Source: a virus
Lineage: Duplodnaviria > Caudoviricetes
DNA: 48,392 nucleotides
IMG/VR virus record: IMGVR_UViG_3300035042_000091
Coordinates: 1-48,392 of that record
Reading direction: 5' to 3' (one strand)
The number at the start of each line of letters is the position of its first letter. The first letter of the stretch is position 1. Positions 1 through 48,392 of the stretch are shown here, one piece after another. A program made the position numbers and the translations under genes. The notes beneath the pieces were generated by a model. The model was not told the DNA's origin. It ran no database searches and worked only from the letters and a program-made list of their open reading frames with translations.

Positions 1-604
1 GAGAAGCTATTAGGCCTGTTCTTTGATTAAGATTAACAATTTCCCTGGTCCCGGCTTCTTCTGGTCTGAGATAAATCTTGCTTCTGCCTACATGCAGTTT
101 AGTGGCTGCATCAATTGCTATTTCTTCAAGTGCTGTTTTGATAGTTCCTGAAAAAGTCTTTCCTTTTGGATAGTCTATGTTATTGGCTAGATTAATTTCT
201 CCAACTCCAAAAGGAAGCATATCAATTAGATCAACAGCAACATCTCTTGCTCTAATGCCAGCCCTCCAGGTCTGATTGACAGTAGTATTCAGCCAGTCAG
301 AAGTATTATCTCCCACTACAATTTCAGTAATCTTATCAGTTGTATCCCATGATGTTTGAGTATGAGATATAATACCAGGTAGCAAAAGGCCGACATCATC
401 TTTATAGCCAGCCCTTAAAGTAAAATTAGTATCTTTTTTTAGTAAATCTATCGTTTTATTACTGATATTAAAAAATCTTACATGACCAACATTGCCATCT
501 GAGTCAGTATTAAAATTAACTTCGAATTCTAAATCAAGATCAGGATATTTGATTTCTTTATTTTCTAAAGCAAATATTGCTTTTCTGCCAAAAGCTCTAG
601 TCAT
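1..604 (-). CDS. Baseplate hub-like protein, partial (runs off window start); second allele of 46376..47167
   Basis: ATG at 604 gives MTRAFGRKAIFALENKEIKYP..., matching MSKAFGRRVIFTLENKEIKYP of 46376..47167. Confidence 0.8.
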   Translation of the reverse strand, partial: MTRAFGRKAIFALENKEIKYPDLDLEFEVNFNTDSDGNVGHVRFFNISNKTIDLLKKDTNFTLRAGYKDDVGLLLPGIISHTQTSWDTTDKITEIVVGDNTSDWLNTTVNQTWRAGIRARDVAVDLIDMLPFGVGEINLANNIDYPKGKTFSGTIKTALEEIAIDAATKLHVGRSKIYLRPEEAGTREIVNLNQRTGLIAS

Positions 605-942
605 TAGTAATCACCAGCTATATATAGCTTTACACTGTCATAAAAATTATCGTAAGTAACTCCCTCTTTTTCTGCAGCCATTGTTTTATCAAGTGCTATA
701 ATTCCAATCCCCTCAGGTAGCCTATCATCAATGATATTGTCAAACATATTTGTACTATACGTTATTTTTTTACCTTCGAGTATTGTTTCCCCGGTAGAAT
801 CAAAAACTGACATAGCAAAAAAGCCTTGATGATTCCAACTTATTTCAAATACAAGTTCTGTTCCTGCTACATCAGTTAAAAACCTATCGGGGATCTGCTT
901 AATATTATCTTTTTTAACAGGTAAATATTTAACTTCCATCAC
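604..942 (-). CDS. Small baseplate (plug-like) protein
   Basis: Lies between the tail-initiator-like and hub genes; near-identical to 47167..47502. Confidence 0.65.
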   Translation of the reverse strand: MMEVKYLPVKKDNIKQIPDRFLTDVAGTELVFEISWNHQGFFAMSVFDSTGETILEGKKITYSTNMFDNIIDDRLPEGIGIIALDKTMAAEKEGVTYDNFYDSVKLYIAGDY

Positions 943-1481
943 TCATCACCGCCGAAAGGAGAAATCATTGAGGTAAGAATTGACTGATCAGTGCTTTCTT
1001 CATCTACATTTTCTGTTTCATTAGACCGCTCTTCTGTTTCTGTAGCATTTTGCTGCACTTCATTGCCGGTTGATGGGTCAATTCCTAAATTAACAAATAT
1101 AGTTTCCTGTTCAGCTACTTGTACTTGTTTTAAGGATATGCTGCCCTGGTAACCATTTGCTATTTGAGCATCAGTGTCAAAATTTATACTTAAAATAACC
1201 ATATTTTCATATAGTCTATAATCTTTAACATCCATGTAGTTAAAAACTTCATCATGCTGACTTGCTTCTTCTAATCTATCCCGCTGATCTTCTGCTTCAT
1301 CTCCAGCTATAACAAAAGTGTGATTAATTTCAACCGGCTGGTGATTGATATGATCAGCTATTTCAGTTTTATCTTCAACTGGCTTTTCAGTAACTTCATT
1401 TTTCAAGTTAACAGATTCTTCAGGAGCAACTTCAATTTCTATATCAAAATCATCATTATATAATCTAGCCAATGGCCTCAC
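939..1481 (-). CDS. Tail tube initiator / Dit-like protein
   Basis: Directly follows the tape measure gene; VTEKPVE..IADH motif typical of these proteins. Confidence 0.65.
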   Translation of the reverse strand: MRPLARLYNDDFDIEIEVAPEESVNLKNEVTEKPVEDKTEIADHINHQPVEINHTFVIAGDEAEDQRDRLEEASQHDEVFNYMDVKDYRLYENMVILSINFDTDAQIANGYQGSISLKQVQVAEQETIFVNLGIDPSTGNEVQQNATETEERSNETENVDEESTDQSILTSMISPFGGDE

Positions 1482-3936
1482 CTACCGATGCTGTCGCCTC
1501 TCCATCAAAATATTGTTCTATAATTTTTATTATTTTTTGAGCATCCTGAACAGTGTTATTTGATCCTTCAAGATTGAGGTTTTCAATAACAACTTTCTTT
1601 TCTGATTTACTGCTGGACTGTTTATTGCTTTGATTATAATTATTATTTGTAACGCTTTGAGAACTGCCAAAACCACTGTCAGATATACTCGACATTGGAT
1701 TGTAGTCTTTAACAATAGTCTTAGGCTCAGTAATCATTGACTCAGTCCACATATTGCTTAATGGTCCAGTAACCTGCTTTCTGGACTTATCAACACCTTT
1801 TCCGATGGTTTGAGTGAGCCCCGGTCCTACCTTATCCAATCTGCTTAATGGTCCAACTTTAGCAGGTGATTGAGGGAGGTAATCCATCACTTTTTTAGCC
1901 ATTCCCTGCATCCAGCCTGGCAGCTTATCCATAGCATTTTCAATTGCTGTTTTTAGGGCAGAACCAAAGTCTATATTACTTAATTTACTTTTAATGCTGC
2001 TTGCCCATTCATCAATCTTTGCTATAGGATCAGGTATGTCTGGCATGCTAAGACCGGGCAAATCGAATGGAATCAAGTTATCAACAAAAGATTTAGCATT
2101 ATTCCAGGTGCTCTTTACAGATCCTAATAAATCTGGAATAGTAGGAATTTTAATTTCCGGCAGACTTTGAGACTTTAAGTTATTAATAAAGCTCTTGCCT
2201 AAATTCCATACTCCTTTGACTGCTTCCACTAAATCTGGTAATGTTGGAAGCTTGATCGCTGGCAGTTCAATCCCAGTCTTATCTTTTATAAATTGTCGGC
2301 CAGCTTCATAAATCTTATTAATTATATCTGGTAGGTTAACAGGTGGTATTAAAAACCTAACTAAAGTCAGCGGGTTATCTTTAACATAGTTTGCTGCAGC
2401 TATAATTTTTTCTTTAATTGCTCCAGCAATATCTGGTATATGACTCAATTTGAAAATATCTAAGAATAAGTTTCCGATAAAAGTTAATTTAGCAGTAACA
2501 ATAGTTTTGATTCCTTCAAATATATCAGCTATACCGCTGTAAAACTGATCAACAGCGTCCCAGTACATTGCGAAATCACCGGTAACTATGCCTTTAATTA
2601 AACCTGATATCATTTTAATTGGTGAGAAAAGTATCTTAAAAGCGCCTTCAAATATTTTTACAGCGCCAATTACAGTTGATTGAACCAGTGGTTCTATATA
2701 AGCAAATGATGCTTTAATAGCATCCCAAGTCCAGAGTGCTGCATTACCTACATCAACTAATACACCTTTTAAATCTTTATTTATGCCGGCCCATGCTAAG
2801 AACTTATTAATTATAGGCAGCAGAGTGCTTTCTCCACCGTTTAAACCGACCCATAAATCTTCTATTGCTAAAACAATTCCGGTCACTGCTGCAGCTATAC
2901 CAAAACTACTTATAGAAAATATTCCAGCTATAAAGGGCCATGCTGCACTTACTCCACCAATAGCCGCTGCTATTCCAGTTATTGCAACACCTATTGCAAA
3001 GAATCTAGTAGCAGCCTGCAGTTTTTCGCTTTCTTCTAGCTTTTCAAGAAATTTATTAGTAACAATTAAGCCCTTATTAAATGATGGTATAAAACTAAAA
3101 CCCATTGCGATTGATACATCGCGAATATTCCCTTTGAAACGTAACCACTGGTTATTAAATTCCATTGCAGTTCTAGTTGCATCATTTACTGCATCGCCAG
3201 ACTGTCTGATCATTTCATTAAATCTTAACTGCATTTTTGTGAGATTATCTAAATCTCTGAAACTCTTTTGATATCCCTCTCTTTGAGCGACTAAATTCAA
3301 TTGAGCTTCACTTAGCTGGATACCAAGCATTCTGACCGCTTCGTGATTACCAACCAGGGCAGACTGCATAGCTTCAGCTGCTCTTGCTGTAGCAACATTG
3401 TTAAAAGAACCTAAGTCAGCTGCTAAAGTAACCATTTCTTTTGAAAGGCCTGCAGCTTCATCACGAGCAAGCCCCATAGGCACTAAAACATCCTGAAAGC
3501 TGTTTAACCAGCCTAAAGTAGCATATTCAGAGCGTCCAATACTTTGAGCATATTCATCGGCCCATTTTCTCGTCTGGTTAGCAACTTCTCCAAAAACAAC
3601 ATTAAATTTGTTTACAGTTTCATTAGCATCCGCGGCACTGAACACCGATCTTCCTATAGCAGCAAAACCCATTCCAGCCGCTATACCTAATTGATATCGG
3701 TACCGCTCTAACACCGCAACACCATTACTTATTTGCTTTTTAGCATCATGAAAGGCAGCAGATATAGCCCGGCCGGCAGTTACTGCTTTTCTTTCCAAAG
3801 CTCCCATTCTATCAGTAGCTCTTATTACATTATTTTTAAAGCTATCAACTCTTCTATCAGCCTGGGTAAGTGGCCTATCGTTTATTCCAAAGCCAACCTG
3901 AAAACCCAAAAACCTTTGTGCTCCTCCTGCTGGCAT
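1465..3936 (-). CDS. Tail tape measure protein
   Basis: 823 aa, Ala/Gly-rich and helical, with an AADLGSFNN motif, hydrophobic segments and a C-terminal SPAKVGPLS; follows the chaperone genes. Confidence 0.92.
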   Translation of the reverse strand: MPAGGAQRFLGFQVGFGINDRPLTQADRRVDSFKNNVIRATDRMGALERKAVTAGRAISAAFHDAKKQISNGVAVLERYRYQLGIAAGMGFAAIGRSVFSAADANETVNKFNVVFGEVANQTRKWADEYAQSIGRSEYATLGWLNSFQDVLVPMGLARDEAAGLSKEMVTLAADLGSFNNVATARAAEAMQSALVGNHEAVRMLGIQLSEAQLNLVAQREGYQKSFRDLDNLTKMQLRFNEMIRQSGDAVNDATRTAMEFNNQWLRFKGNIRDVSIAMGFSFIPSFNKGLIVTNKFLEKLEESEKLQAATRFFAIGVAITGIAAAIGGVSAAWPFIAGIFSISSFGIAAAVTGIVLAIEDLWVGLNGGESTLLPIINKFLAWAGINKDLKGVLVDVGNAALWTWDAIKASFAYIEPLVQSTVIGAVKIFEGAFKILFSPIKMISGLIKGIVTGDFAMYWDAVDQFYSGIADIFEGIKTIVTAKLTFIGNLFLDIFKLSHIPDIAGAIKEKIIAAANYVKDNPLTLVRFLIPPVNLPDIINKIYEAGRQFIKDKTGIELPAIKLPTLPDLVEAVKGVWNLGKSFINNLKSQSLPEIKIPTIPDLLGSVKSTWNNAKSFVDNLIPFDLPGLSMPDIPDPIAKIDEWASSIKSKLSNIDFGSALKTAIENAMDKLPGWMQGMAKKVMDYLPQSPAKVGPLSRLDKVGPGLTQTIGKGVDKSRKQVTGPLSNMWTESMITEPKTIVKDYNPMSSISDSGFGSSQSVTNNNYNQSNKQSSSKSEKKVVIENLNLEGSNNTVQDAQKIIKIIEQYFDGEATASVGEAIG

Positions 3937-3938
3937 AT

Positions 3939-4166
3939 CTACCGCCCTCCTTCAGAACTATTTTTAATTTCTTCATTGAAAACTTCTAAAGCAGCCCTGG
4001 CTTCTAAAAAATGATCTAAATCCCATTTCGCAACTTCTTCTTCAGATTGCATCTTAAAAACCAGAGCCCAGTAATCTTTAAGAAGTCCTTTTATCTGCCT
4101 TTTGTAACGATCATGATTTACTATTAACTCACCTTTTTTGTTTATAGAGCTATATTTAGGCTCCAA
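3939..4166 (-). CDS. Tail assembly chaperone downstream ORF (gpT-like)
   Basis: Overlaps the chaperone 3' end and precedes the tape measure gene; TTG start with no clear SD. Confidence 0.55.
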   Translation of the reverse strand: MEPKYSSINKKGELIVNHDRYKRQIKGLLKDYWALVFKMQSEEEVAKWDLDHFLEARAALEVFNEEIKNSSEGGR

Positions 4167-4647
4167 GAAACGTTTCTATACTTTTTACAACCTCTTTCAA
4201 TTCCTTAGACCTGTTATAGTTTTCTATTTCTTCTATTAAGTCCTGAACATTACTTAACTTTTCAAAGTCATCCATGGTGATATCTTCTTTTAAAGCTTCG
4301 GCCATCAGATTATCAATATAAACTTCCTGAGAAAACTGGCCGGCTTCATCTTTAGAATTATCTTCAATTTCTAAAATAGCTTTATTACCAATATACTCAA
4401 CTGTATATTCATCACCATTGACAGTTACCTTTTTCTCTTTCTGGCCTTTAACATCAAAATCATCTACTTTTACTGGGTTAATCACTACATTATCAAGCAA
4501 ACCAGCAATATACTTCTTTCTGGATGTCGAGCCATATCTATCCCGGCATTTATCCTGGTGTTTTATGTACCAGCGAACACCCGGATTTTGAAGAGTATAT
4601 TTGCTTTCTCCTACACTAATTGTTTTTTTGCTACCTTCTTTACCCAT
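4156..4647 (-). CDS. Tail assembly chaperone (gpG-like)
   Basis: Between tube and tape measure; internal duplication (KKTISVGESKYTL / KKVTVNGDEYTV). Confidence 0.7.
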   Translation of the reverse strand: MGKEGSKKTISVGESKYTLQNPGVRWYIKHQDKCRDRYGSTSRKKYIAGLLDNVVINPVKVDDFDVKGQKEKKVTVNGDEYTVEYIGNKAILEIEDNSKDEAGQFSQEVYIDNLMAEALKEDITMDDFEKLSNVQDLIEEIENYNRSKELKEVVKSIETFLGA

Positions 4648-4650
4648 TAT

Positions 4651-5061
4651 TTATAATACCCCCTCGAATGCTTCCTCATAGTCAGCTACAAGCAGAACCC
4701 ATTCTCTATCTCCGGGCTCATTAGATTTTACATTGTCAGGCAAGTTCTGAACTACACATCTGCTACCTGATCCAGAAACGTCACCATCAAAGTTCTGATC
4801 AACTGTAGAGAAGCCAAATTCTTCATCTGACTTGTATAAGTTATACAGTTTTTCGTTCGCTGGACTGGTTTCCTTTAAAGTAATAGTGGCTTCGGCCCTG
4901 TCATCAGCAGACTTTGAAAAAGTAACTTCGCCCTGAGCTCCAACGTGAGAGGTCCTTTTTTCTGACATTCTAGAAATTTCAACCATTGAGTCTTCAGCAA
5001 ACCCAGTCAAAACAAAATTATCTACAATAGTAATTACTTTGGTTGGATCATAATTGACCAT
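4651..5061 (-). CDS. Tail tube protein (DUF3277-like)
   Basis: YDP..GFAEDS..HVGAQG..ITL..SP..REW pattern; follows the sheath gene. Confidence 0.82.
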   Translation of the reverse strand: MVNYDPTKVITIVDNFVLTGFAEDSMVEISRMSEKRTSHVGAQGEVTFSKSADDRAEATITLKETSPANEKLYNLYKSDEEFGFSTVDQNFDGDVSGSGSRCVVQNLPDNVKSNEPGDREWVLLVADYEEAFEGVL

Positions 5062-5075
5062 TTATAATACCTCCT

Positions 5076-6101
5076 TTACAGTGTTAGGTAGAAATCTAAT
5101 TCTACATTGTGCCAAGCTCCAGAATAGGTTACTGTCGATTTAACGCCCTTTAGAACTCTGTTTGCTAAATCATTTTTCAGCAAGTCTTTTCTGGTAGGAT
5201 AAGTTACTGTTGACATGAAATTACCGTCAGCATCTTTAGCAACAGCTCCATTTCTAGCAGCCACTTTATTAACCTGCTTAGCTGCATCAACAAAAAGACC
5301 GATTCCTGCATTATCCTGGCCGACTTTCTGGCTGGTCTTTAATACGCGGAATATTTCTTCTCTATATCTTGCAGCAAACCAGTGCTTTGCAACAGTCGTA
5401 TCAATAAAATCACCATTACTCATTACACCTTCTGCGACATATAAAGAGCCGCCCCATTCTTTATAAATATTTGCATTAACAGCTTGCAATGCTGCTGTAT
5501 CAGCTGGCAAATAAGTAGCTTTAGCAGTATTATTGATAGTTTTAAACTTAAGAGTATAACTACCAGGAGTCATTGGCAGGATTCTACCTAAAGCACCTGC
5601 ATCAAGATACTGCTCTTCATCATTTACACCACCATCATGAGCGAATAGAGCAAAGTTCTGGTTTTCTATTCCCTGCATAAAGGTTTCGATATCAGCTACA
5701 GCTGCATCTTTACCCAAATCACCAAACATTATTTTTTCTTTTGAAGCTACCCAGTTAGCAGCTTCTTGAACATCGGCTTCAGTGTTACTTGCGATAGCCA
5801 AAGCGTACCAATCATTATTTTGAGTTATTAATTTATCTAACTCATCAGTGATTGTGCTTGTTTCTGTCGCAACATCAACACCGTAAATCATAACTTCCTG
5901 AACCTTTGGCTGCTGACTTAACATAGCATTAACTTTTTTGTATGCTAAATCTTCACTGGTCCAGTTCTGGATCTCTCCAGTGTCTGAAACTATTTCTAAT
6001 GGATTGGTAACAGTTGGGTCAAAAACCAAACCAGTACCGAATCCTTTTTGAGCTACAGCTCCTGTTTCATCATATACATTTACAACAACAGGATCTCCCA
6101 T
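5076..6101 (-). CDS. Tail sheath protein (DUF3383-like, compact)
   Basis: PGSYTLKFK, NANIY, GDFID..W and NRVL motifs. Confidence 0.85.
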   Translation of the reverse strand: MGDPVVVNVYDETGAVAQKGFGTGLVFDPTVTNPLEIVSDTGEIQNWTSEDLAYKKVNAMLSQQPKVQEVMIYGVDVATETSTITDELDKLITQNNDWYALAIASNTEADVQEAANWVASKEKIMFGDLGKDAAVADIETFMQGIENQNFALFAHDGGVNDEEQYLDAGALGRILPMTPGSYTLKFKTINNTAKATYLPADTAALQAVNANIYKEWGGSLYVAEGVMSNGDFIDTTVAKHWFAARYREEIFRVLKTSQKVGQDNAGIGLFVDAAKQVNKVAARNGAVAKDADGNFMSTVTYPTRKDLLKNDLANRVLKGVKSTVTYSGAWHNVELDFYLTL

Positions 6102-6119
6102 TTAAAGATCACTCCCTCT

Positions 6120-6677
6120 TTATAAATTTACGTCTAAAATATCTTCATCATCAGAAAATTCTACTTCAAGTTCAACCTCTTCGAATGTCTTTTCAATTAT
6201 CTTAACTTCATCATTAAACTGCAGAACTACATCAAAACCTTTTCTATCTTCATAATCAGTCTGTAAATAAGTGGTCCTGTCCTGCATATTTGTTACATTG
6301 ATAATCACCACATCATACTGATCAAGAAATCGCTGGCCCAGTTTAGGTATTCTAAACCACTCAATTAATTTTGAAATGTATTGGCTCACATCTTTGCCAA
6401 AAGCGTTAAATGATATCGTCACTCTCGGATTTGAGTAATAAGAGTATTCGATATCCTCATCAAAATTAGGATCATCACTCTGAACCACTTCTTTTTTTAT
6501 GAACATTGACTGAGCATTCCCGTTTATATCGTAAGGAGAAGACATTTTATAAGTTATTCTCGGATAAATTAAATCTTCGGACTTAACATCCTGATCAGCT
6601 CTAATAAGCTGCGGAATCCCTGAATAACTCTTTATTTCTGGCTGCAGATTGGTCCTAAAAGTGTATAAATCTATCAT
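6120..6677 (-). CDS. Tail terminator / neck protein
   Basis: Position immediately before the sheath gene; size and YP.ITY motif. Confidence 0.6.
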   Translation of the reverse strand: MIDLYTFRTNLQPEIKSYSGIPQLIRADQDVKSEDLIYPRITYKMSSPYDINGNAQSMFIKKEVVQSDDPNFDEDIEYSYYSNPRVTISFNAFGKDVSQYISKLIEWFRIPKLGQRFLDQYDVVIINVTNMQDRTTYLQTDYEDRKGFDVVLQFNDEVKIIEKTFEEVELEVEFSDDEDILDVNL

Positions 6678-7051
6678 TTAACCACAACCTTTTTAGCCAA
6701 AAACTTATGAAAATCAGATAAGTGAGTGTTATTTTGTGGATTCTGCACTTCAAAATCATTGTTTTGAAAGTGAACAATGTCCCCCTCTTCTGGAATTAAA
6801 GGAATCTCTTCATCTGTTTCAGTATTAATACCAGTATTATCTTCCGGGACGAACAACTTTAAGTCCTGGATAGTGTAAAAACCACCATCATATTCATTAA
6901 GTTCCTCTGTTGTTAAGTGAATAACTGCTATTTCTGTGGTATATTCATCGGAATCACCATCATCAACATATTCACCATTAACAAATTTTTTGCCACCTCT
7001 TTTCAAAGTGACAGGAGTTAAATAATCTTTTATAAATCCTGAAAAATCCAC
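6674..7051 (-). CDS. Head closure / head-tail joining protein
   Basis: Synteny; GG.FVNG..EGDIV pattern. Confidence 0.55.
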   Translation of the reverse strand: MDFSGFIKDYLTPVTLKRGGKKFVNGEYVDDGDSDEYTTEIAVIHLTTEELNEYDGGFYTIQDLKLFVPEDNTGINTETDEEIPLIPEEGDIVHFQNNDFEVQNPQNNTHLSDFHKFLAKKVVVK

Positions 7052-7055
7052 GTTA

Positions 7056-7670
7056 TCACCTCACTCTATAAGTTATTGACTGTCTTAGCCTACCCGAGTC
7101 AATTAACGGGTTATTTGCACCCTTTTTATTCTTTTGAGTTACTGCTGAGTTAGGAGGGGATTTTAATTCGACCATATATTTACGAATGAAAGAAGCAAAC
7201 TCAGCACCCAACAAATTAAGGGCCTTATCAGCAGTCATTCTACCTGCTATTACAGCCCTTATTGCTTGTTCAGTATGCTTATTTATTTTTCTAATATTCT
7301 TATCAAAGCCTTCTCTAATGTATGACCTCTCCGGAATCTCAACTTTTTTAACGAGAGCATACATAGGCCTGATATCATCTCCTACTTCCATGGCCAGTAT
7401 TCCATCACCATCATTATCAGGATCCATAAGGAACAAATTATCAAAGTCTCTTGCACTTTTACCAGCCGCCTCTTCATTAAGGGGTATTGTAAGAGCTTTT
7501 GCCTTTTTAGGTGTTATTGTCACACCAAACTCATGCACTCTGGCAATCATCAATATTTCAGAGTCTTTGCCACCAAATACCCCGACTTCAATCTTAGAAT
7601 TTCTAAGTTTTTTAATCTCTTCAATTAAATTAGGCATATTATTATTATCAGTAATTTTTAGCTTTGCCAT
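7056..7670 (-). CDS. Neck / tail-completion protein
   Basis: HEFG, IPERSYIR and PLIDSGRLRQSITY motifs. Confidence 0.75.
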   Translation of the reverse strand: MAKLKITDNNNMPNLIEEIKKLRNSKIEVGVFGGKDSEILMIARVHEFGVTITPKKAKALTIPLNEEAAGKSARDFDNLFLMDPDNDGDGILAMEVGDDIRPMYALVKKVEIPERSYIREGFDKNIRKINKHTEQAIRAVIAGRMTADKALNLLGAEFASFIRKYMVELKSPPNSAVTQKNKKGANNPLIDSGRLRQSITYRVR

Positions 7671-8005
7671 TATGAAAACACCATGAATGTTGGTCCCTGG
7701 CTCTTTTTCATAATCCTTAAAAGCTCTTTACCGTATTCAGTTACTTGCAGCCCCTCTTTTCCTGTCCTGTTAGGATAGTTTTTCATACCTATACCAGTCA
7801 GCTGTTCAGTTGTTGGTTTTGGATGATCTAAAGTGGCAAAATGAGCAGCCATGTATCTTTCCATTTTCTCATTGTATTTATCATCATATTCCCAGTCTTC
7901 AAGCTCTATAACTGCATCCTCAATGTAAAGCTCAATAGATTGATCAGATAACTTAGAAAGGTGAGAAGCAATACTCCTCACCTTAGATACAGTAGTTTGA
8001 GGCAT
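7670..8005 (-). CDS. Head-tail adaptor (DUF4054-like)
   Basis: AAHF and T.YG motifs; synteny. Confidence 0.7.
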   Translation of the reverse strand: MPQTTVSKVRSIASHLSKLSDQSIELYIEDAVIELEDWEYDDKYNEKMERYMAAHFATLDHPKPTTEQLTGIGMKNYPNRTGKEGLQVTEYGKELLRIMKKSQGPTFMVFS

Positions 8006-8007
8006 GA

Positions 8008-8352
8008 TTACTCATCGCCTTTATCTTTACCATCATCTTCTAAGTAAGCGATCTGCTCTTCGATAGCTTTTTGAGTGGTCTTTCTGTCATCAGTCTCAGC
8101 CCACTTTAAAAGCTTTTCTTTATCCATTGTTGCTTCAACGAGCTCAACAGCCTTATCAACTGGAGTAATTTCGGATAAATCTTCAATAGTGCCGTCTTTA
8201 ACCTCTACTTTTCCTTCTTTCACCCAGCCTTTTACGATTGGATGAGTCTTTACAGCTTCCCAGTCTTTGTCCTCAACTTCATTCGGGCCAATATTCAACG
8301 ATACATTCCCAACATGTTTAATTTGAGCGAAATGATTAATTATCGTTAACAT
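8008..8352 (-). CDS. Hypothetical virion-associated protein
   Basis: SD present; lies between capsid and adaptor genes. Confidence 0.55.
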   Translation of the reverse strand: MLTIINHFAQIKHVGNVSLNIGPNEVEDKDWEAVKTHPIVKGWVKEGKVEVKDGTIEDLSEITPVDKAVELVEATMDKEKLLKWAETDDRKTTQKAIEEQIAYLEDDGKDKGDE

Positions 8353-8382
8353 ACAATTACCTCCTCATTTTTTTATTAATTC

Positions 8383-9303
8383 TTAAATTCCGTCAGCTCT
8401 ACAGATTCCAAGTGGATATCTAACAATAGCCCCAGCAGTTCTTTCTTCAAGGTTAACCTGTGAACTAAGGTTTTCCTTGTTATATGGAGCATGTCTGTAG
8501 ATATCTAAAGGCAGCCCCATCTCAACTACATCTGGAGAACTATCATAAACCATAAAGCAGTCAGTGCCACCATCGCCTTTTCCTGCAAGTTCTGGTACAG
8601 AAATAATTCTGTCAAACCAGCCTTGATTTTGCAGATAATTGCGGATAGTTAGCTGAGGATTGTCAGAATTAAATGGTCTGTCTAAGTCCTCGTACTGATC
8701 ATCTGGAATTGCTAAAGTATCAGCAGCCATTCCAGGCTTTAGATTAACTTTCTTTTTGGCTTGTCTGATATCTTCAACTATTTCTTCGCCTGTTTTATCT
8801 TTCCAGTTTGTAGATGTTGCACCACTATTTTGAGCAACAGTGTAAGTCTGAATACCAGTAAAGTTAGTCAGGCCTTCTGCATTATGCTCAGTAGAGCCAG
8901 AGAAGAAAAAGTCATTTTCTCTTTCAGAAATAGCTCTTCTAGCTGCAGTAGCCTTAGTAGTTTCAACTGGTCTATTAGCCATCTTTGCAGCTCTCTTTTC
9001 CTGAAGGTCAATAGTAAATCCTACTACGATACCATAAATACCCTGGTGGTGTCTTTCAATATCTGCATCTACTAAAGGTACATCATCTGCACCATAAGCA
9101 AATATTTTAGCAGCACCTTTTTTAGTTACCTTATCGTAACTATAGGTTTCTGCACCTTCCGGGATGTCAGTTTTCAAACCCACCATTGTTCTGGCAGTTA
9201 ATTCTCTTTCTTTGGCTTCATATACAGTATTATCAATTGCATCTAAGTCATCATTAGTTAGTAAAGCGTCCTGTCTTACAACGCCAGATCCTAAATCTTT
9301 CAT
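8383..9303 (-). CDS. Major capsid protein (DUF2184-like, HK97 fold)
   Basis: 306 aa with DVPLVD and G.IVRYP...DGI C-terminus; synteny. Confidence 0.88.
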   Translation of the reverse strand: MKDLGSGVVRQDALLTNDDLDAIDNTVYEAKERELTARTMVGLKTDIPEGAETYSYDKVTKKGAAKIFAYGADDVPLVDADIERHHQGIYGIVVGFTIDLQEKRAAKMANRPVETTKATAARRAISERENDFFFSGSTEHNAEGLTNFTGIQTYTVAQNSGATSTNWKDKTGEEIVEDIRQAKKKVNLKPGMAADTLAIPDDQYEDLDRPFNSDNPQLTIRNYLQNQGWFDRIISVPELAGKGDGGTDCFMVYDSSPDVVEMGLPLDIYRHAPYNKENLSSQVNLEERTAGAIVRYPLGICRADGI

Positions 9304-9322
9304 TATCTAATCACCTCTCCTA

Positions 9323-9799
9323 TTAAAGTTGTTTAGTAGTTGTCTGAGAAGGTAAGTTAAACTCTACCTTGACAACATCCCCGGCAGATCCGGCTGATTT
9401 GAACTCTGCATCTTCAATTTCAACACCATACACACCATTAGTTGCTTCAGAAAGTGGTGCTTTATCAAATAAACCATCATCTCTGACGGCTACTTTATCG
9501 CCTCTAGTTACATCAGCTGCACTATCAGACAACTTAACCCACATTACTGCTTTTCTGGCTACAGTAACACTGTCACCATCAGCATATTTGGAGTTATCTA
9601 AGTCGCCACCTACAGAATACTGAGCAACACCAGCTAATACATCAGCTGCAGCAGCACCATCCCAAGCAGCCACCTGCTTTTCTGGGTCAGTACCATACTT
9701 AACAGCAGTACCGAAAGGAATATCTCCTTCAGCTGCCATTGAATCAGCGTGTCCGCTTCTTCCTGTTGCTAATTGACCTGCATTTAATTTAGCATCCAT
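9323..9799 (-). CDS. Capsid decoration/cement protein
   Basis: IPFG.AV and beta-rich pattern; between protease and capsid genes. Confidence 0.7.
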   Translation of the reverse strand: MDAKLNAGQLATGRSGHADSMAAEGDIPFGTAVKYGTDPEKQVAAWDGAAAADVLAGVAQYSVGGDLDNSKYADGDSVTVARKAVMWVKLSDSAADVTRGDKVAVRDDGLFDKAPLSEATNGVYGVEIEDAEFKSAGSAGDVVKVEFNLPSQTTTKQL

Positions 9800-10929
9800 T
9801 ATTCATCACCTCTCATGTTTAATCTTTTTTGACGCTTTTTCTCAATAGCGTCACTGCGGGAGCTGGAGTCTTTTTTCTTAAACTTAAGATTTTTATCTCC
9901 ATAGCTGCCCTGACCTTCATCCAGCATTTCACTTAATACATCAAAACGAGCTTCAATGTATTCGTCTGGTCTATCTTCGCCGTCAAACTTTTCATTAACA
10001 GCTTTGATGCAGTCGATTTTGATTTCTTTATCAGATTTGCCTTCAACCTCATAATCTTCATCCAAAAACTTGTCAGCTTTCTTCAGAAGTTCAAGTCTTT
10101 CACTGACGGCTTCATCAATTTTCTTATCAGATAACTGATTGCCCTCCAATTCATCAACTTTCTTTTGCAGGTTAGAAACCTGATCATCTTTACCATCTAA
10201 CTTACCTTCTAACTGGCCAACATTTTTAGTCAGTTCTTCATTTTCAGATTTTAAAGTATCAATTCTGCTTGCAACTTCTTCAGCTACTTCAAACTCTTTA
10301 CCGTCTAATTTAATAGTTTTCAATTTCTGATCACTCCTTTTGTTTTGCTTCTTCTTTGACTTATCATTCAAAATATCGCTGTCTTTTCTGACCTGATAGG
10401 CATAATCTTTTGAGTCCAATCTGGCACTGCAATCAGGTCCGCAACGTCCTTTTTCAACCATTGCCAGGTGGTTTAAATTAAAGTTGGTCTGTCTGCGATC
10501 GTATTTCTGGCCCTGATACGTTCCTGATTCTTCAACAATTTCACACTCAAAACCTAAGCTGCATTCCTTTTTGTTGCCATTGAGAACTTTACCGATTAAA
10601 CCTGAATCAAATACTGTTGCTCTGCCGGTTAACTTTTCTCCAACTATTCGAGCTGTATCTGATGTCATTCCTTTAACCAGCTCTTTCGAGTTGTCCGGAT
10701 TGACCAGCTCCCAGGGGTGATCGTCAGTAACTGGTAAGTTTTTTAATTGAGCTAAAACCTCTTCTGTTAACAGATCATCAGGGTGCTTAAGTTCATGGAC
10801 TATATCTCCTGTCTCTGGGTCTAAATAAGGAAAAACTCCAGTTTGTGCAGCCACAAGGTCATAAGTAAGAAAGCCAGATGAATTTTTATTAAGATTGTTA
10901 ATCCCTATCACATCAAACCTCTTTGGCAT
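9799..10929 (-). CDS. Prohead protease-scaffold (DUF2213-like)
   Basis: PVTDDHP, ECSLGF and NHLAMVEKGRCG motifs plus a coiled-coil C-terminal half. Confidence 0.85.
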   Translation of the reverse strand: MPKRFDVIGINNLNKNSSGFLTYDLVAAQTGVFPYLDPETGDIVHELKHPDDLLTEEVLAQLKNLPVTDDHPWELVNPDNSKELVKGMTSDTARIVGEKLTGRATVFDSGLIGKVLNGNKKECSLGFECEIVEESGTYQGQKYDRRQTNFNLNHLAMVEKGRCGPDCSARLDSKDYAYQVRKDSDILNDKSKKKQNKRSDQKLKTIKLDGKEFEVAEEVASRIDTLKSENEELTKNVGQLEGKLDGKDDQVSNLQKKVDELEGNQLSDKKIDEAVSERLELLKKADKFLDEDYEVEGKSDKEIKIDCIKAVNEKFDGEDRPDEYIEARFDVLSEMLDEGQGSYGDKNLKFKKKDSSSRSDAIEKKRQKRLNMRGDE

Positions 10930-10946
10930 CTGTAATCACCCCCTTT

Positions 10947-11738
10947 CTATGCTGCTCTTCCAAACATTTGCTCCAATTCTTCTTCAACAATTTCAGCAGT
11001 GCAGCGACAATTATAATCTTTGCCAGGGAAGAGTCCGTTCGCTCCTTCTTCCCATGTGAATTTCTTTCCATCTAAAGCTTTATGTTTATCACGGACCCTA
11101 CTATCATCTGAATCCCTCCAGATGAACTCTTTAAGTCCGAGCTCCTGGTGCCTTATTTTTGTAAAGTCACCCAGCATACTACCTGCCTGGTCTCTTGCAA
11201 TAAATTTAGCTCTGCTATCTGTTTTTTTATAGATATCCTGTATATTATCTTTGATATCGTCTATACTCTCTCCGGATCTCACCCCCTGCAGCACAATAGT
11301 ATCCAGCTGTTTATGGTACTCTTCCGGAATTGATTTAATTAAACTAACATTTTCAGATACTGCAGCCTTTACTGCATCCTCTAATTGCTGGTTTCTTTTG
11401 AGAGGATTCATTCCAATAACTGATCTGATCTGTTCTTTAACCTCGTTATTGGTGTGATTTTTAACTCTTTTAGAGAATTTGTCAGCTAACTTTTTTGCTG
11501 TTGCATCAGAAAAGGCCCGAGTAATAGCTGATTCTTTCAGCTCCTCAAGGCCTTGTATTATGTCATCCATTTCGCTGTCTTTTTTATAAGAGTCATTCCT
11601 CCGTAAATATGGAGTGACTTTCCTATCAACAAAATCCATGACATCATTATTCATTTTTTCGATTATATCCTGCAGGTCTTCATAATAATCAACTGCATGA
11701 TTAGCTGGAAAAAGTATTCTAGGAAGTGGCATTTTCAT
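10947..11738 (-). CDS. Minor head protein (SPP1 gp7 / Mu gpF family)
   Basis: IARDQ, DSRVRDKH and PGKDYNCRC motifs. Confidence 0.9.
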   Translation of the reverse strand: MKMPLPRILFPANHAVDYYEDLQDIIEKMNNDVMDFVDRKVTPYLRRNDSYKKDSEMDDIIQGLEELKESAITRAFSDATAKKLADKFSKRVKNHTNNEVKEQIRSVIGMNPLKRNQQLEDAVKAAVSENVSLIKSIPEEYHKQLDTIVLQGVRSGESIDDIKDNIQDIYKKTDSRAKFIARDQAGSMLGDFTKIRHQELGLKEFIWRDSDDSRVRDKHKALDGKKFTWEEGANGLFPGKDYNCRCTAEIVEEELEQMFGRAA

Positions 11739-13059
11739 GTGCCTCCTTCACTCTGTGGGCCAGCTCTATTGTTTCTTCATCTGACATGTCTAACTTTTCC
11801 ATCAAACTGCTTTTACTGGTCCGCTCTTCTCTTATCTCATCAGCTGTATAAACTTGATTTTTGATGTATATTGCATCAGTCTCAGCGACTGTCTTTCTAA
11901 TATTAGCATCAGTTTCTTTGTCTAGCTTCCAAAGTGGATTGAAAGAAATTGAGTATTTACCGTCTGGATCAGTTCGTCCACTGCCAACTCCGCTGTCTTT
12001 AGCCCAAAACAACAGATTAATTAGCTGTTCTATCAACGGCCTTAAATAGTTCTCCTGGAGTCCAGCAATTCTTGCATAATAATTTAAGCTGTCAAACTGT
12101 CCTCCCGTAATTGTACCCTGCTGCTGGCCCATGATATGACTCTTAGGCATTCTTGCAGCACCGGCTAAATAGTCCCAGACAAAATCAAGCATATCTTTTA
12201 AACTAGATAATGAACCTGTAGGACTTTTAAATTCTAACTCATCCTCTGGGCCAATTAGTGCAAGTGAAAGAGTATTAAACTCAAATTCGAGCTGACTCTG
12301 TACTTTCTGCCTGGTTTCAGTGTCTGTTATATCGACTCCATCTGATTTAAGGACCTTAAAGACCAAAGAATAAAGCAACTGGCCAACTGACCATGCTGCA
12401 TTATCAAAAATAGTTAACGGGTCAAATATTGACTGTATAAGCGGAATTCCCATTGCCTCATCCTCTACAGTTCTAACCTGCAGATGCAATAGCCTTGATT
12501 TATGGATTTTTCTTTCTCCCTGGCCACCAACACCAGATATCTTAAACTTTTCAATATCTCCGTACTCCGGAGAGAACATATCCTCATTAATATCAGTGTC
12601 ATGTATTTTATTTCCTGAAAAAGCGTGAATATAATCAATATCAATCAGCTGCTTAGGGTTTAGCTCCTCTTCAAGCTCCAATTCGCCGGCCTGTCTGGCT
12701 CCAATACTGCAGAAACCATCACCTCTCAACCTTTCGTATTTGCACATATCCTGCATTTTAGGCTGAGCATTTAATTCAGTCAGTTTATTTTCAATAGCTT
12801 CCTTAACCTTTTTGTCGGCTTCTATTGATATCCATTCTCTTGTCATATCCTCAGCTGGTATATCAACTATATTCTGAAAGATACGATTGCTTTTATAAAG
12901 AGAAGTTATATCTTGATCAGAAAGTGGCGGACCTTCATTTGGTCTCTGCTGAGTGAGTGGATCACCATTTGGCCCCAACAGTTTACCTTTTGAACTATTT
13001 GGATTTTGCGAGTGCATGAAATCCTGTCTTAATACGTTATAAACTCCTTTGTCTGCCAA
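11719..13059 (-). CDS. Portal protein (DUF1073-like)
   Basis: IVDIPAEDMTREW, IHKSR and FNPLW motifs; follows terL. Confidence 0.88.
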   Translation of the reverse strand: MADKGVYNVLRQDFMHSQNPNSSKGKLLGPNGDPLTQQRPNEGPPLSDQDITSLYKSNRIFQNIVDIPAEDMTREWISIEADKKVKEAIENKLTELNAQPKMQDMCKYERLRGDGFCSIGARQAGELELEEELNPKQLIDIDYIHAFSGNKIHDTDINEDMFSPEYGDIEKFKISGVGGQGERKIHKSRLLHLQVRTVEDEAMGIPLIQSIFDPLTIFDNAAWSVGQLLYSLVFKVLKSDGVDITDTETRQKVQSQLEFEFNTLSLALIGPEDELEFKSPTGSLSSLKDMLDFVWDYLAGAARMPKSHIMGQQQGTITGGQFDSLNYYARIAGLQENYLRPLIEQLINLLFWAKDSGVGSGRTDPDGKYSISFNPLWKLDKETDANIRKTVAETDAIYIKNQVYTADEIREERTSKSSLMEKLDMSDEETIELAHRVKEAHENATS

Positions 13060-13074
13060 AGTTTATCACCTCCA

Positions 13075-14499
13075 TTAACTTGCATAAGCTGAATAAATTC
13101 CTCCTTGCTGGTCAAGCATTTCAGCAAGCATTGTAATTCCATCAGGTGCATCATCATGTTTGACTTTGCCCGATTTATTGTATTTCTTAAGCTCTCTCAT
13201 AAACTTGTCATAATCACTACCCGCTTCATAATCATCTCTAAAATAGAAATATTCTTTTACATATCCAGACTTCATTAATATTCTAGTATGTTTATTGCTA
13301 ACAGTAGGCTCCCAATTGATAGTAGTTTTAGACTTTTTGAGGTCTTTTACTGTCATTGCAAAACCTTTACCGCCATTATTACTCTCAAATTTCGCTCTAT
13401 CGGGCTGGTATTTATCAATAAACGCTGCAGTCAGAGGTTGAGTGACCTCTATCGGATCTTTAGTAAATAAAACGTCAGTAATAAATACTTTATCGCCAAA
13501 AATATAACCAATAGGGCAGCATAAACTGTCAGTACCTTCATCTGCTATATCTGCAGCCATCAATATACCTTCTGGCCGTTTATTCAGTTCATCCATCGAA
13601 AAGTAATTAAGAGATTGATCAGGGAATACAAGTCCTTTAGCTTCAACTGGACTCTGCTGCCACTCAGCTTCCCAGATTAATTCATCAAGTAATTTCTTTT
13701 CTTTTAATAACTTTTCAGTAGAATGAATCTCTTCGCAATACGATTCACCATCAACTAAAGCAGGAATAACTATCTTTTTTGCATTATTACCCTGGAACTC
13801 TCCCTCTTCAATCAATCGACCAGGTATATCATTATTACTCCACCTGGTAGCAATATGAATTTCAGGGCAGCCTTTTTCTAATCTTGATTTATGAGTAGAT
13901 CCGTACCAATTCCACTTCTTTTCAAGTGAGTTTTCACTCATAGCTTCTTCAGCGTTTTTGATGCTATCATCAAGAATTGCAGCTTTAGTACATCCTAAAC
14001 CAATTACAGTACCACCAACACCGGCTCCAAAATAGCTGACTCCTTGCTCTGAGGTAGTTAATTTCCAACCTTCTAGCTTTTCAGTAGCAAAGTGTATCTC
14101 CGGAAAAATATCTCTATAACGCCTTTTATGAGTATCTCCTCTCATAATATCTCTAATATCATTCGAGAATTTATTATAGAGCGTATTGGTAACAGTGTTT
14201 CTCATAATACTTTCAGTTGGGTTTCTTCCTAATACCCAGGTGCACCAAAGGCTTGTAATATAACTTTTACCAGTACGAGGTGGCATTCCAACATAAAGAA
14301 GGTCAAGTTTTCCCTCTTCGACTTCTTGAAATGCTTCGGCCACTGGTTTAAGTATTGATTTTCTTTTATCAAAAAAATCATAGTCCATATATAAACAAAA
14401 CTCCCAGAAGTCATCGTAAGCTTCTAAGAGTTTGAGTTCTCTAAAATCATCATCGAGCTCTATCAACTCATAATATTCCTCTGAATTAAGAGACATCAT
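13075..14499 (-). CDS. terL: Terminase large subunit
   Basis: PPRTGKS Walker A, ILDD Walker B, ATRW, and C-terminal HDDAPD nuclease motif. Confidence 0.93.
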   Translation of the reverse strand: MMSLNSEEYYELIELDDDFRELKLLEAYDDFWEFCLYMDYDFFDKRKSILKPVAEAFQEVEEGKLDLLYVGMPPRTGKSYITSLWCTWVLGRNPTESIMRNTVTNTLYNKFSNDIRDIMRGDTHKRRYRDIFPEIHFATEKLEGWKLTTSEQGVSYFGAGVGGTVIGLGCTKAAILDDSIKNAEEAMSENSLEKKWNWYGSTHKSRLEKGCPEIHIATRWSNNDIPGRLIEEGEFQGNNAKKIVIPALVDGESYCEEIHSTEKLLKEKKLLDELIWEAEWQQSPVEAKGLVFPDQSLNYFSMDELNKRPEGILMAADIADEGTDSLCCPIGYIFGDKVFITDVLFTKDPIEVTQPLTAAFIDKYQPDRAKFESNNGGKGFAMTVKDLKKSKTTINWEPTVSNKHTRILMKSGYVKEYFYFRDDYEAGSDYDKFMRELKKYNKSGKVKHDDAPDGITMLAEMLDQQGGIYSAYAS

Positions 14500-14993
14500 C
14501 TGTCACCTAACTTTTTAAGCAGCTGCTTCCGCCTCTCTTCTCTTTCTTCTTTGCTCATGCCAGAAATATGCTCCTCTTTAGAAGTAACATCAATCTGCTG
14601 CTTATCTCTCCATTCGTCAGGCTTTCTGTTTTTAAGCCAAAATATTTGAGCAGTAGTATCTGGCTGCACTTCTTTAGTTTTAACCTCAGTGATCATCATT
14701 TCTTTTTTGCCGGTTTCTTTATTATGCTTAAGCTCTCTTTTCACTTCCTGATATTCATAACCCAGGGCTCTTTTAAGCAAAGCATTCTCCACTTGACGAT
14801 CAATAACTTCTTTTCCCTTTTTTAAGGCCTCGGATAACTCGGGATATTTCTTTTTATACTCGTAAAGAGTTGATACATGAATCCCCATATTATCCGCTAT
14901 TTGTTCATCAGTAAGGCCATCCCTAGCCCAACCTTCAATTAGCTCAAGCTTTTCATCCCAACCATCTCTTTCATAAATAGTTTTTCTAGGCAT
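14496..14993 (-). CDS. terS: Terminase small subunit
   Basis: N-terminal HTH (GLTDEQIA), ALLKRALGY and AQIFWLKNR; directly upstream of terL. Confidence 0.88.
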   Translation of the reverse strand: MPRKTIYERDGWDEKLELIEGWARDGLTDEQIADNMGIHVSTLYEYKKKYPELSEALKKGKEVIDRQVENALLKRALGYEYQEVKRELKHNKETGKKEMMITEVKTKEVQPDTTAQIFWLKNRKPDEWRDKQQIDVTSKEEHISGMSKEEREERRKQLLKKLGDR

Positions 14994-15009
14994 AACCTCA
15001 CCTCATTCC

Positions 15010-15213
15010 TTAAATCTTAAAGTGACTGCACTCTCTTTTGGTCTCAGAAAACTCTTTTAAAGTCATATCACTAAATTTTCTTTTATGCTCAGTAATGCAA
15101 TTAAAACATAATTCGTGCTCATTCATTTCTTCTGTTGCCATATCACTAAAAAATTCATCACCACATCTTTTGCATTCAATGTCACCAAATTTTATTTCAA
15201 ACAATGACAACAT
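15010..15213 (-). CDS. Small Zn-finger-like protein
   Basis: CKRC...CFNC; GGAG SD. Confidence 0.5.
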   Translation of the reverse strand: MLSLFEIKFGDIECKRCGDEFFSDMATEEMNEHELCFNCITEHKRKFSDMTLKEFSETKRECSHFKI

Positions 15214-15291
15214 CTCCTCTTATTACTCTTAAGATAAATAATAACTAACCTGCTCTCCCCACTCCCCCTGTAGTCCCCCTCGCCCCTCTCA

Positions 15292-15504
15292 TTAAATTAC
15301 AGTGCCAAATAGTTCCCATTCACTGTACTGGTTCTCTCGAGTGTAGAGGTGGAAACATTCACTGACAATGAAACTTTCTCCGTCTTTTTCTAAGTCAACT
15401 TTTTCTACTTTCAACCAGCCCATCCGGTATCCATGGACGTGCTGCGGAAAATTCTTTCTTAAAAATAATTCTATGCGATCAGGTGGTTCAAACAATCTTA
15501 TCAA
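15292..15504 (-). CDS. Hypothetical protein
   Basis: AAGGAG SD upstream; same strand as the operon. Confidence 0.45.
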   Translation of the reverse strand: MIRLFEPPDRIELFLRKNFPQHVHGYRMGWLKVEKVDLEKDGESFIVSECFHLYTRENQYSEWELFGTVI

Positions 15505-15569
15505 CTCCTTTTGTTTTAGAGGGCGGCATTCAGTAGTTAGCCACCCTCCGGGTTAATAATGGGGGTAAC

Positions 15570-15596
15570 AAAAAACCTCGACTACTAAAGCCGAGG
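15570..15596 (-). terminator. Intrinsic terminator
   Basis: Minus strand reads CCTCGGC-TTTAGTA-GTCGAGG-TTTTTT. Confidence 0.65.
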
Positions 15597-15690
15597 AAAA
15601 AATAAGGAGGAAATCAGAGGCTATGGCTACCTCTGCCAATTCTAACCCAAAAATCTATATTTAATCAGTGTATGTCAAATATTGAATAGC

Positions 15691-15718
15691 AAAAGCCCCA
15701 GAAATAATTCCAGGGCTT
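15691..15718 (-). terminator. Probable intrinsic terminator
   Basis: Minus strand AAGCCCTGGAA...TTCTGGGGCTTTT hairpin with a short U tract. Confidence 0.5.
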
Positions 15719-15779
15719 CATGAGAAAGGAAAGTCATTGTGAATGTCTACCTAAATTCACATAATTGCTTATTATGTTC

Positions 15780-15843
15780 ATAATAGCACACTTTTTGTGC
15801 CTTCGTGTTCGCCATTAGTTCACAAACAGTTCGCAAGCTGTTC
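15780..15843 (-). promoter_or_regulatory. Putative late promoter with activator-binding direct repeats
   Basis: GTTC at 15807, 15818, 15829 and 15840 (11-bp period), then extended -10 TGcTATTAT at 15788-15780. Confidence 0.65.
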
Positions 15844-15847
15844 TTTT

Positions 15848-16333
15848 TTAATTATTTGCAACTTTTTCTCTCTTTTTCTTTATAAATCCAACAATTCTTG
15901 CTGCCTTTTCCATTGCTTCATCCTTAATCTCATAATATTTTGTTCTACCGTAAGGGAAATTAGGGTGAGTATAAACTTCACTATCTTCAACAATCCGGCC
16001 AGTTTTATACTTAATATCCATTAGCAGCTGCTCTATTGGATCTAAACCCTTATAAGCTTTTTCCACTCTTTTTACAAGTTTAATTTTTCTTTTGTACTCT
16101 TCCTTGAGCTCCTGCTCTTTTTCAACAGACTCCATAACTGGTTGAGCTGTTGGGTCAAAATGATTTGAGGATTGCACTCTTGGCCTTGAATAATCTATCC
16201 CCTGCCCCTTCCCGGCTAAATCTTCTAAAAAATCACCATCTATTTCAGCTTCAAATTGAATGTATTCGCACCTGCTTTTATATTCCCGGTAATTAACGAA
16301 ATCAAAAATCACTCTTGAATAATAGTTCTCCAC
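15848..16333 (-). CDS. Late transcriptional activator (ArpU/RinA-like)
   Basis: Last early gene; DPTA and coiled coil followed by a sigma4-like HTH (RTKYYEIKDEA). Confidence 0.72.
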   Translation of the reverse strand: MENYYSRVIFDFVNYREYKSRCEYIQFEAEIDGDFLEDLAGKGQGIDYSRPRVQSSNHFDPTAQPVMESVEKEQELKEEYKRKIKLVKRVEKAYKGLDPIEQLLMDIKYKTGRIVEDSEVYTHPNFPYGRTKYYEIKDEAMEKAARIVGFIKKKREKVANN

Positions 16334-16527
16334 TACATCTTCACCCCACTTTTAGCTTCCATCATGTATTTATAGCTTGTAAACACTGGGTCATCCTCTG
16401 CAAATTCAACCGGCTCCACTCTCTCTGTCTTTCTCAGACTCAAATCAAAGCAATCAATCAGAAAATTATATATTTGAGGCTGTTTTTTCTCTATCTGCTC
16501 TCCCATTGTCATCCTGATCAGCTCCAA
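16333..16527 (-). CDS. Hypothetical protein
   Basis: Translationally coupled to its neighbours. Confidence 0.5.
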   Translation of the reverse strand: MELIRMTMGEQIEKKQPQIYNFLIDCFDLSLRKTERVEPVEFAEDDPVFTSYKYMMEAKSGVKM

Positions 16528-16773
16528 TTATCTTTTTATGATGTCGTACCAATTACCTTCAGGCTTTAATTCTTTCCCCATCCATTCTGAATCAATTTCA
16601 CTTATTTCATGGCTTCTCTTATCAATTGATAGCCTCACATTTAAATCATTGTGTATCTCTCTGTCTTCCAGTAATAAATTATTTCTTGTAGAAGGACTGC
16701 AAGCTATTAATCTCCCTGTTATAAAATAATCTCTATACCAATCTTTAGTGCAATATACTTTTAAATCAGACAT
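16528..16773 (-). CDS. Hypothetical protein
   Basis: Coupled ORF in the early operon. Confidence 0.55.
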   Translation of the reverse strand: MSDLKVYCTKDWYRDYFITGRLIACSPSTRNNLLLEDREIHNDLNVRLSIDKRSHEISEIDSEWMGKELKPEGNWYDIIKR

Positions 16774-17122
16774 CTTTATCAGCTCCCTTAATCATTTCAA
16801 GTAATCGTGGCCAACTACTTTTATTTTTATAATTCATGCAGCACAAATACCCACCGCCGTAATCCTTCAAATAAATTTCTTTAACATTCCCCTTTCCATC
16901 ATGCTTAATCCTGATATGAGCTTTATTAGGATTGTTAATTATTCTGTTTTTCAATTCTTTATGATCATTGTGATTTTCAATCCAGTTCTTAATTTCGGAC
17001 TCATTAACTGCATCTAAAATATTAATTCTATAATCAGCAAACTTTTTTCTTTTAAAAATAGGTTCAGCTTTAATCTGATTAATGTTCAATTCTTTGCTTT
17101 TGAATAATGACATTTGAGACAT
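16766..17122 (-). CDS. Hypothetical protein (start likely MSQMSLF)
   Basis: GGAGG SD before the ATG at 17122. Confidence 0.55.
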   Translation of the reverse strand: MSQMSLFKSKELNINQIKAEPIFKRKKFADYRINILDAVNESEIKNWIENHNDHKELKNRIINNPNKAHIRIKHDGKGNVKEIYLKDYGGGYLCCMNYKNKSSWPRLLEMIKGADKDV

Positions 17123-17123
17123 T

Positions 17124-17561
17124 TTAAGCCTCCCTGAAATTAATATCCGGATACTTAGCAAGCAGTAGCTTCTTTTTTAGTTTGTAAACCTGGGTTTTAT
17201 GGCCTTTAACATCCACTACCTCAACTGATCCGTCTGAATAAGTTATCTTAAAATCAGCTATATATTTTATTCCCCGGCCAGTTACCCGGTCCTTATCTTT
17301 CTCCAGGAGAACAAATTTAGGCTGCAACTCAAACTCTTCAACCTCTCCGGCTGCTTTTAGAAGTTTTAGATTTTCATAAAACCTTGCCTCTTTCTTGCTA
17401 TCAAAATTTATTCCATCTACAAGTGGCTTTTTATTATTATATTTATTCTTCCTGGTTGATTTATTTTGCTCCTTTCTTTCCATTTTGATTAGTTCCCATT
17501 CTCCCTTGGGTATCCCCATCTTTTTGGCATCTTCTTCTGAATTTATAAACACTCTAGTCAT
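17124..17561 (-). CDS. DUF1064-family nuclease (putative Holliday junction resolvase)
   Basis: KYNNK..DGINFDSKKEA, YIADF and DVKG motifs. Confidence 0.85.
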   Translation of the reverse strand: MTRVFINSEEDAKKMGIPKGEWELIKMERKEQNKSTRKNKYNNKKPLVDGINFDSKKEARFYENLKLLKAAGEVEEFELQPKFVLLEKDKDRVTGRGIKYIADFKITYSDGSVEVVDVKGHKTQVYKLKKKLLLAKYPDINFREA

Positions 17562-18079
17562 TGCTCAAAAGGACACCTCTCTTCCATTTCTCCCGACTGC
17601 ACTACTGGTATATCATATTTCATCAACAATTCTTTTAAATCACAGTTCTGCTTATCCTCTGGCTCTAAATCGCACCCTCTGCAGTTGCTATAGAGGGTAA
17701 AATTGATAATATCGTAAAGATCATCTGTTTCTATTGCAGTTATATCATCAGTCTTTCTCATTTTCTTCTTTTTCTTTCTGGCCTGATCAGTATAATCAAG
17801 CGATAATTTAGTCTGACTGACCATTTCATCAATATTATTTTGCTGGTCCTTAGTAATTCCTTCCTGCAGCATTTCGGCCACTTTCCCGGTATAGGTCCTT
17901 GCCATTTTGATGGTCCTCATAAACTTAGTTGACTTCTCAATTTTTTCATTTTCTTCATAATCGTCAATTTTGCTTTCATAAAAAGCTTTAAAATGAGTCA
18001 ATATCTCTGCGATTTTCTGGTCCTGTCTGCTTAAAAATTTAGGCATTGGCTGCACTCCCCTCGTTATTATCTCTAGCAA
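17558..18079 (-). CDS. Conserved phage protein with C-terminal Cys cluster
   Basis: CRGC..C..CP; real start probably near 18046. Confidence 0.55.
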   Translation of the reverse strand: MLEIITRGVQPMPKFLSRQDQKIAEILTHFKAFYESKIDDYEENEKIEKSTKFMRTIKMARTYTGKVAEMLQEGITKDQQNNIDEMVSQTKLSLDYTDQARKKKKKMRKTDDITAIETDDLYDIINFTLYSNCRGCDLEPEDKQNCDLKELLMKYDIPVVQSGEMEERCPFEQ

Positions 18080-18386
18080 AGTCCAGGAATCTCACATTAT
18101 CCGCATTGACTTCAGGATTAATATAAGTCCTGTTATTGTTCTCTGACTTTCTAATTTGAAGGGAGCCGTCCACTCCAACGAGTCTCCCTTTTCCCAGGTG
18201 CCGGGCACAATTTTCAGCCAGACCCCTCCAGGTCACGATATTGATAAAATCAACATCTCTATCTCCATCACGGTTAGTATAATTTCTCTCTACGGCCAGG
18301 GTAAAATTACAGACCGGGGTTCCATTTCCTGTATAGCGGAGTTCTGGCGAAGCAGTCAGGCGTCCAATTAAGCATATTTTATTCAT
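18039..18386 (-). CDS. ssb: Single-stranded DNA-binding protein (short, no acidic PF tail)
   Basis: MNK..LIGRLT..PELRYT, DFINIV.W and KG.LV.V.G motifs. Confidence 0.93.
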   Translation of the reverse strand: MNKICLIGRLTASPELRYTGNGTPVCNFTLAVERNYTNRDGDRDVDFINIVTWRGLAENCARHLGKGRLVGVDGSLQIRKSENNNRTYINPEVNADNVRFLDFARDNNEGSAANA

Positions 18387-18945
18387 TCGACATTCTCCTT
18401 TGTTTAGCGTGGAAAGCTGTATGCTCTCCTACATTTTTAAATAATTCTAAGTTGCTTGGCCTATTGTCATTTCTAATTCTATTTTTGTGATGTACTACTT
18501 CTTCTTCTGTTAAATACCTATCTAATTTTTCTTCCATAACTAACCTGTGTTCCATTATATAACCCTCTTTACACGAATTTGGGTGTTCTGGTTTATAAAT
18601 TTGTATATATCCATCACTTCTATGCCTTTTGCCGCCATTCCAATTGGGAGATTTTCTCCCTTTAGCAGCTTTAGACATTTTCTTTCTTGTTTCTAAAGAG
18701 ATCACTTTACCCAAATTTCCTTTTCTAATTTTTTCTTTTACTTCTTCTCTCCTGGGCCTATTTTTCAAAATGTCGCCGGTTTTTCTAGTTTCTATATTTA
18801 ATCTTCTTAAATGATTTAATATTGTAGCTGGAGTACATTCGACTTCTTCTGCAATTTCAGCCATAGTCATTTCTTTATCTAAATATGCTTCTCTTAAATA
18901 ATCATCAAACCCAGGTTTATTTTTTAACATTAATTTTCTTGCCAT
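18379..18945 (-). CDS. HNH endonuclease with HTH/NUMOD3 (homing-endonuclease-like)
   Basis: ETRKKMS, WNGG, EHRLVME and VHHKN...DNRPSNL motifs. Confidence 0.85.
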   Translation of the reverse strand: MARKLMLKNKPGFDDYLREAYLDKEMTMAEIAEEVECTPATILNHLRRLNIETRKTGDILKNRPRREEVKEKIRKGNLGKVISLETRKKMSKAAKGRKSPNWNGGKRHRSDGYIQIYKPEHPNSCKEGYIMEHRLVMEEKLDRYLTEEEVVHHKNRIRNDNRPSNLELFKNVGEHTAFHAKQRRMSNE

Positions 18946-18972
18946 AACAACCCTCCCCTTATAAGTACAATT

Positions 18973-19293
18973 CTATTCAACATCTTCTACATTCCTCCAT
19001 TTTCCATAATTATTATCAGCTATATCCTTAATATCATCTAATAGTTCATTTAAAACTTCCCTCGGTGCATTTTCTGGTCTATATTCAATCATTTCAGCTA
19101 TACCCTCAAATTCTTTGTCCATTTCTAAATGCTCATCTAATACATTTTCGATAAAATCTTCAACTCTTGATAACTCACTTAACGCTCGTGCTATAGGCTC
19201 GTTTTCTTTTCCTAGTGGTAAAGTTAAATCACTACTTGAAGTCTGCAGCACTTCCCTAATATCATCTATTAAATCATCAAAGTTTACTTTCAT
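18973..19293 (-). CDS. Hypothetical acidic protein
   Basis: Operon ORF with SD. Confidence 0.55.
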   Translation of the reverse strand: MKVNFDDLIDDIREVLQTSSSDLTLPLGKENEPIARALSELSRVEDFIENVLDEHLEMDKEFEGIAEMIEYRPENAPREVLNELLDDIKDIADNNYGKWRNVEDVE

Positions 19294-19478
19294 TATTCAT
19301 TCTCCTTCACAATCTTATAATTGTTTTCCTGCAGCCACTTATGAAATTTATATGCCTCACATTCTTTTCTGCAAAAACTCTTAGCAAACGACTTTCCTAA
19401 CTCTGTGTCATTATCAATTAATTTTTGCATACCACATTCTGTATCTTTACAATATTCTCGACTTTGATATTCAGACAT
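19293..19478 (-). CDS. Small Cys-rich protein
   Basis: Four Cys; coupled to neighbours. Confidence 0.5.
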   Translation of the reverse strand: MSEYQSREYCKDTECGMQKLIDNDTELGKSFAKSFCRKECEAYKFHKWLQENNYKIVKENE

Positions 19479-19480
19479 TT

Positions 19481-19609
19481 TTACCCCTTCCCTGTAATCC
19501 TGTTAACTTCCTCGAACATTTCATCAGCACTCATATTGCTAATATCTATTGTCTCTTTAACTTTCCTACCTTTTTCCTGATAAGTGACACCCATCGTTTC
19601 TTTAGCCAT
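19481..19609 (-). CDS. 42-aa hypothetical protein (not in ORF track)
   Basis: GGAGG SD, MAKETMGVTYQ...TGKG*; fills the operon gap. Confidence 0.45.
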   Translation of the reverse strand: MAKETMGVTYQEKGRKVKETIDISNMSADEMFEEVNRITGKG

Positions 19610-19912
19610 TATTTCCTCCCTTCAAACCATTCAACAAATTCTCCTAATTTTTCTAAAACTTCAATCTTAATTTCATTACCTTCATAATATATTTCCAACT
19701 TTTCGCCTTTTTGATTACCACCATTATAGTTGAATTCCGGTTTTAAGTTATCCACTTCACCCTCCAATCTGAATACTTATATTATCAACCAACCAAATAA
19801 TAACTTCTATCCATTTCCATAGCCCCATTGGTACAAATAATACACCGACTACTATTAGTGCTTTGATATAAAATTCAAAAGCCTCTCCAATACCTTCTAG
19901 CATTTTACCCTC

Positions 19913-20539
19913 CTATCTAACCGGGCATAACCCGGAATCGCAGTCACTTCCGACATCTCTGTCAAATCCCCCATCATTTGCTGCACTTTGATTATCATGC
20001 ATTGTAATGATTGTCTTTTTAAATTTCTTCTTCTCTTTCCGGGCCCCAACTACATCCATAGAGTCCTGGTATTTACCTTTGTAGACTTGATCAGGTTTCT
20101 TTTTCATTTCTAAAAATACTAACTGACCAATCAACATGCCGGGATGTAGCTGCAGGATGTTACTTGAGTTGTTAACAATCTCTAAAGTTAACTTTCCTCT
20201 GTACCCCGGGTCCACCCAGCCGGCTGTAATATGTATCTGCAGTCCCATTCTGGCCAGTGTTGACTTTCCTGCTAGCATTACTGTCAAATTATCTGGTACA
20301 TTAATAAATTCTTTAGTTACCCCCAAAACGAAATCTCCAGGCTCTAGCGGGTAGTTATCCACTTCAACGGGCAAATACTCTATATTGTCTTTTGAAACGT
20401 CAATTACCCTATTTCTGTGCTTCTCAACTAGAAATTTATCTCCCAGGCTAATATCTAAACTGGCCGGTTGAATGTTTTCTTCCACAAAAGGCTCAATATT
20501 GTCTCTTAACGGTCTGATCATGTTATCTGGTAGTATCAT
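19913..20539 (-). CDS. dcd: dCTP deaminase (possibly bifunctional dUTPase)
   Basis: IQPASLD, GKSTLARMGL, AGWVDPGYRGKLTLE and GKYQ motifs. Confidence 0.92.
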   Translation of the reverse strand: MILPDNMIRPLRDNIEPFVEENIQPASLDISLGDKFLVEKHRNRVIDVSKDNIEYLPVEVDNYPLEPGDFVLGVTKEFINVPDNLTVMLAGKSTLARMGLQIHITAGWVDPGYRGKLTLEIVNNSSNILQLHPGMLIGQLVFLEMKKKPDQVYKGKYQDSMDVVGARKEKKKFKKTIITMHDNQSAANDGGFDRDVGSDCDSGLCPVR

Positions 20540-20557
20540 TTACATCATCCTCTCTAT

Positions 20558-21175
20558 TTATTTTCTGCCACTTTTGTTAGGTACTAACCCTGCTATTTTG
20601 CATGCCTCTTTATAATTATCAAAATAAGTGTAGACTCTATGTCTCTTAACACCATTATCAACAACCTGGCTTAAAGTTGGTGTATCTTTTAATTCTTCAG
20701 CAGTATCTCTGATTATTTCAATAATTTCTTTTTCTTCTTCCATCAAGCTCTCTATTTCATCAGAATTCATTTTAAATATAGAGTCAAAGCCCTGGCATCT
20801 ACCTTCTGAATTAATGATCGGATCATCAATATCATCAAACGACTCGCATTCTCCATCATCATAATTTCTGCAGATATCTCTCATACAGGGAGAATCTTCT
20901 ACTACTTCTTTCTCAACATTAACTTCAGGAACTTCTATTTCTTCGTTTTCTGGTGTAGCAATCTTTTCTTCAGCGACTTTTTCAACTTTATCATTATCAA
21001 AATAATCACTATACTGCATCTTAGCTTCAGCCTTAACCTCAACAATTCTTCCTTCGGACTGATATTCACCTACCAGTTGCTTCATTCTCTGCTTAGCTGC
21101 AGCTGGTTCCTCTTCTTCTGCCATGTCAACAAAGTTTTCCATGTTCGGATCATGCTTAACTTGAATTATAAACAT
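20558..21175 (-). CDS. Protein with Cys cluster and C-terminal homing-endonuclease-associated repeat
   Basis: TPT...YFDNYKEACKIAGL C-terminus. Confidence 0.5.
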   Translation of the reverse strand: MFIIQVKHDPNMENFVDMAEEEEPAAAKQRMKQLVGEYQSEGRIVEVKAEAKMQYSDYFDNDKVEKVAEEKIATPENEEIEVPEVNVEKEVVEDSPCMRDICRNYDDGECESFDDIDDPIINSEGRCQGFDSIFKMNSDEIESLMEEEKEIIEIIRDTAEELKDTPTLSQVVDNGVKRHRVYTYFDNYKEACKIAGLVPNKSGRK

Positions 21176-21384
21176 TAATTTCCCTCCTTAGGTTTTATAA
21201 ATCTTTCATAATTCTTTTGCCTTTCTTCTCTCAAAAATTTGCGATAGCATTTAACTTTATGCTTCTCCCAAACCAGGTCTTCGTTTAATTTTTCTATTAA
21301 TCCGCTTTGCTGAGTAATTTGCTGATCAAGGACAATGTAAGTTACAGCAAATCCAATAAGTAACCCGATTATTAAATTAATCAT
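21175..21384 (-). CDS. Small membrane-anchored protein
   Basis: Hydrophobic N-terminus; AGGAGG SD. Confidence 0.5.
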   Translation of the reverse strand: MINLIIGLLIGFAVTYIVLDQQITQQSGLIEKLNEDLVWEKHKVKCYRKFLREERQKNYERFIKPKEGN

Positions 21385-21637
21385 TTATCCTCCTTTTAAA
21401 CTCTATCCTTATCTAAACCATCCCTCACGCCATCCTCATAACCTTTCTGATAACTATCTACTGCAAATATTCCTAATATCAGCATTCCTGCAAACCCACC
21501 AATGAAAAATGCAACTAACTCACTCAAAGTCTGGCACCTTCCTTTCAAAATATTCTTCTATCTCTTCCCTGATGATTTCTCTAATTTTATTTGTTAACTC
21601 CTCTTCAAAAGCATCTACTAACTTTTCAAGCTCTTTT

Positions 21638-21880
21638 TCAGTCATTGACTTCCTCCTCGAAAAGCGAATCCATAAGATATTCATTTGGTGCTGCACAATT
21701 AATAGTCTGACCTTCTATAACTTCTGCATCATTATCTCTACCTGAGTAATATTCGCAAGTAGAATCAAAATCAATATGTCCGGGAACACAACCTCTTTGC
21801 GGTCCGTTAATTCTCATTTCACCTTTTACCGGGCAATCAACATAATGATCACCGTTCTTCTTGTAAGGTTTGATTTTCAT
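21638..21880 (-). CDS. Hypothetical Cys-containing protein
   Basis: GAGGAAGG SD before MKIKPY. Confidence 0.5.
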   Translation of the reverse strand: MKIKPYKKNGDHYVDCPVKGEMRINGPQRGCVPGHIDFDSTCEYYSGRDNDAEVIEGQTINCAAPNEYLMDSLFEEEVND

Positions 21881-21984
21881 TTTCAACCTTCCTCTCAGAA
21901 TCATCAATGATCTGATCTATTTGATATTCACTCAGCTGCGGATGATCTTCCATTAGTTTCTCTTTTAGATTCATTTACATCACC

Positions 21985-22341
21985 TCAATCGCGAATTATT
22001 TCTAAGACATTATTGAAATCAATATTTTCAGGTAAGACTATTTCAGCATTTATTGCTTTTTCCATTTGTTCAGCCGGAATAAACGCCATTCCTTGATCAA
22101 TGTTTTTTGTTTGTCTTTTGGATAACCTTCTTACTACCACATCTATGACAGTAACACTCTGTGGATAATTAAAGAAAACTCTTTCATCGTATTCAACCCC
22201 GACTAAATAAGCTTCTTCATTTAAACAAACTCCATTAACTTCTGGGGAACTGAACCGACCAACATTAAAATTGTTCTTAAATTTTATTTTTAGCGGACCA
22301 TGATTATCTAAAAGCTCTTGGTGCAACTCTTTTCTATTCAT
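21985..22341 (-). CDS. Hypothetical protein
   Basis: AGGAGG SD. Confidence 0.55.
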   Translation of the reverse strand: MNRKELHQELLDNHGPLKIKFKNNFNVGRFSSPEVNGVCLNEEAYLVGVEYDERVFFNYPQSVTVIDVVVRRLSKRQTKNIDQGMAFIPAEQMEKAINAEIVLPENIDFNNVLEIIRD

Positions 22342-22351
22342 TGCAACCTCC

Positions 22352-22645
22352 TTAAAATAGCGCTAATTGCTCCCCTATATCAAAACGACTTACAGCTACA
22401 ACTTCATCATCAATAAATTTTATAATTCTATTTGGATAATGTTTTTTTACTTTTTCTAAAGAGTGCATGTCAAGATAATGATTAATTGCACACTCTATGA
22501 ATATTTCTCCATTTTTATTTTTATAATATTGTTGATGAGAATAATCTCTATTTTCTTCATTCAGCTTTTCCAGTTTATATAATAATTTACCTCTATCCTC
22601 TCCATAAAAATTGATATACCATTCTTTGCTCAGCATTTTATTCAC
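22352..22645 (-). CDS. Hypothetical protein ending EQLALF
   Basis: Operon ORF; clamp-binding-like C-terminus. Confidence 0.55.
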   Translation of the reverse strand: MNKMLSKEWYINFYGEDRGKLLYKLEKLNEENRDYSHQQYYKNKNGEIFIECAINHYLDMHSLEKVKKHYPNRIIKFIDDEVVAVSRFDIGEQLALF

Positions 22646-22648
22646 CTA

Positions 22649-23020
22649 CTAAAATAATGCCAGTTGTTCTGATTCTTTCCTCAATTCTTCCTGGACTTCT
22701 TCCAGTTCATGATCAGCAAATGCTATCTCAATATCTTCAGCCTTTGGCCCCTCTGGATCTCTATCCGTTCCATTAATCAAATATAATCTGATTCTTGTAG
22801 TTAAATCTTCGTAGCTCATTATTTTTCTGACTTCATCATCGGGCTCTATACTTGGAATTGTTGCTTCCAAAACAACTTCTTCATCATTCATTGACTTGAT
22901 GTAATATGAATTTCTCTTAAGAAAACCATCATTCTCCCAGATGGTGATATAGTCTCCAATTTCAAAGGTAGACTTGGTATAAAACCCCTTATCGTTAAAT
23001 TCATACTGCATTTTAATCAT
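22649..23020 (-). CDS. Hypothetical protein ending EQLALF
   Basis: Operon ORF; clamp-binding-like C-terminus. Confidence 0.55.
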   Translation of the reverse strand: MIKMQYEFNDKGFYTKSTFEIGDYITIWENDGFLKRNSYYIKSMNDEEVVLEATIPSIEPDDEVRKIMSYEDLTTRIRLYLINGTDRDPEGPKAEDIEIAFADHELEEVQEELRKESEQLALF

Positions 23021-23325
23021 CCCTTTTTATACAAATCTGCTCCACTATACTTTAATAGCTTCTCCATGCCACCATAATCTTTGATTATTCTGTCAGCATC
23101 TTTTATTGCCAGGCCTTCAAAAGTATGATTATTATCTAAATCCTTATTGATATAAGCGAACTTAAGTTTAGCAATAATGGCAGCCATTGATTTAGCATGA
23201 AGTGCAGCAAGAAAGAAAACTACTGATCCGCCTATTAAAATTCCAATGATCATAAATAAAATATTGCTAAGCAATTTTATCACTCTTCTTATTGACTTCC
23301 AGCTTGACGAAATTAATACTCTCAC
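23017..23325 (-). CDS. Membrane-anchored hypothetical protein
   Basis: One hydrophobic segment; true start likely downstream. Confidence 0.5.
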   Translation of the reverse strand: MRVLISSSWKSIRRVIKLLSNILFMIIGILIGGSVVFFLAALHAKSMAAIIAKLKFAYINKDLDNNHTFEGLAIKDADRIIKDYGGMEKLLKYSGADLYKKG

Positions 23326-23515
23326 TCAGTTCAATATCCAGCTGCTTTAAATCAAATTCATAATCTTCCCTTAAACTTGTCTCCACTACTTTTCTGGCGT
23401 GAGTTATTTTCTTATCCGGATTGTTTGATTTAAAACTAATCAATAGACCAGCCAGATCATCTTTAACCTGAGTTTTAACATTACCGTTTACTATTAGTCT
23501 TTCAGCGATATTCAT
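23267..23515 (-). CDS. Hypothetical protein
   Basis: AGGAGG SD. Confidence 0.5.
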   Translation of the reverse strand: MNIAERLIVNGNVKTQVKDDLAGLLISFKSNNPDKKITHARKVVETSLREDYEFDLKQLDIELSESINFVKLEVNKKSDKIA

Positions 23516-23518
23516 TAT

Positions 23519-23740
23519 TTACTCCTCCTTGAATTTATTTTGTTTTTCTAAACTTTTTTCATAATTTTTACACTCAATTAATTCTGCATCAATCAGTTCA
23601 CCCGGTGGGGTTTCAATAAATTTTCTAACATCCGGAACATTTAATTCTACTTCTCCAACGAAATTGCATTTGCCAGAACTATTTCTTTCTTTTGATTTAT
23701 TATGAACACACATCATCCAGGGGCATTTAATTTCTGGCAT
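23519..23740 (-). CDS. Small Cys-rich protein
   Basis: C...C.HN...C...C..Y pattern. Confidence 0.5.
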   Translation of the reverse strand: MPEIKCPWMMCVHNKSKERNSSGKCNFVGEVELNVPDVRKFIETPPGELIDAELIECKNYEKSLEKQNKFKEE

Positions 23741-23743
23741 TGA

Positions 23744-24157
23744 TTAATCCTCCTTTAATAATTCCGAGTTTTGATGTTTGCTACCTACAACCTCTGATTT
23801 TTTCCAATCATGCCTATAAAACCTTGTTTCTGTTCCGATTTCATTTGACTCATAATTATTTCTATTTAACTTTTTCATGACAAAGCTTGCTAATTTATTA
23901 TCATATTTTATTAAATAATATCTATTACCTAATTTATATTTCTGGTTTATAATATCGCCTTCATAAATATCTCTGCCGCTTTTATCTTTTGAGCCTGTAT
24001 ATAAATCTCTGCTTATTAACTCATACCCACTATTGTGGTGTGCTCTTATTATTTTTTTGGCTTTTCCCTTTTCGATGAAGTCTAATGTTAAATAATTGAA
24101 TAAATAATGCTCGCCTTTCACTCCTTTAAAAACGTACCTGAACTTTAATTTCTTCAA
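23744..24157 (-). CDS. YopX-family protein
   Basis: KFR...YTG.KDK.G..IYEGDI...EVVG..H.N.ELL pattern. Confidence 0.85.
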   Translation of the reverse strand: MKKLKFRYVFKGVKGEHYLFNYLTLDFIEKGKAKKIIRAHHNSGYELISRDLYTGSKDKSGRDIYEGDIINQKYKLGNRYYLIKYDNKLASFVMKKLNRNNYESNEIGTETRFYRHDWKKSEVVGSKHQNSELLKED

Positions 24158-24363
24158 TTCTCATTCCTCCTTTTATGATCAGCTGTAAATCCATATCTCT
24201 TAACGCATCTAACAAATGGACAAGCTCCTTGCTTTACATCGTTTTTAGTCCTATTTTTCTGGCCCTTAAATGGATACCAGACACAATTCTCGCAGTGACT
24301 ATCACTAACCAACTTAGACATAATTTCACTCCTTGCAAACGACATTATATTTTTGGATTTCAT
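24154..24363 (-). CDS. Small Cys-rich protein
   Basis: CENCVW...CPFVRC. Confidence 0.5.
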   Translation of the reverse strand: MKSKNIMSFARSEIMSKLVSDSHCENCVWYPFKGQKNRTKNDVKQGACPFVRCVKRYGFTADHKRRNEN

Positions 24364-24637
24364 CTAAATACTCGTCAACTTTATTGATTTTATCGCCTAT
24401 ATCAATAAGGTTATTTACAGTTTCGAGATTTTTAGTGCTTAAATCTTTATGAACTTCATCTAATATATCTTTAGCCTCCAAAACTAATTTTTCCCTTTCT
24501 TCCCGGTTACAGTATTCTTCATACTCCTTAACCACCTTATCTATACGATCACCGGTCACCATTCCAATTTCACCCTGTGCCTGAGCTTGATAAGTTATAT
24601 TTACCATCTTCTCAAATAATTCTTTCATTTTATCCAT
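24326..24637 (-). CDS. Hypothetical helical protein
   Basis: GGAGG SD before MDKMKE. Confidence 0.5.
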   Translation of the reverse strand: MDKMKELFEKMVNITYQAQAQGEIGMVTGDRIDKVVKEYEEYCNREEREKLVLEAKDILDEVHKDLSTKNLETVNNLIDIGDKINKVDEYLDEIQKYNVVCKE

Positions 24638-25391
24638 TTTTAGTCCTCCTGTAGCTTTCGCCGTCAAACCTGATAAAGTATTTACCTCTTTCTGCTGCTT
24701 CGGTCATCCGATCAACAACTCTCGGAGAAATATGTTTGGTTAATTCTGACCCACTTAAGTTAGTTGTAATAATAGTTGGGAGTAGTTCGTTATATCTATG
24801 ATTTAAAACTAAATACATTTTTTCTTGCTGCCATTCAGAGGCTTTCTCAGTTCCTAGATCATCAATTATTAATAATTTAGCTCTCTTATATCCATTCATC
24901 AGAGTTTTTTCATCCTCTGAGTCACTGTCATAGCTATCTCTTATCGCTTGTATCATTTCTGAGCTTGATATAAACTTTACAGGTGAGCTTCCAGAATAAA
25001 CTGTACTTCTTGACTTTTCTGCAGCCTTTTCAGCGAAATATCTTAATGATCTTCTTCCAGCTGCTAAAGCTAAATGAGTTTTACCAAGGCCATAACTGCC
25101 AGCCAAAACTAACCAGGTCCCTTTTTTAAACCTCTCATTGAAATCCTCTGCATAATTTTTTACTTTAAAAAATGCTTTATCATTGCCATATTCCAAATTA
25201 AAATTATCAAATGTTTTATTTTTAAACCGCTTAGGAACTTTAAACTGCTTAACCATGTCCTGAAGCAATAATTCAGTCTGTCTTTCTTTGCTAATTAAAT
25301 TATTCGTCTTGGTCGAAGAGTCCGTCGACTTCTGCTCCGATTTTTTCTTCTTCAGTTGAGTAACTGTCTCCTTGAACTTGTTTTCCTCCAT
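24630..25391 (-). CDS. DnaC/IstB-like AAA+ helicase loader
   Basis: GSYGLGKTHLA, LLIIDDLG, PTIITTN and SYR motifs. Confidence 0.93.
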   Translation of the reverse strand: MEENKFKETVTQLKKKKSEQKSTDSSTKTNNLISKERQTELLLQDMVKQFKVPKRFKNKTFDNFNLEYGNDKAFFKVKNYAEDFNERFKKGTWLVLAGSYGLGKTHLALAAGRRSLRYFAEKAAEKSRSTVYSGSSPVKFISSSEMIQAIRDSYDSDSEDEKTLMNGYKRAKLLIIDDLGTEKASEWQQEKMYLVLNHRYNELLPTIITTNLSGSELTKHISPRVVDRMTEAAERGKYFIRFDGESYRRTKNG

Positions 25392-26166
25392 TATTGGCCT
25401 CCTTTGGATGTGGCTGATTTAAATAACCTTCAAATTTAGTGCCGAATAAAGTTCTGGGTCTTAAATATTTTGACATATCAGAATCATGCAGCCATTCAGC
25501 ACATTTTTTATCAACAACCTCTTTGAAATCTTTTAATTCAAATCCTTCATTCCATCTGCCTGAAATATGTCTTTGAGTTGCTTGACTTGTTGGTTTAAAA
25601 TTTCTATCAGCTTTTTGATTCAAATAATTGACGATCTCTGCATAGGGTATATTATCTTTATTATTATCATTCTTTACATTCTTAACATTATTATCTTTAT
25701 TGTTTGTTTTGTTAGGCGTTTGTTCACCGTTTGTCGAGCGTTTGTCAGGCGTTTGTTCACCTTCTGGCACCCTTTTGTCACCCTTTTGACTAAAGCCGCT
25801 TTCTTCTTGACATGACAATGTTGAGGGCTTTTGATATTTCTCCCAATTCAATATTTTTATAATTGAAAATTTACCTTGATAAGTGCTAGTGTCATATTTA
25901 ATCATTCCATCTTTCTCAAACATTTTTACCGTTCTATACAATTTATCTCTCGATACATTTATTGCATTTGCAAATTTTATTGTTCCAAATATTAATTCTC
26001 CTGGACTTAATTCTACCAATTCATAACCAACATTCATTTTGTGTTTTTGGTGACTGGCCTTGCTTAATAAAGTTATCCATATTTTTAGTTTCTCGGGGTC
26101 ATCATAAACCCAGTGATCTAATAATTCTCTGTGCAGTTTTATCCAGCCATTCCCCATAACTTCCAC
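25300..26166 (-). CDS. Phage replication initiator protein
   Basis: GWIKLHR N-terminus, YLRPRTLFG.KFEGYLNQ C-terminal domain, and internal iterons. Confidence 0.9.
   Translation of the reverse strand: MEVMGNGWIKLHRELLDHWVYDDPEKLKIWITLLSKASHQKHKMNVGYELVELSPGELIFGTIKFANAINVSRDKLYRTVKMFEKDGMIKYDTSTYQGKFSIIKILNWEKYQKPSTLSCQEESGFSQKGDKRVPEGEQTPDKRSTNGEQTPNKTNNKDNNVKNVKNDNNKDNIPYAEIVNYLNQKADRNFKPTSQATQRHISGRWNEGFELKDFKEVVDKKCAEWLHDSDMSKYLRPRTLFGTKFEGYLNQPHPKEANNGGKQVQGDSYSTEEEKIGAEVDGLFDQDE
25714..25782. repeat. Putative replication origin iterons inside the initiator gene
   Basis: CGTTTGT at 25717, 25728, 25739 and 25750, with degenerate copies at 25761 and 25772 (11-bp period); AT-rich tract at about 25650-25710. 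Confidence 0.72.
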
Positions 26167-26184
26167 TGATTATGACACCCCCTC

Positions 26185-26904
26185 TCAAGCTATCTTAACC
26201 ATCTTTCCGGTTAATTGTTGTATCTCTCTTTTAAACTGTTTAGCATCTGAATTCCTATCTGACAAGTGAAGCAGCCAAATTTCATTTACTTTTGATAGAT
26301 CATTAACCTTAAGAAAATCTTTAACATTTTTTAAACTGAAATGACTTTTTAGCAGTCTATTCTTCTGAACCATCAGAACTCTACCCGCTGCTATATTTTC
26401 ATCAAGTATCTTTTTGCTGTAGTTACATTCAATCATGATGTAATTCAAATCATTAAACTTAAACTTACTGTAAAAACTATCAGTAATATAAACTAACTTA
26501 TCGCCTGTTTCCCTGCTCCAGAGTAAGTAATTAAATGGCTCTGCAGCATCATGTTCTGCTTCAAATGGTTTAACTATCCAGCTGCCAATTTTAAATGGAT
26601 CATAAAGCTTATGAGTAACTAATCTGTGATTATCTTCAGTAAATTCATCATCAATTAAAGCCTTTTTAGTACCTGAGCTCATATGACAGTTAATTCCTGC
26701 TCTAGTTACCTCATTTAAAGCTTTGCAGTGGTCCTTGTGTTCATGGGTTATCAAACATCCTTCTATCTCTGACAATCTAAATTCTAGCCCTTCCTGCAGC
26801 TTCTTATATGGAATTCCACATTCCAGGAGTAAGGGTGTCTTAAAATCAGACACCCTGTAGGCATTTCCTGAGCTCCCGGAAGCTAAGGATTTAATTTCTA
26901 GCAT
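26185..26904 (-). CDS. MBL-fold metallo-hydrolase (putative exonuclease partner of RecT)
   Basis: ASGSSGN, THEHKDH, HDA and HLS..N motifs. Confidence 0.88.
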   Translation of the reverse strand: MLEIKSLASGSSGNAYRVSDFKTPLLLECGIPYKKLQEGLEFRLSEIEGCLITHEHKDHCKALNEVTRAGINCHMSSGTKKALIDDEFTEDNHRLVTHKLYDPFKIGSWIVKPFEAEHDAAEPFNYLLWSRETGDKLVYITDSFYSKFKFNDLNYIMIECNYSKKILDENIAAGRVLMVQKNRLLKSHFSLKNVKDFLKVNDLSKVNEIWLLHLSDRNSDAKQFKREIQQLTGKMVKIA

Positions 26905-27882
26905 TTAAAACGACGGCTCTCTTGGGCCTTCTGTTCCTGTTGCACCCAATTGTTTTTCTGACTCTTGCTCTTCTTTTCGCTCAGATTGTCTTTCATCAAT
27001 TGCCTCTTCAACCTTATCCATTTCACGATCTAACTGTTCTTCAATTGCATCTGGCTCTTCCTCTTCAGCTTCAATATCAATAGTCTGACTGTTAGCATTT
27101 TCAGCTATTTCTCTATTGGCTTCAGCTTCAACACTCCCGGTCTCTTCATGAATCATTGATTGAGCATTAACTTTCTCTGGGTCTAAATCAATCTTATCTG
27201 AGACCCTTCTTGCAATAGTTTTATATCGCATCTTTTCAGGCCATGCATCCCAAATTGCTTTAGTTTTAGCTGCATCCCTCGCTTTCTGAAAATCTTCCTC
27301 TGTCAGTATTAATAACTCATTCTTGCTAGAGTCTTCATACTGGATATAAGCAAAACCACCTATTACTTTCCCTCTGTTGAATGGATTTTCTACTTCAAAT
27401 TCATAAGCTTCGACTTCTCTTTGAAAGTTAGACTTAAGCGGTTTGAAATGGTCATTTTCATGAACAAGTTCGATCACAATTTTCTTAGGTGGATTTAGAG
27501 CATATTTTTGAGCTATATAAAGCAACCCTTTAAATCCAGTTTGTAAGTCCAGATCATACTTTTTATTCTTACCATTGAAATACGGAATAACATGAATATG
27601 ATTTTTCATTAGAGCATCAAGGCCTAAATTAACTTTATGGACTGCATCAAGTGCTAAATTCTTAATGTTTACATTCTCCCAGGTGTAAGGTGTCTTGCTA
27701 CCATTTCTCTTGCTCTCAAATTCCTTCAGTGCTGAGTCAGCTTTCAAAAACAAGTGCTGGGCCAGCTTCTTCTGATGATCAGAGAAAACTATGTCATTAC
27801 CCATTTCCTGCCCGAACTGTCTTTCTACCTCACCGACAAATCTAACTGATACTGCTGTGTTTTTCTTCTTATCTTCACTCAT
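26905..27882 (-). CDS. recT: RecT-family single-strand annealing recombinase
   Basis: LGLD, IPY, GFKGL and W..WPEKM.YKT motifs; acidic tail. Confidence 0.82.
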   Translation of the reverse strand: MSEDKKKNTAVSVRFVGEVERQFGQEMGNDIVFSDHQKKLAQHLFLKADSALKEFESKRNGSKTPYTWENVNIKNLALDAVHKVNLGLDALMKNHIHVIPYFNGKNKKYDLDLQTGFKGLLYIAQKYALNPPKKIVIELVHENDHFKPLKSNFQREVEAYEFEVENPFNRGKVIGGFAYIQYEDSSKNELLILTEEDFQKARDAAKTKAIWDAWPEKMRYKTIARRVSDKIDLDPEKVNAQSMIHEETGSVEAEANREIAENANSQTIDIEAEEEEPDAIEEQLDREMDKVEEAIDERQSERKEEQESEKQLGATGTEGPREPSF

Positions 27883-28207
27883 TATTATTTCCCCCTTTAG
27901 CTTTTTTTAAATCTAATTTAGCTTTTTCTAAATGATATTTAACATCCTGTTTTCCCATCCCATTCAAAACAGCCGGATGAAATATTTCTTCAATGTCATT
28001 TATTAGATTCTGAACATCTTCTAATAATTCAGGAACGGATGCTATCAGAATTGCGTTAGCTTCTGTTTCTTTTAATGTAGTTTCATAATTAGCAACCCTC
28101 CCTATTTCTTGCCCTGTGGATTCGCTTTTTATTGAAGCAGCATATTCTATCTCAGGTAAATCTAAACCATCTTCAAAACCCCATGGCCCTTGTGTGTATT
28201 TAGGCAT
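27875..28207 (-). CDS. Hypothetical phage protein
   Basis: T.GPW...ANA.LIA..PELL motif, common in small phage proteins. Confidence 0.6.
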   Translation of the reverse strand: MPKYTQGPWGFEDGLDLPEIEYAASIKSESTGQEIGRVANYETTLKETEANAILIASVPELLEDVQNLINDIEEIFHPAVLNGMGKQDVKYHLEKAKLDLKKAKGGNNNE

Positions 28208-28224
28208 ATTTTCCCTCCTACTTA

Positions 28225-28410
28225 TTATTCTGCTAAATCAGCCATATAATTTATTTCACCTTCTATAACATCATTTAATTGTTTAATAGTTTTAACATCA
28301 TCATAACTAGTTTCGCTTGACATAACTTCAAATTCTTGGTCAAAAACACCTTCCATACTCAAATAAACTTTCAAGTTGTTATGAAGCCTTTTAATTTCTT
28401 TATTAGCCAT
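28225..28410 (-). CDS. Hypothetical protein
   Basis: Coupled ORF with SD. Confidence 0.5.
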   Translation of the reverse strand: MANKEIKRLHNNLKVYLSMEGVFDQEFEVMSSETSYDDVKTIKQLNDVIEGEINYMADLAE

Positions 28411-28645
28411 CCTTTTCCTCCTTTAATTTATTAATAACCTCTTCTTCTGTTGGGCCAGAACAACGCTTTCTGATTTTATAAGATTCATCAGGATAAACTT
28501 CGTTTCCGCAATCTTCACATACCCAGACAGGAACTGTAACTTTTATAAGCTCCATTAAAATTTCATTTACAAATTCATCAGTTTTCTTTACAACCTGAAC
28601 ATCGCCACCGCAAACATGACATTCGTTATATCCTAAGTCCTTCAT
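28403..28645 (-). CDS. YgiT/MqsA-type zinc finger protein
   Basis: CHVCGG...VPVWVCEDCG. Confidence 0.65.
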   Translation of the reverse strand: MKDLGYNECHVCGGDVQVVKKTDEFVNEILMELIKVTVPVWVCEDCGNEVYPDESYKIRKRCSGPTEEEVINKLKEEKDG

Positions 28646-30630
28646 CAGCTGGCCTCCTTAACTTGCTTATCATCTTTTTCTACTTCTTCAACTCTTAACT
28701 TTTCATCTTCAGCACTTACTATTAGACTTATTAGCTGACTTTCTGTATCAATAGGCTCTGTTATACTCTCACGCCCATCTATCCAGATAGGAGCTCTAAA
28801 ACCGTAGTACTCAGAAAGTGTATTGATTATATCCACTCCCACTTTAAACTCTGAACCTGTATTAAGAGTATTCCCAAAAACTGCTCCATCTTCTTTATCC
28901 ATAGCCTCGCAAGTCTCTTTAAGACCGCCGTTTACCTGCTCTTCGAAAAGTTTAAACTCGGTATAATCAAAATGACTATTTATCTTATCTTCAAGTAGAT
29001 CAACTTTTGTTCTAATAAAATCTTCAGTTAAATATAATTCATGTTCTAACTTTTCATACTTCCGGGCCAATTCTTTCTCCTGAGCTGACAGTTCCTCAAT
29101 TCTTTCCTCAGCTTTCTTTTTCTGCTCAAATTTATTCAGTTGAATTTGTAAAATATCAATTTTATCCTCTAATTTTTCAATTTTATCTTCAATATCTTCT
29201 TTAGAAGTATCAGGATTACTTTCAATCTGATCAATAGTTTCCTGAATATTTTCTTTCTCTTTAAGTTTTTTCTTATACTGAAAGCTATCCTTGTAAGCCT
29301 CAGACTTTCCTTCAAGTTCATGAAGTTCCTTAAATAAATCATCCTTAACTTTCTTTAGTCCAGGAACTTGCTCTTCTAGTGATTGAATTTCCTCTTCTAG
29401 CTCAGTTGTTTCACCATTTAATTTCTCAACTTTCTGTTTTTTTTGGATTCCGTTTTGATTAATATTTTCTAATCTCTGAGACTTATCAAGCTTAGCTTTC
29501 TTTACAGCGCCCTCTATTTCATCTTCTGGGAGCTTTTGCCCGCAAGTAGGGCATTTATCTTCTACGTTGACTTCCTCTGAATTTACCTTATTCCAGCTCT
29601 CTCTAAGCTCATTCATTTCACCTTTGATAGTCTCAATTCTTTCTTTTTTATCAGCTAACTTAAGTTTCTTATTAGTAATTTTTCTATCTAAATCAGACAG
29701 CTGGTCCTTTATTTCTTCAATATCCTGCTTAGTTTCTTTAATCTTTTCATCATATTTTTCAGTATGATCATTTTTTATCTGCTGCAGTTCAGTATCCATT
29801 TCTGCAAGCTTCTTTCTCTTCTCAGCAATTTCACCCCCATTCTCAATGCCGGATAATTTTTTATCTAAACTTTTCTTTTTAGATTTAAGTTGCTTAATTT
29901 TATTTTCCAACTCGTCTTCACTTTTATCCGGCAACTCCGGAATGCTATTATTAACTTCATCAATTCGGACTGGTATTTTCTCCAAATCCTTATTTATTTT
30001 TTTCTTTTTAGAAGCTATAACTTTTTGATGTTCATCAATAGTTCTTTCTCCCAAAATATCTTCTAACTGTTTTAAATCGCTGTTTTGGGCTATTACATCT
30101 TCATCAGTTATATCGCCGCAAACATTAAGCAGTATTTCCCGGCGCTCTTCCCAGTGCAGCTGTTCATTAAAATATCTCGGGTCTGTTAATAATCTAAATA
30201 TTTTTTCATCAACAAGTTCATTGATTTTTTCATCATATTCTTTTTTCTTTACAGGGACTCCAGAGATATAATAATCTGTAGTATGGCCTGTAAATTGTTC
30301 TTCTGCAGAACCTCTCTTTTTAGTCCATTTCTCCATATATACTTTTTCCAAAGTAAGTTGGCTGCCACCTATCAAAAAAGTTCCTTTAACCTTATGATCT
30401 AGACCATGAATTACTTCCTTTGTTTTACTATCTTTTGTTTTAATATCAAATTGAGCCTGCCCCCGACTATCTTTATCGAATAAAAGCCATAAAAATGAGT
30501 CAAATAAGGTTGTTTTACCAGCTTTGTTGCGGCCAAAAATATTTATATCCTTTCCGTTTGCATCAAATTCAAACTTTCTTACTCCTTTAAAATTCTTTAA
30601 TTCCAAACTTAGAAGTTTTAACTCTTTCAT
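28645..30630 (-). CDS. Rad50/SbcC-like coiled-coil ATPase
   Basis: GRNKAGKTT Walker A, CPTC zinc hook, PIWID..E Walker B; AGGAGG SD before the ATG at 30630. Confidence 0.88.
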   Translation of the reverse strand: MKELKLLSLELKNFKGVRKFEFDANGKDINIFGRNKAGKTTLFDSFLWLLFDKDSRGQAQFDIKTKDSKTKEVIHGLDHKVKGTFLIGGSQLTLEKVYMEKWTKKRGSAEEQFTGHTTDYYISGVPVKKKEYDEKINELVDEKIFRLLTDPRYFNEQLHWEERREILLNVCGDITDEDVIAQNSDLKQLEDILGERTIDEHQKVIASKKKKINKDLEKIPVRIDEVNNSIPELPDKSEDELENKIKQLKSKKKSLDKKLSGIENGGEIAEKRKKLAEMDTELQQIKNDHTEKYDEKIKETKQDIEEIKDQLSDLDRKITNKKLKLADKKERIETIKGEMNELRESWNKVNSEEVNVEDKCPTCGQKLPEDEIEGAVKKAKLDKSQRLENINQNGIQKKQKVEKLNGETTELEEEIQSLEEQVPGLKKVKDDLFKELHELEGKSEAYKDSFQYKKKLKEKENIQETIDQIESNPDTSKEDIEDKIEKLEDKIDILQIQLNKFEQKKKAEERIEELSAQEKELARKYEKLEHELYLTEDFIRTKVDLLEDKINSHFDYTEFKLFEEQVNGGLKETCEAMDKEDGAVFGNTLNTGSEFKVGVDIINTLSEYYGFRAPIWIDGRESITEPIDTESQLISLIVSAEDEKLRVEEVEKDDKQVKEAS

Positions 30631-31057
30631 TTTTATCCTCCTTTTGTCTTTGCCAGTCTTTCCATTCGACATAATCCATCATTTCTTTATCCTCCACATT
30701 TTCTTTAAGCCAGACAAGTGAATCTATCATTATAACCACCTATCCAGGTTGTTAATGTTTCTCTTTTTTGATATATTATAGTTAGAGTGTTTAATTTTAT
30801 CTCGCTCAGCTGATTTGCCCTCAGTTGAGTTTTTTCTATTTTCTTTCCACATTTTTCTCACATCCTTAAAAAAATCTATCGACATTTTCAAAACAGCTAT
30901 CGGTAAAATCACATACATAAAAACATTTACCAAACAAACATATATCTCCATCCTCAACCTCCCAGTGCTATGATTACCAGTGACAATAGAACCCATATCG
31001 CAACAACTGCTCCTGCAGCTTTTAACATGATTTTGAAAGTTAATTCGCTGAACATTA

Positions 31058-31252
31058 CTATCCCTCCATTTTCATAATTCGCTTAGCTTCTTTTTCATCT
31101 TCTCTGTCTAGTTTCTGCAATAACAATTCAATTTTCTTAATTTCTTTTTTTACATAATCATCTTTATGTTTTCTTGATTTCAGTTTAGCCAGTCTCATCT
31201 GTAATGAACTCTTAATAGTCATTTCCTCAGATACACTAATATCTATTTTCAA
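31058..31252 (-). CDS. Hypothetical basic protein
   Basis: GGAGG SD. Confidence 0.5.
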   Translation of the reverse strand: MKIDISVSEEMTIKSSLQMRLAKLKSRKHKDDYVKKEIKKIELLLQKLDREDEKEAKRIMKMEG

Positions 31253-31422
31253 TTGTTTTTCCTCCTCAGTCAGTCATCTCCTTAAATGAAATCCTATCTG
31301 CATATTTCCCTTCTATATACCCGACATCAGTCTCGCTGATCACTTCCTCATTATCATTAATTTGAACTGCTACAATTCTCATTAAACTACCAACTTCATG
31401 TGGTTTCAGCTTAAATGTAAAT

Positions 31423-31608
31423 TTAATTGCTCCCCCTCCTAATTTTAGTAAAAGTTTCTTCATAAAGTTCAAAATACAGTTGAGCATTTTCATCTTTTCT
31501 ACATTCAAGTGGATCATTACTGCAAGAATCTGGGTTTTCTGTACAATCTCTACAAAGTGTATAGTTTTTTTCTTCTTTTGTTTTATTGTAACTACCCATT
31601 ATATTCAC
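31423..31608 (-). CDS. Small Cys-rich protein
   Basis: CRDC..C..C pattern; coupled. Confidence 0.45.
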   Translation of the reverse strand: MNIMGSYNKTKEEKNYTLCRDCTENPDSCSNDPLECRKDENAQLYFELYEETFTKIRRGSN

Positions 31609-32119
31609 ACTCTTCTAAGTATCCTCTGGATCTATACTTCTCATAACATCTTCGATTCCTGGCATCTAAATCAGCTCCAAGTTCAGCTGCAGCTATATCT
31701 AGCATGTCACATACATGATTAGCATCCTCAATTTCATCCAGCATCTTTTCAAATTTTTCATCCTGTTCAGCAGTTAAATCAGCTTTTGAGTTAATGTTAT
31801 AAGCAAAATCCATAACTTGCTCAATACTTTCTATCGCTTCTTTGAATTCTTCAATCGCCTTAAGTCCTGACTTATAAAATTCTAAATGAGCTTTATCAAA
31901 AACAATATTTGATGATGTAGTTCCATAAAACTTAATTCTTAACACTGGATCACTTAGGTAACTAACAAGCCTTCTTTTAATGTCATTTGGTACATCAACA
32001 TGATTGTTAATGTATTTAGAAAGCATTGTCCTATCGACACCAACTTGTCTTGAAACCTGCTTCTGAGTTAACCCCTTGCTTGACATTGCCTCTCTGATTG
32101 CATCTCCTAAAGTCCTCAT
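31592..32119 (-). CDS. XRE-family HTH regulator
   Basis: LTQKQVS..VGVDRTMLSKY; AGGAGG SD before MRTLG. Confidence 0.8.
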   Translation of the reverse strand: MRTLGDAIREAMSSKGLTQKQVSRQVGVDRTMLSKYINNHVDVPNDIKRRLVSYLSDPVLRIKFYGTTSSNIVFDKAHLEFYKSGLKAIEEFKEAIESIEQVMDFAYNINSKADLTAEQDEKFEKMLDEIEDANHVCDMLDIAAAELGADLDARNRRCYEKYRSRGYLEECEYNG

Positions 32120-32235
32120 AATTTTCCTCCTTTGTAGTTTTTTATTCACAAAATTAAGTTAATTATTTTAATACTGCCATATATAATTAACTTAAAGATA
32201 AAGCCCTCCACCAATTAGCTCGGCGAACCCCCTTC

Positions 32236-32430
32236 CTAACCTGCAGCTGATTGTTTGTATTCTCCCTCTTGCTTCTCCTTAGCTTTGATACGGTTATAAA
32301 TTATCTCTGCCAGCGGCCGGTTAAGTTCCTCCCTGGTAATGTCTGGCACTTCATCTGTAATCTCTTCCTTGATAACCTCTCCGGTTTCCCGGTCATGAGT
32401 AACACATTTAATTCTTAGCAATAGATTCAC
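32236..32430 (-). CDS. Hypothetical protein
   Basis: GGAGG SD; early operon. Confidence 0.5.
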   Translation of the reverse strand: MNLLLRIKCVTHDRETGEVIKEEITDEVPDITREELNRPLAEIIYNRIKAKEKQEGEYKQSAAG

Positions 32431-32433
32431 CTC

Positions 32434-33207
32434 CTAAGCTGAATATTTAATAGACATTTTTTCTATAATAGATTTATATATTTCTCTTAATCTTTGATCT
32501 TCACCAATAACATCAAGTTTATTAGCTTTATTAATTTGAGTTTCACTTGCTCCAGCTTCTTTTAACCTCTGTTTTAAATTGTTGAGTCTGACATCTAATC
32601 TGCAACGTCCTCTGTTTTCTAAAATAGTGTAGCTCATTCTTCTTGCTTCTTGATATTTTTCTCCCATCTGATAACCAATTCTATTAAGCTGCTTGTTAGC
32701 CCAATCTCTCCAATCCTGATCAGTATGAATGATATTATCTTTAATATTTTCAGCAATTTGTTTAGCTTCACTTGCTTCTTTTTGAGCTAATTCAATCTGA
32801 TCAATCATCTGTCGCATTAAGTCAAATTCATTTTTAGGCTGCTGAACAATTTCTTTAGCTCTAAAATAATTTTTGATTAACTTTCGCTGTACTTCCCAGG
32901 CAAGATCATCTTGAAGAGTTTTTACTATCAATAAATAGCCAGACTCAGTTATTAAAATTAGATTTCTAACTTTAGAAGGATTTGTGCCGATGTTATACGT
33001 CGTCGCAAAATCATATGCTTCAGAACCTTTTAATTCAAAATAATCTTCTCCTTCAATAAAATATTCTCTGTTATCTCTAAAGTTTCTACCTGCGGTTCCG
33101 CTGACTCTTTCATGGACTGTATCAATTTCTCTAAAAGTGACAATTCTTTTATCATTAAATTTTTTTACTTTTAAATTATGATTGTTTATATTAATAACTT
33201 CTCCCAT
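32434..33207 (-). CDS. Antirepressor-like protein (ORF6N domain)
   Basis: VTF.EID.VH.R..GTA.RNF and ESGYL.IVK...DDLAW.VQR motifs. Confidence 0.85.
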   Translation of the reverse strand: MGEVININNHNLKVKKFNDKRIVTFREIDTVHERVSGTAGRNFRDNREYFIEGEDYFELKGSEAYDFATTYNIGTNPSKVRNLILITESGYLLIVKTLQDDLAWEVQRKLIKNYFRAKEIVQQPKNEFDLMRQMIDQIELAQKEASEAKQIAENIKDNIIHTDQDWRDWANKQLNRIGYQMGEKYQEARRMSYTILENRGRCRLDVRLNNLKQRLKEAGASETQINKANKLDVIGEDQRLREIYKSIIEKMSIKYSA

Positions 33208-33221
33208 AATTAACCTCCTTT

Positions 33222-33449
33222 TTATGCTGTCTGTTCCTTTTTGGCAACTTCATTATAAAAAAATAATTCATCAATAGTGACATTAAAATGATCAGCTATA
33301 TCTTTAGCCTCTGGCAGTGTAAATGGGGTCCTCCCGTTAATCTTTCTGCTGAAAGTGTTAGGAGCCACATCTATTAAATTAGCGATATCAGCATGAGTCA
33401 TTTCATTTTGAGCAATCAAACCTTTTAATTTATTTAATTTAGCTTCCAT
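33222..33449 (-). CDS. Cro-like HTH repressor
   Basis: GGAGGTG SD before MEAKLNK; HTH; divergent from the repressor gene. Confidence 0.85.
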   Translation of the reverse strand: MEAKLNKLKGLIAQNEMTHADIANLIDVAPNTFSRKINGRTPFTLPEAKDIADHFNVTIDELFFYNEVAKKEQTA

Positions 33450-33492
33450 AATTACACCTCCTTTTGTTCCCGATTGACAACTACTAATTAAT

Positions 33493-33521
33493 ATTATAGA
33501 GTACATTTGGCAACTTGTCAA
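33493..33521 (-). promoter_or_regulatory. Early lytic promoter (consensus sigmaA)
   Basis: TTGACA (33521-33516), 17-bp spacer, TATAAT (33498-33493). Confidence 0.88.
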
Positions 33522-33582
33522 CACTTTTTTAAAGTTTTTTTATAAATTTGGCAACTTTATTTATTAATTCGGCTGTTTTGTG

Positions 33583-33588
33583 TATAAT
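33583..33588 (+). promoter_or_regulatory. -10 box of the repressor promoter
   Basis: TATAAT upstream of the AGGAGG SD; no consensus -35. Confidence 0.55.
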
Positions 33589-33611
33589 AATGGTGTTAGG
33601 AGGTAGTCTAA

Positions 33612-34016
33612 TTGGTAACTTTTGCAGAAAGACTTAAACAACTTAGAAAAGAAAATGGGATAACAATGGAGGATTTAGCCGAAGAAATTGGAACTACAAA
33701 ATCTACAATTTCTAGATATGAAAATAATAAAAGAGAACCCAAAAAACATTTTATAGAAAAAACTGCTGAATATTTTAATGTATCTACAGATTATCTTCTT
33801 GGTCTAAAAAATGAAAAATCATCAGCCGATAAAATTAAAAAAGCTATCTCTGATGATCCAGAACTCCATGATGTTTGGGATAAGATATCCAAAAGAGAAA
33901 ACCTTCAACTGCTGTTTAAGCAGACTAAGAATTTAGATGATAGTTCAATTAGACAAATAATTAGAATTATTAAAGCTATTGAAGAAGATGAGGAAAAAAG
34001 ATACAATGGTGGATAG
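33612..34016 (+). CDS. Immunity repressor (ImmR/CI-like XRE HTH)
   Basis: RLKQLR...STISRYE...VSTDYLLG; no S24 peptidase domain visible. Confidence 0.9.
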   Translation: MVTFAERLKQLRKENGITMEDLAEEIGTTKSTISRYENNKREPKKHFIEKTAEYFNVSTDYLLGLKNEKSSADKIKKAISDDPELHDVWDKISKRENLQLLFKQTKNLDDSSIRQIIRIIKAIEEDEEKRYNGG

Positions 34017-34027
34017 GAGGGGCCAGT

Positions 34028-34360
34028 ATGAAAGAGAAAAAGAATCGTACTGCTCTCCAGCGTACATATATAAATTACCAGGAGTGGGCTAGATCTAATA
34101 ATATCTATCAAAGTTTTATACCATTAAGTCCAGAGGTTTACGGATTCGTTTACCTCTCTTCTTATGATAATTACTTTATAATTATCAATCAAAATCTCAC
34201 TCTGGAGCTGCAAAAGGAGGTGTATTTGCACGAAGTAGAGCACATAATGTATGATATGCCGGAGGATGGCTATGTTATTGGCTTAGATATGCAGTACAGT
34301 CAAATGGAAAAAGCAGCAGACAATTTCGTAAAAGAGATTATTAATAATTTTTTTACTTAA
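34028..34360 (+). CDS. ImmA/IrrE-family metallopeptidase (anti-repressor)
   Basis: IIIN..L...HEVEH (HEXXH)...E..AD; adjacent to the repressor. Confidence 0.8.
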   Translation: MKEKKNRTALQRTYINYQEWARSNNIYQSFIPLSPEVYGFVYLSSYDNYFIIINQNLTLELQKEVYLHEVEHIMYDMPEDGYVIGLDMQYSQMEKAADNFVKEIINNFFT

Positions 34361-34364
34361 AACA

Positions 34365-34378
34365 CGAACATACATTCG
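34365..34378. promoter_or_regulatory. LexA/DinR (Cheo) box-like site
   Basis: CGAACATACATTCG, one mismatch from CGAAC-N4-GTTCG. Confidence 0.5.
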
Positions 34379-34382
34379 ACAA

Positions 34383-35309
34383 ATGTCGATAAAATACAAC
34401 ATCAGAGGTGATTTTGTGAGTAATAAGCTACTAAATGATAACAATGGGGAAAATAGCAACAGATTAAAAAAGTTATTTATAGTTATTTTGACAGTGCTCT
34501 TTCCTTTTATAGGTATATTTTTCATTTTTAAATCAGGGTATTTTAATAAAAAAGGAAAAACAGCAGCAACAATTTGGTTAGGAGTTATCCTTTTAGGTTT
34601 ATTTTTTTCACCTGGTCAGGAACAAAACATTGCCAGTAATTCAAATCAAGCAAAGCAATCCGAAGAAGTTGATCAAGAAAATAATGAAATTAACTCAGAA
34701 GAGCAATCATTATTAAATGAAATTTTGGAGGGTGATAATGAAATGACTAAAAAAGATAAAGCAAATTATAAAGCAATAAGAGATTTCATTGATAATAATA
34801 AAAGTTTAGGTAAATTTACTTATTTTGAAAAGAAAGAGCCGTGGATGCATGGCGATAGATATTCAGTTTCAACAAAAGAAGACACTTTTTTGTTTTATTT
34901 ATATAATGAAGAAAATAAAGTTGTTAGTGTGAATGTAAAAGATCAGAATGGTAATATACAAAATATTTACAGAGAGGAAGTTCCAAATCTTCCTGATAAC
35001 TTTAAAAGAAAAGCCACTGAAGAAGTGCCTGAATATATAATAATAGACCAGTTTGACTTAATGTCTGGAGGAAGGCATGGAGATATATTGATTAAATCTT
35101 TTTCAAAAGAAACCCCTTTAGATAAAAGAGAAAAGGTTATTAAAAAGATAATAGAAAAAGAGAACTTTACACAAGCTGATTTATATTGTACTCGAGAAGC
35201 GTTTGAAGCTAATATGAACTCCAGTTATAGCGAATCTCATCCAAACGCTTTAGAAAATGGTTACTTAGGAAGTGTAAGAGATAATAAATTTTCTGCTCCT
35301 TATAATTAA
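34383..35309 (+). CDS. Membrane-anchored accessory protein (start possibly GTG 34416)
   Basis: Two N-terminal hydrophobic helices, a Q/E/N linker and a soluble domain; AT-rich; has its own terminator. Confidence 0.7.
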   Translation: MSIKYNIRGDFVSNKLLNDNNGENSNRLKKLFIVILTVLFPFIGIFFIFKSGYFNKKGKTAATIWLGVILLGLFFSPGQEQNIASNSNQAKQSEEVDQENNEINSEEQSLLNEILEGDNEMTKKDKANYKAIRDFIDNNKSLGKFTYFEKKEPWMHGDRYSVSTKEDTFLFYLYNEENKVVSVNVKDQNGNIQNIYREEVPNLPDNFKRKATEEVPEYIIIDQFDLMSGGRHGDILIKSFSKETPLDKREKVIKKIIEKENFTQADLYCTREAFEANMNSSYSESHPNALENGYLGSVRDNKFSAPYN

Positions 35310-35313
35310 TATT

Positions 35314-35336
35314 AGCCCTTCGGGGCTTCTCTTTTT
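35314..35336 (+). terminator. Intrinsic terminator
   Basis: AGCCC-TTCG-GGGCT followed by TCTCTTTTT. Confidence 0.75.
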
Positions 35337-35446
35337 ACACAAATACCGAACAAATGTATATAAATAATCACATATTTGTTCTATTAAGTGAAAACATTAC
35401 TACTAATTATATAAAAATGTGAACTAATATTTTTGGAGGGTTTATA

Positions 35447-37003
35447 ATGAATAATACAACTGCAGCAATTTATGCACGTTTCAGTTCTAATAACCAGAGA
35501 GAGGAATCACTTGACGCTCAAATTAGAGCAGCCAAAGAATTTGCAAAAGATAATGATCTGAAAATAACTAAAATCTATACTGATAAAGCCCAATCTGCTA
35601 CCACTTCTGATCGCCCAGGCTTTTTAGAAATGATAAAAGACAGCCAGGATGATCTATTTGACAAGGTGATAGTGCATAAGCTTGACCGCTTTGCCAGAAA
35701 TAGATATGATTCAGCTGTATTCAAAAGGAAGCTCAGAGAAAATGAAGTTGAATTAATATCTGTCTTAGAAAACTTTGATGATAGTCCGGAAAGTATTATC
35801 CTGGAGTCGGTACTGGAAGGAATGAATGAGTATTATTCTGCCAACCTGGCAAGAGAAGTTAGCAAAGGGATGAAAGAAAATGCCATGCAGTGCAAGCATA
35901 ATGGCGGTTTAGCGCCTTTAGGGTTTGATGTGGCTGATGATAAGACATATAAGATTAATGAAGAGGATGCAGCTAAAGTCAGGCTTATCTTCAGAATGTA
36001 TGCTGCAGGTAATGGCTACGGTCCAATCCTCAAAAAACTTAAAGAGAAAAACTATAAAACTCAAACAGGTAGAAACTTTAGTAAACCAAGCTTACATGAT
36101 ATTTTAAGAAATGAAAAATACAGAGGTGTCTATGTATTCAATAGATCAGCCAGCAAAAAAGCTGGCAAAAGAAATCATCATAAGTCTAAGCCAGAGGAAG
36201 AGATTATTAGGATTGAAGGAGGGATGCCGAGAATAGTATCAGACAAAACATGGAGGAGGGTGCAGAGAAGAATGGATGAAAACAAAAAAGGACCAGGGGC
36301 CCACAGTGCTAAAGAAATATACTTGCTTTCAGGATTGATTGAGTGCGGAAAGTGTGGTGGTTCAATGGTAGGTAATCGTAGAATAGCTGGTAGAGATAGA
36401 ACCGTATATATGTCCTACGAATGCTCTACCAGAAAACGGACTAAGGAATGCGACATGAAGTCTATCACTAAGGAGCATGTGGAAGAGATTGTTCTTGATG
36501 ATATGGTTGAGGCCATGTTTTCTGCTGCTAAGATTGATCAACTGGCAAAAGATGTCTATAACTTTGCCAAGCAAGAAAATGAGGAAATCAATGCAGATAT
36601 AAAAAGATTTGAGAAACAGCTTAAAAATATTAATTCTAAAATTGATAATTTAACTGAAGCAGTTGCAGCTGGACTTTTCCAGCCATCTATGAAGGAAAAG
36701 TTAAATAAATTAGAAAGTGAGAAGTCTGATCTGGGATTAATGTTAAATGAAGCAAAGCTGCAGGCAGAAAAAAATCTGCCCACTAAAAGTGAAATAAAGG
36801 CAGAGCTGAAAGGTTATAGAAATATAAAAAACGAAAGTCTCAAAGCCCAAAGAAAGGCTATAAAAACTTTCGTAAAGAGTGTAATTATCTATGAAAACAA
36901 TATAAAAGTTAATTATATTGTGGATTTGACTGGTGGAGGTGGTCCGTACCTTACCCAATCCACAATTAGTTTAGCAAATTACCGGAGAAATGTCAATAAA
37001 TAA
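35447..37003 (+). CDS. Large serine recombinase (integrase)
   Basis: YARFSS catalytic motif, DRFARN, recombinase domain, CGKCG..C..C zinc ribbon and coiled coil. Confidence 0.96.
   Translation: MNNTTAAIYARFSSNNQREESLDAQIRAAKEFAKDNDLKITKIYTDKAQSATTSDRPGFLEMIKDSQDDLFDKVIVHKLDRFARNRYDSAVFKRKLRENEVELISVLENFDDSPESIILESVLEGMNEYYSANLAREVSKGMKENAMQCKHNGGLAPLGFDVADDKTYKINEEDAAKVRLIFRMYAAGNGYGPILKKLKEKNYKTQTGRNFSKPSLHDILRNEKYRGVYVFNRSASKKAGKRNHHKSKPEEEIIRIEGGMPRIVSDKTWRRVQRRMDENKKGPGAHSAKEIYLLSGLIECGKCGGSMVGNRRIAGRDRTVYMSYECSTRKRTKECDMKSITKEHVEEIVLDDMVEAMFSAAKIDQLAKDVYNFAKQENEEINADIKRFEKQLKNINSKIDNLTEAVAAGLFQPSMKEKLNKLESEKSDLGLMLNEAKLQAEKNLPTKSEIKAELKGYRNIKNESLKAQRKAIKTFVKSVIIYENNIKVNYIVDLTGGGGPYLTQSTISLANYRRNVNK
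36917..36966. other. Putative attP within the integrase 3' end
   Basis: Perfect 10-bp inverted repeat ATTGTGGATT / AATCCACAAT bounding 50 bp with central GG at 36941-36942; left arm is the reverse complement of CCACCTCCACCA. Confidence 0.7.
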
Positions 37004-37026
37004 AAAATCTCTACATTATATATAGT

Positions 37027-37053
37027 AAAAACCCCAGGCAAAAACCCGGGGTT
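37027..37053 (-). terminator. Terminator between the convergent integrase and late operon
   Basis: Minus strand AACCCCGGG-TTTTTG-CCTGGGGTT-TTT. Confidence 0.7.
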
Positions 37054-37062
37054 AAATAGTTT

Positions 37063-37131
37063 TTATTTTCTTTTCTTGATCCATCCCCAAATTACAAAAG
37101 GAATAAATGCAATTGCGGCTAACCACTCCAT
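37063..37131 (-). CDS. 22-aa hydrophobic mini-protein (not in ORF track)
   Basis: GGAGGTGG SD; MEWLAAIAFIPFVIWGWIKKRK*. Confidence 0.55.
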   Translation of the reverse strand: MEWLAAIAFIPFVIWGWIKKRK

Positions 37132-37141
37132 AAGCCACCTC

Positions 37142-37588
37142 CTAAAATTGAAAATCAAATCCAAGTATTACTCCACTATTCTCTATATTAGCAGGGACCA
37201 CATTGACCCCTGTTATTATTCCAATGTTCTTTTTATTTAATATGTCATCTATCATTTGCTTTTGAGTATCAATTAAATCTTGTAATCTGTTATTAGAATC
37301 TATTAATTTTCGATTATTTTCCTCAGCTGATTTATATAATTGCCTGTATTCCTCAACATCTTTCTCTGACTGATTATATAATTTCTTATATTCAGTTACA
37401 TCGCGCTCGGCTTCTTCATATAGCTTTTTGTACTTCTGGGCAATATCATACATATCACGATAATCTTCCAGGAGCTGATCATATTCTTCCGGAGGATCTA
37501 ACTCCTGAGCATTGACATTAACAGCTATAGGCAGCAGCAAAATCATTACTATTATAATGTAGATTAATTTTTTTCTAATAGTGATCAC
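37142..37588 (-). CDS. Secreted coiled-coil lysis-cassette protein (o-spanin-like position)
   Basis: Signal peptide ending VNA-QE, 14-aa repeats, C-terminal GFDFQF; no Cys. Confidence 0.6.
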   Translation of the reverse strand: MITIRKKLIYIIIVMILLLPIAVNVNAQELDPPEEYDQLLEDYRDMYDIAQKYKKLYEEAERDVTEYKKLYNQSEKDVEEYRQLYKSAEENNRKLIDSNNRLQDLIDTQKQMIDDILNKKNIGIITGVNVVPANIENSGVILGFDFQF

Positions 37589-37926
37589 TCCCTTTGATGT
37601 TCATTTAATCGAGCCTCTAAATCCTCTGCTCTTTCCTGCCGGTCTTTTTGATTATTATTAAGTTCTTCGGCTTTTTCTTTGCGATTTTCAGCTTTCTGCT
37701 GCAGCTCCTGGTCCTTTTCTTTTCTATCATCTATATTATTTTCTACTTCATTGACAACCTCTTTTTCCTGATCGGCCTGTTTCTGGACTTGTTTGCTCGC
37801 AGTTTTATAACCACCTGCAGCTCCAACTGCTCCTAAAATACTTGCCGCCTTCCATCCAAAAATAAAAAGCACTGTCAGAACAATGACAATTCCGATTGCA
37901 TAAAGATGCCATCTTTTTAATTTCAT
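37585..37926 (-). CDS. i-spanin-like protein
   Basis: MKLKRWH start, N-terminal TM segment and long coiled coil; overlaps the next gene. Confidence 0.55.
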   Translation of the reverse strand: MKLKRWHLYAIGIVIVLTVLFIFGWKAASILGAVGAAGGYKTASKQVQKQADQEKEVVNEVENNIDDRKEKDQELQQKAENRKEKAEELNNNQKDRQERAEDLEARLNEHQRE

Positions 37927-37927
37927 A

Positions 37928-38170
37928 TTATCCAACCTTTCTTTTAATAAAAGCTCTAATAGCATCGCGGCCACCAGTTAAAACAACTCCAAAGCTTAAT
38001 AAATATGTGATTGTTCTGCTGTCTAAATCCTGTCTGATATACCCCGCCACAGCCATACTTACACAAACAGCGGCTATCAAGTAAGTAGCAGTAAACTCAG
38101 CCCAGTCTGGAATGCCATTGTCATTAGAGTCTTCTCTTAAGTTAACTTCATTAACTTCTTTTTCTGGCAA
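37928..38170 (-). CDS. Putative holin
   Basis: 80 aa with two hydrophobic segments and a basic C-terminus; follows the endolysin. Confidence 0.6.
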   Translation of the reverse strand: MPEKEVNEVNLREDSNDNGIPDWAEFTATYLIAAVCVSMAVAGYIRQDLDSRTITYLLSFGVVLTGGRDAIRAFIKRKVG

Positions 38171-38175
38171 CTTAA

Positions 38176-38694
38176 TTACCTCCTTATAATCTCTATCCTT
38201 TTATTAACCCAACCACGGATAAACGTTTTAAATTTGTCGCTTTTCTCAGCTAGGTTAATATAATGCATAATTTGATAACCATTCAATAAATTAAATAAAC
38301 TTATAGGTTTGCCGCAATGATTGACAGCTTTTAAAGTGTTTGGGCCAATGACTCCATCAACTGCAATTTGATTATCAAAAAGTAAATTATATGACTTCTG
38401 CAAGTTTCTATTAGCTCTTCCGGGCCCCATATTAACTGCCTGATCAAACATTTCTTTTGCTATATCCCTGTTTTTAATTTTATTATACTTCTGATCAAGC
38501 CAAAATTCATGATAATAAATATCTCTAGCCTGATGCAGCTTTAAATCTTTCATGTCGCCTTCATAACCATTTCGCCTGGCTACTGCTTCTGTAATACCAA
38601 AGTTAGTCGCTCCCCCGGGATCATCTTTATGATTGACATAACCGCCCTCAATTTCCATTACTTCTTCAAAAGCTTCCTTAAAAATATTATCCAT
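38176..38694 (-). CDS. Endolysin, GH108 lysozyme with PG-binding domain
   Basis: EGGYVNH.DDPGGATNFGIT, FD.AVN.G, DGVIGP.T and F.RGW..R motifs. Confidence 0.93.
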   Translation of the reverse strand: MDNIFKEAFEEVMEIEGGYVNHKDDPGGATNFGITEAVARRNGYEGDMKDLKLHQARDIYYHEFWLDQKYNKIKNRDIAKEMFDQAVNMGPGRANRNLQKSYNLLFDNQIAVDGVIGPNTLKAVNHCGKPISLFNLLNGYQIMHYINLAEKSDKFKTFIRGWVNKRIEIIRR

Positions 38695-39081
38695 TTAAAT
38701 CACTCCTAATTGCGCCATTGTTAAAACAAAGGTAGCTGCAGAAGATACAACAGCTATTATCCAAGCTATATTATCCATAAGCCTATCTTTAGCTTTTTTC
38801 TTTCCTGTTTCTTCAGTTTTGGATTCTTCTATTTTATCCAATCTATCTTCATGATCTTGGTATTTCTCAATAAGACCATTATATTTATCAAACTTACCAT
38901 TAAACTCAGTTAACTGTGAAGTTAAGCCCTGAATCATTTCAAAAAGCTGCTGATTAGAGTACCAATCTCCTGACATCAGTTGCTTAATTTTTCTTTCATT
39001 GTCTTTTGATCTGTCATGATTATTTTCTATCTTTTCTCTTAAGGGGCATTCGTCTATGCTGTGCCCTTTACTATCCATCAA
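38695..39081 (-). CDS. Coiled-coil protein with C-terminal TM (holin/XhlA-like position)
   Basis: Directly upstream of the endolysin; single C-terminal hydrophobic helix. Confidence 0.55.
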   Translation of the reverse strand: MMDSKGHSIDECPLREKIENNHDRSKDNERKIKQLMSGDWYSNQQLFEMIQGLTSQLTEFNGKFDKYNGLIEKYQDHEDRLDKIEESKTEETGKKKAKDRLMDNIAWIIAVVSSAATFVLTMAQLGVI

Positions 39082-39155
39082 ATCACCTCAAACAGCCCCA
39101 CTACAAGGCAAAAGTATTTGCTTATCTTTATATTGCATCAACTTTTCAATTATAA

Positions 39156-40250
39156 TTATTCTTTTAAATCTAGTTGATTAAGTATTTCTTTATCTAGTTT
39201 ACCAATTGTTCTTTTCTTTAGATTATAACTGTTACAATGCTTTAAAATTCCTTTATAGCTTTGAACACTGGCATTTATATCATTAATATCAACCTCCCCT
39301 TCATAATAATTTTTCTGTAAATATTTCAATCTACTTTTCATTTTATTTTTAGTACTTTTCCTGAGTTTTCTGTAAGCAGGATAAGTAACATATCCACAAA
39401 AATCTATTCCTTCATTTATATTCCCCACAGTTGTTTTGTTGTTAAGTTCTAATTTTAAATAATCAGCAAGAAATATTTCTATTTCCTGCCTGATAGTATG
39501 TAATTCATTTTTGGATTTTCCTAAAATAATAAAATCATCCATATATCTAATATAATGTTTAGCCCTAAGTATATGTTTTACAAATTTATCTAAAAAATCT
39601 AAATAAATATTAGCAAACATCTGACTGGCTAGATTGCCAATAGGTATTCCAATTCCTTTTATTTTGTCCTCTTCAAAATAATGATCACCCAGATGAATAC
39701 CAAACTCACCATCATCGGTTTTGATTATCTGCCAAAGCAATCTTAAAGTATCTTTGCAATTTATTTTTCTTTTAATAATTTCAAAAAGAACTCTGTGATC
39801 TATCCGATAGAAATATTTTGCTACATCAGCTTTAAGAAAATAAGTTTCTCCTGGTTGCCTATCGAGCTTCCTCATCCAGTGCCTTAACTGATCTGCAGCA
39901 TAATGAGTCCCTTTATTTTCTCTGCAAGCACAACTATGCTCATAAAATATATTGTCGAAAATAGGGAAAATCTGTCTATATATGGCCCATTGAACTACTC
40001 GGTCCCTAAAAGGTAAAGCCATAACCAGTCTTTGCTTTGGTTCGTAAACATAAAACTGATGATATTTGCCCTGTTCATAAGTTTTGTGTATCAATTCATT
40101 CTGCAGCTGGATAAGATTGCTTTCTAACTGCCTGGTAAACTTTAAAACTTCATTTTTAAATCTTTTTTTCTTTCTTGCTTCTATATAAGCTAAATATAAA
40201 TTCTCAAAATCGTATATTTTTGGATATAAATTTCTAAATTTTTTTGGAAT
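39156..40250 (-). CDS. DGR reverse transcriptase (364 aa if started at ATT 40250)
   Basis: FRDRVVQ, GIPIGNLASQ and RYMDD motifs. The frame stays open 52 codons upstream of the track start and encodes NLYPKIYDFENLYLAY..AR. Confidence 0.95.
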   Translation of the reverse strand: MPKKFRNLYPKIYDFENLYLAYIEARKKKRFKNEVLKFTRQLESNLIQLQNELIHKTYEQGKYHQFYVYEPKQRLVMALPFRDRVVQWAIYRQIFPIFDNIFYEHSCACRENKGTHYAADQLRHWMRKLDRQPGETYFLKADVAKYFYRIDHRVLFEIIKRKINCKDTLRLLWQIIKTDDGEFGIHLGDHYFEEDKIKGIGIPIGNLASQMFANIYLDFLDKFVKHILRAKHYIRYMDDFIILGKSKNELHTIRQEIEIFLADYLKLELNNKTTVGNINEGIDFCGYVTYPAYRKLRKSTKNKMKSRLKYLQKNYYEGEVDINDINASVQSYKGILKHCNSYNLKKRTIGKLDKEILNQLDLKE

Positions 40251-40280
40251 GTTATCACCACTTTCTCTGTATTCAGGTGA

Positions 40281-40314
40281 AAAGAAAAACCCGCTCTTAT
40301 TTAGAGCAGGTTTT
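40281..40314 (-). terminator. Intrinsic terminator between TR and RT
   Basis: Minus strand AAAACCTGCTCT-AAATA-AGAGCGGGTTTT-TCTTT. Confidence 0.7.
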
Positions 40315-40493
40315 AAGGTGCCGGCCGTGACAACTTTCTATATTTCAATACTTGCTGCCTAACTGACAATTTAAATTTTTTCCTGGAGGGACAAATTTGT
40401 TTCTCAGGATGGAAGTAGGCCCCTTTATTTATGTTGCTGGCACTGGATAACAACCCAGTAGGTTGCTAACTTCTGGCCTAAAAATATAAATAG

Positions 40494-40608
40494 AGCGGAG
40501 CGGAAGCCAATGTTGTTGTTCGAGTTCGAACGCTCGTTGTTCAGGTTCAACTGAAAGACACCGGCTGTCGAGCCGTTGTTCCAGTTGCCACCACGGATCG
40601 GCAAACGC
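40494..40608 (-). repeat. DGR template repeat (TR)
   Basis: 115 bp with 26 adenines and 10 AAC codons; aligns without gaps to 41063..41177. Confidence 0.96.
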
Positions 40609-40638
40609 ATCGGCCTACTACCGAAAATTTATAAAATT

Positions 40639-40980
40639 TTATTGTTTCTTTTCTATTGTTTTCATCCAGCCGCCGATCAACTTACCTACTTCATCAAGTT
40701 TTTCGGACCAGATGCCATACTTTTTAAAAGGAAGAAATTCTAAATCTTTGGCTAATCTTATATAAGTAGTTATCAATTCTAATTGAGTATCCATTTCTCT
40801 TAATGTAGTTTTTTTATAATATTTTTTATTAGTTATGATAATTAATTTTAAAAGCTTTATCATTGCCTCTTTTATCTCTGCAGCAAAAGTATGCTTTTCG
40901 CTGCGAGGAAATTGTTTTAATGCCTGGTAACCATACTGGATCATGTCATAAGTCTTTTGATATACTATTAGATTTTCCAA
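40639..40980 (-). CDS. avd: DGR accessory variability determinant
   Basis: FPRSEK..., L..YIRLA.DL and EVGKLIGGW motifs; basic four-helix protein; TTG at 40980 after an AAGGA SD. Confidence 0.92.
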   Translation of the reverse strand: MENLIVYQKTYDMIQYGYQALKQFPRSEKHTFAAEIKEAMIKLLKLIIITNKKYYKKTTLREMDTQLELITTYIRLAKDLEFLPFKKYGIWSEKLDEVGKLIGGWMKTIEKKQ

Positions 40981-41001
40981 ATTATCATCCTTCAAGTAAT
41001 G

Positions 41002-41027
41002 TAGGGGAAGGCTATCGCCCACCCCTA
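41002..41027 (-). promoter_or_regulatory. DGR homing hairpin downstream of VR
   Basis: Minus strand TAGGGGTGGGC-GATA-GCCTTCCCCTA (GRNA loop), about 20 nt after the target stop codon. Confidence 0.75.
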
Positions 41028-41047
41028 ACAGATTTTAGAGTTCAGAT

Positions 41048-42076
41048 TTATAGAGAAACAAAAGCGGAGCGGAAGCCAATGCTGTAGCCCGAGCTCGAAC
41101 GCTCGTTGTTCAGGTGCAACTGAAAGACACCGGCTGCCGAGCCGTGGTTCCAGCGGCCACCACGGAGCGGCAAACGCTCACCGTAGTTTCTAACATAAAT
41201 ATAATCTCCGTTATATCCTGTGCCTTCCGGGAATACAGCCAAATATTTTAGTCTTTCAGGAACTGTAAAGCCAGTATCAGCGGTCATATTCTCAAAAATA
41301 TGAGAGATATATTCGCTACTTGCTTCGTCCATTACATTGTCAATTACACTATCAAGCTGTAATGTAGTGCCGTCTACATCCATATAAGCTCCGAGATCTA
41401 ACCAGCCTGTATTATCTCCAGCAGCATTACCAGTCTGAAAATCATTTTCATCATGAACCCAAATTTTACCGTCAACTAGCTTTAAGCCATCGACCCATTC
41501 ATGAACATTTCCATTTAAATCAAATATGCCTGCTAGAGTTCCATCGTGAGACCATGAAGCAGGTCCAGATCCGGTTGCTACCCTATATGTTTTGTAAGGG
41601 TCTCCACCACCATAAGTTTCTACACCTTTTTCATGCGGAGCACTTATATCCTGACCATAGTCATTGTTACCTCTGGGCTCATAACCATTTTTCCTGCACC
41701 AGAGTGCAATAGCAGCCCATTCTGCATTGGTCATAAGATGCCAGCCAGTTCCCTTAGCAAATGATGCAGCTCTCGCTGTATCAAAATTAATTGATGTTGC
41801 TGGGTCCTGATTAGGGATTGAATAAGCCCGGCTGTTCTTGATAATATTTTGATATTTTGAAATGAAAATTTCATCCTTAACCACACCGTTAACAATGAAA
41901 GCTGGATGCGGTTCGTTTGGCCAGGTGTCTACAACATCATCTAAATTAAACTTAGGCAGCCTATACATAACAGAAGGATTTCCCTGATCATCATATAGAA
42001 CTGTGTTTCTTCCTCCGGTTTGAGCTTCAACAGCTGCTCTGTAACTATCTTTTATACTAAATACAAAAGGTTCCAT
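41048..42076 (-). CDS. DGR target: Mtd-like / FGE-type C-type-lectin-fold receptor-binding protein
   Basis: HPAF, WHLMTNAEW, GIFDLNGNVHEW and RGG.W...GFR motifs; VR at the C-terminus; last tail gene. Confidence 0.9.
   Translation of the reverse strand: MEPFVFSIKDSYRAAVEAQTGGRNTVLYDDQGNPSVMYRLPKFNLDDVVDTWPNEPHPAFIVNGVVKDEIFISKYQNIIKNSRAYSIPNQDPATSINFDTARAASFAKGTGWHLMTNAEWAAIALWCRKNGYEPRGNNDYGQDISAPHEKGVETYGGGDPYKTYRVATGSGPASWSHDGTLAGIFDLNGNVHEWVDGLKLVDGKIWVHDENDFQTGNAAGDNTGWLDLGAYMDVDGTTLQLDSVIDNVMDEASSEYISHIFENMTADTGFTVPERLKYLAVFPEGTGYNGDYIYVRNYGERLPLRGGRWNHGSAAGVFQLHLNNERSSSGYSIGFRSAFVSL
41063..41177 (-). repeat. DGR variable repeat (VR)
   Basis: 11 mismatches to TR, all at TR adenines. 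Confidence 0.96.
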
Positions 42077-42450
42077 TAATTAATCACTTCCTCTTTTTGA
42101 TTTTGTTTAAGAATATAATTAGGTAGAGCCCATAAATCGAGCACTACTTCGTCTACATTAAAAGGTTTTTTGACCTTTTCGTAAACTGTTTTTCCATCTT
42201 CGTCCACTTCTCCAGTGCCCTGCATTTCATATTCAGCTGCAGGAATAGTTATGTGTGCTACATACCATTTATCGATACCTTCCACCAGATTACCTGTTTT
42301 ATTTGTGCAAATATCGACAGTTTTCTTTTCATCATCCTGCATTACCTCTAAATCAAGGCCAATGCTTTTATCTAAAACACTCAAAACTAAAAAATTCCCA
42401 TTTAGGGAATAGTCAGCTTTTTCTCCAGTATTCAATTCGTTAATTATCAT
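42076..42450 (-). CDS. Tail-tip accessory protein upstream of the DGR target
   Basis: Translationally coupled to the target gene. Confidence 0.55.
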   Translation of the reverse strand: MIINELNTGEKADYSLNGNFLVLSVLDKSIGLDLEVMQDDEKKTVDICTNKTGNLVEGIDKWYVAHITIPAAEYEMQGTGEVDEDGKTVYEKVKKPFNVDEVVLDLWALPNYILKQNQKEEVIN

Positions 42451-42466
42451 CTATTGCTGCACCTCC

Positions 42467-42928
42467 TTATTTGACATCAAAGTTAATTAAAGTCCATTTG
42501 ATAGTCGCTTCATCTTCACTACCGGTAAAACTAACTTTAAATCCATTTGATGTCTTGTCATAAACCTTTATGTCACCAACAAAGCCAGGGTCACCAGATA
42601 CAAGCTCAGTAACTACTTGATAATCAGGTGCATCATACTGCACAAAACCATCTAAAGCTACAGCTGTATAATTATCAGCAGTGACAGTCACTTCTCCCTG
42701 CATTATTTTTTGCTTTTTTATTTTCTCAAATTCCTGGTTAAGTTTCTGAACAAACTGCAGAGTCTGGAAAGCAAGTATCCCGGATGGTCCTAAAGCTGTT
42801 TGAACACCGGATTCAATTCTTTCCATTTTCTTTTTACTTATAACTGTACCCTGCTGTATAACATTACCATCTGCATCCACTACATGATCTATCCACTCGA
42901 GTGGAGTATAATTTTCATCATATATCAT
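42467..42928 (-). CDS. Short tail fibre / adaptor-like protein
   Basis: W.DHVVD..QQGT, coiled coil, and beta C-terminal domain (DK..NGFKV). Confidence 0.55.
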   Translation of the reverse strand: MIYDENYTPLEWIDHVVDADGNVIQQGTVISKKKMERIESGVQTALGPSGILAFQTLQFVQKLNQEFEKIKKQKIMQGEVTVTADNYTAVALDGFVQYDAPDYQVVTELVSGDPGFVGDIKVYDKTSNGFKVSFTGSEDEATIKWTLINFDVK

Positions 42929-42935
42929 TTATTAT

Positions 42936-43250
42936 TTACACCTCCTGGATATCAAAATCAAAAGCGATCAATAAACCTTTTAAATCTCCTTTTTCTATCT
43001 GATCTGGTTTATCAGCAAAAATACTTCCTTCATCATCAATGAGCTCAAAATTGGTTAGGTCCCCAACTCCCTCGGCTTCATTTAAATAGAGAAAGATTCT
43101 AAGTTTGCTGCCATCTATTTTAACTTTATAAATGTCAGTTTCTTTTTTCTGGCCATTGACAGTATAAGTGCCGTGACTAATAAAACTGTCAGTTTCTCGT
43201 GCTAATTTATTGAGGCCTGCACTTGTGATCATATTGCCACCTCCCCGCAT
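42936..43250 (-). CDS. Small baseplate / fibre-attachment protein
   Basis: Synteny; start probably MITSAG. Confidence 0.5.
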   Translation of the reverse strand: MRGGGNMITSAGLNKLARETDSFISHGTYTVNGQKKETDIYKVKIDGSKLRIFLYLNEAEGVGDLTNFELIDDEGSIFADKPDQIEKGDLKGLLIAFDFDIQEV

Positions 43251-44155
43251 CTAAAGGTATTGCAGTAATTATAATCTTTAGTGTACTTTTCATAGCTGGT
43301 ATTAAAGTTAAGTATTGATTTAAAACTATAACCTCTGTTGCTTTCTTCATATCCTCCAGAAATCAAATTAGCTGTAAAGGGTAATATTTGATCAGCAGTG
43401 CTGTAAATTTCTTGCACCTTCATTCTGTCAATAATACCTTCGGGATAATCAATTTCTGTGCTGCCGGAATATAGTCCGGCCAAAAAAGGATATTCTTGCT
43501 TTTGGGTAGAGTATTTTTCATATACATTACTTAAATAGATTTCACCTGTAAACTGATCAGTCCATTCTCCAGTCTTAATCGTGTCGCAATAAGGCAAGGT
43601 AGACATTTCAGTATAGGGCATTGTGGCAACTATATTGATATCATCTTCTTCAATTAAAAAGAAATCAGTACTTATTCCACCACCAACTACATTATTAAAG
43701 AGATTAATAAATCTTTCATAAGTTATGTTGTAATCGCTGAAAACTTCAGAAGGAAAAGACAGAAATATAGATGCAGGCTGTTCTTCAGTGACAAAAGACC
43801 ATCCTTCTTGAACATAAATATCCTCTGGCGGCCTGTCTATTGCCAGGCTCAATGCATCAATTATATGAGGTATTGAGCCGTCACTGGTGTTCTCTGCTAT
43901 TTTTATTCTGATTAATAGACGATATAAAGTATCATCATTACCTTTTCTCGACTCACCAACGTTTGCACCATAATGATCTAATGTTTTCCCATAAGCTTCG
44001 TTTAGATTTTTAACTTCTTCTATATCATCAAAAGCAGTTTGAACAATCTCCATTTCTTCTGCTAACATTCTTAGCTTTTTAACAAAATCGGAATCCTCAT
44101 CTTTAGTAATAAAGCTTATAAACTTCTCTTTCATTGCTTCTAATATTTTAGACAT
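43229..44155 (-). CDS. Baseplate wedge protein (gpI/DUF2612-like) with C-terminal repeats
   Basis: G.TLD.YG.NVG..R..DD..YR..I motif; follows baseplate J. Confidence 0.7.
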   Translation of the reverse strand: MSKILEAMKEKFISFITKDEDSDFVKKLRMLAEEMEIVQTAFDDIEEVKNLNEAYGKTLDHYGANVGESRKGNDDTLYRLLIRIKIAENTSDGSIPHIIDALSLAIDRPPEDIYVQEGWSFVTEEQPASIFLSFPSEVFSDYNITYERFINLFNNVVGGGISTDFFLIEEDDINIVATMPYTEMSTLPYCDTIKTGEWTDQFTGEIYLSNVYEKYSTQKQEYPFLAGLYSGSTEIDYPEGIIDRMKVQEIYSTADQILPFTANLISGGYEESNRGYSFKSILNFNTSYEKYTKDYNYCNTFRCGEVAI

Positions 44156-45317
44156 GGTTGATCACAACCTTAGTTGGATCAGTAATTGCAACTTCCAATC
44201 CTGAAATCTCAATATTATCTTTTGTGGTTGGGCTCGCAGTGGTGCCGATATATAATTCAAAATCAATAATACCGCTGCAGGCTCCATGTATTTCATGAGT
44301 AATTTTGGAGTGAATAATATCATCAGCTATAATCAATTCGTCTAAATAATCAACTATGGCATCAGTTATCAGCTCATCACCATCTACAGGGTAATCATCA
44401 TTAGTAATCAGGTCTATTGTGTAATATGTATCTACATCAGTAGGCCTTGAAAACCCTATTTTATGGATAGTTCCACCCTCATCAAAAACATCAGTGATTA
44501 TATCCCCATATGCTCTTATTCCGCCGGCTTTTGCAGTATAAATAGCCTTAGCAATATCTTCTTCAAGCCCTCCCAGAACTACAGCAAATACCGACTTCAT
44601 AGGCATACCGAGAGAGTTAGTCTGTTCAGTATCATTTTCAAATACTTTTACCTGTCTAACTTCATTTATATCAGATACTGCAGCAGTAATAGCCGCAATT
44701 ACATCACTAGAGTTCTGGCCCAGCTGATTAAAATATCTGTTTCTTAGTTCGTGATTTGTTTCTCTATCTCTTCCAAAATCGGCTGCTATAGGATTTGTAA
44801 TTGAATCAACACCAGAAATAGGCTGAGTAATAACAGTAATAGTATTAGCCGGCACATTTCCTTTTTCACCAGCTTCTTTTGCTATTAACTGGACTTCTGT
44901 TTCTCCATTTGATTGGATGGTAGTATTATATTTAGTTTCAAATTTAATTGAACTGTCAGTTTCAGTTTCAACAGTCCAACCTTTGTCTATTTCAGTACCA
45001 GGGGTTCCTATTACAGTCAGTGGAACTTCTGATTTTCTTTTTCCTTTTCTTTTTACATTAAGATTAGATACGGCATAATCTAAGCTTTGATCTTCTGCCA
45101 AAATTACATAAGCTGAATTATATACTTTTTCAGCTACAGACCAGATCAATGATAAGCTGAAAGCAAATAATCTTATAAACCAGCCGTTAGGAGAGGAAGA
45201 GGACAAATTGACATCATCTCCAAAAAGACTTTTTGCTTTTTCTTCTAAAGATTCTACAATATCTTGATAAGTTTTTTTCTTAAATCCTTTTTCTGTTACA
45301 CCGAATTCATCAGACAT
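44148..45317 (-). CDS. Baseplate J-like protein
   Basis: G..GNV.ANTI, G.D.ET..ELR.R and FSRP motifs. Confidence 0.9.
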   Translation of the reverse strand: MSDEFGVTEKGFKKKTYQDIVESLEEKAKSLFGDDVNLSSSSPNGWFIRLFAFSLSLIWSVAEKVYNSAYVILAEDQSLDYAVSNLNVKRKGKRKSEVPLTVIGTPGTEIDKGWTVETETDSSIKFETKYNTTIQSNGETEVQLIAKEAGEKGNVPANTITVITQPISGVDSITNPIAADFGRDRETNHELRNRYFNQLGQNSSDVIAAITAAVSDINEVRQVKVFENDTEQTNSLGMPMKSVFAVVLGGLEEDIAKAIYTAKAGGIRAYGDIITDVFDEGGTIHKIGFSRPTDVDTYYTIDLITNDDYPVDGDELITDAIVDYLDELIIADDIIHSKITHEIHGACSGIIDFELYIGTTASPTTKDNIEISGLEVAITDPTKVVINHV

Positions 45318-45682
45318 TAAAATTCCACCTCCCCTGACGATTCAATTAAACCTTCAGTAGTCAAAGCTTTAAAAAATATTTTAAGCTTTCTATTGCTTTT
45401 GCCAGAAATATCAACATTAATTTCTAAAATTTCTTTAACTCTATCTTCTTTATAAATTGTTTTGATTAGCTCTGACCTATGCTTTCGGGCTGTTGCTTTT
45501 TCTCTGAAAAGTTTTAACCAGGGGTGACCAAAGTCTAAATCAAAAATCCATTCTCCCTGATTTGTCATTATTCTGATCCAGAGTGCTTGCTCAAGCTCCA
45601 TCTTTCCTGTCACTTCTTCTATATCATGTAATTCATTAAGTTTTGTAGTGCCTTTTTCTTTATCAAAATAAAAACTTCTCAT
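45317..45682 (-). CDS. Baseplate wedge / sheath initiator (gp25/DUF2634-like)
   Basis: GEW.FD..FG.PW motif. Confidence 0.75.
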   Translation of the reverse strand: MRSFYFDKEKGTTKLNELHDIEEVTGKMELEQALWIRIMTNQGEWIFDLDFGHPWLKLFREKATARKHRSELIKTIYKEDRVKEILEINVDISGKSNRKLKIFFKALTTEGLIESSGEVEF

Positions 45683-45698
45683 ATAATCACCACCTAAC

Positions 45699-46379
45699 TT
45701 ACCCGGATGTTACATTTCCACTTCCAGCCGTTATTTTACCAACATGAGTACCGGCAGATGATCCACCACTAACATATGTTTCGATAGCATCTCCTACTCT
45801 TGCAACTGGAGGGCCCCCTCCAGCCAAATCAACTTCACCATTAACAGTGGTTTTTGGTGCATTAACTATCGCAGGGCCACTAGAATTAATAGTGGTTTCT
45901 CCATTAGTCTTAATTAATAGATCACCATTAACTTTCATTACTATTCTGCTGTCTGCTTCTTGATTTTCAAAAAGCAAATCTTGACCATAGTTAGAATTTA
46001 ACTTGTTTTCCTGTTCAGCTTTTAAACCCTTTATTACCACAGCATCATCAAAAGCATGTTTCCTTTTGTACTTAACGCTTTCTGGATCGCCGGTTATTAA
46101 TAATTTATCCAGGGCTCTTTCATTGAAAAGCACCTGGACCACATCACCTTTTTGATATGGAGGTCTAATCACAAAAGGACCAGCATTTAAATGGCCAACA
46201 GGAACTTCTATTATTTTGGGAATTGTAACTTCTTCATCATTCAATATTTTTTTAGATAAAAGAGTGATTTCAGCTATCATAGTTTCTGGATCATAATTTT
46301 CTATTTTAGCTGGCAAAGCTACATGCAGCTCTTTTAATTCCTGATCAATCAATTTTTTCATTAATTTTGAACCTCTCAT
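45699..46379 (-). CDS. Baseplate central spike (Gp138/gpV-like)
   Basis: OB-fold N-terminus (P..KGD.V..F.ER..D...R.H..DA), beta repeats and a PAAR-like tip. Confidence 0.82.
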   Translation of the reverse strand: MRGSKLMKKLIDQELKELHVALPAKIENYDPETMIAEITLLSKKILNDEEVTIPKIIEVPVGHLNAGPFVIRPPYQKGDVVQVLFNERALDKLLITGDPESVKYKRKHAFDDAVVIKGLKAEQENKLNSNYGQDLLFENQEADSRIVMKVNGDLLIKTNGETTINSSGPAIVNAPKTTVNGEVDLAGGGPPVARVGDAIETYVSGGSSAGTHVGKITAGSGNVTSG

Positions 46380-47167
46380 ACTTTAACAACCTCCATTTCT
46401 GTAAGAAAATCACTGCTTGATAATTTATGCAGCCCTTTTTTGACTCTATATAAGCCTGAAATAGTCTTACTATCTATGCTGATAATACTGTCGGCCCATA
46501 TTCTATAATTAAGCAGAGATTGCACCTTATATCCTTCTTCTCCGTCCTCGTCAATCTTTTGTGGAGAAGCTATTAGGCCTGTTCTTTGATTAAGATTAAC
46601 AATTTCCCTGGTCCCGGCTTCTTCTGGTCTGAGATAAATCTTGCTTCTGCCTACATGCAGTTTAGTGGCTGCATCAATTGCTATTTCTTCGAGAGCGGTC
46701 TTAACGGTGCCAGAAAAAGTCTTTCCTTTAGGATAATCAATATTATTGGCTAAATTAATTTCTCCAACTCCAAAAGGGAGCATATCAATTAAATCAACAG
46801 CAACATCTCTGGCTCTAATACCAGCTCTCCAGGTCTGATTAACTGTAGTATTCAACCAATCCGAAGTATTATCGCCGACTACAATTTCAGTAATCTTATC
46901 TGTTGTATCCCACGATGTTTGAGTATGAGATATAACTCCAGGCAAGAGCAGACCAACATCATTTTTGTAGCCAGCTCTTAAAGTGAAATTAGTATCTTTT
47001 TTAAGAAGATCAATTGTTTTGTTGCTGATATTAAAAAATCTTACATGGCCGACATTGCCATCTGAGTCAGTATTAAAATTAACTTCAAATTCTAAATCTA
47101 AATCAGGGTATTTTATCTCTTTATTTTCTAGAGTAAATATTACTCTTCTTCCAAAAGCTTTTGACAT
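46376..47167 (-). CDS. Baseplate hub protein
   Basis: L.AGY, TGLI.SP and G.Y.V...H motifs; precedes the spike gene. Confidence 0.78.
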   Translation of the reverse strand: MSKAFGRRVIFTLENKEIKYPDLDLEFEVNFNTDSDGNVGHVRFFNISNKTIDLLKKDTNFTLRAGYKNDVGLLLPGVISHTQTSWDTTDKITEIVVGDNTSDWLNTTVNQTWRAGIRARDVAVDLIDMLPFGVGEINLANNIDYPKGKTFSGTVKTALEEIAIDAATKLHVGRSKIYLRPEEAGTREIVNLNQRTGLIASPQKIDEDGEEGYKVQSLLNYRIWADSIISIDSKTISGLYRVKKGLHKLSSSDFLTEMEVVKV

Positions 47168-47502
47168 TAGTAATCACCAGCTATATATAGCTTCACGCTG
47201 TCATAAAAATTATTGTAAGTAACTCCTTCTTTTTCTGCGGCCATTGTTTTATCAAGTGGTATTATTCCGATACCGTCAGGCAGCCTGTCATCAATAATAT
47301 TGTCGAACATATTCGTGCCGTAAGTTATTTTTTTACCTTCAAGTATAGCCTCCCCGGTAGAATCAAAAACTGACATAACAAAAAATCCTTGATGATTCCA
47401 ACTTATTTCAAATATAAGTTCAGTTCCTGCTACATCAGTCAAAAATCTGTCCGGGACCTGTTTAATATTTTCTTTTTCTACAGGTAAATATTTAACTTCC
47501 AT
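47167..47502 (-). CDS. Small baseplate protein, allele B
   Basis: Near-identical to 604..942. Confidence 0.7.
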   Translation of the reverse strand: MEVKYLPVEKENIKQVPDRFLTDVAGTELIFEISWNHQGFFVMSVFDSTGEAILEGKKITYGTNMFDNIIDDRLPDGIGIIPLDKTMAAEKEGVTYNNFYDSVKLYIAGDY

Positions 47503-48044
47503 TATTCATCACCGCCGAAAGGAGAAATCATTGAGGTAAGAATTGACTGATCAGTGCTTTGTTCATCTACATTTTCAGTTTTATTTGAGCGTTCTTCTGT
47601 TTCTGTAGCATTTTGCTGCACTTCATTGCCGGTTGAAGGATCAGTTCCTAAATTAACAAATATAGTCTCCTGCTCAGCTACCTGAACTTGTTTTAAGGAA
47701 ATGCTGCCTTGATAACCATTTGCTATTTGAGCATCAGTATCAAAATTTATGCTCAAAATAACCATGTTTTCATATAATCTATAATCTTTAACATCCATAT
47801 AATTAAAAACTTCATCATACTGGCTCGCTTCTTCTAGTCTATCCCGCTGATCTTCTGCTTCATCTCCGGCTATAACGAATGTATGATTAATTTCAACTGG
47901 CTGGTGATTAATATGATCAGCTATTTCTGTTTTATCCTCAACCGGCTTTTCAGTAACTTCATTTTTTAAATTAATAGATTCTTCTGGAGCAACCTCTATT
48001 TCTATATCAAAATCATCATTGTATAATCTAGCCAACTGAATCAC
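47502..48044 (-). CDS. Tail initiator / Dit-like protein, allele B
   Basis: Near-identical to 939..1481. Confidence 0.7.
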   Translation of the reverse strand: MIQLARLYNDDFDIEIEVAPEESINLKNEVTEKPVEDKTEIADHINHQPVEINHTFVIAGDEAEDQRDRLEEASQYDEVFNYMDVKDYRLYENMVILSINFDTDAQIANGYQGSISLKQVQVAEQETIFVNLGTDPSTGNEVQQNATETEERSNKTENVDEQSTDQSILTSMISPFGGDE

Positions 48045-48392
48045 CTACCGCAGCTGTTGCCTCTCCGTCAAAATACTGCTCTATTATTTTAATTATCTTT
48101 TGAGCATCCTGAACTGTATTATTTGAGCCTTCAAGATTAAGGTTCTCAATTATTACTTTCTTTTCTGATTTACTGTTACTACTTTTATTGCTTTGATTAT
48201 AATTATTATTTGTAACGCTTTGAGATTGACCAAATCCACTGTCAGAAATGCCTTTCATCGGGCTGTAATCTCTTACAATAGTTTTAGGCTCAGCAATCAT
48301 TGACTCATTCCACATGCTGCTTAATGGTCCAGTAACTTGCTCTCTGGACTTATCGACACCTTTTCCAATGGTTTGAGTGAGTCCTGGTCCTA
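48028..48392 (-). CDS. Tape measure protein C-terminus, allele B (partial)
   Basis: Matches the C-terminus of 1465..3936; runs off the window end. Confidence 0.85.
   Translation of the reverse strand, partial: GPGLTQTIGKGVDKSREQVTGPLSSMWNESMIAEPKTIVRDYSPMKGISDSGFGQSQSVTNNNYNQSNKSSNSKSEKKVIIENLNLEGSNNTVQDAQKIIKIIEQYFDGEATAAVGDSVG

Follow-up and report, generated by a model that had tools for sequence, protein, structure and literature searches.

Canonical serine integrases have attP outside the integrase gene, and each therefore exists as one protein form. Two phages with tyrosine recombinases are said to be built differently. Mycobacteriophage BPs reportedly carries attP in its repressor gene, the phage form of the protein bearing a C-terminal degron. 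Phage Mx8, reportedly described by Tojo in 1996, is said to target a tRNA gene and to make integrase isoforms, IntP and IntX, that differ in activity.

Overlap of a serine recombinase gene with an attachment site at ssrA has been known since 2011. In Dehalococcoides, the gene dsiB always overlaps the ssrA att site at its 3' end; the C-terminus of DsiB is variable when integrated, and the authors suggest full function on the circle only (PMC3146451). The sequence-only reading of the locus described here had credited attP-in-gene switches to tyrosine systems, a statement that needs widening, as the serine dsiB-ssrA overlap was already in print (McMurdie 2011, PMC3146451). That paper is the only one that our search on DsiB, ssrA and integrases found, and its available part yielded no conserved circle-form tail, terminator or RDF. 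A 2014 island database, in its accessible sections, cites Mx8 and SSV for genes that cross attP and states that serine integrases are not known to target tRNA genes (PMC4383910). The available main text of PMC10083194 makes no mention of tRNA, tmRNA or ssrA. Nothing on tail swapping was found in PMC12424338 or in the accessible portions of PMC12884075 and PMC13626063, and none of six motifs sought in one supplement of PMC12286644 was present there. The literature, as far as it was accessible, yielded no functional test of serine-integrase tail isoforms.

The locus analyzed here lies in a virus record of 48,392 bp, which we call the window (the whole stretch of DNA analyzed). Junction sequences confirm that attP lies inside the integrase gene, int, and that integration takes place at the 3' end of ssrA. 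As with DsiB, a serine recombinase acts at ssrA and the 3' end of its gene overlaps the att site, a likeness drawn from the published description (PMC3146451). Unlike the DsiB islands (ssrA-GI), as described in the available text, this is a complete tailed phage with one integrase and no second recombinase DsiA, and the six-gene DsiB module (with DsiA, RecF, ParBc and Mom homologs) is absent beside the integrase. DsiB islands insert midway through the T-loop with a 20-bp direct repeat, whereas here the site falls at the T-stem/acceptor-stem junction with a 13-nt block, the putative crossover centre being 11-12 nt from the CCA end.

The resemblance to Mx8, judged from partial descriptions, is that attP lies inside int and that integration into a stable-RNA gene alters the C-terminus; however, Mx8 uses a tyrosine recombinase, with another mechanism and no coiled-coil/RDF control. 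As in BPs, an attP inside a phage gene gives two protein forms, but here int holds the site, at a distance of 2.9 kb from the repressor, and there is no shared degron-like end. The domain order, coiled coil, ~50-bp attP and inverted distal motif are those of SPbeta SprA/SprB, LI/A118, Bxb1 and phiC31, as is a motif 5 bp nearer the centre in attB, according to the available text of PMC11722253 and PMC12286644. Unlike in these canonical pairs, an extra strand and helix are predicted to follow the fold, in the free phage only. Extra C-terminal strands are likewise predicted to block the RDF site in SCCmec Ccr recombinases; in Ccr they are permanent, while here they would be removable by recombination (PMC12286644, accessible part).

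The attachment site and its target

The integrase and its attachment site comprise the following features.

35447..37003, + strand: large serine integrase (int), 518 aa, free-phage isoform (Pfam and Foldseek)
36917..36966, no strand: attP, 50 bp, within codons 491-507
36917..36926, + strand: left inverted-repeat arm at +15 to +24 from the centre, predicted to be a zinc-ribbon-domain motif
36957..36966, + strand: right arm of the inverted repeat; also codes for part of Q504-S-T-I507
36941..36942, no strand: putative crossover dinucleotide, at the T-stem/acceptor-stem junction of the tmRNA (repeat centre, 5-bp motif shift, secondary-site register)
36931..36943, - strand: 13-nt block common to the ssrA 3' end; gives the acceptor-stem 3' strand and CCA after integration

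Domain order, catalytic serine, coiled coil and the form of attP identify the protein as a large serine integrase. Pfam Resolvase, Recombinase and Zn_ribbon_recom follow one another in that order, all above cut-off, and the catalytic motif Y9-x-R11-x-S13-S14 is invariant in 45 of 45 integrases. The best Foldseek match is SPbeta integrase (E 1.6e-23), the fold of the model matches the SPbeta and LI integrases, and predicted helices at 360-407 and 413-442 correspond to the coiled coil inserted in the zinc-ribbon domain.

Recomputation reproduces the 50-bp site that had been proposed from the letters alone, with its perfect 10-bp inverted repeat and its centre GG at 36941-36942. The arms are separated by 30 nt, and codon G499 opens with this GG. 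By itself, the repeat exceeds chance only modestly: the whole window has six such 10-mer starts, at four places, and because 23 of 2000 dinucleotide shuffles of 36800-37100 contain such a 10-bp inverted repeat, attP needs outside support. Ten of 17 attP-like loci have a symmetric run of at least 7 matches at the exact register, often with a different sequence; two others fit best one base off, and five have little symmetry. Furthermore, AATCCAC occurs at +15 to +21 in both attP arms and AACCCAC at +10 to +16 in the ssrA arm, registers that recur when 44 integrase-side arms and 33 ssrA arms are reduced to a consensus. In the serine integrase family, it is a rule that the attB motif sits about 5 bp closer to the centre than the attP motif (PMC11722253, available text). 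From these registers we infer crossover at GG 36941-36942. The pattern of the attP right arm, scanned in viral contigs, gave 0 matches.

The target is ssrA. In a related genome, L002, the integrase is 100% identical over residues 1-499 and then continues into the antisense 3' end of a tmRNA (Rfam match 76 bits, E 4.8e-30), as had been predicted for a host junction. DNA similarity between L002 and the window is 98% over 2,931 bp, the lysogeny module, and ends at 36943; little else is alike, so that L002 is a related prophage and not the window genome. Since L002 runs on into tmRNA, one of the two targets that had been proposed, ssrA, stands, and tRNA-Ala is ruled out for this phage. Four sequencing runs were assembled against window 36500-37400. 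A contig of run X8, which belongs to a different study from the two possible source runs, spans attP without differences, and in run X3 AT-rich foreign DNA joins the window just before 36931, which gives the other prophage junction. No intact attB was observed among the assembled contigs. Both junctions are thus accounted for, and restoration of the RNA 3' end upon integration is borne out by their sequences. Together, the end of L002 similarity and the X3 junction set the shared block at 13 nt; the 12-nt block noted previously is present (TGGTGGAGGTGG, found once in the window, at 36931-36942) but is one nucleotide short. An alternative boundary at 37004-37060 is ruled out, as the L002 and X3 junctions map to 36931-36943. 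ARAGORN found no tRNA or tmRNA in the window, and it also missed the truncated tmRNA of L002. No RNA run is among the 23 runs listed. Site, ssrA target, junctions and isoform swap form an architecture that we regard, on these sequences, as practically certain.

Run X3 also contains a second loose end, before window 36938. Its left arm resembles an inverted ssrA T-arm: in register, 14 of 18 positions agree with the ssrA arm, as against no more than 6 at shifts of 1-5 bases. This loose end, seen in one contig, is probably a secondary attB.

Integration parts ssrA from its own terminator, so ssrA needs another one. A candidate lies within int.

36825..36873, - strand: hairpin and U-run in the int coding sequence, predicted replacement terminator for ssrA (folding)

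This hairpin (-19.3 kcal/mol, six U after it, z -6.5, 0 of 200 shuffles) lies 58-106 nt beyond CCA on the ssrA strand. It was missed by a stock terminator scan and found by a folding script, at 36873-36825. Counted at -12 or lower and with a T-rich tail, such hairpins lie within the final 300 antisense bases in 32 of 44 junction loci, a set that includes near-duplicates and one non-integrase row (L087); mid-gene they are present in 4 of 44, and on the sense strand in 3 of 44. It is likely, judging by its sequence and place, that the int hairpin replaces the ssrA terminator in the prophage. The in-gene hairpin would also explain why attP abuts int if the arrangement were one of economy, with the ssrA 3' end and terminator folded into int, the isoforms acting alike and the tail of minor consequence.

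Two forms of the integrase

The part of int beyond the shared block is found in the free phage.

36944..37003, + strand: tail present in the phage only (residues 500-518); integration moves it to the far end of the prophage

The junctions indicate that on integration a conserved tail of 19 residues gives way to about 50 residues read antisense from ssrA. The predicted replacement of residues 500-518 agrees with L002, where identity ends at 499, and the two isoforms it implies both occur in public protein sets: P0128, with the phage tail, and P0124, of 549 aa with an ssrA tail, are each 498/498 identical to the window core and sit in the same 90% cluster as the window integrase. Far ends of related elements hold displaced copies of the tail: among 10 candidates, four carry a close family tail and four a looser one. 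The remaining two (L199 and L201) were set aside, since they look like chance matches.

We sorted 120 homologs by regex on tail type, which gave 35 phage-type, 52 ssrA/tRNA-type and 33 unclassified tails. Phage-type tails have 19-43 aa and the consensus [PA]-Y-x-F-K-S-T-I-x-I-x-x-Y-R-H, in which the two I are kept in 32 and 31, Y in 29 and R in 31 of the 35. The ssrA/tRNA-type tails range from 5 to 90 aa with no common length or end sequence, and 15 of 52 stop within 6 residues. For this reason a stability switch by analogy with the BPs repressor and integrase, in which one tail would mark the protein for proteolysis, fits poorly. A disordered prophage tail, as predicted below, could favour degradation, but the phage tail ends in RRNVNK and family ends vary beyond YRH. 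We consider such a degron highly improbable and the least likely of five explanations.

The tail outside attP is conserved as protein, as its codons indicate. Conservation of S-T-I proves nothing in this respect, because S-T-I overlaps the attP arm, which can account for it. In codons 508-514, outside attP, identity at codon positions 1/2/3 among 8 tails is 48/70/37%, while inside attP it is 57/58/59% for the same tails; these were picked for the family motif, which makes them circular for conservation and less so for codon use. R513 is encoded by four different codons across all 8 of the 8 tails. In a natural allele, the Y and R codons are changed silently and neighbouring codons change residue. 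The same tail ending occurs with the core inverted in 2 of 7 SPPP-type proteins and with the core in another frame in 3 of 6 LVEA-type proteins. In relatives farther away, the tail is still strand-like but YRH is lost. The variation of tails in distant relatives and the attP arm within S-T-I would suit an economy without a switch, but Y-R-H, beyond the limits of attP, persists where codons change synonymously, where the core is inverted and where the frame is another. That explanation is therefore an unlikely one.

Runs X1 and X3 contain, at window 36950-37027, a second tail allele with 9 differences, followed by other DNA after 37027. This allele spares both repeat arms and the Y-R residues.

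The core appears to be complete without the tail. When the model is aligned by structure with solved integrases, the match mostly ends at its residues 491-499; a few partial chains align as far as 501-503. LI integrase residue 452 pairs with model residue 491 and SPbeta 533 with 493, and V492, the equivalent of SPbeta F532, is nearly invariant among relatives. Thus, residues 1-499, common to both isoforms, would make up a whole canonical integrase, and the phage tail would be an addition.

Structure models of the two isoforms differ at the tail. In the phage isoform, AlphaFold2 predicts that 501-508 form a strand (block pLDDT 83) and 510-513 a helix; residues 287-290 also become a strand here, and 283-290 are ordered, as they are in the tailed model only. 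In the prophage isoform, pLDDT is below 50 for 494-549, the last strand is shorter and there is no strand at 287-290. The pTM is low in both models (0.43 and 0.36), as expected where domains are flexibly linked. Thus, the phage tail is predicted to be folded and the modelled ssrA tail disordered.

A protein-conserved tail that is predicted to fold may act on recombination as such. By analogy with Mx8, the phage isoform could be the stronger enzyme and the prophage isoform the weaker one, so that lysogeny is stabilised, with the RDF acting on both. The tail might then steady the DNA-binding domain, as the ordering of 283-290 in the tailed model would suggest, or add DNA contacts through YRH and its basic end; both routes are conjectural. 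The host arm downstream of ssrA is without an AATCCAC/AACCCAC-type motif, and integration may therefore need extra affinity. Such a dimming of activity fits less well with a core whose canonical fold needs no tail to be complete. We see this as possible but doubtful, and place it second among the explanations.

A candidate RDF and a proposed role of the tail

Upstream of int, on the opposite strand, lies a small gene of the early operon.

32236..32430, - strand: candidate RDF, 64 aa, early operon after cro-like and anti-repressor genes

No obvious RDF gene had been recognized in the sequence-only reading. This 64-aa candidate weakens that claim. No named RDF or excisionase was found among 15 window proteins scanned in PHROGs. 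PHROG 17201, itself unnamed, matches 6 of 20 members of the candidate family. The candidate had no PDB match and no usable Atlas match, no named homolog among 44, and no match in GenBank phages; its family had no significant match near the integrase of a Moorella phage. Homologs with a D-R-K-T-G motif are found at 26 of 83 integrase loci, always upstream and on the opposite strand. Among 87 loci with at least 3 kb upstream, the candidate is present in 23, namely 20 of 48 of the tRNA/tmRNA type and 3 of 39 others; the last three look mislabelled by the tail regex. It is absent within 3-4.5 kb upstream in 28 of the 48 loci labelled tRNA/tmRNA-type. The co-occurrence is partly circular (14 of the 23 positive loci were training rows) and confounded by kinship. 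Position and co-occurrence thus make the 64-aa ORF a candidate RDF.

The lack of a named RDF or excisionase among the 15 proteins, and the loci in the clade without the candidate nearby, could mean that loss of the tail alone lets the prophage isoform excise. However, without an RDF a canonical integrase that lacks the tail should be blocked on attL x attR (PMC11722253, available text), a small conserved early-operon ORF travels with the clade, and spontaneous excision would destabilise lysogens. A switch free of any RDF, the strongest form of the directionality switch suggested in the sequence-only reading, is very unlikely in our view, though less so than a degron.

Our preferred reading, held tentatively, is that the phage tail gates RDF access and that integration uncovers the docking surface. 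Because the core is a complete canonical fold, this is the likeliest role among those weighed. An incoming phage would make a tailed integrase committed to attP x attB, and this commitment would hold even while the early operon makes the RDF candidate, the tail covering the surface where the RDF docks, at the strand that ends the core fold. Integration would remove the tail and leave the prophage integrase as a complete canonical form with a free RDF site, which could excise once induction supplies the RDF. Insertion itself would switch the enzyme from insert to excise mode.

Published work gives this gating a plausible location. In SPbeta, F532 is important for direction and is flanked by RDF residues (PMC11722253, available text). 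Most RDFs add a strand to the sheet of the zinc-ribbon/coiled-coil domain, and extra C-terminal strands could block the RDF site, a point left open in the accessible part of PMC12286644. RDF gating is consistent with a core that ends at the strand contacted by SPbeta's RDF, with an identical-core isoform pair in which a predicted strand gives way to an ssrA tail predicted to be disordered, and with an RDF candidate that travels with the integrase clade. Several points weigh against it. The place where the tail packs is inferred, and the tail may instead pair with the inter-domain linker at 287-290, as in the model. The RDF is a candidate, missing from many loci, with partly circular co-occurrence; the S-T-I part of the tail doubles as an attP arm; and distant relatives lose YRH. 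In one genome, G252, the chromosome retains an entire int with its tail, and an arm is duplicated at ssrA. Finally, an RDF-resistant integrase could re-integrate the genome after excision unless int were silenced, and the antisense promoter that might silence it is at chance level.

36968..36996, - strand: promoter-like site in the tail, 10 of 12, extended -10; would read antisense into int on the circle only

Three promoter-like sites were found versus 2.4 expected in shuffles, and the one at 36996-36968 was rejected as no better than chance.

Overall, we rank RDF gating first, then an activity dimmer, economy, an RDF-free switch and, last, a degron. A fuller picture, held with less conviction than the gating itself, is that of a widespread Bacillota integrase clade with a removable plug in the RDF site, in which recombination edits int, the location of the DNA sets direction, and 'DRKTG', an unnamed family of 50-65 residues, is the RDF. 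In this picture one gene end may serve as attP arms, tmRNA acceptor end and tmRNA terminator.

In the two isoforms, nature supplies one 499-residue core in two versions, one followed by an extra strand and one not; the att arms are mapped and an RDF candidate is at hand. This pair allows a direct test of two points left open in the available text of PMC12286644: whether added strands at the C-terminus keep the RDF from binding, and how direction is controlled in such integrases. Integrases that only integrate, or that switch themselves, could be designed by the same rule if the tail does gate the RDF. The clade's targets, ssrA and tRNA ends, are conserved single-copy sites. Database entries of the clade that derive from prophages carry the ssrA-derived tail, and screens that clone them therefore test one isoform only.

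The phage, its probable host and related elements

The window is the circular genome of a temperate myovirus. It forms one virus record, and because an open frame cut off at one end is taken up in phase at the other (323 codons in all, with one terminal stop), we take it to be circular. Its genes include those for terminase, portal, head, tail sheath and baseplate. One of its proteins falls in the same 90% cluster as a protein of Halanaerobium saccharolyticum, and the best-matching sequencing runs are oil-field, gas-well and subsurface metagenomes; on both grounds, the host genus is probably Halanaerobium.

The genes around int form a lysogeny region with two further features of note.

33612..34016, + strand: cI-like HTH repressor, first gene of the operon leading to int (context)
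37030..37053, - strand: terminator-like hairpin closing the convergent late/lysis genes

The int and lysis genes are convergent, tail to tail. The upstream neighbours of int are proteins of 308 and 110 aa without a family match and the HTH repressor. The 110-aa ORF (34028-34360, + strand), directly after the repressor, has a HEVEH motif and no match in Pfam or PHROG; presumably it is like the ImmA anti-repressor proteases.

Elsewhere, the window contains a diversity-generating retroelement (39156-42076, - strand). It comprises a reverse transcriptase (39156-40094), Avd (40639-41022), a target with an FGE-sulfatase-like fold (41048-42076) and a 115-nt repeat pair (40494-40608 and 41063-41177) with 90% identity.

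Related integrases are found beside several RNA genes. A strong match was present in 25 of 401 sampled genomes, beside a tmRNA in 15, a tRNA in 6 and neither in 4. In the 21 RNA-adjacent cases, the frame overlaps the RNA gene in 17, does not in 2 and is unreadable in 2. A single-protein scan of genome contigs gave one locus, L001, with 36% identity and a different junction.

In L048, L050, L095, L023, L180, L185 and L190-L193, the frames enter tRNA-Ala, -Leu, -Met or -Glu genes, with tRNA-Ala used by the first three. By these frames, the clade shows target switching within the serine family.

Other relatives (L011:5471, L013:5483, L019:5498 and L054:5531) are integrated in the opposite orientation, with int crossing the sense 3' end (CCTCCACCA-like, read SPPP) into downstream host DNA. 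L209 (G252:C32:4300-5500), L186 and L031 are integrated elements with an intact tailed int and attP, in which a duplicate of the left arm follows 186 nt farther on, joined to ssrA. In L024, the 3' end of int encodes a phage-type tail and about 70 further residues that by eye resemble a helix-turn-helix.

On contig C29 of genome G053, two displaced ssrA ends with different tails lie 8 kb apart (446 and 8628; L205 and L204), and their sequences mark tandem integrations at ssrA. The annotated integrase of Moorella phage MCACPph1 (OR602863.1, L210) has 44% identity and an ssrA-antisense tail, which is the prophage isoform.

Follow-up and report, generated by a model that had tools for sequence, protein, structure and literature searches.

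How does a phage whose lysis genes encode no recognisable outer membrane lipoprotein open the outer membrane of its host? The question is raised by a virus record of 48,392 nucleotides, here called the window, whose 48.4 kb carry a serine integrase, a repressor region and a minus-strand late operon. An earlier note had described a GH108 endolysin and a holin in this DNA, followed by a coiled-coil protein with an N-terminal transmembrane (TM) segment and an overlapping gene, and had taken the last two for a spanin-like pair with a lipoprotein-free outer partner. All of these genes are present in the claimed order. The cassette reads on the minus strand from a 128-aa protein with a C-terminal TM segment through the endolysin and an 80-aa holin-like protein to two genes termed here ORF-I and ORF-O, which overlap by GTGA. 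Its features are the following:

38695-39081, minus strand: 128-aa coiled-coil protein with C-terminal TM segment, likely a holin
38176-38694, minus strand: GH108 endolysin with PG_binding_3 domain (Pfam E 1e-25 and 3e-12)
37928-38170, minus strand: 80-aa holin-like membrane protein, putative holin
37585-37926, minus strand: ORF-I, the inner partner, 113 aa from ATG
37603-37728, minus strand: three 14-residue repeats of ORF-I, residues 67-108 (starts 67, 81, 95)
37142-37588, minus strand: ORF-O, the outer partner, 148 aa from GTG
37508-37588, minus strand: signal peptide of ORF-O predicted for SPase I from the sequence, residues 1-27, ending VNA|Q
37307-37432, minus strand: three 14-residue coiled-coil repeats of ORF-O, residues 53-94 (starts 53, 67, 81)
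37145-37225, minus strand: amphipathic beta-hairpin of ORF-O, strands at about 122-130 and 139-148, with invariant Gly and terminal Phe
37030-37053, minus strand: terminator-like hairpin closing the cassette (two such hairpins in the region against 1.3 expected by chance)

The 128-aa protein is considered a likely holin because Phage_holin_4_1 proteins take its place in three relatives (L001, L009, L016). For the 80-aa protein, which gave no Pfam match over the cut-off and no PHROG match, the label holin rests on size, hydrophobicity and position; its gene is kept directly upstream of ORF-I and ORF-O in Halanaerobium-type relatives. No frame of the cassette encodes an ORF with a lipobox, and a scan of all frames of the window for lipoprotein signals gave two matches, both on the opposite strand and outside the cassette, so that no canonical o-spanin or u-spanin is evident; for the o-spanin this agrees with the earlier note. 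The same all-frame scan ruled out a hidden embedded lipoprotein gene.

This phage very likely infects a diderm Halanaerobium. Over 7.8 kb that end just above the ORF-I/ORF-O pair, the window is 92% identical to a prophage of Halanaerobium saccharolyticum, and proteins with 80-86% identity to ORF-O itself occur in H. saccharolyticum, H. salsuginis and one Halanaerobiales MAG. BamA was found in all five genomes with the first homologues, the closest host genomes included, and Halanaerobiales are described as having an LPS outer membrane and one BamA in the part of Antunes 2016 (PMC5007114) available to us. The diderm host that had previously been presumed thus stands. The accompanying premise, that such hosts lack the Lol pathway, is weakened. 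The accessible text of Witwinowski 2021 (10.1101/2021.05.31.446380) supports it in describing Lol as practically absent from Terrabacteria, while LolA and Lnt homologues are reported for Halanaerobiales in the same part of Antunes 2016. Our own test on the five genomes was split, with PF03548 in none and PF17131 in all of them, and the four loci examined adjoin membrane-transporter genes. The absence of Lol is a plausible reason for a lipoprotein-free design.

Upstream of the cassette the window carries a diversity-generating retroelement (DGR; 39156-42076, minus strand), in which the differences between the repeats fall at template adenines:

39156-40094, minus strand: DGR reverse transcriptase
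40494-40608, minus strand: DGR template repeat
40639-41022, minus strand: DGR Avd
41063-41177, minus strand: DGR variable repeat, at the end of the 342-aa FGE-sulfatase-like target

Between the repressor region and the integrase lies a gene for a 308-aa membrane protein of no known family (34383-35309, plus strand), a position typical of an exclusion or defence gene.

ORF-O combines a predicted signal peptide, a coiled coil and a C-terminal beta-hairpin ending in Phe. The hydrophobic leader, the three 14-mers, the lack of Cys and the C-terminus GFDFQF had all been listed before and are all present. We take VNA|Q to be a textbook SPase I site. The repeat shows 13 identities in 28 positions at offset 14, a value equalled by none of 5000 shuffles, and short relatives lack two of the three 14-mers. 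The annotated GTG start is GCG in H. salsuginis, whereas an ATT at codon 4 (window 37577-37579, minus strand) is kept in all eight Halanaerobium-type loci compared, in each of them 5-8 nt behind a Shine-Dalgarno-like (SD-like) run. Because the GTG is not kept while the ATT and the SD-like run are, this rare codon may be the real start, giving a protein of 145 aa; if so, it could hold expression of ORF-O low.

In outer membrane proteins the beta-signal is a final amphipathic strand with a terminal aromatic residue, an aromatic residue at -3 and Gly at -6. ORF-O of the window shows this pattern (GFDFQF), and so do the terminal strands of its relatives, in which polar and hydrophobic residues alternate and the last residue is F or W in 57 of 73. 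Among these 57, Gly occurs at -10 in 51 and at -6 in 38, and F, Y or W at -3 in 37; the other 16 relatives end in P, L or R. The conserved terminal strand that had been noticed in the single sequence is thus a feature of the family. A lipobox-like motif was found in only one of the 73 relatives. AlphaFold2 (AF2) modelled ORF-O alone as a helix (residues 34-118) with two low-confidence strands (pTM 0.35). The model of a fused relative, described below, likewise has two strands per chain, and a closed barrel of eight or more strands would be possible only as an oligomer. Judged from these patterns, ORF-O would probably be held in the outer membrane by an oligomeric hairpin inserted by BAM. The C-termini of P0084 and L058 (154-870, minus strand) appear to carry four strands instead of two, which is what a shared barrel built from repeated hairpins would lead one to expect. 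The O proteins of L059, L060, L061 and L064 carry Ala/Pro/Thr-rich low-complexity linkers of about 40 to 150 residues between signal and coil.

ORF-I has a TM segment (residues 8-24), a Gly-rich hydrophobic segment (27-40) and a coiled coil (41-110). Its repeats show 11 identities in 28 positions (p=0.0026) and match those of ORF-O in number. These matched repeats in the inner protein, together with fused polyproteins described below, had been missed by the earlier note. A second hydrophobic segment occurs in 16 of 73 I proteins, that of the window included, and the N-terminal TM segment of I carries positive charge on both flanks. Neither protein of the window contains Cys or gave a Pfam match over the cut-off; ORF-I showed weak matches to Rz-like PHROGs (best E 8e-4).

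Among the Bacillota genomes searched, the distribution of the family follows that of the outer membrane. In a sample of 401 Bacillota genomes (99 BamA-positive, 302 BamA-negative), 17 were matched and 14 proved true members on inspection, whereas three weak matches without the family architecture, all in BamA-negative genomes, were dropped. The family thus occurs in 14/99 BamA-positive and 0/302 BamA-negative genomes (Fisher p 1.5e-9), or in 10/95 and 0/302 when the four starting genomes are left out (p 4e-7), in a sample of non-independent and often incomplete genomes with only a few candidates scored in each. A second profile returned the same 14 genomes and five weak matches in BamA-negative genomes; these lie in frames of 662-1262 aa and cover the coil only, and were dropped on the evidence of the match table alone. 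Homologues in monoderm hosts, which would have spoken against an outer membrane function, were accordingly not found in the 302 BamA-negative Bacillota. Strong matches within Halanaerobiales were restricted to 4 of 72 genomes. Twenty clusters of metagenomic matches were looked up. One of them (P0093) bore an organism label, that of a MAG classed as Bacteroidota, and its sequence is similar to those of family members in BamA-positive genomes of Bacillota.

More distant relatives revealed a second gene organization. A profile search of 1.84 billion representatives gave 61 matches, comprising 40 fusions (one truncated), 17 stand-alone O proteins (three truncated) and four that were discarded as unrelated (P0080, P0090, P0099, P0101). 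The fusions encode, in a single polyprotein, a TM segment, a coil, an internal signal peptide, a second coil and the hairpin. Fused and split forms interconvert among close relatives, L095 being split and L083 and L086 fused. Ten of 42 fused members match the Rz-like PHROG 739 weakly; the other family-library matches of these 42 are scattered coiled-coil ones, and no Pfam or PHROG family describes them. Searches of 50,697 GenBank phage records (INPHARED) gave no match, apart from one chance match at E 3 in a second search, and a viral scan using the distant split clade found nothing. Likewise, Foldseek returned nothing at E<=0.001 from PDB and BFVD. Sequence matches to designed coils and viral heptad repeats were rejected as coiled-coil likeness and not kinship.

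The genomic neighbourhood points to lysis. We scanned 49 of 82 neighbouring ORFs, picked by size and position, from 28 of 30 loci, and found a wall hydrolase within about 2 kb in 25 of the 28, a count that includes near relatives and hence does not represent 25 independent events. The pair thus travels with lysis genes. Alternatively, it might be unrelated to lysis, serving superinfection exclusion or as a virion component and merely standing at the end of the late operon; three of the 28 loci have no wall hydrolase in the stored flank. Yet the pair stays with the cassette while the endolysin varies over seven families (GH108, Amidase_2, Amidase_3, Hydrolase_2, Phage_lysozyme, Glucosaminidase, Peptidase_M15), and even where a DUF5662 gene is inserted; moreover, no other gene for outer membrane lysis is evident in the window. 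We regard this explanation as the least probable of those considered. In several prophages of Halanaerobium, but not in the window, the DUF5662 gene (L002:2189-2671, L014, L016) separates ORF-I from the holin-like gene. In another set of cassettes a thioredoxin-family gene (L080:1303-1773, L088, L090) separates the endolysin from the fused gene. In one phage the O gene (L044:2504-2935) directly follows tail-region genes, and neither an I gene nor a lysis gene adjoins it in the stored flank.

Cassettes of a holin-like gene, a wall hydrolase and I/O were also detected in chromosomes (L017, L018, L019, L123-L126, with parts only in L124 and L126). No phage gene was recognised near them among ORFs of 130 aa or more in four regions of 12-15 kb, which suggests a lysis or release module kept by the host. 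Several of them adjoin the same LacI-family gene. Upstream of the L017 cassette lie a C39 peptidase gene and barrel-like genes (L017:639-3292) that resemble a Fap-type amyloid cluster. Phage-free cassettes of this kind would also suit a trans-envelope conduit or scaffold that lets out phage particles, endolysin or secreted proteins as its cargo, does not fuse the membranes and is related in use to holin/hydrolase secretion modules. This we consider very unlikely, given the spanin position of the pair in phages and the lack of a conserved cargo gene beside it. A coil-plugged barrel of two-strand protomers would in addition be too narrow for folded cargo, and programmed lysis is an equally possible use of host-kept cassettes.

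A link between the two proteins came from the lengths of their coils, measured in 73 I/O pairs (61 fused, 12 split). The I coil was counted from where the N-terminal hydrophobic block ends up to the last Leu that is conserved, and the O coil from the conserved Tyr as far as the hairpin Gly that does not vary; these anchors were set by pattern and then hand-corrected. I coils range from 35 to 87 and O coils from 60 to 114 residues, and the two lengths are correlated with a slope of 1.06 (Spearman 0.87, n=73). The correlation holds in 46 de-duplicated pairs (rho 0.85) and in independent contrasts, for which the tree was made only with blocks lying outside the variable region (r 0.85, reached in 0/10,000 permutations), where 30 of 36 large contrasts have the same sign for both coils. 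In the same 46 pairs, I length is not significantly tied to the length of the linker (rho 0.26) or of the hairpin (rho 0.23). O lengths shift in heptads, with 35 of 73 in one residue class modulo 7, L086 and L095 have seven residues more in both coils than their close relatives L083 and L085, and both coils of the window clade are about 28 residues longer than those of L027. Length outliers are L058 (35/76) and P0072 (44/83), and the split pairs alone, which span a narrow range, show no positive trend (n=11, rho -0.53, p 0.09). Mean net charge is +2.4 for I coils and -4.3 for O coils; a charge-covariation test of the register gave one nominal signal in four (p 0.03) and is not convincing. Independent tracking of periplasm width by each coil could give a loose correlation but would explain same-size indels among close relatives less easily. 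We see in these data strong comparative evidence that I and O act as a length-matched pair, and the simplest reading would be that the two coils run side by side.

For a fused relative, AF2 with 44 sequences produced two long helices and the hairpin (pTM 0.52, pLDDT 79), with pLDDT 73-87 in the hairpin strands. Residues 26-162 of this model align to two-helix antiparallel hairpins, about 110 residues at about 2 A, and its VIA structural matches are generic helical hairpins (Z about 10). The modelled antiparallel packing is consistent with a zipper but weak as support, since a covalently linked chain favours such packing.

Taken together, we favour, with a probability of roughly 0.6, a spanin-like device in which the outer subunit is anchored by an oligomeric hairpin inserted by BAM and an antiparallel zipper pulls the two anchors together. 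O would be exported by Sec and cut by SPase I. BamA would insert the C-terminal hairpins of O, which would assemble into a small oligomeric barrel, while a coil of about 85 residues (about 13 nm) would stay behind in the periplasm. I would be anchored in the inner membrane by its N-terminus. Because the anchor of I is N-terminal and that of O is C-terminal, both would come to lie at the same end of an antiparallel bundle, as in a post-fusion state, and zippering of the two coils would draw the membranes together. Such geometry corresponds to coil collapse of the kind proposed for the lambda spanins in the part of Cahill 2017 (PMC5295617) at hand, and class I fusion proteins have likewise been proposed to pull membranes together by zippering. 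Where the genes are fused, cleavage by SPase I would yield these two subunits from a single chain.

The fused forms also set the limit of this reading. The two coils are separated by a single hydrophobic segment whose charge polarity is signal-like: of 61 fusions, 54 are positively charged on its N-terminal side and 57 negatively charged on its C-terminal side. An SD-led internal start was not found in 23 fused genes; the best internal SD energy was -5.8, against -6.8 or stronger for all 5' starts, by which internal translation was rejected, and five of the 23 have no internal ATG, GTG or TTG candidate at all. With one hydrophobic segment between them and no internal start, the coils would begin on opposite sides of the inner membrane. 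The I coil, cytoplasmic when made, would then reach O once the holin lesion has opened or by way of a later export step, or would act on O in the cytoplasm as a chaperone. This polyprotein topology is the reason for holding our confidence at the level given. The TM segment and coil expected of a periplasmic i-spanin are indeed present in ORF-I, as the simple reading had it, whereas the charges flanking the TM segment are ambiguous and its placement in the periplasm is challenged by the fused polyproteins.

The topology would need no crossing step if O by itself damaged or perforated the outer membrane, with I as its cognate, membrane-tethered cytoplasmic chaperone or inhibitor that lies along the whole O coil before export. 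Matched coil lengths are predicted here too, the second hydrophobic segment of some I proteins, including that of the window, could return the coil to the cytoplasm, and the O gene of L044 has no adjacent I. Nevertheless, a small barrel plugged by its own coil offers no obvious lytic lesion, and O has no inner membrane anchor once its signal is cleaved. The split I proteins of other lineages resemble ordinary single-pass type II proteins, and the weak matches of fused members to the Rz-like PHROG 739 also speak against this reading. On balance we consider a chaperone or inhibitor unlikely.

The cleavage of O can likewise be questioned. AxA-like sites were found in 67 of 73 relatives and in 55 of 61 fusions, against 46-60% in shuffles, by a loose pattern, and some fused members have no clear site (L027, L046). 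An uncleaved signal would turn O into a one-chain spanin with an inner membrane signal anchor, a coil and an outer membrane hairpin, with I as an accessory regulator; an Atlas look-alike cluster, DUF6808 (PF20647), is indeed a single protein of 133 aa, a lead only at its score of 0.89. AxA-like sites are nonetheless enriched, and the window has VNA|Q. Short O coils of about 58 residues (9 nm) would be short for a periplasm, and I would still have to bind O for the lengths to match, all of which makes a one-chain device rather improbable. We therefore retain the two-subunit zipper as the preferred reading.

Compared with known systems, the pair is closest to lambda Rz/Rz1 as described in the consulted portions of Cahill 2017 (PMC5295617) and Kongari 2018 (PMC6139136). 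Both are overlapping pairs formed by the last genes of the lysis cassette, with an inner subunit of N-terminal TM segment and coiled coil and a proposed coil collapse that draws the membranes together. The I/O pair shares the cassette with endolysin and holin, and BamA is present in 14/14 family-positive genomes. In contrast to Rz1, ORF-O lacks a lipobox and Cys but has a long coil and a terminal beta-hairpin, and most of the distant I/O relatives are one polyprotein; the inner coil may start in the cytoplasm. As its outer subunit is not a lipoprotein, the pair does not belong to the two-component spanins as defined. T1 gp11, described in the same part of Kongari 2018 as anchored by a lipoprotein N-terminus, with a beta-rich domain in the periplasm and a TM segment at its C-terminus, resembles the fused forms in that one gene can supply both membrane anchors. 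The I/O chain, however, runs with the opposite polarity, has a helical body and is divided by an internal signal peptide; an N-terminal lipoprotein signal with a C-terminal TM helix was not found. An outer membrane protein acting as o-spanin is named in section 15 of Kongari 2018, as a possibility with no example given there, and the I/O family, with its putative outer membrane hairpin, fits that description.

Among other phage and host systems, the disruptin phiKT gp28 (10.1101/515445) is also reported to disrupt the outer membrane without a spanin lipoprotein, as proposed for I/O, but is a cationic peptide, whereas ORF-O is an acidic, signal-bearing coiled-coil protein with a partner. OmpM of diderm Firmicutes, from the same kind of host, likewise places a periplasmic coiled-coil stalk on an outer membrane barrel in the part of PMC10628300 consulted. 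Unlike ORF-O, each OmpM chain forms a full barrel of 16 strands and carries an SLH domain, and the protein tethers the membrane; no sequence link between the two was found. By features, DUF6808 ranked third among the Atlas look-alikes of ORF-O (mostly viral, below the reliable range of the Atlas). No PF20647 match was listed for the window proteins or the 42 fused members, in a profile library whose inclusion of this model is unconfirmed, and no paper with the term DUF6808 was found.

Trimeric autotransporter anchors of the YadA/Hia type consist of a coiled coil followed by C-terminal strands, four per chain, that end in G-x-x-aromatic-x-aromatic, and several chains form one barrel. ORF-O shares the coil and the strands with their aromatic-ended pattern but differs in having two strands (four in P0084 and L058) and no passenger domain. 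The YadA_anchor Pfam family had no match in the window proteins or the 42 fused members, and the pair is not assigned to the trimeric autotransporters.

No description of the I/O family was found in the literature searched, which covered few subscription papers or bioRxiv supplements. Lysis modules are discussed in a preprint on phages of Negativicutes (10.1101/606087), whose available text does not use the term spanin, and recent preprints on lysis cassettes describe two-component spanins in the portions available. PF28006, precomputed on six of seven ORF-I relatives, may bear on the novelty of the pair. The pair itself is real and conserved and seems not to have been described before; to judge by its genomic company, it is a module of diderm Firmicute phages that probably serves lysis. 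The evidence for the beta-hairpin as outer anchor, drawn from sequence patterns, is circumstantial. More tentatively, and with considerable doubt, the family might represent a third spanin class native to diderm Firmicutes, in which an SPase-cut polyprotein or its split descendant parks one coil in the cytoplasm and a holin-gated zipper fuses the membranes, with some hosts keeping the cassette as their own lysis or release module.

In the part of Kongari 2018 (PMC6139136) seen, all surveyed spanins use an outer membrane lipoprotein, and about 13% of the surveyed phages have no spanin. For such phages the combination of signal, coil and terminal hairpin provides a search pattern. The natural coil-length variants act as a molecular ruler, and the barrel, if real, would be a BAM substrate with only two strands per chain. 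The papers found do not deal with phage exit from diderm Terrabacteria, which reportedly lack most lipoprotein traffic to the outer membrane; the I/O family is a concrete, small and clonable candidate for this exit.
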